A stretch of DNA of 64,000 nt from Sminthopsis crassicaudata (GCF_048593235.1 NC_133620.1:61754852-61818851), one strand, 5' to 3'; shown: positions 1 through 64,000, numbered from the stretch's first letter. A program made the numbers and translations. Notes: a model not told the origin generated them from the letters alone.

Positions 1-44
1 TGATGTTCTCTTGTGATAAGGATGATCCATTCGGCACCTCACTG
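1..44 (-). CDS. RC3H1: Roquin-1 last coding exon, 5' part only ([S]SEVPNGSSLSQENI...), continues beyond the window; acceptor at 44 or 41
   Basis: ttctgatcttAG CAG TGAGGTGCCGAATGGA; matches the C-terminal DVPNGSALTQENI motif of human Roquin-1 as recalled. Confidence 0.9.
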
Positions 45-155
45 CTAAGATCAGAAGGATGGAATGGATAATGTAACAAAATGAGGAGAGAATGAGAAAA
101 ATGGTTATTTAACTACTAAAGAACAAAGTTATCAAGAGGTGACATGCATGAAGCT

Positions 156-671
156 NNNNNNNNNNNNNNNNNNNNNNNNNNNNNNNNNNNNNNNNNNNNN
201 NNNNNNNNNNNNNNNNNNNNNNNNNNNNNNNNNNNNNNNNNNNNNNNNNNNNNNNNNNNNNNNNNNNNNNNNNNNNNNNNNNNNNNNNNNNNNNNNNNNN
301 NNNNNNNNNNNNNNNNNNNNNNNNNNNNNNNNNNNNNNNNNNNNNNNNNNNNNNNNNNNNNNNNNNNNNNNNNNNNNNNNNNNNNNNNNNNNNNNNNNNN
401 NNNNNNNNNNNNNNNNNNNNNNNNNNNNNNNNNNNNNNNNNNNNNNNNNNNNNNNNNNNNNNNNNNNNNNNNNNNNNNNNNNNNNNNNNNNNNNNNNNNN
501 NNNNNNNNNNNNNNNNNNNNNNNNNNNNNNNNNNNNNNNNNNNNNNNNNNNNNNNNNNNNNNNNNNNNNNNNNNNNNNNNNNNNNNNNNNNNNNNNNNNN
601 NNNNNNNNNNNNNNNNNNNNNNNNNNNNNNNNNNNNNNNNNNNNNNNNNNNNNNNNNNNNNNNNNNNNNNN
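156..671. other. Assembly gap (516 N)
   Basis: Run of N. Confidence 0.99.
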
Positions 672-709
672 TGAAATTGCATTTTTGACAGTCATTATTC
701 ATTTGTTTT

Positions 710-1150
710 AAGATGTTATATCACATTGCTGAGTGAAATGAATAGAACCAGAAGATTGCTGTACACTTCAGTGCTGTATGAAGAGGTATTCTGATGGAAG
801 TGGAAATCTTCAACATAAAGAAGATCCAACCCACTTCCAGTTGATCAATGATGGACAGAAACAACTACACCCAGAGAAGGAACACTGGGAAGTGAATGTA
901 AATTGTTAGCACTACTGTCTATCTACCCAGGTTACTTATACCTTCGGAAGCTAATAATTAATGTGCAACAAGAAAATGGTATTTACACACATATAATTGT
1001 ATCTAGGTTATATTGTAACACATGTAAAATGTATGGGATTGCCTGTCATGGGGGGAGGGAGGTGGAGGGGGGGGGATAATTTGGAAAAATGAATACATGC
1101 ATATATACTGTGGAAAAAACAATTCTAAAAAAAAAAAAAAAAAAAAAAAG
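710..1150 (+). mobile_element. L1 3' end fragment
   Basis: Shares GAGTGAAATG..AGAACCAG, CCCAGAGAAGGAACACTGG and the G-rich 3' tract with the other L1 copies here; poly-A at ~1127-1149. Confidence 0.75.
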
Positions 1151-1472
1151 ATGTTATAATCATAGTCTATGATGAAAATATTTCTTCTACCAACTAAAGA
1201 AACTCCCCATATTATCTGATGACATGAAGTGCTAAAGCTTATTTTCAAATACAGAGATGTTCAAAATTATGGCATTTAAAAACTAACATTGTGAATAGCT
1301 GGGTAAACTTGACAACACACATAGTAGGAGTTCCTTAATTAACATAGTTCATTTTAAAATCAGGAAAATCATTAAAATTCAAGCTGACAAGATCTTAAAA
1401 TAGCTCTTAAAATAGCTCTTAATCTTCCTCTAGGTACTACATAGAAGAGCAGAGGAATACTCATTTCTTTAC

Positions 1473-1588
1473 CTGAATGTCAATGCAAGGTCCTCAGTTG
1501 GAACCTTGTTTTGTGGTTCTGCCTGTCCATTTTCTGCTTGCTTACTGGAACCCAATTTGTTTTTCATGTCCAGAGAAGATTGGTTCTC
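1473..1588 (-). CDS. RC3H1: Roquin-1 exon 19 (ENQSSLDMK...DLALTF)
   Basis: taaaag|GAGAAC ... TTCAG|gtaaag; 116 nt; translated by hand. Confidence 0.94.
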
Positions 1589-1716
1589 CTTTTAAAGAAG
1601 AAGAAATACACTCTCAATTATCTAAGCTAATATAGAAGTAATAGAATAGATAATACAGAACGGTAGATATTCCAGATATTATTCTTATTTAGTTTATTTA
1701 TTTTTGTTTTTTTTTT

Positions 1717-1846
1717 GAGGCTGGGGTTAAGTGACTCACCCAGGGTCACACAGCTAGGAAGTGTTAAGTATCTGAGACCAGATTTGAACTCGGGTCCTCC
1801 TGAATTCAAGGCTGGTGCTCTATCCACTGCACCACCTAGCTGCCCC
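1717..1846 (-). mobile_element. WSINE1-like CORE-SINE
   Basis: Reverse complement of GGGGCAGCTAGGTGG...CACTTAACCCCAGCCTCA with an A-rich tail. Confidence 0.85.
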
Positions 1847-2076
1847 CTTATTTAGTTTAGAAAGTTATATTAACCACATTCCATGTCCAGTTCTTACCCA
1901 TTCCCAGTGAACCAATTTAAATCCTGAGACCATATGGGTAATAAATGGCAATAGTCTTCAAGGCAAAATGGCTAATTTTACTCATAAAATTTTCACATAT
2001 AAAAGTAAATTCTACTAACATGAAAAGCTCAAGAAAACAAATCAATTAAGATTACAAATTTATTCAACTCACTCAC

Positions 2077-2253
2077 CAGGCTAAGCTCTCGAGTTCTCTT
2101 CCCAATTTCCCTCTCCACCTGGTGTAGCTCCAAACTCAACTGCTCACTTGACACCATTCCGGGCCACTTGGGGGGTGGTGGTGGAGGCTGGGGAGGAGGT
2201 TGGCCTGCCAGAGTGTTGGTTTCCCTCTGCAACAGCAGCCTGTTACTAACAGC
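2077..2253 (-). CDS. RC3H1: Roquin-1 exon 18 (AVSNRLLLQ...TRELSL)
   Basis: atttag|GCTGTT ... CTG|gtgagt; 177 nt. Confidence 0.93.
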
Positions 2254-3454
2254 CTAAATGCACAAAGTCAAGCATACATACAACTCAGTACTCATGCCAT
2301 GCACAAAAAGTGAACAGGAAATAAGGGAGATTACTGCTTTATGAGAATAACCACCTAAATATTTTTCCAACAAAAATGATGGCATTAAAAAGCACTGTAT
2401 GAAATATTAAAGTATGGAGGCACTGAATTTTTTGTTTTCCTTTCCCCAAAACTTACTCAGTACTTATTAAGAAAAAAAGACTTAGGTCATCAATGTTTGA
2501 ATTGATTGGTTGTTTTTTTCTTTTTTAGCTGAAGTAGCACATACTAATAAAGATTTACCAATTCCAACTCACTCACAACCTACAACCATTTTTTCTGAAG
2601 GAAAATAACATTTTAGTATTCACATTTAATGTTCTAATGATTTTCTTAAAAAGATGCAATTATTCTAAAGGATGATAAAAAATTAACACAGTAAGATTTA
2701 ATTAATCTTCATTTATGCTACCATAAGAATGTCATCAATAGTTACATTTGATATTCAAAATTCCCACAAACTTGCAATCAAAATTATAAAATAAATTAAG
2801 TTGTCTTTTGAAAATTATTTTCCTCCAAAATCTTTTATACACACACACACCCTCCCTAAATGTGGAAGTGGATATTTCTTAAATTTCAATTTCTTTAAAA
2901 AATCTAATTCAACAATTTATTAAGTATCTACTATGGGAAAGGCATTATACTAAGTCTGGGTATAAAAAGAAAAGTCCCTACTTTCCAAGGAGCTTACATT
3001 TATATAGATAAATAAATATAATCTAAAGAGAGAGAACACACAATTAAGGGAGGAATTGGGCTCTCAAGTCCATAAGGAATACATATTGGGTAAAGCAGAG
3101 GGGCAGGTGGAGTACCGAGTTCAGGAAATGAAAAGCAGGTCCTTTTAGCTAAAATATGGAATATTCAAAGAAGATTAATATGAGCACAGGTACTTTTTCA
3201 GTTTCCATTTTTAAAAAAACATTTATGGAATTAATTACAAATGGTGCTAAGTTAAAAAAAAAATTCAAATCAACACTTAAAAAGAGTACTTTACACACAA
3301 TAGACACTTAAATGTTGGTGAATGACATTAATGAATAAAATTAAGCTAAGATGATTTGTTTATAATTACTATAATTCTGAAAGATTGATAACAGGCACAT
3401 AGAGCTCCTACTGCTTAATAATTAATCTTCTAGAGATGGAATTTTATTATTCTG

Positions 3455-3920
3455 TTAAGAAACAACCAGCAGGATGATTTTAGAGAGGCCTGGAGAGACT
3501 TATGTGAACTGACACTGGGTGAACTGAGTAGAACCAGGAGTTCACTGTAGACAATAAGATTATGTGATGATGAACTCTGATGGACTTGTCCCTTTTCAGC
3601 AGTGAGATGATTGGGGCCAATTCCAATAGTCTTTTAATGGAGAGAGCCATCTGCACTGAGAGAGGACTAGGGGGACTGAATATGAATCACAGCATAGTAT
3701 TTTCACCTTTGTTGTTGTTGCTCATTTGCTTTTCTCCTCCTCCCTTCTTACTTTCTCCCTTGTATAGCATGATAAATGTGGAAATGTTAGAAGCACTGCA
3801 CACATTTAACCTATATTGCTGTCTAGGAAAGGGGGGAGAAGTGGAGGGAGGGAGAAAATGTTGGAACACAAGATCTTGCAAAGGTGAATGTTGAAAACTA
3901 TCTTTGCTATTATTATTTAA
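3455..3920 (+). mobile_element. L1 3' end fragment (older subfamily)
   Basis: CAGCAGGATGATTTTAGAGAGGCCTGGAGAGACTTA motif and a typical 3' UTR. Confidence 0.7.
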
Positions 3921-4083
3921 AAAAAGAAATGCTAAACAACCCTGCCCAAATTTAAACTGAAAATTTTATCACTAAAATATGGCACATAAAAATTAGTCTC
4001 TGTAGTATATCAAGTTTTTCTCCATCTCTTGAAACTACTTCAAACTCAACCCCCAAAAAGCAAACCCATGCCTAGTCTGGTAC

Positions 4084-4216
4084 CTCAAGTCCTCGAAGCT
4101 GGGTGTGCTGGTTAATCTGGTGGTTCAGCTGCTGCAGCTCCAGTCTCAGCTGTTCTCTCTCAGCGGAGGGTAAGGGCTTCCCATGGCTGGCCACTTCTGA
4201 CATGGACAATCTCTCC
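4084..4216 (-). CDS. RC3H1: Roquin-1 exon 17 (ERLSMSEV...QLRGLE; coiled coil)
   Basis: tcaaag|GGAGAG ... GAG|gtacca; 133 nt. Confidence 0.95.
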
Positions 4217-4289
4217 CTTTGATGGAAAAGCAATATAAGAGACTGAAGAGCAACTACTGTAGCCAGAATAATTGAATGGCAAGAGAAAA

Positions 4290-4796
4290 ACCCAACTCTT
4301 AAGAATTCATAGCAAACTTTGACCCAGCAATACCTAGGTCTGCATCCCAAAAAGAGCAAAGAAAAAGGACTCAGGCATAAACATATTTATAGTAGTTCTT
4401 TTTGTGAAAGCAAAGAATGAGAAATCGAGGGGATGTTCATCAACTGGGGAATGGTTGAACAAGCAGTCGTATATGATTGTGATGGACAACAGTTCATTGT
4501 GTTATAAGAAATGACAATGGAGATGATTTCAGAAAAAAACATGGTAAAACCTGTATGAACTGATGCAAAGTGAGAAGCACCAGGAACTTATTGTGCTGAG
4601 GAACAGTAATATTATAATGATGATCAATTGTGAAAGAATTGACTACTGTGATCAGTAAAAGGATCTGAGGTAATTCCAAATGATTCACTAAGAAAAAATG
4701 CTATCCATCTCCAGAGATAATTGATATACTCTGGAGCGTATAGTGAAGTATGGTTTTTGTCCTATTTTATGTTTCTAAAAATGATTAATATGGAAA
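4290..4796 (+). mobile_element. Degenerate L1 ORF2-end/3' UTR fragment, runs into an N gap
   Basis: TTTGACCCAGCAATAC and CAACTGGGGAATGGTTGAAC motifs. Confidence 0.6.
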
Positions 4797-4963
4797 NNNN
4801 NNNNNNNNNNNNNNNNNNNNNNNNNNNNNNNNNNNNNNNNNNNNNNNNNNNNNNNNNNNNNNNNNNNNNNNNNNNNNNNNNNNNNNNNNNNNNNNNNNNN
4901 NNNNNNNNNNNNNNNNNNNNNNNNNNNNNNNNNNNNNNNNNNNNNNNNNNNNNNNNNNNNNNN
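4797..4963. other. Assembly gap (167 N)
   Basis: Run of N. Confidence 0.99.
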
Positions 4964-5102
4964 CTCAATGGATGGAGGAGGGAGAGAATTTGAAACTCAA
5001 AATTTAAAAAGGAAAACATAGTAAAAATAATCATCACAGAGAAAAGGAAAAACAATCCACGCCTCATCCACTCCCTCCACAAAGACAGACAGACAGACAT
5101 AC

Positions 5103-5193
5103 CTTTCAGTGAAGTGTCCCTGAGAAGGCATAGTTTGGTGAGGGGAATACGGAGAACCTCCCCAGCCACCATGAGCTCCATATGGACTGTAAT
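5103..5193 (-). CDS. RC3H1: Roquin-1 exon 16 (DYSPYGAHGGWGGSPYSPHQTMPSQGHFTER)
   Basis: ttaaag|ATTACA ... GAAAG|gtatgt; 91 nt; translated by hand; phases fit both neighbours. Confidence 0.94.
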
Positions 5194-5408
5194 CTTTAAG
5201 AGAAAGAGGGATTTAGGGAATATCCAATTCACACGGGCTTGTTTTCCTTAAACTAGAAGTTATTAGATTCCTAGACAGCCTCAAAAATATTGTAACACTT
5301 TTCTAAAACTCTGATACATTAAACATTGACAGGCTAAGAATACTTCAGTACTAAATGAAAAAACCAAAATTATTTCATCTCACTCTTGGCAAATTTAGAA
5401 ACACTCAC

Positions 5409-5622
5409 CAGAAATGCTGATTGATTTAGTGGAAGCCCCCTGAGCTGCCAGAGCCTGCATTGGGCCAGAACTCTGATACATGGTTTTGGAAGTTCGAGAT
5501 ATGGCGCCAAACCGAGATACTGTGGGTCGATCACCAAATGGGATGAGGTCATCATCACTGGTTTCTGCTACCCTACGTTGAAGCTCCAGCCTCTGGTCTC
5601 TCACACTTTTACTATCCACATT
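5409..5622 (-). CDS. RC3H1: Roquin-1 exon 15 ([10 protein letters not shown]...KSISIS)
   Basis: taccag|AATGTG ... TCTG|gtgagt; 214 nt. Confidence 0.95.
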
Positions 5623-7111
5623 CTGGTAGACACAAGTGAAAAAGAAAAAGCTCAGTCCCATCTTAATTTTTTTCTACCATGTTTCTTACCTCTAAAGACT
5701 AAAAAATACGATGATAAAATTTAAAAAGATGAGAGTATGAGCATTCTGAAGCGTTCTGATTCAACACAGAATTACTGAATGGTAGAGCTAGAAAGGTCCT
5801 TCTGGATCCTTTAGTCAAATTTTTTTTTAAGTGTGTGGTCCATAAGTTTGCTTGTCTTATATTTTGATTAATTATATTTCAAAATAGCTGGTTTTGTTTG
5901 TAATCCTACGTTTTATACTTTGTGCATTTAAAAACATTCCGAGAAGGTATCTATGACACAAAAAAGGCTAACAATCTCTGCTTGCAGTCCATAGCCTAGG
6001 ATGTTTTCTAAGACATGCCACGGGAAATTTTAATGATTAAAAATCCATGAGCTAAACCCTGAATAATGCATTTCTTGCCTAGAAGAGCTTCAAGGATAGA
6101 GTAGGGTGGAAAATGTTTGGTCAGCTTAAAGATAAGAGGGAGACATATTTCCATCAACATAATTCTATTATTATTGCCTTCTTTTCCCTCTCTATCTCAT
6201 TAGGAATTAACACAGAACCTACATAAATGATTGTAGACTTAATGACAGTATCTTTCCAAAAACCAGCTCCTTCACTTGTCATAACGTACAAACTCAGTAG
6301 ACTAATTCTCTACTATCCACTTTTGATCATATGCTAGTATTGAAAAAAACAAAACACAAAGTTGGAAAAGAACTTACCAGTCCAATCCTATATCCTCAGA
6401 GATGTTAAAATGTAATTGGGAAATATTTAACAAAATAAATGATCCAATACAGGTAATATTAATTTGTGATTTTTTAGGTCAATAAGATCTGTTGGGATTA
6501 AAATTCTATTTGAGTGATATAACCACTGTCCATCTGATAAGATACATTCTACTACCACATGCCAAATAAGGAGATGTATAGCTTCTTCAATACCTCAAAT
6601 AACAGGTAACTCTTTATCTTAATATTGTTAACTATTCCATTTTGGAGCCTGCTCAAATTGTAAAAAGTTATCCCCAATTGGTCCTAGTTTCTTTCTTCAA
6701 ATATAAAAATAAATGAAAAATAAACCTAATTTCTCTTTTCACAAAGCAACCCTTCATAGCAGAACAAAAATTAGTATCCAGACTTCAGGCAGAAATTGTT
6801 CTAAACACTGACAGTCAACTAATGGATTACCACTTTTCCTGGCTTATTAATTATAGCAGTAATACAATTTGTACTTAAAAACTATTTTTAAAATTAAAAG
6901 AGTATAATTTGGTGAAGACAATAAATATGGCTTTTGATCAAAGACATCATAGTGAGCTGTGGCTGAGGCAGAGATTGACATCGTACAGCAGGAGAGCAGA
7001 AACAAAGTGAGGAAACCAAGGTTCTAGGTGGCCAATTCTAAAGTTAGGTCCATTTTGAATTACTTTTAAAAATTCATCCAGAGCCTCCTGAAAGGACAGG
7101 GTTGTACCTAC

Positions 7112-7264
7112 CGTCATGTCCACACCACCAGGGACAACAGCATCTTTGGGTTTTGCATCTTTGGTCCCAATGTAGGAGCCGATGGTGTCACATGACCAAG
7201 GGGAATATTGGCTGTAATCATTCCCTTTGTATTTCCCAGCAACTTTCAGGTCATCATCCAAATA
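7112..7264 (-). CDS. RC3H1: Roquin-1 exon 14 ([10 protein letters not shown]...GGVDMT)
   Basis: ttacag|TATTTG ... ACG|gtaggt; 153 nt. Confidence 0.95.
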
Positions 7265-7949
7265 CTGTAAATGGACAGGACAAAGATGAAACAAGAACAT
7301 TTCCAAATAATATTTTGTTAGAAGCAAAACACTGAGGGTTTTATTTGTTGGCTCAAGTAATAAAATTGTAAAATCATCCCTACAGATTATAAATATTTGA
7401 AATTCAAGTCAATACACAATTAGCATAACTATGAGGAGGAGTTCATGACTGGTTTTGCTGTCAATGGGGGTAAAAAGGATTTTAATGCCATCATTCTCAT
7501 CAAAAAGAAAACCAAGCCCAAGAATCATGTTCAAAGCACGAAAAATTGATGTAAATTCCATAAGTTAATAAAATACTACCTTATTTATCTGCCTAAATTT
7601 AGATAAAACCCCAAAATGTGATAAACTGAGCAACAAACCAGTACCATTTGACTGACCTCTTACAAATCAAATTATTCAAAACAGAATGTGAGATCAGCCA
7701 GTCAAGAACAAGTAAATGCCTGTGCTATGCACTAGAGAGATAAAGAAAAGAAAAAAACAGTTTTCCCCATCAAGAAACTCAGTCAAATGGGAGAGACAAC
7801 ATGAAAACTATGTATGTAGTTATATATATTTATCAGAATAAAAATGACAGTTTCTTGGTTTTTGTATCCTCAAGTCTTACCACAATGCTTGGCACATAGA
7901 AAACCTTTAAAAATGCATGTTCATTTTGCAACCAATCTAGAAAGGTTAA

Positions 7950-8780
7950 AGAAAATGAATTGGAAAGGGGACAGTATAAAGTGACAACAAGGGTATGAAG
8001 TAGAAGATAACCAAGTGAGAGAGAAAGGAAGAAACCTGTCAGAGAGATGATCAGAAAGAGGGAAGACAAGAGTAGAGTCAGAGATGATTCCAATTGGAAC
8101 AATGATCATGTTCTCAAGGAAGTGAGAGCGGGGGTGGAAATTACAATCAAAGGGGGGAAAAAACAGTGAATTCCATTTTGAACATGTTGAATATGAAATA
8201 TCTGGGACCTCCAGGTGGAACTGTCTATCAGGGAATGGAACTCAGAGAAGAGATGAAGATGGGCTACACAGAAATGCCAGTCAATTGTACAAAATCAGAA
8301 CTAGGACAAAACTGACAAGGTCACCAAGAGAGAGTGCACAGAGTCAAGAGTCCTAGGGATAGAATCTGTTTGGGGTATTTAAAGCATGGAAGGCAAAGCC
8401 TTCCCTCTTCTCCCTCCAGATCCCATCTCAGAAGTCTTTCACCCCCACCTTTCCTTTCCTTGCTTCCATCTGATGTCTCTTGTTCCTGAGGCTGATGCTC
8501 CCAAACATACTCTAACATACTGTTTCCTCCACTAGATGGAGAGGTCTTGGTACAGAGGCATGGAAGAACTGTTTTCTGACTTAACCAGGAGACAGAACTC
8601 CCAGGAGGAAGAAAGTGGCAGGAAGGAGAGGTCAGTTCAGTGGAAGTCAACAAGGGCAAGGACTGAGAACAGACCACAGAACAGAATAAAGGGAGTATCA
8701 ATGACCTTGAAGAAAGCTGTTTAGCAAATAGTGTAATTAGAAGTAAAATATGACAAGTGAAGGATATGCAAAGTTGAGGT
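7950..8780. mobile_element. Degenerate L2-like purine-rich remnant
   Basis: Motifs such as GAATTCCATTTTGAACATGTTGAATATGAAATATCT; a similar segment lies at ~20200-20930. Confidence 0.4.
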
Positions 8781-9860
8781 GAGAGATTTTGTTTCCTTCT
8801 AGACCTTTTTTCTTAGGTAAAGTCAAGATAAATCACCCAAAGAGCTGTGTGGTAGTGAAAAAAGCCCTGGGTTCTAGTCCAATTCTGCCTGTAGCTCCTT
8901 GTCTTACTTGGGACAAATTATTCAGATAAGTTATTCTTTTGGGTCTCAATGTCTTCATCTATAAAATGATGGAGCTATAGTAAATAAAATTGTTCCTCTT
9001 TTAATTTTATCTTTCAATGTACTCTTAACACCATAAATGATGGCTTGGTCATTGATGTTAAGATTTATAGGGAATGAATATCAACAAAATGTCTGTAGGG
9101 CAACTCTGGGTAAGACCTCTGTGTATGTGCCTAGAGCCAGGTCACTAAAGCAAAGTTTGAGTTGGAAAATTTATTTCTGGGCAGAAAGAGGATAGAAACT
9201 AAGACACTAAACCTTCTCAACTATTAAAAAAAAAAAAAAAACACAACAAAACAACAACAAGTTTTTAGTGCCAAGGTATATAGTAACTGCTAAATGATGT
9301 AAAGGAGAGGGTTTTCATTAATGAAAAGTATTTCTGTTTATCTGTCAGTACACTGCAATCTAATGAGCCCTGGATATTTCCAATTGCCATTGAAAGCTCC
9401 AAGAGATGTTGCTGCCTCCCTCTCTCAGCTTTTCTCTGAGGATCCCGCATGTAGCAGTGTGTACATAGTAGATGGCTTCTGCTGCCCCTGGATTACACTG
9501 CTCCTCCTGTGTCTCATCTTCCTTTTATTTCCTTCTCACATCATCAAAGAACGAACCAATTCTGATGCACCTCACCATCATACTGAGGTCCTTTCCTCTT
9601 TTTGCTTTAAAATTTCCAAAGACTGAGGGATATTGGAGTTGGGCTCTATCCCTCCTTGCACACAAGTGCTAATTTATTTTTAAAATTTGTTACAAGGATG
9701 ACGCTGACTTCTAAATGACTAATAGATTCTTGAATTGCAATTATAATTGCTGAACTGAACATGTCAATCTCATAATCAGTAGGTAGGAGAGTTGATTCCC
9801 AAGCAGCAGAGCCCCAAGATGGAGTGTTCCTCCCTCAACAACGCACTTCCAGGAGGAAAT

Positions 9861-9996
9861 TTTTTTTTTTTTTTCTGAGGCTGGGATTAAGTGACTTGCC
9901 CAGGGTCACACAGCTAGGAAGTGTTAAATGTCTGAGACCAGATTTGAACTCCTGAATTCAGGTCTGGTGCTCTATCCACTGCGCCACCTAGCTGCC
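9861..9996 (-). mobile_element. WSINE1-like SINE with 14-bp TSD
   Basis: TSD TTCCAGGAGGAAAT at 9847-9860 and 10001-10014. Confidence 0.88.
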
Positions 9997-10445
9997 ACCA
10001 TTCCAGGAGGAAATCAAGAACAGAACATCAGTCTTCATTTAAAAAATGAATTTTGTAGAATATAGCAGTATTCCAGCATGCTTTCCATTGCTGCTGTTAT
10101 TGAGGGGAGAAAAACACTATTATCGTTTTTAGATTTAGAGAAGAAAGTATAAACTATTTTAACTTTACTAATTTGTTTAATCTACATATTTGGAAAACTA
10201 GTTAAGTCATTCCTCATTAATCCAAACAGAGAGCTAGATATAGTTATTTTTCTTGTCTGAGTAGGGCCAACTCTCAACTTCATCTTATTCATTACTGGTA
10301 ATTTATCTGAATAATCTTATTTAATTTTAACACAAAAATCAAAATATCATCCATTTTTGAATGCAACTGAAAAACTGATAAATGAACAGTCAATTTGCTT
10401 TTAAAAGACAGACATTTAAGATTCAAGATCACAATGCTTGCTTAC

Positions 10446-10610
10446 TTCCTCTGGATGGAATGAATGGGGCAATGTTGGTGAGGGTGCAAAAGGAGGTGGG
10501 GAGATGACTTTTCTTTCTTCTAGCTGAGCCATGATTTCCTTCCGTCTCCGATGTAGCTCATCTAGACTAGGGTGAGCCTGGAGAGGTGGTGGTAGTCTGC
10601 TGTAAGGCTC
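10446..10610 (-). CDS. RC3H1: Roquin-1 exon 13 (EPYSRLPPP...SFHPEE)
   Basis: ttttag|GAGCCT ... GAA|gtaagc; 165 nt; translated by hand. Confidence 0.95.
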
Positions 10611-11137
10611 CTAAAAATGAAATGAAACATTTAGAAATGATGTTAAAAACTCACTGAATAATCTAATGTATATTTAAATAGTTAATATGGTTGGCACATT
10701 CACTTTATAACATATGTTTCAAATGATTCTTCCTTTCCAGCTCCAAATATATAATCTAAAGACATTTGATGTCCAAAATTTAAAGCCAACCAAAAAATCT
10801 GTCCAAACTCTCAAGAGTAGCAGGAGAGATTTCTTACTGAAAACCAGGTAACATCACCCTTCATCAATTAGGTTGAAATTTTTTTTTACAAGTTGAAAAT
10901 AGTATGTAGCCAAAAAAGACAAAGAAAGAAAAAGAAAAAATGGCTTCATCTTTAATAGCAAATTAATTGAATTATTAAAGTATGAAAAGAAAAACAATCT
11001 AGAAATAGAGCCTTTGCATATATTTCAAAAGCTAGATGAGGTAGACAAGTGGCAGTGCTAGGTACCTATTCAAAAGGTTAGAGAACCATTTTAACAGACC
11101 AATTCATGAAAATAGCAATTTTAAAAAATAGGCATAC

Positions 11138-11508
11138 TCTGATATACGGAGGTCTTATCTGACTTGGATGTGGACCCACTGGATAATAACCCTCTATTTG
11201 CTGGTATCTCTCTCTGGACTCTGGTACATAAGGTGAAACAGTTGCAGGTGGAATCTCAATGGGTACTGGGCTTTCTTGGAAAATCTCCTCTCGTGGATAA
11301 GACTGAGTAGGGTACACACGACGGCCATCATAATGTGGTGGGTACATGGGTGGGTACTGTTGTGGTTGAGTCCCATACTGGGAGTTTACTACACGATCCT
11401 GGAGATAGGGTGGGTAATGATCCAAGTATGGAGGGCCAGGTTCAGGAGCAGATGGTGGAGGCCGGACAAAGCGGGAGACACATTGTGGGGTTGGAGTATA
11501 GTACATCC
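11138..11508 (-). CDS. RC3H1: Roquin-1 exon 12 (GMYYTPTPQ...RPPYIR; Pro/Tyr-rich)
   Basis: ttatag|GGATGT ... AGA|gtatgc; 371 nt. Confidence 0.96.
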
Positions 11509-12139
11509 CTATAAAGAAAAAACAAGAACCAAAACCAATACTTGTCAGAAATTTTTACCTATTTAACCAATCATGATTATTAATTTACTCTTTGCATTAT
11601 AAAAACAAACTGACAATAAGACCAATCCATTAAGATGAGGGAAGAAAATTATGACCTTAAAAGCAACAGCAAAGCTTTTGAGCATTCTCCCATTTACCAC
11701 TGCTCTTTCCCCTAAGCTGCTTCAGGGTGGGCTATACCAGACATATATACAGAATCGAGAAAGAGCTATCAATCTATCAATCCTTTCCGTGTCCGGGCCA
11801 GGTGAGGTGTTCCTCCCCAAGAACATAATATCAAATGTTCATCCCTCTCCTACTTCTACCCCAAATTTTAGTCTAGGCAAAAAGGTTTATAACGTAACAA
11901 AATATAAATTCATTTAAAGGTACTGCTTATTTCATATTTATTCTATTATTTTAATTTTATATTTTGTATATGTAATTGAAATAACACACCACTAGAGCAT
12001 ATGTACAATATTTTATAACTAATATGCATGGGGAGACGGAGAAAAATTTGGAACACGAGGTTCTGCAAAGGTAAATGTTGAAAATGATCTTTGCATACAT
12101 TTGGAAAAATAAAATACTATTTAAAATTTTTAAAATGAC

Positions 12140-12810
12140 TTGCTTAAAAGGGAAAAGAGACCTGTATGTGCCAAAATGTTTGTGGCAGCCCTTTTTGTAG
12201 TGGCTAGAAACTAGAAAATGAATGGATTCCCATCAATTGGAGAATAGTTGGGTAAATTGTGGTATATGAATGTTATGGAATATTATTGTTCTGTAACAAA
12301 TGACCAATGGAATGAATACAGAGAGGCTTGGAGAGACTTACACGAACTAATGCTAAGTGAAATGAGCAGAACCAGGAGATCATCACACATTTCAACAACA
12401 ATATTATATGAGGACATATATTCTGATGGAAGTGGATATCTTTGACAATGAGAAGAAGATCCAATTCATTTCCAATTGATCAATGATGGACAGAATCAGC
12501 TACACCCAGAGAAGGAACACTGGAAAATGAAAGTGGACTACTTGCATTTTTGTTTTTCTTCCCAGGTTATTTTTACCTTTCTGAATCCAATTTTTCTTGT
12601 GCAACAAGAGGATGGTATGTGTACATATATATTGCATTTAAGATATACTTTAACATGTTTAACATGTATGAGACTGCCTGCCATCTACGGAAGGGGGTGG
12701 AGGGAGAGAAGAGAAAAGTTGGAACAGAAGTGAGTGCAAGGGACAAAGTTGAAAAATTACCCATGCATATATTCTGTTAATAAAAAGCTATTAAGAAAAA
12801 AAAGACTTGC
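12140..12810 (+). mobile_element. L1 3' end (ORF2 C-terminus plus 3' UTR)
   Basis: ORF 12248..12445 GKLWYMNVMEYYCSV...EAWRDLHELMLSEMSR is L1 ORF2p C-terminal-like. Confidence 0.85.
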
Positions 12811-14229
12811 TTAATAAGGATAAATGAAAGATAATTCATATTAAAAAAAAAAAGAAAGAAAGAAAGAAAGAAAAAGATTTAAGGGTTTCAGTGGATTGTA
12901 GAATCAATATAAATCAACAGGTGCTATGGCAGCCTATAAAGCAACAGTGATGAATGACTAGATTCAAAGAGGCACAAGCCCTAAATGTTCACGTTTAAGT
13001 ACTCCCACAAAGACAGGGACAAGCAGGAGAAGAAGCTTCCCCATAGTTAAGAGCTATCCAAGAGTTAATGAGACTATGCTGGAAAACAGTGGGTTCTGCT
13101 TCAGAGAACATTTGAGCCAAGACTAGCTGACTTAGCAGCCATTGGTTGTAGAGAGGAATATTGTTCAGATCAGGAAGGACTGGATGGCTGTTCATTGTTT
13201 CTTCTAATCCTATGCAATACCAGTGTTTCCCTTTAATTTAGCTTATAAATCATTATTTCTAAAAGAACTTTGAATATGTTCTTCCTCGCTGAAATACCTT
13301 TAAGGGGTTCTCACTTGACTGGATGAATTAAGCTCAAACTCCTCAGCCGACCAATTGTTGTTCCTCAATAAAGTTACAACTGCACTTTTTAACCATAACT
13401 TCTTAATCATCCTAAATATATCCTATACTTAGAGCTAAAACAACTCTCTAAAAAATGACCTACAATTTCCTCCAATCATACTTTTGCTCTTGTTATTCCT
13501 TCATTCTGAAATCATAGTATCCCAGAGCTAGAGATGGAACTGACTTCAAAAATCATGTAAATCCAACCCCTAATTTTTGTAAATAAAGAAATGGTCCCAG
13601 AGAAGCCAACTGACCTGCCCAGTATTACAAAACTAGTAAGGAACAGGATTGGGATCTGGACCAGGGAACAAAGCTGTCAAATGGCACAGCTCCTCCTTCC
13701 TGTATTCAGGGGCTGAAACTAGAACAAATGAAGTAATAACCTTTTTGTGAAATACTTCAACCCCCACTCTAAGAGTTAAATGAGAATGTACCCCTCTCCC
13801 CAAACTCCTAGCCAACCTGGAACTCTCCTGCTATACATCAGCTCCTGAAAATCTGGGGAGACCCTGTAGGCTACAGTTAATGCAGGAGGTGCCAAGGGGC
13901 CATGCATTCTAGATGGCGACTATCGAATCTTTATAAAGCCCATTTTTTGCTCTCTTATCAATGTCTCAAAAATAACTTTCTTGATTGCCTTAAATGGATG
14001 ATTTCTGCTTCTCTGTATAGCCTTAAACAACTAAAAGTCTCCTAAGATGACCTCTGGGTCTGTCTGATCTACACTGATGATTCTATGATCCCTGAATTGC
14101 ACTGACCATGTGAACTTAGAATACTTGTTTGACTCAACAGGGTATCGTTTATTATAGTAATTTCTGCTAAATTCCTGAGTTTCAAAGGCAAGCAAGATTT
14201 CCAATAATTCCCAATGAGTATATATTGAC

Positions 14230-14428
14230 NNNNNNNNNNNNNNNNNNNNNNNNNNNNNNNNNNNNNNNNNNNNNNNNNNNNNNNNNNNNNNNNNNNNNNN
14301 NNNNNNNNNNNNNNNNNNNNNNNNNNNNNNNNNNNNNNNNNNNNNNNNNNNNNNNNNNNNNNNNNNNNNNNNNNNNNNNNNNNNNNNNNNNNNNNNNNNN
14401 NNNNNNNNNNNNNNNNNNNNNNNNNNNN
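14230..14428. other. Assembly gap (199 N)
   Basis: Run of N. Confidence 0.99.
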
Positions 14429-14751
14429 TTCAAGATATAACAACCTAGCAAACCTCCTGTTACCTACTGAGTAGACTTTCATTTCCCTTTTATTGTGACT
14501 TGTCATTTCTATGACTACATGAACATTCTAGATAATAGATAACAGCACAATACTGCTTAAAAGACTGCCTTAGGTTTTATTTCCAGCTTTGTAACGGGAA
14601 GAACTTAACATAGCTCACTGCATCCTTGTTTGTTATTAATTGTTAATGTCATCTACCTATCTCATGAAAAATGCAGCAATAATGAACAAAGTACTACTTA
14701 ACTACTACTCTAAGAGAAGATGGGTTATACAAATGAAGGGGGTGTTATTAC

Positions 14752-14966
14752 CTGGTGGATATGGAGCTGGCTCAAAAGGAGGAGCAGCCCCTCGAGGATC
14801 CTGATAAAATACATCTGCTTGCTGTGCTGAGTATAGCTGGGAACCTCGTGGTACCATGGGAAGAGGTTTGGTAACTGGCATAGAAGGCAGGTCTGTCGGT
14901 CCCCTGGGGGGTACAGGGTGGGGAGTCACAGGTAAGGCAGAAATATTCTTAGGTCCAGGTTCCAGT
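14752..14966 (-). CDS. RC3H1: Roquin-1 exon 11 (LEPGPKNIS...APYPP; Pro-rich)
   Basis: ttttag|ACTGGA ... CCAG|gtaata; 215 nt. Confidence 0.95.
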
Positions 14967-15276
14967 CTAAAAGCAAAAGGAAAAATGTCTTAACGAACAT
15001 TTAAGTTGTCTGAAGTTCCCTTCAAATCAACATGCTATGTATAACAAATTAATTTTGCACATTCTAGAAGTAGCTTTTAATAATTTCTATTATCCCTCTA
15101 ATAAAAAATAAAGTGGTTTATTTCTCCTATGCTGCTTTCTTTTTTAATCATTAGCTTACAGAAATGCAGCCACAAGAAAAAATGGGAACTAAAGAAGTTG
15201 AGATCAGAAAATGTCTAATGCTCCTTAATCATGTTTATACAGAGGAAACCCCAATCAATAGTCAGGAAGCTCATAC

Positions 15277-15558
15277 AGGTCAGGAGGGGATCCAGGAGCA
15301 CTGCTGCTCAGGTGGTCAATTTTCCCTGGCTTCAGGCCAGAATCATAGCTGGAGTCCGTCCCTCGGGGGATCAGCTGGGTCACTGCATTCCCTGCTGACA
15401 CAATTCCATTTGGCAAGGCAGTAGGTTTTCTGCTGGGCAGGTCCACTGTCCCTTCTTCTGAAAGGATAGCTGCTGAAGGTAGGCCCACCTCATTGAGCTG
15501 GCCTAAGGAGGCACTCAGGGGTCTTCTGGGAACCAGACGTTTGTTCATTTTACGAAAT
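15277..15558 (-). CDS. RC3H1: Roquin-1 exon 10 ([10 protein letters not shown]...GSPPDL)
   Basis: ctgaag|ATTTCG ... GACCT|gtatga; 282 nt; overlaps ORF 15255..15548. Confidence 0.95.
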
Positions 15559-16930
15559 CTTCAGAAAAACAGAATCACACACCAAAACAATAAAAAAATT
15601 AAAATAAAAAAAAAAATTAAGCCACCAACTAAAAGTAACAGTTTCTCACAAGCATAATAGGGAAAACATCACATTCTTATCATATAAACTTTCTAGCAAT
15701 CAGATTTTTTAAAGTAATTACCTGATCAGATTCCCCTTTTTGAAATTACAGTAAAGCATTGTAACAGAAAATCTACAATTATCTACAAGAATGTGCATGT
15801 AGGAAAATAAACAAAAAAAAATTGTATATACCTCATTCTGCCTTGCATATTTATTTATTCAACAAATTAAACATTTGTTGATTGAATGAAACATTCATTA
15901 GGAACATTTTGATTAAAGTCAAAAGCATTTTGAATATGTGTATATTCACTGTATTCTACTACTCTTTTATCATAAGTAGTCCACTGAATCACTCAAATCA
16001 ATGCTTAATGACAAAGCATTTTTTGAACCTCCTATAGAGTTCGTTAGAGGAACAGAAGAAAAAAAAGAAAACCTAGATTCTGAAATCTTTTGCTCTATTA
16101 TATTCAATGATTGCAAAAAAGCCACTTTTATTAAATTCTCAGAGGAAAACTATCATAAAGACACATAAAATACTACCAACCAATTTAATGGACAAGTTCA
16201 ACCACTTGGAAGTGGCAAAATTTAACTGTTATTGTAATAGGAATTATGATACCTATGTACTTAAAGAAGGAATTACAACTGAGTAATTTACGGAGACATA
16301 TGAAATGAGAAATAAGCAAAGGGGGAAAAGAAGGAAATTTCTTTTTCTTACAGCTAGCCAGAAAAGCCAAAGTAGACATGAGATAATAAAGTCTAAACTT
16401 TATTGTAGTTAAAAATTTAACTCCCATACTACAGAATCCTTTTTCAACTATAAAGGGAAGTTTGTTCTAAAATAGTGATTCTTTTGGTACACATTTAAAT
16501 TTAGAAATCATAAATAACATGTAATTATCCTAAATGGTTTCTATTTGTGAATAGCTGAAAGAAGAAAGTCTATTCTTTCATTTAGCTTACTATAAGGGAG
16601 TAAAGTCCTCACTTTTCAGATGTAACACAACAGTCTTGCAAAATATTGTCACTCCTTCAAGAGATATATAAATATAAAAATGCTGCTTTCTCAGCTCTCC
16701 CTAACAACATCCTCCACCAATTTGGTTGCTATTTTGCTGCTCTTCATTTTTGGCCAAATTCTTTTAAGTTATTATATCAACATTTAAAAATTGCCTTGGT
16801 ATAGTTTATTATAGTAACTTCTGTTAACTTACTGAGTTTCAAAGGCAAGCAAGGTTTTCAATGAAACTCTACATTGTGTTAACAGGCATAGACTAAGATC
16901 TAAAGTAATTCCCACAAGATGGACACCTAC

Positions 16931-17043
16931 TTTTCCAATTCATCCTGTGAGTGTGCAAATGTGCAGCTGGCCCCGCGGGGGCACCCTCCTCTCTGTTTCA
17001 TGTCTCGGCACATGTAAGTTTTATACTTGCTGTGCTGAGGAGG
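16931..17043 (-). CDS. RC3H1: Roquin-1 exon 9 ([37 protein letters not shown]; CCCH zinc finger)
   Basis: ttcttag|CCTCCT ... GAAAA|gtaggt; 113 nt; CCCH ligands intact. Confidence 0.96.
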
Positions 17044-17877
17044 CTAAGAAGCAAAAATAAATAAGTCAATCAGTGAAATATTTAAATAGATGATTTTACA
17101 ATTACTGTACATAATTTAAAGGGTTTTAAGAAGCATTTGTCTTGAAGTTTCAGAATAAAGAACATAGTAATGTAATACTTTCCACATACTTTAGTATCAA
17201 AACACAATACATTTTCAATGCATGACCTCAATCTTAGTAATCCACTATTTTCCTCTGAGGTTTTTTTTTTTTAATGGCAGTGAAACCATTATAGTTTAGG
17301 ATTATAATCATGTCTTTTAAATTAGTTTATAAAATTAATGCCATCCAGAACAATGTAGAATCTTAAAAAAAATACTTATTTAATGATTATGATGACCTTC
17401 CCTTAACCATATCATGCTTTATTTAATAGACACTTTAAAGCCTTGGACATCAATTAAAACAATGAAATTTTTATCAAATGGCACACTTCATCAAATCACC
17501 AATCTGCAAAACGCCAGAGAAGTTTATTACCATGTTTTGAGATTCTACTCCGTAAGTGAAGAAAACTTTAAGATTCTCTTTCCTTCTTAAGGAGAATGAA
17601 ATAAAGCTCAAATTTTAGGTGTCAAACTCCTTATCTTTATTCTATATGACAGACCTTTACTACAAGGTTAAATCTTTACTTCAATTTTTCTAGATGGCCA
17701 CACAAACCCAGTTTACAAGGATAATTATGAAAAAATTGAAATTTAATTTTTTGCCAGCATCTCCTTGATACTCTTTCAAAAGTATTGCTGATTCAATTTT
17801 GCAAAGTATTACCCAACTTTTCTTTTTTATGTCTGAGCCTTTAGTGGCTTTACTTTATATTAATACTTCTATATTAC

Positions 17878-17996
17878 CTGCTGCTGGTCTGTTCCTTTCT
17901 TGCTGTGATTCTGAATATAATCAACCAGTCCATGCACCACTGTGCGCACAGCAACCAACCCATTTTCTAGCTGTTCCCAGGTTGGAGGAGGGGCAT
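17878..17996 (-). CDS. RC3H1: Roquin-1 exon 8 (DAPPPTWEQ...KGTDQQQ)
   Basis: ccatag|ATGCCC ... CAG|gtaata; 119 nt; translated by hand. Confidence 0.95.
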
Positions 17997-19354
17997 CTAT
18001 GGAAAACACAAGGAGGAAAAGCAAGAGTATTTTACAAGGCTGTAAAAAATATCAATAAATTCAATTATGAAAAAGAGCAAAACAATTTTTACCTATGCAA
18101 AAGATGATACTTGGGCATCCAAGAAAAATAAGGTCTTTCCCTACAGTACGTCCTTTTAACTTTCCATTCAAAGTAGGAATTAACAAAGAAATAGGGGTTA
18201 GCATGAGCTTTTTTTCCCCTTCTATTTTCAGTAAAACCATTAGCTTTAAAAAAAAAAAAAAAAAATGCAGAGATAAAACAAGTAGCCTGGTACCTCCTTG
18301 CTATTGTTAAAATATTTCTCAGATTACTGATTTTAAACATTATAAGAGATGGTTTAAAAAAAAAAAAAAAAAAAAAAACATTAAAACACCTCCCCTCCAA
18401 AAATCCACCTAAAGAGATGCCATTTAAAGGAACTTTAAAGTAAACTGTGTATACTTATAAAATGAAAATAAACTATTCATTTCTTTGATGAACCTGGATA
18501 GCTATATATAGAAAAGACTTTGTAATTTACCAGGAAAATAAATATAGTTAATGATAATTTTTTTTAAATTCCATGTAAATAAGGTAAAAATTGCATTTTA
18601 TAGAATTGTAGACTATAAAATTCCAGAGTTCACACCTGATAACGTTTCCATTTTCAAGGCAGATCAACTGAACTTATGACCTTTTAGTTGCTGCAAAACT
18701 CTTAAGTTGCCCCTTAAATATACACCAAGTGCTTCTTATTGTGCTTATGAGGAGGACAAGTCCAAACCCTCCTTCCAAAAATCAGTCCTTCACACATGAA
18801 AAGAGCTCTTAAGTCTTCTCTTTTCTACTCAACCTCAATTCCTTTAAATGATTCTCATTTGGATGGGGAATGGAACAAACATTTAAATGCCTGCTATGTG
18901 CCAGTCTCTGTACTAATAAAACCCTTTACAAATTTTTATCTTATTTGATCCTCCTAACAACTTTTGAGAGGTAGGTGCTATTGTGATCCCCATTTTAGTT
19001 AAGGAAATTAAATCAGACATAAATAAGGCGAGTCACTTGTCAGAATGATGCAACTTGTAAGTGTCCAAATTTGGAATCTTTCTGATTCTAGGCCCAGCAC
19101 TCTACTGCACCCATCCAGCTGCTTCCAGATACGGTGTGTATCTCTACAGAAATACTAGACCACACATTGGTCTAGTTTAGTTAGATCAGAATAAGCAGCT
19201 TAGAAAGGTCAGTGATATATGCAAAATTCTGAAAATAAAATGCAGGCTTAGATGAAGGAGCCATTAATACAACATGGAGAGAGTAAATAAAATTTTAAAA
19301 AAGCAAATGTCAGCACAAGTTCCTGATATTTTTCAGAATAAAGATCCACTTTTG

Positions 19355-19368
19355 GAAAAAAAAAAAAA

Positions 19369-19409
<41 letters not shown>
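19355..19409 (+). repeat. Poly-A followed by (GA)n
   Basis: Read directly from the sequence. Confidence 0.92.
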
Positions 19410-19412
<3 letters not shown>

Positions 19413-21821
19413 TCTTCCACCAAGATAATAGACATATCAAATACTCAAAATTCACTTGTAGTTTATTAATCATAGCAGCATAGTCAACATTCTACAAAAA
19501 CATCACACATAATGAGGCTTCAAACAATAAGTTTATTTATTAGAAAGAATATCAATTAATATGTGATTGGTGCTATTGTGGCAAAGTGGGTTCATGGACC
19601 CAGGATAATGAAAATCTCCACAAACTTTTGGCAAATAAGGTGGCAACTATTTCCCTTAAAGAACGAATCTCCTTTTTGATGATCATTTTCCAAGATCTTC
19701 AAAGGCTTTTCATTTCTAATTACTTCAAGTTTGGAAAAGAGCTCATTTTTCTCTTTAAACTAATTCCACTTAGCTAAAGTAACAATAAAGGTCTGTGGAA
19801 TAATGGATAGAGCACTGCATTTATTAAACACTTCTTTAAGGTATTAGGCCCTGGGCTGAGAACTGCAAAGACAACAGGCAGTCTGTCTAAGATTCAGAAT
19901 CTCAAAGGGCTGACCTATTATAGTATAGAGAATTCCCAATAAGATTACACATCTACCCTCTATTCCTAAAACAAAGGCAGCTTATCTTGTTCTTTAACCA
20001 AGTGTACTGCTACTATAACACAGTTCAATGTTAACAAAAAGACGCTATTTTAAAATTTTAAAACCTGTAAAATTATTAAAAAATGTCAAAAATTTAATAC
20101 TGATTACCATATCCTAAACATTTTTGTACTATGTTTTTATGAGCCATATATGAATCAATAAACATTTATTATCTTCTGTGTGCCAGGCACAAGAATTTTA
20201 AAGATAAAAAGTTCTTTCCCCCAGCAACATATTTAAAATAAATCCAAGATGAATAAAGGACTTTAGGAATTAGATAATATTTGAGCTAAATCTAGAATGA
20301 CACCAGAGATTTCAAGAGAAGGAGATAAAAGAAAGGATGTGTTCAGGAAGAGGTAGGAGATATGGTTCTATTACATGAGGGAAGTCACATGTAACAAGAC
20401 TAGAAAAGAAGATTGGATCTTATGGAAATGTCTTACTTCTGAGGGCAGTTAACTCAAATGAAAAATATATGATATGATCTTAAGAGATATTAAGGACTAT
20501 TAAGGATGTATTCAGTACACAAATAACATGATCTGATAAATATAAGCGATGTTGTGATGGTACTAGTATCCTTTGGTGCAAAGAAAAATGAGAAATCAAA
20601 GATAATTGCCAAAATTGTAAATCCATGTAATTTGAAGTGTAAGAGAAGTGGTTTTGGGGACAAAGATAAGAAGCTTAAACATGCTGAGTTTGAAATAACA
20701 CTGGAATATCTAGTTTGTAATATCTACAAGGCAATAAAAAATGCAAGCATGGAGAACTCAGGAAAAAGAGACTAGATAGATAGATAGATCTGAAAGTCAT
20801 CCACACAAAGATGTTAACTAAACCATGAGAGAGAATGATGTCACCAAAATAGAATGGAGAAAAAACAAAAACAAAAACAGAAATGGCTAAAGATAGGACC
20901 TTGATGGTACATCCATAGTTGGGGGAATACAGAGGAATTGTTTACAAATGAGTTTAACTAGCTGGCATCTGCAGTCCCTTCCAATTGTGAAGGTCCCCCT
21001 GCCCAAGGTGGAGCCACAAAGGCAATAACTGGAGGGCTGGAATAGAAGGAGCCTCAGTGGTGGACTGGCTCTGAGGAGTCATAAAACCTTCCTCAACTCA
21101 AGGTGCCCTCGGGCATGACTTGTGTGTTCAGCCTAACAGGGATCTCTCAACTGCTTCCTGTTGGCCAGTTTCTCTGAGTTGTCATATGGTCGCTTCACTT
21201 AATAAGTATTACCTACATGGCTGAAACTTGCATATTAGCAGTGTGACTGCATCTCTCCCTCATGAACTTTTTAAGCGCATGCATGGAATTGAAAGAACCT
21301 AAGAAATGACAAGTGGCTTGCCCGACTCCAAGGCCCCAAAAGAGAAGGCGGCTCAGAGCTGAGTGATGGGCACAAAATGGGGCCAGGGCCACTGGTCCAG
21401 CACAGAGCTCATGCTAGGAAGAAGGACACAAGAAGACTGGAACATGAGAATGGAGCCAAGTGATAATGGGTTGGAATGCCAAATGAGGGCAAACCTGATA
21501 GAGCTGAGGGAGCGTGTACCTAAGTGGAGCCTCCAAGGTGGGGAAGAGACCGGAGGCACCTGTGGCAATGTCCCAATGTGAGGCAATGAGGGCCTGTGCT
21601 CAAAGGAGGAGGTGACATACTGGAAAAGCACGGCCAGGGCCTCAGCGACCACCAAGACATGGGGATGAGAGTAGGAGAAGCCGAGGAGGTCACCCTGGGG
21701 TAGACCTGGTGGATTGAAGGACAGGGTCGCCCTCTCTAGCGATAGGAAATGGAGGAGGTAGTGAGAGTTGGGAGCTTATGAGACACCCAGAGAAGCACTA
21801 CAATACATAAAGGTTAGCTAC

Positions 21822-21954
21822 CTGGACTCGGGTCAATATTTGCTAATAGCTCCAGATGGGGTCGCAGACGATTCAGATTTGCAGGGTCACCAGTCCTCTG
21901 AAGAGCAATTGTTAATTCCTGAACACTCTGTGCAAATGAGGCTGGGGTCTGCAA
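21822..21954 (-). CDS. RC3H1: Roquin-1 exon 7 (LQTPASFAQ...NIDPSP; HEPN-C)
   Basis: tttaag|TTGCAG ... CCAG|gtagct; 133 nt. Not in the ORF track; translated by hand. Confidence 0.95.
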
Positions 21955-22586
21955 CTTAAAAAAAGATAAATATTAACTTTCCCAGAGGTTAGACAACCTT
22001 TTTCATTTCCAAAGGAAAAAAAATTTTTTAAATCACTCATTTTTGTGGCTTACTGCATCTCATTTTTTACCTGGGGGAAAGATTCACTTTGTCACAATTT
22101 CGATCCATCAAATTCCTTCTAATCACAAAAGTTAATCTGAATATATAGACCACCATTCTCTAAATAATCAAAAGCCTCAAATAGGTAGAAAAAATAATTA
22201 TCAATAACTACCTGAAAATTTATTTAAAGAAATCTTCATTAAAAATAACTTCTGAGACATATTACAATACCTAATTCACCACTGGTGGAGCTGTGAAGAA
22301 ATAGGCACATTATACTACTAGTGGAATTGTGAAATGATAGCAATCTTTCTGGAAAAGCAATTCAGCATTATGTTGTAAGAAAGATAGAAATTTATGAATC
22401 ATCTATTATATGGGTACTCTGCTAGGAAATGGGGATAAAAAAGCAAAAAAATGAAACAGATTTTGCCTTCAGCAAGCTTCTATGTACACATAGAAAATAT
22501 CTACAATATGAAATGCAAACTAATTTAGGAAAAACTAATAGCTTTTGTGAGGGCAGTGTTTGAATTATCCTTTAAAAGACATCAAA

Positions 22587-22703
22587 GGGGTCAGCTAGAT
22601 GGCACAGTGGAGAAAGCTGGCCCTGAGAAGGACCTGAGTTTAAATCTGGCCTCATATACTTAACACATAATAGCTGTGATTCTAGCCAAGTCACTTAACC
22701 CCA
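22587..22703 (+). mobile_element. Diverged WSINE1/CORE-SINE
   Basis: GGGGTCAGCTAGATGGCACAGTGG...CACTTAACCCC. Confidence 0.7.
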
Positions 22704-23047
22704 AACCCAAAACAATAAAAGACACCAGAAATTTTAAGAAGTAGAACAGAGGAAGGAAGGCCTTATAAGCATGGGGGCAGCACACACATAGGTGCAGAGA
22801 AAAGCAAGGCCACTTTTAGCCAAACTGTATAGTGAATTAATATCTAATATGGTCTGAAAAGAATTAAATGGATATACTTTAAATGTTATCCAAAAGTTAA
22901 CAGAAACCACTTGAATTTTTTGAGCAGTCATGTGAAATGTATGGTTTAGAAGTTTTGATCCAACAGATACTCTAAAGAATTTTTTTTTAAAGTAAAAAAC
23001 AAAACAAAACAAAAAAAAACCTCTTTAAAAATATCAATAGCAACATT

Positions 23048-23190
23048 CCCCCCCCCCCCGGGGGCTGAGGTTAAGTGACTTGCCCAGGGTCACACAGCTA
23101 GGAAGTGTTAAGTGTCTGAGACCAGACCTGAACTCTGGTCCTCCTGAATTCAAGGCTGGTGCTTCATCCACTGCGCCACCTAGTTGCCCC
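23048..23190 (-). mobile_element. WSINE1-like SINE with poly-G tail and 12-bp TSD
   Basis: TSD AATAGCAACATT at 23036-23047 and 23192-23203; the tail is C12 on the + strand. Confidence 0.88.
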
Positions 23191-24532
23191 AAATAGCAAC
23201 ATTATTAATTAGTAGAAAATCATTGGAAGACTGTCACAAAGAGAAATTGTGACATGAATGCATAGAAATATTGTTGCACTTCAAGAAGTGACAAATGTGA
23301 AAAAAATTTTTTAAATTAAAAACATTTTTTTAAAGTGACATGAAAACATAATAAGACATGGAGTAGTTCAGAATCAAAGAAAACAATTTACACACAGAAA
23401 AAACTGATAGAAAAATGACAGAAATGATATAGGAAAAAAATGATAATTCAGAAAAAATACACTTAAGAAAAATCAGTTCTAAGAGGGCACACATGAGCAT
23501 GATCTTAATAAAGTTAATATACAGTAACTTTTTTCAAAACTGTAATACAAGTTTATAATTGTGCACATTTTAGAATCTCTATTTGAATATTTTTGCTCTT
23601 AGTCATGCAATCATCTCTATCCATACAAGCAAGAGACTAAAGAGACATCTATACTAATTTATACTAATATATATATATAAATTTCATTTATACTAAGGTG
23701 GTAACATACATACTATTATTACTGCAGAAAAGATTTATCTTGACAAAGTGAGAGGATTTATTTCTCTAGCAGCATTAAGCAGTGACAATTCATAATCTTT
23801 CTAATCATAAAAAGATTATCAATGAAGAAAGTGATAACAAATTATAACCCTCAAAGCCTCAGAGCATATGTAAGAATAACCACTTTACTCACTAATCCAA
23901 AACATGACCTTTTCTTTCTGCAATTAATGTGGAAAAAGTCTCTCTGCCTAAAATTGAAGAGATAATATATAAGTCAGAGACAAATCCACATCTGATAGTT
24001 GTCTATTTAGATTTAAAAGTTAATTATAAACCAAGACAAAAAAAAAGCCTCCTTCCCAGATTTCACAAGTTCCACAGATTCCTTAAGAGTTTACTTGAGG
24101 AACTCGAGGAACTCCAGAACTGGGACATATGTGTCAGAGTTGTTAGGGGGATCCTGGGAGAATATTTTGATAAAAGTAGCCATGTCCATATAATAATTAG
24201 AAGCTCCTTCAAATTAGGTTTTAACCAAATGTCTAGGATTAGTAATTGTACTTATGGCTATAGTCTATTGTATTTAATATATCTGGAGAACTGAATAATG
24301 AAACTCAAAAAAGAGAAGAGAGATTAAAACAATGTGAACTTAAGAATAGACAATGACCCTAAGGAACAAATACTGACATTGATCAATTTGTCTATTCATA
24401 AAAAGTAAATGTCTACCTTAGAGAACCATTAGAAAATGAAACTTATATGTACAAATTATGAGCTGTTTGCTTTCCAAGTAATGAAAGTTTAAAGATAAGT
24501 CAGATATAATAAGGAACAAAAAGAGACTTTAC

Positions 24533-24733
24533 CTTGTCAATAATAGACTGCATGTGAGATTTATGTGACTGATCTCCATAAAGAAGAGAAGACCATTGGT
24601 CTGGGGCAATGCGCAAGCCTGCCTCCATGGCAATCTGAACTATCTGGGAGTCATGTTCCCGACGAAGAGCTTCATATGTCCTAAACTCCTCCTTCAATTG
24701 CATTAAGGAGGAATCTTCATCACGTTTTGTCAC
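24533..24733 (-). CDS. RC3H1: Roquin-1 exon 6 (VTKRDEDSS...SIIDK; ROQ domain)
   Basis: cctcag|GTGACA ... AAG|gtaaag; 201 nt. Confidence 0.97.
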
Positions 24734-25579
24734 CTGAGGAATACAACAATACACACACACCAGACAATAATATAGGCCACATTATGATTATAATGCAAAT
24801 GTACAAACATAACCAAAATTCTGCTTTCTGACCCCCATACTATAAAATAAATTCATCCTTCTGCCCTCAAGAAAGTTGTGTCTTCAAATTGTATGGTTTC
24901 CTAAAAGACTGCAATAGGAAGAATGAATAAATATAGCCAAAGGAATTTATCAATGCCAAGAAAACACTATTTCACAAGAAAGATTAGTGATAGGAAACCT
25001 GTTATTTTGTATGTTACAATACTATTAAATGAAAAAGCAAGCATTTTTGATATTTGCAAAGTGCTAAATCATTTTAATCTTGTTTTAAAAGAAAATTCAT
25101 CTTGACATTTTTATTTAACAAATTCTTAATAACCTGATTAGTCCATTTCAAATCTTAAAACTCTTAACATTCTCTTTAACAACTTAACTAGGCTTGTCAA
25201 AGCTCTAACAACTCAGAAGACCAATCCCAAATTCTAGTACCACCTATATTTAATAAACCTTTATTTTACAATTTCATATTCAAAGAACAGTTTTAAACAG
25301 TTACTTCTCAGAACTGATGATATAAAATAATTGTTTCTTTTCTATCAGGATAAATCTTATTTTAATAAGTATCATCAAGATAGAAATTTTTATATAGCAA
25401 AACTTTCTAAGTTCCAGTTTGCTCAACTTTGAGCAACACTTAATATACTGTTCTTTTAATCTAGTGAAGACTTTCAAAGAACACTCAGGCAGTTTTGATT
25501 CATTTAACATTTCTATGTGAAGGAAGAGAATGAATCTATTTCTTTAAATCCTGGTACCCAATTTATGCCAGCTTTGTAC

Positions 25580-25755
25580 CTTGAAACAGGAGGCTCTGTA
25601 CAATAGCTGAACAACATGTCCAATGCTGGTTTTTGAGGCCTGAGGAAATCGTGGCTCCAATCTTTGCACCACAAATAGAACCAAGACTTTTCGAGACAAA
25701 GCAGATCCATCTTCTAAGGCCAACAGGACCAGTTTCAGGGCTTCTTCCTGCATTG
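25580..25755 (-). CDS. RC3H1: Roquin-1 exon 5 (AMQEEALK...ASCFK; ROQ domain with M199, K220, K239, T240)
   Basis: tccag|CAATGC ... AAG|gtacaa; 176 nt. Cumulative count places Met at residue 199 (codon 25751-25753), the sanroque position. Confidence 0.97.
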
Positions 25756-26605
25756 CTGGAAAAGTCAGGTAAAAACCAAATTTATTCTGAGTTGTCATAG
25801 GAAAATTCTTGTAGGTTCTCAGGTTTGACACTGAATATAGTATCACATTCCCTCCCAGTCTGGACAAAGTACTTCATAAGATAAGATCTTAAGATCAGAA
25901 AAGGGCATTAGACATTAACTAACAAAATTCCTTACCAGAAAAATTCAATTCCTCTGTCTATGCATAACTTGCCTGACTCTTTGTGGCCTGTGGCCCATCC
26001 ATCCTCCACTATCTCACCAAGTCCATCCCAAATTCACGTTCATTGCTTCCATAACACTTACACTCTGCTGTACTTTTTACTTTCAATCTTTCCCAGAATT
26101 AGTTTTTCCAAATGAGTCTTGTCATAATGTGGTCAAAGTATTTAGACTTCAGCTTCAATTGTTCCTTTCAATAAATATAGTTAATTTCTTTAAGTATTGA
26201 TGGATTTTATCTCATTACTCAATTCTCCTCCAGGAGGACAACTCAAAAGCCGTACGCTACTACAAAAACCGCCACTTTGACTCTATGGGCCTTTGTGGGC
26301 TTTCTTTTCAACAAATTTCAATTTCACAGCTACAGTGATCGTTGAGCCCACAACTATCCAAACTAACACAACTTCCATTTCTTCTCCTAACTGCTAGGAG
26401 TAAGCAAAAGAAGATGCCATGACCTTAGGGTTTTGGATTTTTTTTTTTCATGTTAGGCTTCAAGTCAGCCTTTTCACTCCCTGCTTTCATCCCCAAGAGG
26501 CTTTTTAATTTTTTATTTTCGACCATCAGACTAGTATAATCTGCACATCTGAGACTGCTGATATTTCTCCTAGCATCCTTAACTACAGCTTTTAAATGAC
26601 CCTCC

Positions 26606-26639
<34 letters not shown>

Positions 26640-40399: not shown

Positions 40400-40850
40400 G
40401 TCCTCTTGGGAGGCTATTTTTAACAATTAAGTGATGGAGGCCTGTTCCAATAATCTTGTAAGAGAACAATCTACGCCCAGAGAGAGGTGGCCTGTGGGAA
40501 CTCAGGGTGGACCACAAAATAGTAGTTTCACTCTTTCTGTTATTGTTTGTTTTCCTTTTTGATCTGATTTTTCTTGTGCAGCAGATAATTGTATAAATAT
40601 GTATACATATATTGGATTTAACATTTTTTACCATGTTTAAACATATACTGGACTCTTTCCAACAGTGAGATGATTCAGGCCAGCTCCAGTGATCTTGTGA
40701 TGAAGAGAGCCATCTACACCAGAGAGGACTATGGGAACTGAATGTGGATCTCTCACACACAGCATTTTCACTTTTTGTTGTTGTTTGCTTGCATTTCATT
40801 TTCTCTCATTTTTTCCCTTTTGATCTGATTTTTCTTGTGCAGCAAGATAG
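40400..40850 (+). mobile_element. Two tandem L1 3' UTR fragments
   Basis: TTTGATCTGATTTTTCTTGTGCAGCA occurs twice. Confidence 0.6.
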
Positions 40851-40854
40851 TTCT

Positions 40855-41004
40855 GGGGCAGCTTAGGTAGCACAATGGATAGAGTACCAGCCCTGAAGTC
40901 AGAAGGACCTGAATTCAAATCTGCTCTCAGACACTTAACACTTCCTTAGTTGTATGACCCTGGGCAAATCACTTAATCCCAATTGCCTCAGGGGGAAAAA
41001 AAAA
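40855..41004 (+). mobile_element. WSINE1-related SINE
   Basis: GGGGCAGCTTAGGTAGCACAATGG...AATTGCCTCAGGGGG plus an A tail. Confidence 0.8.
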
Positions 41005-41267
41005 GCTATGCTCTGTAGTTAATAAAAAAAAAGTAAATTACACTGTTTTCATATTCTAAGAGCACACTTTGAAGGATTTAGTGGTTGATCTTATTCATGG
41101 TAAATTGATTTAGAAACAGGCAATTAAGCAAATATGTTATTTTTCCCCACCAGGACAGAATTAGGACTTAAGGATACTTAGAGCTTAATTTTTAGTTGAC
41201 TTAATTGTCATATTTGCTTATTGGGATTTTTGGCTTTAATTAATTAGATAAACAAGGCAGTAACATT

Positions 41268-41269
<2 letters not shown>

Positions 41270-41315
<46 letters not shown>
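41270..41315 (+). repeat. (TA)n microsatellite
   Basis: Read directly from the sequence. Confidence 0.95.
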
Positions 41316-41318
<3 letters not shown>

Positions 41319-41499
41319 TTGCTTAAGAAAATAGATGTGTTCAACAGACTACATGCCAGACACCGGAAACAGAAAGATCAAACTAAAACAGGTCTTTGGT
41401 TGCTTGAGGAGATGGAGGAAGAAAGTAAGAAAACAACATAAGAAAATAAAGCAATTTAAATGGAGTGACAACTGGGAAGGAATCAAACAGGAGGTGGAG

Positions 41500-41732
41500 A
41501 AAGGCAGTGGACAGAGGCCAGATTTGGAGTCAGGAAGACTGGAGTTTAAATCTGCCCTCAGACACTATGTGACTCTGGAGAAGCCACTTCACCCTGTTTC
41601 CCTCAGTTCCTCACCTGTAAAATAAACTGGAGATAGAAATAGCAAACCACTCTAGTATATCTTTGCCAAAAAAAAACCCACATGAGATCACAGAACATCG
41701 GACACAATTGAAACAACTGAACAACAACAACA
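41500..41732 (+). mobile_element. MAR1-like CORE-SINE with RTE-type 3' end
   Basis: CORE segment (CTCAGTTCCTCACCTGTAAAAT), then GCAAACCACTCTAGT...CGGACACAATTGAAACAACTGAACAACAAC. Confidence 0.6.
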
Positions 41733-42679
41733 TTCACTTTTTAATTTTCAATTTTAGTTTCAAGCATCAAAGCTTTCTGGAAATAGCCATAATTCAGTCA
41801 ATGCAAGTGTGATCTAACTAGACTTTGGATCTGAGATAATGACTCAATTGAGAAGCTCACACAGAACCTATATTTTCTCTAATTTAAGCATGTACTATTT
41901 TTATGGTGCTGTAGACCCTAATAGCTGTAGTTACTTTTTTAAAATATACTTTAGTATTTATTAAAAATGATTTTTTGAATCCCAATTCTCTCCTCCAGTT
42001 GTTCCCCCATTGAGAAGCAAGCAATAAACCATTATGTGAAGTCATACAAAATATGTTTATTAGTCATGGTGCCCCCCACCAAAAAAAAAGGGAAGAAAAG
42101 TGAAAAAGTATGCTTCAATCTGCACTTAGTTCCTCAGTTCTCTCTCTGAATGTAGAAAATATGAGCCCTTTAGAATTGTCTTGGATTAATGTGTTGATTA
42201 AGTCGACTGTAATTGTAGTTGTAGACTAACTTTGAGAATTTGCAAGAAATTCCAACTTCCTAATTTAATATAGATTACTATACATTTTCCTATGTTCTAA
42301 GAAAATCAGGATTCTCATTTATCCCAAAGTTGTTTCATTAAATGAAAGAAATATTTTATGTGATTCCACCAATGTTTCAAAAGTTTCAGTCTCACAGGAT
42401 TTGGAGCTGGATTAGGTGAAGATAACCCTATTAAGAGTTAGAGGGCCATAAAAGATAAAGAAAAAATTTTAACTACATAAAATTGAAAAGTTTTTGTTGA
42501 AACAAAACCAATGCAGATAGAGTTAAGAAGAAAAAGTATTAATTTGGTATTAAAAAAAATCTTCAAAAAACTGATAAAGGTTTGATATTTAAGGAATACA
42601 AATGTTTAAAAAAAAAAAAAAAAAAAAAGAGCTAGTTCTCCAAAAGATAAATGGTGAAAAATCCAAACAAATAGTATAA

Positions 42680-43116
42680 TATTATGGGCCAGAACTCTGT
42701 ACTTAAAACAAGGATTCTTACAAGGTGCTAACACAGTGGAATTAGTTATCTAATTGGTTATCTAGTTTAGCACGATGATGATGAATAGTTCTCTAGTTCA
42801 GTACATGTACTTAGTACTTAATACAGTTTTACAAGATTCACACCTATGATAATGTAATTATAATAGAACATTTAAGCTGGGACCAATTCAGCCAGACAGA
42901 TTCACTTCATCTAACACCCTTGGTGGCTGCCAGTCCTCCTGTATTTCCTCCACTGAGACCAAGCTAGCCCAGGCTCCAGGCAAGGAGACAAGAATTTGGA
43001 CTTTATCCCTGCTATTCTTGTGGTAATTAATCTGCTGAAACAAAAGCTGGTCCAAAGACTTTCCAGAAAACCAACCAGAATAGCTTTCAAAATAAAAAGC
43101 AAAATAATAATAACCA
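42680..43116 (+). mobile_element. Probable solo LTR (437 bp) inserted in an old L1
   Basis: TA(TG-like)...CA ends, 4-bp ATAA repeat on both sides, AATAAA at 43091-43096; L1-like sequence resumes after it. Confidence 0.5.
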
Positions 43117-43327
43117 ATAAAAGGATATTATAAATCATTAACAAGTGACTGACAACAACAAAAATGTAAATATAACAATTCTGAAGTTTCATTTCATCCC
43201 AGGGCAGGTAAAGATGACAAAAGATAAAAATGTTAAACAATGGCTGAGCTATAGGAAAAGGGCACATTAATACACTGTTAAGTGCTACAAATTAGTCCTG
43301 CTATTCAAGAAAATAATTTGGAACCTC

Positions 43328-44720
43328 TCAGACTTGTGGAGGAGGAAAGAATTTGTGGCCAAAGGAGAACTAGAGATCATTATTGGTCACAAAATAGAAA
43401 ATTTTGATTACATCAAATTAAAAAGCTTTTGTACAAACAAAACTAATGCAAACAAGATTAGAAGAGAAGCAACAAATTAGGAAAACATTTTTTACAGTTA
43501 AAGGTTCTGATAAAGGACTAATTTATGAGAAATCAAGCCACTCTCCAATTGATAAATGGTCAAAGGATATGAACAGATAATTTTCAGATGATGAAATTGA
43601 AATTATTTCCACTCATATGAAAGAGTGTTCCAAATCACTACTGATCAGAGAAATGCAAATTAAGACAACTCTGAGATATCACTACACACCTGTCAGATTG
43701 GCTAAGATGACAGGAAAAAATAATGATGAATGTTGGAGGGGATGTGGGAAAACTGGGACACTAATACATTGTTGGTGGAGTTGTGAAAGAATCCAGCCAT
43801 TCTGGAGAGCAATTTGGAACTATGCTCAAAAAGTTATCAAACTGTGCATACCCTTTGATCCAGCAGTGCTACTACTGGGCTTATATCCCAAAGAAATACT
43901 AAAGAAGGGAAAGGGACCTGTATGTACCAAAATGTTTGTGGCAGCTCTTTTCATAGTGGCCAGAAACTAGAAAATGAACGGATGTCCATCAATTGGAGAA
44001 TGGTTGGGTAAATTATGGTATATGAAGGTTATGGAATATTATTGCTCTGTAAGAAATGACCAGCAGGATGAATACAGAGAGGCTTGGAGAGACTTACATC
44101 AACTGCTGCTGAGTGAAATGAGCAGAACCAGAAGATCTCTATACACTTCAACAATACTGTATGAAGATGTATTCTGATGGAAGTGGATATCTTCAACATA
44201 AAGAAGATCCAACTCACTCCCAGTAGATGAATGATGGACAGAAACAACTACACCCAGAGAAGGAACACTGGGAATTGAATGTAAACTGTACTATTGTCTT
44301 TCTACCCAGGTTACTTATACCTTCTAAATCGATTTCTTCCTTAGCAGCAGCAAACAACAACAACAACAAAAATAGGTTCTGCGCACATATATTGTATCTA
44401 GAATATACTATAACATATTTAATATGTATGGGAATACCTTCCATCTAGGGGAGGGGGTAGAGGGAAGGAGGGGAAAATTCGGAACAGAAAGGAGTGCAAA
44501 GAATAATGTTGTAAAAAATTACCTATGCGGGGGCAGCTAGGTGGCACAATGGATAGAGCACCAGCCTTGAATTCAGGAAGACTTGAGTTCAAATCTGGTC
44601 TCAGACACAACACTTCTCTGGGCAAGTCATTTAACCCCAGCCTCAGGATTAAAAAAAAAAAAAAAAATTACCTATGCATATGTACTGTCAAAAAAAAAAG
44701 TTATAATTATAAAATTAATT
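43328..44720 (+). mobile_element. Relatively young 5'-truncated L1 (ORF2 C-terminus plus 3' UTR)
   Basis: ORFs 43617..43970 (REMQIKTTLRYHYTPVRLAKM...CWRGCGKTGTLIHCWW) and 43974..44177 are the L1 ORF2p Cys-rich C-terminus, broken by a stop. Confidence 0.92.
44529..44661 (+). mobile_element. WSINE1-like SINE inserted into an L1 3' end, 16-bp TSD
   Basis: TSD AAAAAATTACCTATGC at 44513-44528 and 44662-44677. Confidence 0.88.
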
Positions 44721-46243
44721 TTAAAAAATTAAAAAAAATTTTTTGCAATATAAAAAAATTAATTTGGAATGATACTAAATAACAACAAAAACAAAACCTA
44801 TTATTATTAATATTTCCAACCAAGAAGGTTGTATGAATAGAGGCAAATTCTTCTAAATTTACTTCAGTAAAAACTTGAAATTCCTACCATTCAAATTGTT
44901 GTTCTGTTTTGCCCAACTTTGTGACCCCACATCAGACAGAATTATGAAGAAATCCAACACAAACAACATTTGCATTAAGTGAAATAGAAAAGGAAGCCAC
45001 AAGCAAATCCAACACAAGAACAGGCAAATTTAATCTCCCCCATCATCATCTGAAATTGGACCTAAACAGAGCCAACAACAAATGAAGAGGGCCAATATAC
45101 AAACAAGATAAATTTAGTTGTCCAGAAGCTCTCAAGTCCCGGATGCCCTGTTTTGGTATTCCAGTAGAGAAGCCCTGAAGAAACTGCTCTCTTATGAATT
45201 TGTCAGCATAGCTAAAGCAGGGATCCTTCCCACAAAATCTAGTCCCTGGCATAAAACCCAAAACAAGGAACTAAATTGGAGAGATCTGTAAATCAAAGAA
45301 AAAAGCAACTAGTATCAAAAGTACTGTCAACCTAGAGATTCCCAAAAGAAGCAAGTAACTCTAATAATTGTAAATACTCAAAGAGGAGAAATATTACATG
45401 CTCTGATCAAGCAATCACTTCTAGACAAAATGTAAATATTTGTCTCCCACAACAAGCATCACACATACAAACATAGAATATACTTTTTGAGATGAAAAGA
45501 GAAAAAAGGTATCATATGAATAAAAATTTTATAATAATACTTTTTTAAATTAGAAAAGTGATCAGATTAGACAACGGGAGAAAAGTGATTGTCAAATGAC
45601 TGGGTAATGACCAAAAATATTGTGGTATACGTACTTCTCTACAATGCTCAGGACAAAGATGCGTTCTGCTCTTTTTGGAATATCGTGTGAAAATAGTTCA
45701 ATAGTAACTCAGCCCTTACAGGAACCTCCTAAAGGGTTCATGATCAAAGGCTATGAGCACAGAGCTCAGGCAACGTGTCTGTAAGGTGGGTCACCTCACC
45801 GGATTTTAAAAGATCTCTATTTAAAATTTGAATCCAATTTATCCTAAAATCAATAAAATTATTTTTAAATTATCTCAGAATTCCAAGGCAAAATTTAACA
45901 TCACAGGTATTCTCTAGGAAAATGTGTTTAATATCATGAAATTTTGTTCCTAAAGAACAGAAGCAAGTCTTGTGAAGAACAAAGTTATGTAAACATAATT
46001 TTTGTGTAACCTATCTCACAAGTAGAAAAGTATTTTGTAAATGTTAAAATGCTACAGAATTGTTTACTACATATACAAGTCATAGCTCTGAAACAAGAGA
46101 ACCTGAGATTGAACTAACATCCCTTTCAGCGACTTAAATCCCTCAGGCCTCTATTTGTTCATCTATAAAAATGAGTTGGCTAGATGAACAACCAAGTCCT
46201 TTTCAACTATAATTTTTATGATGCTAAGCCATACAACCCATCA

Positions 46244-46547
46244 TTAATACATTTTTCTTAGTAATACTACATGATTGTGAATCTTGGAATACCACAAAGT
46301 TGCGGATGACCCAAAGGAGACAATGGACTTAAGTAGGCTGAAGCATAAATTTCCGATAATTATCTATATACAAGGATAATCATAATGGATATCATTCAAA
46401 AAAGGTATTGTCATCAAAGTGGATTAGTCATACATAAAGAAAATACATGTTGTCCAGTATGTATATCTGAGGTTGAAGTTGAACCTCATTAAGCCTTCTT
46501 TGGTTTTGGGGTCAGCACTCTCTCCACTATGCCATGTTTACTTTATA
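46244..46547 (+). repeat. Left arm of a 304-bp perfect inverted duplication
   Basis: Exact reverse complement of 47703..48006, compared line by line. Confidence 0.95.
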
Positions 46548-47702
46548 TAAAAGGAAATTAGGACTCATAATACTGTCTCTTTTAAAGAGAAGTACCCAAA
46601 TATCTTGAAAAGACTTGGGGGGGAGGGGGAGAACACCTCTATATTTCAAATTCAGTTAACATGAAACAAAACAACTATATTACAGGCTTAATTTATGTGC
46701 TAATTTATTTGGAATTGAAGACAAAAGTTGATTCAATAACCTGAATAAAATCAAAATATAAATTGGTAAACAATGAAGCAAAAAGACAAAAGAAAACTAG
46801 CATGGGGTATCACACTGCACTTTGGGGAGAAATATTTATCTTGTTTAAATTTTTGTTTGTTTTTGGTAATTAATTCAACAAAAATTTACAAAACAACTAC
46901 AATGTTCAAAGAACTAAACTAGACACTGGAAACAAAGATCAAACTGAAAAAGACCTTTGCTAGATTGAGGAGAAAGTGAGAGAACAACATGTAGGCAATG
47001 AACATATATTGATTTAAAAAGTAACAAGTGGAGAGGAATCATGCAAAAGAAGAGAGAGCTACATGGCTCAGTGGACAAGAGCACCAAGCCCAGAGTCAGA
47101 AAGACCTGAATTCAAAACTGTCCTCAGACACTTACTAGCTACCTTGTGTGCTTCAGTACCTCTGCCCCCCCCAAAAAAATGCATGGGGTCCTGAAGAGCA
47201 GAACACAACTGCTAAGCCTGAACAACAACACGCAAGAGGCGACTCCTGGGTAGAGCCTTGGAAAAAAGGAGGGATGAGAAGGCAAGCACTGGAGCACCCT
47301 CCCCATTTGTGAACCACTGCCACTTGTGGTTTGGACTTGGATGACTAAGAGAAGTCGATGATTTTGTGCAATGCTGAAGTCAGTGGTCCTCACCCCAAAC
47401 AAAGAACAAACATGCTCCTTTTAAGGTGCATGCAGCAGCCTCCTTCATACTAAGGTTTCCCCCACTAGATTATAAGGTCCTTGAGGGTAGGGACAGTGCT
47501 CTTTTTGTACACCCAGCCCTTAGCACAGTACACAGTACATGCTTAATCAAGGTTTACTAAACTAATTCATTCTTTGTTACCATAAAAAGCATTAAAAATT
47601 TACATTTTCTCCAATCAAACAGGATTAAAGATACTAACAGCTATTTGATCCTCATTACAACTTTGTAACTTTGTATATGCTTTTTTTATCTACTTGAGCA
47701 GG

Positions 47703-48006
47703 TATAAAGTAAACATGGCATAGTGGAGAGAGTGCTGACCCCAAAACCAAAGAAGGCTTAATGAGGTTCAACTTCAACCTCAGATATACATACTGGACAA
47801 CATGTATTTTCTTTATGTATGACTAATCCACTTTGATGACAATACCTTTTTTGAATGATATCCATTATGATTATCCTTGTATATAGATAATTATCGGAAA
47901 TTTATGCTTCAGCCTACTTAAGTCCATTGTCTCCTTTGGGTCATCCGCAACTTTGTGGTATTCCAAGATTCACAATCATGTAGTATTACTAAGAAAAATG
48001 TATTAA
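47703..48006 (-). repeat. Right arm of a 304-bp perfect inverted duplication
   Basis: Exact reverse complement of 46244..46547. Confidence 0.95.
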
Positions 48007-49120
48007 GAGCACCAGCCCTGAAGTCAGGAGAACCTGATATCATTTTTTGCTCCAGGATTACAGAGCTAATAAATGTCTGTCAGAGAAATTGGACTCAGCA
48101 ATTGTGTACTATGATAGGACATCATATTTTTCTGGGGGAAAAATTTGTTACTGTCATGTGCATATAAAAAGCATATGCACTTTAGGGGGACACATTTTTA
48201 TGAAGTTGGGTGTTTTCTTAGCTGAGCCATATGGGTTGATGAGTATAAAAGATTCAACTTCCAAAAGAAAACCACTGTTAATGAGGTGGGACAAAAAAGA
48301 CTGAGTGAAAGATAAGTGATGGCAAAAAACCCAAAAGACAAACTATCTGGAACACTCAAAGAACAAGTGTGGCTAACTTTTAACTGTTTTTTCTAAAGTT
48401 GAATATAGTAATATCAACTTTAAGGAGAAATCTTTCTAAAATGAATTAATATAGTCCCCTTCCTGGAAAAAAAAAAAAAAAAAGACTGAACCCTTTCCTT
48501 CACAACAAAGACCTTTCAAATATTAGTTATTTTTTCTGTAATGGGGATAAATAGAAGCCTTCTCAAAAGATCAGGGGTGAAAGCAAGGATGCTCATTATC
48601 ACCACCATTATTCAATATTGTACAAGAAATGTTAGTTATATCAACAATAGAAAAAGAAATTGACAATTAGAATAGGCAATAAGAGAACAAAATTATCACA
48701 GATGATATGATGGCATATATAAAGAATTTCCTAATAAATTACCTGAAATCATTAATAACTTTAGCAAAGTTTCAGGATACAAAATAAGCTCACATAAATC
48801 AGCATTTTTATATTTTACCAACAAAGCCCAAGAAAGAGAAATTCTATTTAAAATGTCCATAATAAATACTTTCAAGTCTACCTGTCAAGACAAACCTAGG
48901 AATTATATGAACACATTTTTCACACAAATAAAGTCGAGTCTAAACAACTGGAAAAGATATCAATTGCTCATGGATAGATCAAGCCAATATAATTCTACCT
49001 AAATTATTCTAAATATTTATTCAGTACCATCAAAATACCAAAAATTACTTTATATAACTTTAAAAAATTCATCTGGAAGATCAAGAATATTAAGGGAATC
49101 AATTTAAAAATGTGAAGGAA

Positions 49121-49272
49121 GGTGGCGCAGTGGATAAGAGCACCAGCCCTGAAGTCAGGAGAACCTGAGTTCAAATCTGACCTCAGACACTTAATTTAAC
49201 ACTTCCTAGTTGTGTGACCCTGGGCAAGTCACTAAACCCCAACTGCATCAGAAAAAAAAAAAAAAAAAAAAA
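49121..49272 (+). mobile_element. 5'-truncated SINE nested in an old L1
   Basis: GTGAAGGAAGGTGG occurs on both sides; long A tail. Confidence 0.8.
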
Positions 49273-49853
49273 GTGAAGGAAGGTGGTCTAGCAAAACCAG
49301 ATCTCAACCTATATTACAAAGCAGTTAATTTACCAAAACTATCTGGTACTGGCTAAGAAATAAGAGTGGTGGACCAGTGGAATGGATTAGGCATACATTA
49401 CAGAATAATAAATGACCATAGTAACAAACCCAAACATGCAAGCTTTTGGAACAAAAACTCATTATATGACAACTCCCTGCACCCTCACCCCCCCAAAAAA
49501 AATTGCTGGGAAAAATGATAAATAGTATGGCAGAAAATGGGTTGGAAAACATCTCATACCACTATATACCTAGATAAGGTCCAAATGGATACATAATATA
49601 CACATAAAGGATGAAACTATAAGAAATTAGGAGAGATGCAATAGTATATTTGTCAGATCTATGAATAAAAGAATTTAGGACCAAAGAAAATAGAGACAGC
49701 ATTATAAGATGTAAAACATAATTTTGATTACATAAAATTAAGTTTTTGCAAAAACAAAACCAAAGCAACAAAAATTGAAAGGAAAGCAAAAAGCTGGGGG
49801 GGGGGGGGGAGGAGTAGAAATTATTCCCAATTGATAGTCAAAAGATATAAACA

Positions 49854-49997
49854 GGGGTAGCTAGATGGAGCAGTGGATAGAGCACCAGCCCCGAATTCAG
49901 GAGGACCCGAGTTCAAATCTGATCTCAGACACTTAAACGCTTCCTAGCTGTGTGACCCTGGGCAAGTCACTTAACCCCAGCCTCAGGGGGGGGGGGG
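49854..49997 (+). mobile_element. WSINE1-like SINE with G12 tail
   Basis: Consensus-like body, then G12 at 49986-49997. Confidence 0.87.
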
Positions 49998-51118
49998 AAG
50001 ATAAACAAGCAGTTTTCAGATAAACAAATGCAAATTATTTATAATCATATGAAAAAATGCTCTAAATCACTATCAATTAGGGAAATGCAAATTAAACCAA
50101 TTCTGACATACCATCTCAAACCTATCAGATTGACTGATAAAAAGGAAAATTATAAATGTGGAGGGGATGTGGGGAAAAGTGGCACATTAAATCACTGTTG
50201 ATTGAGTCATGAACTGATCTAAACTTTCTAGAGAACAATTATGAAATATATCCAAGGGCTATAAAATTGTGCATCCATATCATCCTTAGACCTATATCCC
50301 AAAGACATCCAAAAAGGGAGGAGAGGGAGATCAAGAGATGAGAGGAAAGACCTATTTGTACTAAAATATTTATAGTGACTTTTTGTAGTGTAGAAAGGAA
50401 AAAAAAAATTAAAAAAAAGTTTTACATTCAAAATTCATCAGTTCTTTCTCTGGAAGCAGAAAGCATTTTTCATCATGAATGCTTTGGAATTTTCTTCAAT
50501 GTACTGATCAGAATAGCTAAGTTTTTTCAGGTGGTTATATTAAAATATTGCTGTTAGTACTTTTTTGGATAGCTAAAAATTGGAAATCCAGAGTAAGCCC
50601 ATCAATTAGGGAAGAGCTGAACCAGCTGTGGTATATGATCTTGATGAAACATTAGTGGGATATAAGCAATGACAAGATGATTTCAGAAAAATCTGAATTT
50701 ACATGAAGTGATACAAAGTGAGCAGAACCAGGAGAATATTGAATACAGCAACAGAAATAACATGTGATAAAAAATTGTGAATAACTAAACAATTATCAGT
50801 AATACAATGATCTAAGGCAATCCCAAAAAATTCATGATGAAACATCAGTCTCCAAAAAAAAAAAAAAAAAAAAAAAGATATTGTGTGAATATAAACTGAG
50901 GCACACTATTTTTCACTTTTCTTTTGTTGTTGTGCTCAAATCTTCTTGTACAAAATGACTAATAAGGAAATGTTTTACATGATTGCAGATGTATAACATA
51001 TCAAACTGCTTACCATCAAGGAAGGACAAAATGTGGAACTCAAACAAAAAAAGTTTAAAAAATTGTTTTAACATATAATTGGAACAAATAAAATATCGCA
51101 CAAATTAAAAAAAATTCC

Positions 51119-51120
<2 letters not shown>

Positions 51121-51172
<52 letters not shown>

Positions 51173-51185
51173 GTATATATACACA
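51121..51185 (+). repeat. (TA)n(CA)n compound microsatellite
   Basis: Read directly from the sequence. Confidence 0.9.
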
Positions 51186-52900
51186 CTGAGCTAGAATACA
51201 TGATCACATTTTATGTGATTATAACTTCAAATACAGGTGACCACTTCAAGTATTCAATGTTTCATATTAGGATTCAGTTGTATTAGCTAGCATTTATATA
51301 CCACTTCAAAGTTTGCTAAATGCTTCATAAATACTATCTCATTTTATCCTCACAACAATAAATTATGATCTGCAAACATTTGCTATGGTACAATAATGTC
51401 CCAAAAGTACTTGATCCAGAATTGAATACTACCTGTCACCAATCTAGCTCTAACTATGGGAAAATTATGACCTAGAAATTACTTTGCATTGTAAAATTAA
51501 GTATAGACATATATATTACCAACTTCAGTCCCACAGTGAAAGTCAGATAAAATGTTAAAAGTGCTTTGTAACCATTAAGTACTCATTACACAAACTATCA
51601 CCATATATACAATTCTGGCTTCTAATCTCTTATGAGATAGGGAAGCAGATAAAGACTTGTAACATTGCCACAGAGATATGACTAAGTTCTGAGGAAAAAC
51701 TTTCGAGGCTCTCCTATGAGTTTTAATATGAGAATTCTAATGACATCGATTTTCTCTATTCAAAGGCCTTCTCATTAATACCTGGTTTAAGGTTGTATTC
51801 TAGAAAAATTTAAGATTATTGTAAATTATAACTGAAAACCTAAACACCCTGCTTTAAACCCTAAATCTAATTAATCTGGTATGTTAGTTTTCCAGTAAGT
51901 TGTCATTTAAAAAGAAATACCTAATGATGTAAAAACCAAAGAAGAGGGAAAACAAAAAATAACTAGTTTTCACAAGTGCTCTGACCCATTCTCTAAAGCA
52001 CAGGTCTGAATATCTTTGCCCTGTTCAAAAAAGGTCTATAATCTCTAAGATAACATACAAGCCTTTCCCATTCCAGTACTAAACTATTTTTCCAGATTTA
52101 TTTTATTTTGCTGCACTTACTTCTATACATACCCTTCCTTCCAAGCCACTTTCTACACCTTTGTTCCCTTTCCCTTCCCTTCCCTTTCCCTTTATTTCCT
52201 CACCTTCCTCAGCCTACATCTCAGCAATCTAAGCTCCCTCCCTTCAAGGCTCAGCTCACAGTCTTTGTTCCCTAACCCCTTTCCTGCCAGTTAGTGCTCT
52301 TCCTTTCTCAAAGCCAGAAATTCCTTTGTATGCACTTTGACTTTATACCAAATAGTTCATATACCATTGCTTCCTGGTAAAATGGAAGTTCCTTGAGAGC
52401 AGATGCTTTCATTTTTGCCTTATCTCCCTAGAGCCCAGAATCAAAGGAGAATGCTTCCTGAACTGAAGTCCTTCAAATGACTCATTCTTTAATTACTACA
52501 ATGCTTCAATAATTTGACAAGATCACAGATCTATAGATTCAGATTGCTTCCATCTCTGTACAGGGTCCCAACCCAGTCTCCAAATTCTGAGTCAAAGAAC
52601 AAATGAAAAAACAAAACTTTTTATCAGTGCCAAAAATTTAAATTTTTCTTTCATATGATCTTACAAACATGCCTGGGATGACCCCTGAATCAGGGAGCAA
52701 TAGATTCAAATCCTAGCTCTGACATATACAGGCTGAGTAATTCTGGACAGGTCACTTAGGGGATGCAATGTTGCAGGCAATTTTCTCAAATTGTAAATCG
52801 AAAAATCTGCTATAGAAACTCCCAACACCAATGAAATCACAGGACTAGACAAAAACCAATTACTATTTTTGGGTATCCTTAACAAGTAAATAAAGGCTAG

Positions 52901-53040
52901 AGGGCACCTAGGTGGTACAGTGGAGAGCATGGCTCTGGAGTCAGGAGGGATCTGAGTTCAAATCCTAACACACACTTAAAACACTTCCTAGCTTTGTGAC
53001 CCTGGCCAAGTCACTTAACCCCAGCTTCGGGGGTGGGGAG
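52901..53040 (+). mobile_element. WSINE1-like SINE, G-rich tail
   Basis: SINE body ending CCCCAGCTTCGGGGGTGGGG. Confidence 0.78.
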
Positions 53041-54084
53041 GCTTCCCTCCCCCCCCCCCACACACACACTAGTGCTCACACAAATAACCTTATCTGGTGC
53101 AAACTCCCTACTGTGGCCAAGCTTCACAAAGCTTCAGCCTAAACAAACTACTTAAAACAAAGGTCTAATCCTATCACTTCCAGGTTCAAAAGCAGTCTGT
53201 AAATCCACATTAAAATACCACTTTTCTGTAGGATATCCAGCCACCTTTGTGTCCAATCTACTTTACTGCACATCACTGCTATTCCCTTAGTCTTCCTTCT
53301 CCCCCCAATCTCACCAGCTTTCTTTTTTCAGTAGCAGAATCAGCCGCTACAGCATTACTAGACAGCCACCTCTCCTTCCAGGACCAGCTAACTCAGGGGC
53401 AGCTCCCTGGAAAAGCCTTTCCTGACCCATAAATTAGAAAATGATCCATCTTTACATCCAGCTTGTATAGAAATTACAGTTATTTGAGGCAGCCAATGAG
53501 GAGAGCACTGGACTTCAAAATCAGGAGTTCAAATCTGGCCTCAGTCATGAGTCACTTTATATAATAGCTGCCTCAGTTCCCTCTCGTAAAATAAGAACAA
53601 AAGCACCTCCCTCCCAGGATGCAGTGAAGCTATCTGTAAAGTACTTGGCAGACCTTTATAAATAAATGCCAACTATGTAGACAGCCTTGAGATTGTCCTC
53701 AGCAAGGACTGAGCCCATTTTTCAACTTTGTGTTCTCAGTGCCTACCACTGTACATAAGAAGTACCCGATAAAACATATTTAAATTTTCCAACTCTTTCT
53801 TTGAATTGGAATATAGCAACAAGACTTAAAGGTTCAACTTGATGAATTCAGTCTTTTCATGATAAAAAAAATGCTATCTAATCTGCAGAGAGAAATTGAT
53901 GAACTCTGCAGTGAACCTTTTTTTCCCACTTTATTTTTCTTACTTTTTTTTTTTTTGACAACATGACTACTAAAAATTATTTTTGCACGGTTTAAAGATA
54001 TAATGAATGGATATCATCCTGCCTGCCTTCTCTGGAGAGAAAAATTTGAATTCAGAATAAAAAATTATTTAAATAAAAAAATTT

Positions 54085-54700
54085 AAGAAACTGGAAATTG
54101 AATGGATACCCATCAATTGGAGAATGGCTGAATAAGTTATGGCATATGAATGTTATGGAATATTATTGTTCATAAGAAAACCAGCAGGATGATTTCAGAG
54201 AGGCCTGGAGAGAATTACACGAATTAATGCTAAGTGAAATGAGCAGAACCAGAAGATCATTATACATGGCAACATCAATATCATACTACCATCTATTCTG
54301 ATGGATGTGGCTCTCTTCAAAAATGAGATGATTCAAACCAGTTCCAATTGTTTAGTGATGAAGAAGAGAGCCATCTACACCCAAAGAGAGGACTGTGGGA
54401 ACTGAGTGTGGTTCACACAGCAGAGCATTCTCAGACTGTTACTATTTTCTTGAATTTTGTTTTTCTTCCCAGTTTTTTTTTCTTTCTTGATCCAATTTTT
54501 CTCGTGTAGCAAGATAACTGTATATACATATTTTGGATTTAACTTATATTTTTACATATTTAACATGTATTGGACTACCTGCCATCTAGGGTAGAGGGTG
54601 AGGGGAAAGAGGGGAAGGAGGTTTTGCAAGATTCAGTATTGAAAAATTAGCCATGGGTATGTTTTGTAAATAAAAAAAACTTTAATTAATTTAATTAAAT
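54085..54700 (+). mobile_element. L1 3' end fragment
   Basis: GAAACTGGAAATTGAATGGATACCCATCAATTGGAGAATGG start and a typical 3' UTR. Confidence 0.8.
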
Positions 54701-55884
54701 TTTAATTAAAATAAGGTTAATAATTCATTTAAAATAAATAAAGATAATAAGTAATTGAATAAATTTTAGATGGATCTTTTAAAAAATCTGGTTACTATTC
54801 AAATAAGTAATCTACTTCATTGATGTGCAATAGATAAAGCACTGGCTTGGAGTTAGACCAGAGTTCACATCCTCCATCAGACTTTTGCACTCACTACTTC
54901 CAGGGAGCAAAGTTATTTAACTTCTCTCCCAAGGTTGTTATAAGAATCCCATGAGAGGAGGCAGCAGCTAGGTACAGTCTGTGAAACATTGGAACTAATG
55001 TCAGAAAGACCCAAGTTCAAATCCAGCCTCAGACACTGGTTGTATGACCTTGGATTGATCACTTAATCCTGATTTCCTCAAAAACAAACAAAAAGAACCA
55101 AATGACATAATATGATAAGTGCTTTTAAAACTTTAATGTTACTGAAATTGTAGCTATTATTAGTAACAATCTATGACACTATTACAGAAGACTAAAGTCT
55201 GTGATAGCTTAAAGCTTGTTTGTATATATCTTTTTATAAAACCAAAGTTCATCCTGGTTTTCATTACATGATATAAGTGAGTCTATCTAGGTAGTGTGTT
55301 GGGCTTGTGGTCAGAAAGGTCAGAGTTCAAGTACTATTTCAGACACTCCTTAACTGTGTGAGCCCAGGCAAATCATTTAAACTCTGCTTCATCAGTAAAA
55401 TGGGGATAACAGCACCTATTACACAAGATGTTTATGCAGATTAAATGAGAATATATTTGTAAAATGATTTGGAAATTTTAAATGTCTATATAAACGCTTC
55501 CTACTACTAATATTAAGAGTTGTAAGGGACCTTAGAAATCATGTCCAAGTCCTTTATAGTTGAAACATGAGGCTTTGAAATTAGGCAACTTGTCCTCTTG
55601 CATTTCATGGATAGCGGTTAAGTTTCAACTCAAGACCAACTTGACGCTTATTCTTTAAGAGTAGTGCTAGTATATTTTATAACTCTTACTAGGTCTTTAT
55701 AACATTAAACACTACTTCCTTTAAAAATGACAAAACACTGCTTCTGCTCAAGTTACCAAATTTGAAGAAAATTCTTCAAGGAGAGGTAAGAAGAAATTTA
55801 AAACTGACTACATCATGTTTCTTTAAGATAATTGGGAAAAAAGGGGGGGGGGGGCGGTCCAAAAATAATTAAGACTGCAGTATA

Positions 55885-56026
55885 GGGGCAGCTAGGTGGT
55901 GCAGTGGATAGAGCACCAGCCTTGAATTCAGGAGGACCCGAGTTCAAATCTGATCTCAGACACTTAACACTTCTTGGCTGGGTGATCCTGGGCAAGTCAC
56001 TTAACCCCAGCCTCAGGAAAAAAAAA
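55885..56026 (+). mobile_element. WSINE1-like SINE
   Basis: Consensus-like body with a short A tail; imperfect AGACTGCA TSD. Confidence 0.87.
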
Positions 56027-56503
56027 GAGAGACTGCAATAGAGTAACCAAAAAGGGGCCTAGATTATTCTAAAGTGATCTTTGAGATGCTTGATATAATT
56101 ATATCCCATGAAGCAGCATTTTTTTCCTTTGGTCTTAATTATAGTGTTTCAGGCTCTATTCTAATTTCATAATGATGGCACCTAAAGATTTTAAAATGGC
56201 TCCTTCCTAAGTTGTCTCAAAGATGCTCATTCCACTACTATAGAGAAATATATTTGGTTAGCACTTTAAGATATATTAGGTAAAAGAAACCAGAAATTCA
56301 AATTATTATTGTATTTATATTTAAAATCTCTCGGGCAGAACTGATGAAACTGACATATTGCTAAAAACAAACATCAAAAGAATGTTACTATGTTTAATCA
56401 TTTTATAACATCTTAAGTAATCTTTTAAAAATGAGTAAGAGCATAAAACAATTATTTTAACATAACAAAAATTCAACCTTTTAATTCAAACAATGAAAAT
56501 CTG

Positions 56504-56657
56504 GGGGCAGGTAGGTGGTGCAGTGGATAGAGCACCAGTCCTGAATTCAGGAGGTACCCGAGTTCAAATCTGATCTCGGACACTTAACACTTCCTAGCTG
56601 TGTGACACTCTGGGCAATTCACTTAACCCCAGCTTCAGGGGGGGGGGGGGGGGGGAA
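56504..56657 (+). mobile_element. WSINE1-like SINE with G18 tail and 9-bp TSD
   Basis: G run 56638-56655; TSD GAAAATCTG at 56495-56503 and 56658-56666. Confidence 0.87.
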
Positions 56658-57879
56658 GAAAATCTGATCCAATCCTTTATTTGAGTCTAATGGTTATCAT
56701 TTATTGAGTAATTCTTTAAAGAAAAGTACAAATGGGTAAAAAGTTGCTGTCAATTAACATCAAATTTAAGTTGAGTTGAGTGAAGGCGCACCTAGAACAT
56801 AAATACTAGGTCCAGGATTTGAATACACTGTAATATCCAAATCTAAATGCTAGAATTGGAGATGAGAAATTAAACAAACTATAAGTTTATTTTTAATAAG
56901 CAATTAATTACCCTTAGAAATCCTACAATAAGGAAAATTCTTGCTGGTGAGTCAATTCCTGCACAGTTGCAAGAATAAGAAACGACTAAACCCAAGCTTC
57001 CCCCAAATTGATTCAGTTTGGGCTAATCTAAAGATTCAAGTCCAATTCACAGACAAGAAACTGTATAATAGAGTGTGAAATAGTCCTAAAGCAGAAGTAG
57101 CAAATATGGGTTCAAATCTCACCTCAATAACTTAACTATGGCTGGGGGGTGGGGGGTGGGGAAGGGGGAGAGGCCCAGGCAGGGGCAGAGGCCCAGGCAG
57201 GGGCAGGGCAAATCACTTACCTAACCCTTCCTTTAGTTTTACACCAGTAAAATAAGAATAACAATACTTGTAGCATAACTAGCCCCAAGAATTATTTTGA
57301 AGCAAAGTGTTTTGCAAAACAAAACAGAGTACCAGGTTAATCAAAAGGCACCAGGTTCCAAGACTAATCATTTGTCAAAGTAATATTTTGTCAGACTCCA
57401 TTATTTCCTTGCAGAGAGACAGGAAAAAAGGCATAATTGTTAAACCGTAGCTAAACCTCATGGATCTCATAAAGAATGAGATGCACTACAGAATAACCCA
57501 TTAGCCTAAGGAAAAAGCATATTTTGGGTTCTTACAGTTTAGCAGGTCCCAAAAAAGCAAACTTTGATACTATGAAAAACTTTTACATTTTAAAAATTCT
57601 GTGGACATAGTGAAATACTTTTAAGGAATACAAGTGATTGCATAATGAAGACTATGAAGATTTTGTAATAAATCATACAAAACATGTATGAGTTTACAAA
57701 ATGCCCACTTCCTGTAAGACTTAAGAAAACCTCTGTGTGTATTTCTATATATATACACACATATAAATAAACTTTATCAAATTAAAATGTACTTCATAAT
57801 GAACTTACTAAGTAATAAAATAGACATTTAGAACAGCCATGGGCAAACTTGACAATCTTATCAAATCATACAAAATTCT

Positions 57880-58048
57880 TTCTTTCTTTCTTTTTTTTTT
57901 TTTTTTTTTGCTGAGGCAATTTGGGTTAAGTGACTTGCTCAGGATCATACAACCAGAAGTGTTAAGTGTGAGGTCAAATTTGAACTCAAATTTTCCTGAC
58001 TTCAGGGCTAGTCTTCTATCCTGTCTTCTATCTAGATCTGGCTGCCCC
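57880..58048 (-). mobile_element. WSINE1-related SINE
   Basis: Reverse-complement SINE body with a long T tract. Confidence 0.78.
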
Positions 58049-59961
58049 TCAAAATTCATTTTCAATAAGGAACATGTCCCTAAATGTAAACTTATGTTAA
58101 AATAACCTATTCCTGTTCTTTCACATACTTGTGTCTGTTACCTGAAATATTACCATGAAAAAAGAAAATTTGAATCAAAAAGTTTATTAGATGATCAGAA
58201 AATACCAGTTGGGAAAATCCTAAATGAAAAAGTAAAAATATGCTTTGATATCAGTTACTTATTAAGGTTACATGTATCAATTTTGTGGATACCAAAAAAA
58301 GTATTTTCGTGATGTGTCCATAAAGTCAGTCAAGTTAGAGAGAGACCCAGAAGCAGAGAACTGTGGAAAAAAAGGATTTATGATAAAATATAGTAAGAAG
58401 AATTCTTTTATGTTGCTTGACCATTAATCAGAACATCCCATTTACTTTACAGTTAACAAATTGCAAGGAGAGGGTTGGGAAAATACTATCACCTTCCACT
58501 GCCTCCGTTTTCTCCTCTTTAAAAAGAATGAGAGACCACAAGGTCCTGAGCTCCCTTCCAGGCATATTCTAACTACTTTTTAGATATAATGCTTTGAAGA
58601 GGTAAATCCGGAACTCAACCAAACACGTGCAAGTAAGTTTAATCATCTCCCCAAATAATATTGACTTGTAGAATAGAGGAGGATGTAACCCTAAGGTAAT
58701 TAATAGATCTAAACTGATTTAGTTAGAAAAATCATGATTCTGTATTCTATATACACTCAATATGGCAGTAGTACCAATCTAAATCATAATTACTTTGCTT
58801 ATTTAAGTGCAAATACAAAATTTCTACCACAATTGACTAGAGTTGTTACTTATCAGGTAAATTATCCTACAGTTCCACACTAATAAATTCTGATGTGCTG
58901 CCTACCGAGAGCCAGAGTGGGTAGTGGATAAAGAACTCTTAAATGCAAAGACAGCTGGGTTCAAATTCTGCCTGACATGGACTAACTGTTAACAGGAGGG
59001 AGAGCAATAACTTCTCATTGTCCCAAAGAAACTAAGGCTTGAAGGAGCTATAATCTTATTGGCAGACAGAATTAGTAGTTTGAACAAAAAGTAAAAAATA
59101 AATGACAATAAGATGTGGATAGCCTAGGACCTCGAATGAGATGAAATACATTATGTGAAGGATTTGAGGAGAATTTACCACTTTCTTCAAATTTCACTCA
59201 ATTGGCCTGAATAACAACTTTTAAAAATAAAAATAAAAAATGCTCACTTGAAAAAAAAAGTAAGAAGCATGTAGTTGTTTTGCAAAATCTTATTTACAAC
59301 AGCAGAAACTAAATAAAAGTGCTCAATGAAAGAGTAAAAAATACCTACTTTACCTTTAAAGATACAGAATGAAATATTTAGGCCACCCCCCCCTCTCCAA
59401 AGAGCAAAGAGTTATCCTTTAAATTTCCCTCAGTTTCAAAACCAATAAATACTGAATTGCTGTTCCCTAAACTGAATTCTTTATTGTCAATTCTTGTAAA
59501 TGCTAATTATGAATATGCTGGGTAATAAATGCTGATTTAACTTTAAAAAACTGAAAAACACTCTTTAGACATCAACTTTCAATGACAACAGGCCCCCCAT
59601 CTAATCCTGCTTGTTAGAATACAGTAAGTGAAAGGTGTCAGAACATTAATCTTGCTTTTCAGACAGAAATAAGCAACTAACAATCTGGGGTCAGAGGGAT
59701 GCTAGAGCAATGTTTTCCTTTGATGTACTCAAGCTTTTTTAACAGTGCCCACATCTGCAACCTCCAAACACAAAATATCACAAAGATCCTTTTCTTTACC
59801 CCATAGATGGAATAAAATGGCTGAGCCACTAAAAAAAAATTAAACATGGTGGAAATAGCAGGTATAAAATGGAATTTTTAGAAAGATGGCACTACAGGAT
59901 AGTGCAAAAACTGTCATACTGCCATCTGTTTGCAAAATTCTTACTCCAAAAAAAACAACAA

Positions 59962-59995
<34 letters not shown>

Positions 59996-60952
59996 AAAGA
60001 ACTCATCAATTCAGAAACAAAAAAAATGAAGCACCCAAACTTCGAACCAACGTAAGAAAAAAGCTGGCACCGAAAGATTCTGGGCCAAGTCCTGAAAAGC
60101 AAAATTACAACACAGCGTCAGGAGCCAGGAGGGCAGCAGTTGTATTCCTGGATCTGACCACATGTGCCTTGGAGAAACAGACTCGGTGGAGTCGGGTTTG
60201 GGGGGTTTTTTGGGCCAGATTTAATGGCACTTCTTTGCCATAGGTCTCGGTCCAAAAGGAAAAAAACCGTGTTTGACTGGGTTCGGTCCTTTTTGTTTTG
60301 CACACGTGACCGTGCCACTTCCAGTTGTCATTTTAGGGCATAAACAAGGCAGAAGTGGACGCTCCAGGGGGTCCTCCCCAAGTTCACGGTCACACGCACA
60401 GTGGGTGGCTAAGACGGAGACGCCTCTCCAGGGCACCGGCTATCCCCTTCCCCACTACTCGGGGTCGGGCTAAATAAAACGCCGCCCTCCACACCCTGGG
60501 ATCTCAGGGCCCAGACCCAAGTCCCAGCAGGGAACCCCAGAGGGAGGGAGGTTGGGGGGGAGCTTGCAGGGCTCCCTAGGCGAAGGGGCAGCCCGAGGCG
60601 GCGGCTCTTCTCCGCGGCTGCGGGGTGGTGAAGGGGCGGGGCATTTGCCGCGGGTCCGAGCAGCCCCCAGTCCTAATCAATCAATCACTCCACTAAGTAG
60701 CCGTCGGGCTCCCGGCTCCCCACCGCCGCTGCCGCCGCCGCCGCCGGGCGGGTCCGCAGACGGCCGCTCGAGGGCAGGGCGGAGCCCGGCCCAGGTCTCC
60801 CCCCACCCCAACCCGGGCGGCGGAGCCACTCGAGGCCGGCGGAGGCCTGAGGCCTAGCGGCGGAAGCCCAAGCTGAGAACGGAGCCTCCCCGCGCTTCCC
60901 GGCCGCGGCCCCCATTGTTCCCTTCGCCCGCGGCGGCCTCCTCCTCACTCAC

Positions 60953-61350
60953 CGCGCCGGTCCGAGCGGCAGCGCCTCTCAGCTCCGGACCCCCGCGGCC
61001 GCCGCCGCCGCCGCCGCCGTCACGGTCCCCGCCGCCGCCGCCCCCGCTGCTGCCGCCGCCGCCGCCTCGGACCCGGGCCGCCGGGCCACGGCCCCCGCCG
61101 CCGCCTGCGCCGCCTCCCAGCTCCCACCTGCTGCTGCCGAGGCCGCTCCGGCAGCAGGGGCCATCTTGTTAACCAGCCTCTTCCTCCCCCGCCTGCGCCG
61201 CCACCGCCTCCCCGCCGCTCGGGGTCCTGGGCGCCTTCCTCTTCCTCCTTCTCCTCCTCCTCCTCCTCTTCTTCCTCCGGCTGCAGACGCCGCCGCTGCC
61301 GCTGCCCCTGCCCGCCGCGGCGGCTCTGGGCCGAGACCCCGCCGCGGCTC
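60953..61350 (-). other. RC3H1: RC3H1 non-coding exon 1 (5' UTR); 5' end/TSS approximate
   Basis: Lies in the CpG island. Consensus donor G|GTGAGT at 60953/60952 on the minus strand. A YY1-like AAGATGGC motif lies within it. Confidence 0.7.
60979..61164 (-). other. Candidate uORF (61 aa, poly-Ala rich) in exon 1
   Basis: aacaagATGGcc (A at -3, G at +4); 186 nt ending in TGA, 26 nt before the exon 1 donor. Translation is not shown. Confidence 0.45.
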
Positions 61351-61369
61351 CTCCCCTTCCGAAGGGGAG

Positions 61370-61750
61370 GGAGGAGGAGGGAAGGGGAGGGGAGAAGGAA
61401 GGGAGGGGGAGGGGTAGTAAGGAGAGAGGAGGGAGGGGAGGGGCAGGAGAGCAGAGAGGAGAGGAGAAGCGGGAGGGGGAGGAGAGGGATGGAGAGGAAA
61501 GAAATAGAGGAAGGGGAAAAGTGGAGAGAAAAGAAAGAAAGGATGGAGAGGACAGGACAGAGAAACTGTAGAGAAGGGAGGAAGAGGAAGAGAGGAGGAA
61601 TGGAGAGGAAAAGAAAGGAAGAGGGAGAGGAGGGGAACAGGAAGGGTAGATGAGGGAGGAAGGGAAGGAAAAGAGGAGGGGAGGGAGGACAGGAAAGAGA
61701 AGGGGAAAGGAGGAGGGAAGGAGACAGGGAGGGAGGAGAGAAAAAAAGAA
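61370..61750 (+). repeat. ~380-bp GA-rich polypurine low-complexity tract
   Basis: Almost only G and A on the + strand. Confidence 0.9.
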
Positions 61751-64000
61751 GCCCTGAGTCACCTGAGATCCTGGCTGCCCGCGCCTCGTCACCCTCAAAC
61801 CCCCCGGGACCAGGGAGCCGCCCCACCCCGACAGTCCACCTTGACCTAAGGGTCCAGAGCGAAGTGGAAAATTGGGACGCGTGCGCTGACGTTTGTAAAG
61901 CTCGCCCCAGTTCTTCAACCAGCTGTCCGCCCCCTCCCCCGCTGCGCCCTCCGCCCCGCACCGGCTCTGGGGCACTGCGGACCCCCGACAACCCCCCACG
62001 TGCGCACACGCACGGACACCCCCGGCGCCGGCCCCCCTCCAAACCCTGCTCCCGCGGGGCAGCCGCAGTAGAAGCCTGTCCGGTGACTTAGCCGGGCGTC
62101 CAGATCTCCCGGCCCTCGCCCCCTGCCCCGAGGCGTATTACTGAGGAGTCCGGAGCGGGTGGGGGATGGGCGAGGTGTTGGGCCGAGTGTAAAAGCGGGA
62201 CGTCTCGGGGGTTAAGGCTGATATAATGGAGTGTAAAGTTTGAAAAAAAAAAAAAAAAAAAAAAAAACTCGGGAGTTTTAACTCCTTGGCAAGAATTAAA
62301 GCAGGAGGCAGAATTCTTTGAAGTCTGGTCCTGGCCGGGACACGGCGTATTCCGGGTCCCAGAACCCGAGGGAAGCGCGCCCAGCCCCCGCCGCCCCGAG
62401 AGCTCAGCCCTCTGACTTTACTCCCGGGCGCTTCAACCGCTTTCCCTCAAGTTTTCACCAAGACGAAAGTGATGTGGTTTTCTCTGCTTATCCCCCTCGC
62501 CCCCCCCCCCCCAAGGCCAAGTGTACGAAGTCCCGCCTTAAAGGTGCAGTCCTATTTCACCTTTACGGAGAGGGAAACTTTATCGAATTAACAAGGCCTG
62601 TTTGTTTATCCTGGAGATACTAACGTCCCGCTCCGCCACCGGTCCCTGTCCAGATGACCTTTCGATGCCCTCTACCACACTCCCAAGAGGCCGCCAGAAG
62701 GCCCGCGGATGCGCCTTTCTCAGAGAGACTGGGATTTAAAACTGCCGGGGGGGATGAAGCTGCCCTTTATTTCTCCATCCATTCAGCCGCAACCCCAAGG
62801 CTACTGACAACCGAGCCGTCCAACTAGCCCAGGTTCGCTTTGCGTGAGCTTGCTCTCCCCCAGCGGCCCCGGGGCCTCTGCCCCCTGCTAGGAAAAACAT
62901 TAATCTGTTACTCCCGCTTTCCCTCCTCCTCCCTCCTCCCCCCTCCCGGGGAACCTTCCATAACAGAAGGCTTCAGCTGCTGTTGCTAGGCAAACATGCC
63001 AACTCTTCCTATTTAGGGAAAGCGAGTCTCTCACCCAACATCTCTTGAAAACCACCTCGATAATTAAAAAAAAAATGCAAACCAGCTAACAAAGTAGGAC
63101 ACCACTGAGTTGACCCACCCCCACAGACTATTTTAAACTTAAGTTTTAAAATTAAAATAAAAACTTAAAAAATTAAACTTAAATTCGTTTTCCAGTTACT
63201 CTCATTAAAATTCACTCGGTTTAATCATGGAGGGGTTTCCCCAAATTCATTTTCACGATGCGCCTTTTATAACACACTCCAGTTAAATTAGGCTGCAGGA
63301 ATGCAAATATTAAATCCACGAAGAGCGCTGTTCAATCTTAACCAAAAAATTGGCAAGAGTCAAAAGTTTTTAAGTGAAAAATTAATTTTTTTAAATTTAA
63401 AACTGGGCTAGATTAGAAATGACAAAGTCTAATCTGATGGAATTATTTTTCACTGAGCACATTGCATTTTTTTTTGCATACTGAATTAACTAATTTTTAA
63501 GAAGTGTATCATTAAGTATAAAGTGTTGTACTATTAAGAACATAAAGTTGACAGTTGAAACTGGTCTTTCTGCAAGGTTGATTATTGCAATTTTGCTTGG
63601 GCTCTCTGTGCTTTAATCTCTCCTTCAGGCAGGTTTGGCAGGATGGATACAAGAGCAGCTTGGGAGGAAATGATTGCAGTATTTATAACAAAAAATAATC
63701 CTACAATTCTAGTTACATTCAATGGGCTCTCTGAAAAAGCAAGGGTTATGAGATTTATGGGAGAATTTGTGCCAAATGATTTAGTTTATTTAGAAGGAAA
63801 AAAATATGGCTGAGACATAGATTATACTGGGTTTTATTCCCAAATTTATTACTCAGTCTAAGAAATATGGCTAGTAAATGCATTTCTCTTTTCCGAATTT
63901 GTCCTTTTATATTTATTGTACTTCTCAAGGGATTAAGCATTTGAATATTATCTGAGTGAAAAATGATACAACTAATATAAACTTCAATAAGAATATGAAA

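What the first reader, a model, noticed from the sequence alone, without database searches (positions are those of the whole stretch)
46244..48006. 304-bp, 100%-identical inverted duplication in RC3H1 intron 1
Seen: 46244..46547 is the exact reverse complement of 47703..48006, with a 1155-bp spacer. I found no mismatches, whereas the SINE copies here differ from one another at several positions. Most of the duplicated sequence is not a repeat I recognise; only ~30 bp at the inner end looks like a SINE head. Inference: this is either a very recent, possibly polymorphic, inverted duplication or an assembly artefact. If real, the pre-mRNA could fold into a 304-bp perfect duplex. Such duplexes are known ADAR substrates and dsRNA-sensor ligands, and in DNA they are cruciform/instability hot spots. 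That would be notable in an immune-regulating gene.
Basis: partly seen in the sequence, partly recalled or inferred. Interest (0 to 1): 0.7.

Follow-up and report, generated by a model that had tools for sequence, protein, structure and literature searches.

The report
Young inverted duplication in Roquin intron
A 304-base piece of the first intron of the immune-regulator gene Roquin-1 sits a second time, backwards and letter-perfect, 1.2 kb away. It is most likely the scar of a recent DNA-copying accident, an ordinary kind of mutation whose one notable effect is a perfect hairpin in the unspliced RNA.

Summary
46244-46547 is the reverse complement of 47703-48006 (304/304), with a 1155-bp spacer. 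The boundaries are sharp, there is no other copy in the window, and no N run lies nearby.

The most informative feature is the outer junction of the right arm. The arm's last 3 bases (TAA) and the next 31 bases are identical to a SINE 1131 bp downstream (49135-49168). Fifteen other SINE copies differ there by at least 3 bases. Microhomology plus a short templated insertion from nearby is the signature of fold-back or template-switch repair. I therefore read the right arm as the new copy.

The spacer keeps the strand composition of the rest of the intron. This argues against a staggered-break inversion and against a mis-oriented contig.

The gene is Roquin-1 on the minus strand, and the repeat lies in intron 1. 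The pre-mRNA folds in silico into a 304-bp perfect duplex. ADAR editing is plausible. Cytoplasmic sensing and cruciform fragility are not well supported.

The scan has noted similar inverted duplications elsewhere in this genome. This is a new instance of a known mutation class, of low to moderate interest.

The parts
46244..46547 (.). Left arm of the inverted repeat. Inferred to be the original (template) copy.
   Evidence: exact reverse complement of 47703-48006. Its role as template is inferred from the junction anatomy at the other arm.
46548..47702 (.). Unduplicated 1155-bp spacer, the inferred fold-back loop. It contains a SINE at about 47057-47240 (+) and an older SINE-like tail at about 47400-47570.
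   Evidence: Its AT skew is +0.163, like the rest of intron 1 (mean +0.127, sd 0.080; 0 of 192 windows at or below -0.163), so it is not recently inverted.
47703..48006 (.). Right arm of the inverted repeat. Inferred to be the newly synthesised inverted copy.
   Evidence: Its outer end coincides with the start of a templated SINE-derived stretch.
48004..48037 (+). 34 nt identical to the SINE copy 1131 bp downstream. The first 3 nt (TAA, 48004-48006) are shared with the end of the arm and form the microhomology. The remaining 31 nt are read as a templated insertion.
   Evidence: 34/34 to 49135-49168, against 81-91% to other copies; alignment showing the GGAGAACC variant only in these two; 0 mismatches to 49138, at least 3 to the 15 other copies.
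49135..49168 (+). Inferred donor of the templated stretch, inside a complete SINE insertion (about 49126-49272) that has its own target-site duplication.
   Evidence: the sequence GTGAAGGAAGGTGG occurs at 49112-49125 and again at 49273-49286, flanking the SINE and its poly(A)..
37219..37449 (-). First coding exon of the host gene (Roquin-1, RING finger). It places the repeat upstream of the ATG exon, in intron 1.
   Evidence: translation [17 protein letters not shown]...; 4txa_A Roquin-1 residues 1-77, E 3.6e-50.

Best explanation
This is a real, young inverted duplication made in one repair or replication accident of the fold-back (snap-back) / template-switch type. A 3' end at about 47702 on the top strand, from a break or a collapsed fork, folded back on its own strand 1155 nt upstream. 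It copied 304 nt of 46547->46244 backwards, which produced the right arm. It then switched through a 3-nt TAA microhomology to the SINE 1.13 kb ahead and copied 31 nt. Finally it rejoined the downstream sequence near 48038-48043. The net effect is an insertion of about 335-340 bp. Shown: the anatomy and the identities. Inferred: the order of events and which arm is the copy (about 0.75 given that the event is real). The consequence is that the Roquin-1 pre-mRNA (minus strand) carries a perfect 304-bp stem with a 1155-nt loop inside intron 1. This stem is a plausible nuclear ADAR substrate that is removed with the intron, and it probably has no effect on the gene.
For: The IR is perfect with sharp boundaries. 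The right arm's outer end overlaps by 3 nt a 34-nt stretch identical to the nearest downstream SINE copy at 49135-49168. That stretch includes a variant seen in no other of 16 copies, and it is an internal SINE piece with neither head nor tail, so it is not an ordinary SINE insertion. The spacer's strand composition matches the intron, with a Gaussian likelihood ratio of about 700 for 'not inverted'. Its SINE has the majority orientation of that family in intron 1. Together these point to a duplication, not an inversion. Precedent exists: human fold-back inverted duplications always carry an unduplicated spacer of 766-70,466 bp, have 2-8 bp of microhomology, and some have inserted sequence at the junction (PMC3907307). 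Snap-back and templated insertions at breaks are well documented (PMC2943611, PMC4912351, PMC11724301). Earlier notes of this scan report similar inverted duplications elsewhere in the same genome, and one follow-up reports that a related species keeps the original layout. Those notes are unchecked by me.
Against: Exact look-ups of ORFs from the region and of six control intronic ORFs found nothing in the protein collection. The 31-nt identity to the neighbouring SINE is not proof: 1 of 120 pairs among the other copies is also identical over that segment. Microhomology at the fold-back junction (47702/47703) cannot be measured without the ancestral allele. The old SINE head inside the arm is in the majority (+) orientation in the right arm, which weakly favours the opposite polarity, with the left arm as the copy. 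Documented snap-back tracts are mostly 5-34 nt (PMC11724301), so 304 nt needs a more processive, MMBIR-like synthesis. If the genome is the published dunnart assembly (Flye on noisy long reads plus Pilon), multi-mapped short reads could have polished two near-identical arms to perfect identity.
Confidence: 0.6

Rival explanations
1. Assembly or read artefact: only one arm exists in the animal. The second arm would come from a chimeric or fold-back long read that was used as draft sequence or gap fill, and short-read polishing would then have made it identical to the true copy.
For: Perfect identity is what an artefact gives. ONT genomic reads contain about 0.6% fold-back artefacts, and one illustrated example has about 2 kb between its segments (PMC12870357). 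Other notes on this genome report homopolymer frameshifts typical of noisy-read assemblies. No read evidence could be obtained.
Against: No N run or gap lies at or near any of the four junctions. The arms are 1155 bp apart, whereas typical fold-back artefacts map within 200 bp on the opposite strand and fold near the read's midpoint. The false segment would have to be a 304-nt piece plus a 31-nt piece from 1.1 kb downstream, joined through microhomology. That looks like polymerase template switching on a real molecule, not like ligation chimeras or assembler errors. A mis-oriented small contig is contradicted by the spacer's strand composition. A single aberrant read should not survive a consensus of many reads.
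Confidence: 0.2
2. The same fold-back/template-switch mechanism with the opposite polarity. The right arm is ancestral and the left arm is the inverted copy, inserted between 46243 and 46548. The SINE piece at 48007-48037 would then be an old fragment that only happens to abut the arm.
For: The old tRNA-derived SINE head in the arm is in + orientation in the right arm, the majority orientation of SINEs in this intron. Identity over 31 nt between two SINE copies can occur by chance (1 of 120 pairs).
Against: The duplication would have to end, by coincidence, exactly where an isolated internal 31-34-nt SINE fragment begins. That fragment would also have to be identical to the nearest SINE copy, including a variant private to it. 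No microhomology or filler is visible at 46243/46244.
Confidence: 0.12
3. Staggered-break micro-inversion. A segment of about 1.46 kb was inverted after staggered single-strand breaks at one end, and fill-in of the 304-nt overhangs left an inverted duplication bracketing the flipped segment.
For: The structure (inverted duplicates bracketing a segment) is exactly what that model produces (PMC1885836).
Against: The bracketed segment keeps the A-over-T excess of the surrounding intron: +0.163 against a mean of +0.127, sd 0.080. In the opposite orientation it would fall outside all 192 windows tested. Its SINE has the same orientation as 7 of the 8 other copies of that family in intron 1.
Confidence: 0.05
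4. A non-autonomous DNA transposon with 304-bp terminal inverted repeats, for example inserted at TTAA.
For: The arms begin and end with TTAA, which being palindromic could hide a piggyBac-type target-site duplication.
Against: No third copy of the arm exists in 64 kb. The arms contain an old SINE fragment and the spacer is made of SINEs, with no ORF over 87 aa, so this is ordinary genomic DNA, not a transposon body. The ends (TACATTTTTC...) lack the CCC...GGG ends of piggyBac; that motif is from my own knowledge and was not tested against a library. The hypothesis also does not explain the neighbour-derived SINE piece at the right end.
Confidence: 0.03

Closest known systems
Fold-back inverted duplications with an unduplicated spacer (Hermetz et al. 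2014, PMC3907307)
   Same: An inverted copy in cis is separated from its template by a normal-copy spacer in the kb range (766-70,466 bp there, 1155 bp here). Junctions carry short microhomology or inserted sequence. The proposed route is resection, intrastrand fold-back and synthesis.
   Different: Those events duplicate megabases, form dicentric chromosomes and end in terminal deletions. Here synthesis stopped after 304 nt and rejoined the same chromosome, so the result is a small interstitial insertion.
Snap-back / synthesis-dependent MMEJ and polymerase-theta-type templated insertions (PMC2943611, PMC4912351, PMC5068794, PMC11724301)
   Same: A 3' end primes on its own strand or on the other break end through a few bases of homology. 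It copies a short tract, dissociates and re-anneals. The scars are inverted and direct templated insertions drawn from sequence near the break. The 31-nt SINE-derived tract with TAA microhomology fits this size range.
   Different: Reported inverted tracts are mostly about 5-34 bp and lie next to the break. Here the inverted tract is 304 nt and its template lies 1.2 kb away, which points to a more processive, replication-type (FoSTeS/MMBIR-like) synthesis. The polymerase involved cannot be inferred from sequence.
Staggered-break inversions with inverted duplications at the breakpoints (Ranz et al. 2007, PMC1885836)
   Same: Identical inverted copies bracket a unique segment.
   Different: That model requires the bracketed segment to be inverted. 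The strand-composition test here says it is not.
Inverted SINE/Alu pairs in introns as ADAR-edited dsRNA (Barak et al. 2020, PMC7006430)
   Same: Both arms lie in one intron of one pre-mRNA and pair into a long duplex. Long near-perfect duplexes are tolerated in pre-mRNAs but purged from mature mRNAs.
   Different: The arms are not two independent transposon insertions but one locus copied once. They are therefore 100% complementary over 304 bp, well above the 72-94% complementarity of the SINE pairs in this window. Editing was not tested.

Membership tests
Fold-back / template-switch inverted duplication | An inverted copy of nearby sequence on the same chromosome, with sharp boundaries | tested here: met
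   304/304, with no similarity beyond the boundaries.
Fold-back / template-switch inverted duplication | An unduplicated, uninverted spacer (the fold-back loop) between template and copy | tested here: met
   The 1155-bp spacer is single-copy in the window. Its strand composition matches the surrounding intron. Its size is within the 766-70,466 bp range of PMC3907307.
Fold-back / template-switch inverted duplication | Microhomology and/or short templated insertions from nearby sequence at the switch junctions | tested here: met
   Outer junction of the right arm: a 3-nt TAA overlap plus 31 nt identical to the SINE 1131 bp downstream. The inner junction (47702/47703) cannot be scored without the ancestral allele.
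Fold-back / template-switch inverted duplication | A pre-duplication allele exists in relatives or in the population | not testable with these tools
No eukaryotic genome collection is available. Exact ORF look-ups were blank.
Staggered-break inversion | The segment between the inverted duplicates is inverted relative to the ancestral order | tested here: not met
   This is an indirect test. The spacer's AT skew is +0.163, against an intron mean of +0.127 (sd 0.080). No window is at or below -0.163, and the likelihood ratio is about 700 against inversion. An outgroup would be the direct test.
TIR DNA transposon / MITE | Target-site duplication flanking the terminal inverted repeats | tested here: inconclusive
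   No direct repeat lies outside the arms. A palindromic TTAA at both arm ends could be either part of the IR or a TSD.
TIR DNA transposon / MITE | Multiple dispersed copies, and an element-specific rather than host-derived body | tested here: not met
   Within the 64-kb window only, there is no third copy. The arms and spacer consist of old SINE fragments and unique intron sequence, with no ORF over 87 aa. Genome-wide copy number was not testable.
Long-read fold-back / assembly artefact | The two inverted segments map to the same place (within about 200 bp), or a gap or contig end lies at the junction | tested here: not met
   The arms are 1155 bp apart and there is no N within 30 kb. The criterion is from PMC12870357.
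Long-read fold-back / assembly artefact | Junction-spanning reads are absent, or depth is halved on the arms | not testable with these tools
ADAR-substrate intronic dsRNA | Both arms lie on one transcript and pair as a long duplex | tested here: met
   This is shown in silico only. The repeat lies between the ATG exon (37449) and the CpG-rich exon 1 (about 61 kb) of a minus-strand Roquin-1 gene. The MFE of the sense RNA pairs 304/304 in register, with a duplex energy of -545 kcal/mol. Splice sites were not mapped.
ADAR-substrate intronic dsRNA | Clustered A-to-G mismatches in RNA-seq over both arms | not testable with these tools
   No runs were available.

The most novel reading that the evidence does not exclude
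The duplication is real and is polymorphic or lineage-specific in this marsupial, and its perfect 304-bp intronic hairpin is biologically active. It could be hyper-edited and slow or divert splicing of Roquin-1 intron 1. It could also be diced into endogenous small RNAs. Either way it would be a natural allele that changes the dosage of a key repressor of immune mRNAs.
Probability: 0.04. Interest if true: 0.6.

Novelty: new member of a known kind. Interest (0 to 1): 0.25.

Why it matters
If real, this is a clean germline example of a multi-step template-switch scar: an inverted 304-nt copy, then a 31-nt direct copy from 1.1 kb ahead, then rejoining. All templates are still present beside it, which makes it useful as a teaching or benchmark case for how small inverted duplications and long perfect hairpins arise in mammalian genomes. 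Together with the other inverted duplications that the scan has noted in this genome, it could feed a census of such events. It also gives a natural perfect long dsRNA in a pre-mRNA, on which ADAR hyper-editing could be measured in a marsupial. It does not by itself say anything about Roquin function. If it is an artefact, it flags a local error in the assembly.

Tried and rejected

(2) Independent contigs through the protein collection. Exact look-up of four ATG-ORFs from the stretch and six control intronic ORFs found none. The collection evidently does not hold spurious intronic ORFs of this species, so I did not spend the large protein searches. I record it here openly.

(3) Old repeats spanning a junction, to tell ancestral from new junctions. 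BLAST of the four present junctions and four hypothetical ancestral junctions against the rest of the window gave nothing that spans a junction convincingly. One hit reaches 14 nt into the arm at 80% identity, which is chance level.

(4) The idea that an old MIR-like SINE is split by the whole 1.8-kb block, which would make the block a single insertion. I rejected it. Comparison with the copies at 8921-9014 and 34190-34400 shows that the flank SINE ends at about 46228, before the arm.

I used them only as leads.

(6) Rfam scan of 45500-49500 at E<=1: no family, so no known structured RNA or miRNA.

(7) Decayed old palindrome homogenised by gene conversion. Rejected, because no residual inverted similarity exists beyond the arms.

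(8) L1 twin-priming. Rejected on reading: there is no poly(A) or poly(T) and no L1 sequence next to either arm, and the unit is made of intron sequence and SINEs.

(9) Pfam on the ORF at 43617-43967: no hit.

Exons were searched separately by reference. I touched no N stretch and met no contig that I took for human.

Full report
Observation. The repeat finder reports one inverted pair in 45000-49500: arms 46244-46547 and 47703-48006, 304 nt, 100% complementary, 1155 nt apart. A direct string comparison confirms this. In the whole 64-kb window it is the longest and the only perfect inverted repeat. All other pairs are SINE or LINE copies of 72-94% over 71-197 nt. BLAST finds no third copy of the arm in the window. 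Complementarity ends abruptly. The 20-30 bases beyond each boundary are unrelated. Local alignments of 300 bp beyond the outer and inner boundaries score below shuffled controls (z -0.8 and -1.0). This is therefore one discrete copying event. It is not the conserved core of an old, decayed palindrome, and it is not a pair of independent repeats. The only N runs are at 156-671, 4797-4963 and 14230-14428, more than 30 kb away. I left them untouched.

Context. Exon-sized ORFs on the minus strand carry the Roquin ROQ domain (PF21206, E 2e-28 and 4.6e-06). The first coding exon starts with ATG at 37449 on the minus strand and translates as [17 protein letters not shown].... It matches residues 1-77 of Roquin-1 in PDB entry 4txa at E 3.6e-50. 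The GC-rich region with long low-complexity ORFs at 60.5-62.6 kb is where another note of this scan places exon 1 (s1-180402). I did not map splice sites. An earlier follow-up note calls this genome the fat-tailed dunnart (s1-153264). I did not verify the species. The SINE type and the very large chromosome fit a dasyurid marsupial.

Anatomy of the junctions. Immediately after the right arm comes a 31-nt internal piece of the common tRNA-derived SINE. It has neither the SINE's head nor its tail, so it is not a normal SINE insertion. Together with the last three bases of the arm (TAA), it gives 34 nt (48004-48037) that are 34/34 identical to the SINE copy at 49135-49168, 1131 bp downstream in the same orientation. 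The other copies in the window are 81-91% identical over this piece. In an alignment of 13 copies, the GGAGAACC variant is shared only by these two. A mismatch scan of the whole window gives 0 mismatches to 49138 and at least 3 to the 15 other copies. The donor is a complete insertion with its own target-site duplication: GTGAAGGAAGGTGG at 49112-49125 and at 49273-49286. The identity is strong but not proof, because among the other 16 copies 1 of 120 pairs is also identical over this segment. The point that persuades me is the coincidence of positions. The inverted copy ends exactly where the neighbour-derived piece begins, with a 3-nt overlap common to both. That pattern is what a nascent strand leaves when it stops copying one template and re-anneals by microhomology on another.

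Inversion or duplication? In that model the bracketed segment is flipped (PMC1885836). The same layout would also arise if an assembler placed a small overlapping contig backwards. I tested both with strand composition. The + strand of this intron is consistently A-rich over T. Eighteen non-overlapping 1155-bp windows have a mean AT skew of +0.127 with sd 0.080. Of 192 sliding windows, 95% are positive and the minimum is -0.029. The spacer has +0.163, and its non-SINE left part has +0.24. If it had been flipped recently, it would have carried -0.163 in its long-term orientation, which is outside everything observed. The Gaussian likelihood ratio is about 700 for 'not inverted'. The SINE inside the spacer also has the + orientation of 7 of the 8 other copies of that family in intron 1. 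The spacer is therefore in place, and the event added an inverted copy.

Which arm is new? No old repeat spans any present or hypothetical ancestral junction. My attempt to show that a flanking MIR-like SINE is split by the block failed, because that SINE ends at about 46228. The polarity therefore rests on the complex junction at 48004-48037, which marks the right arm's outer end as a new joint. A weak counter-argument is that the old SINE head inside the arm has the majority orientation in the right arm. I put the right arm as the copy at about 0.75, given that the event is real.

Mechanism (inferred). A 3' end at about 47702, from a resected break or a stalled fork, folded back on its own strand and primed just right of 46547. 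Any priming microhomology is now hidden inside the arms' inner ends, which read ...TTTATA / TATAAA.... The end copied 304 nt backwards and dissociated at 46244. It re-annealed through TAA on the exposed strand of the SINE 1.13 kb ahead and copied 31 nt. It then rejoined near 48038-48043. All templates lie within 1.5 kb of the presumed break, which is within known resection lengths. Human fold-back inverted duplications show the same logic. In all 21 sequenced junctions an unduplicated spacer of 766-70,466 bp was found, with 2-8 bp of inverted microhomology in 13 and inserted sequence in 5 (PMC3907307). Snap-back and templated insertions at breaks are documented in flies, yeast and mammalian cells (PMC2943611, PMC4912351, PMC5068794, PMC11724301). 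The inverted tracts there are mostly 5-34 bp, so a 304-nt tract suggests a more processive, MMBIR-like synthesis.

Age. Zero differences in 304 bp (2 CpGs, 34% GC) give a median age of 0.4-1.1 Myr and a 95% upper bound of 1.6-4.9 Myr, for 1-3e-9 substitutions per site per year. Two caveats apply. Gene conversion between the arms could keep them identical. If the assembly was polished with multi-mapping short reads, small differences could have been erased; the published dunnart assemblies used Flye on ONT/PacBio CLR reads followed by Pilon.

Real or artefact? The question therefore stays open. Several points argue against an artefact. No gap lies near the repeat. The arms are 1155 bp apart, whereas typical fold-back artefact reads fold onto themselves within 200 bp (PMC12870357). 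The mis-orientation scenario fails the skew test. A false segment would have to consist of a 304-nt piece and a 31-nt piece from opposite sides joined by microhomology, which looks like polymerase behaviour on a real molecule, not like ligation chimeras or assembler errors. Other inverted duplications noted by this scan in the same genome include older, diverged ones and one for which a follow-up reports the ancestral layout in a related species (s1-189972, s1-180378, s1-153264). I have not checked those notes, and they count only as a base rate. I put an artefact at about 0.2.

Consequences. The sense (minus-strand) RNA of 46144-48106 folds with all 304 arm positions paired in register. The duplex energy is -545 kcal/mol and the MFE of the 1963-nt segment is -891 kcal/mol. 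Such a duplex is a plausible substrate for nuclear ADARs. Long near-perfect duplexes are tolerated in pre-mRNAs precisely because introns do not reach cytoplasmic sensors (PMC7006430; PMC13508285). In yeast, IR-driven fragility drops about 20-fold when the spacer grows from 12 to 200 bp and about 31-fold at 1.5 kb, although distant repeats can still interact in long single-stranded DNA (PMC10164571). Rfam finds no known RNA family in the region. Nothing connects the repeat to Roquin's function beyond its position.

Verdict. The best reading is a real, young fold-back/template-switch inverted duplication (0.6), with assembly artefact as the main rival (0.2). It is a new instance of a known mutation class, and the scan has already noted the same class at other places in this genome. 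Interest is low to moderate.

Noticed in passing
window 49112-49286: A complete young SINE insertion (about 49126-49272 with a poly(A) tail) is flanked by a 14-bp target-site duplication, GTGAAGGAAGGTGG. It is the inferred donor of the 31-nt piece at 48007-48037.
   Followed up: partly
window 37600-60900: The + strand of the whole intron is A-rich over T (mean AT skew +0.127), so the sense strand is T-rich. Copies of the common SINE are in + orientation (antisense to the gene) in 8 of 9 cases in intron 1. This shows a strand asymmetry and an orientation bias, and it proved usable as an orientation clock for small segments.
   Followed up: partly
window 156-671, 4797-4963, 14230-14428: Three N runs of 516, 167 and 199 bases lie in the 3' part of the gene.
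   Followed up: no
window 43617-43970 (+): A 117-aa ORF (MKECSKSLLIREMQIKTTLRYHYTPVRLAKM...) looks to me like the C-terminal part of an L1 ORF2. Pfam gave no hit at E<=0.01.
   Followed up: partly
window 29330-29382 (+): A (TG)n-type dinucleotide microsatellite is visible as a VCVCVC... run at the end of the ORF at 29095-29382.
   Followed up: no
window 60500-62650: A very GC-rich region with long low-complexity ORFs on both strands (Pro/Ser/Leu- and Arg/Gly-rich). It is presumably the CpG-island promoter and first exon of the Roquin-1 gene. Another note of the scan (s1-180402) concerns a GCC-repeat uORF here.
   Followed up: no
window 46084-46228 (+) and 8921-9014 (+): Two old MIR-like SINE copies share a tail that starts at the motif catctataaaa(a)tga. 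The first ends about 15 bp before the left arm and is not split by the duplication.
   Followed up: yes
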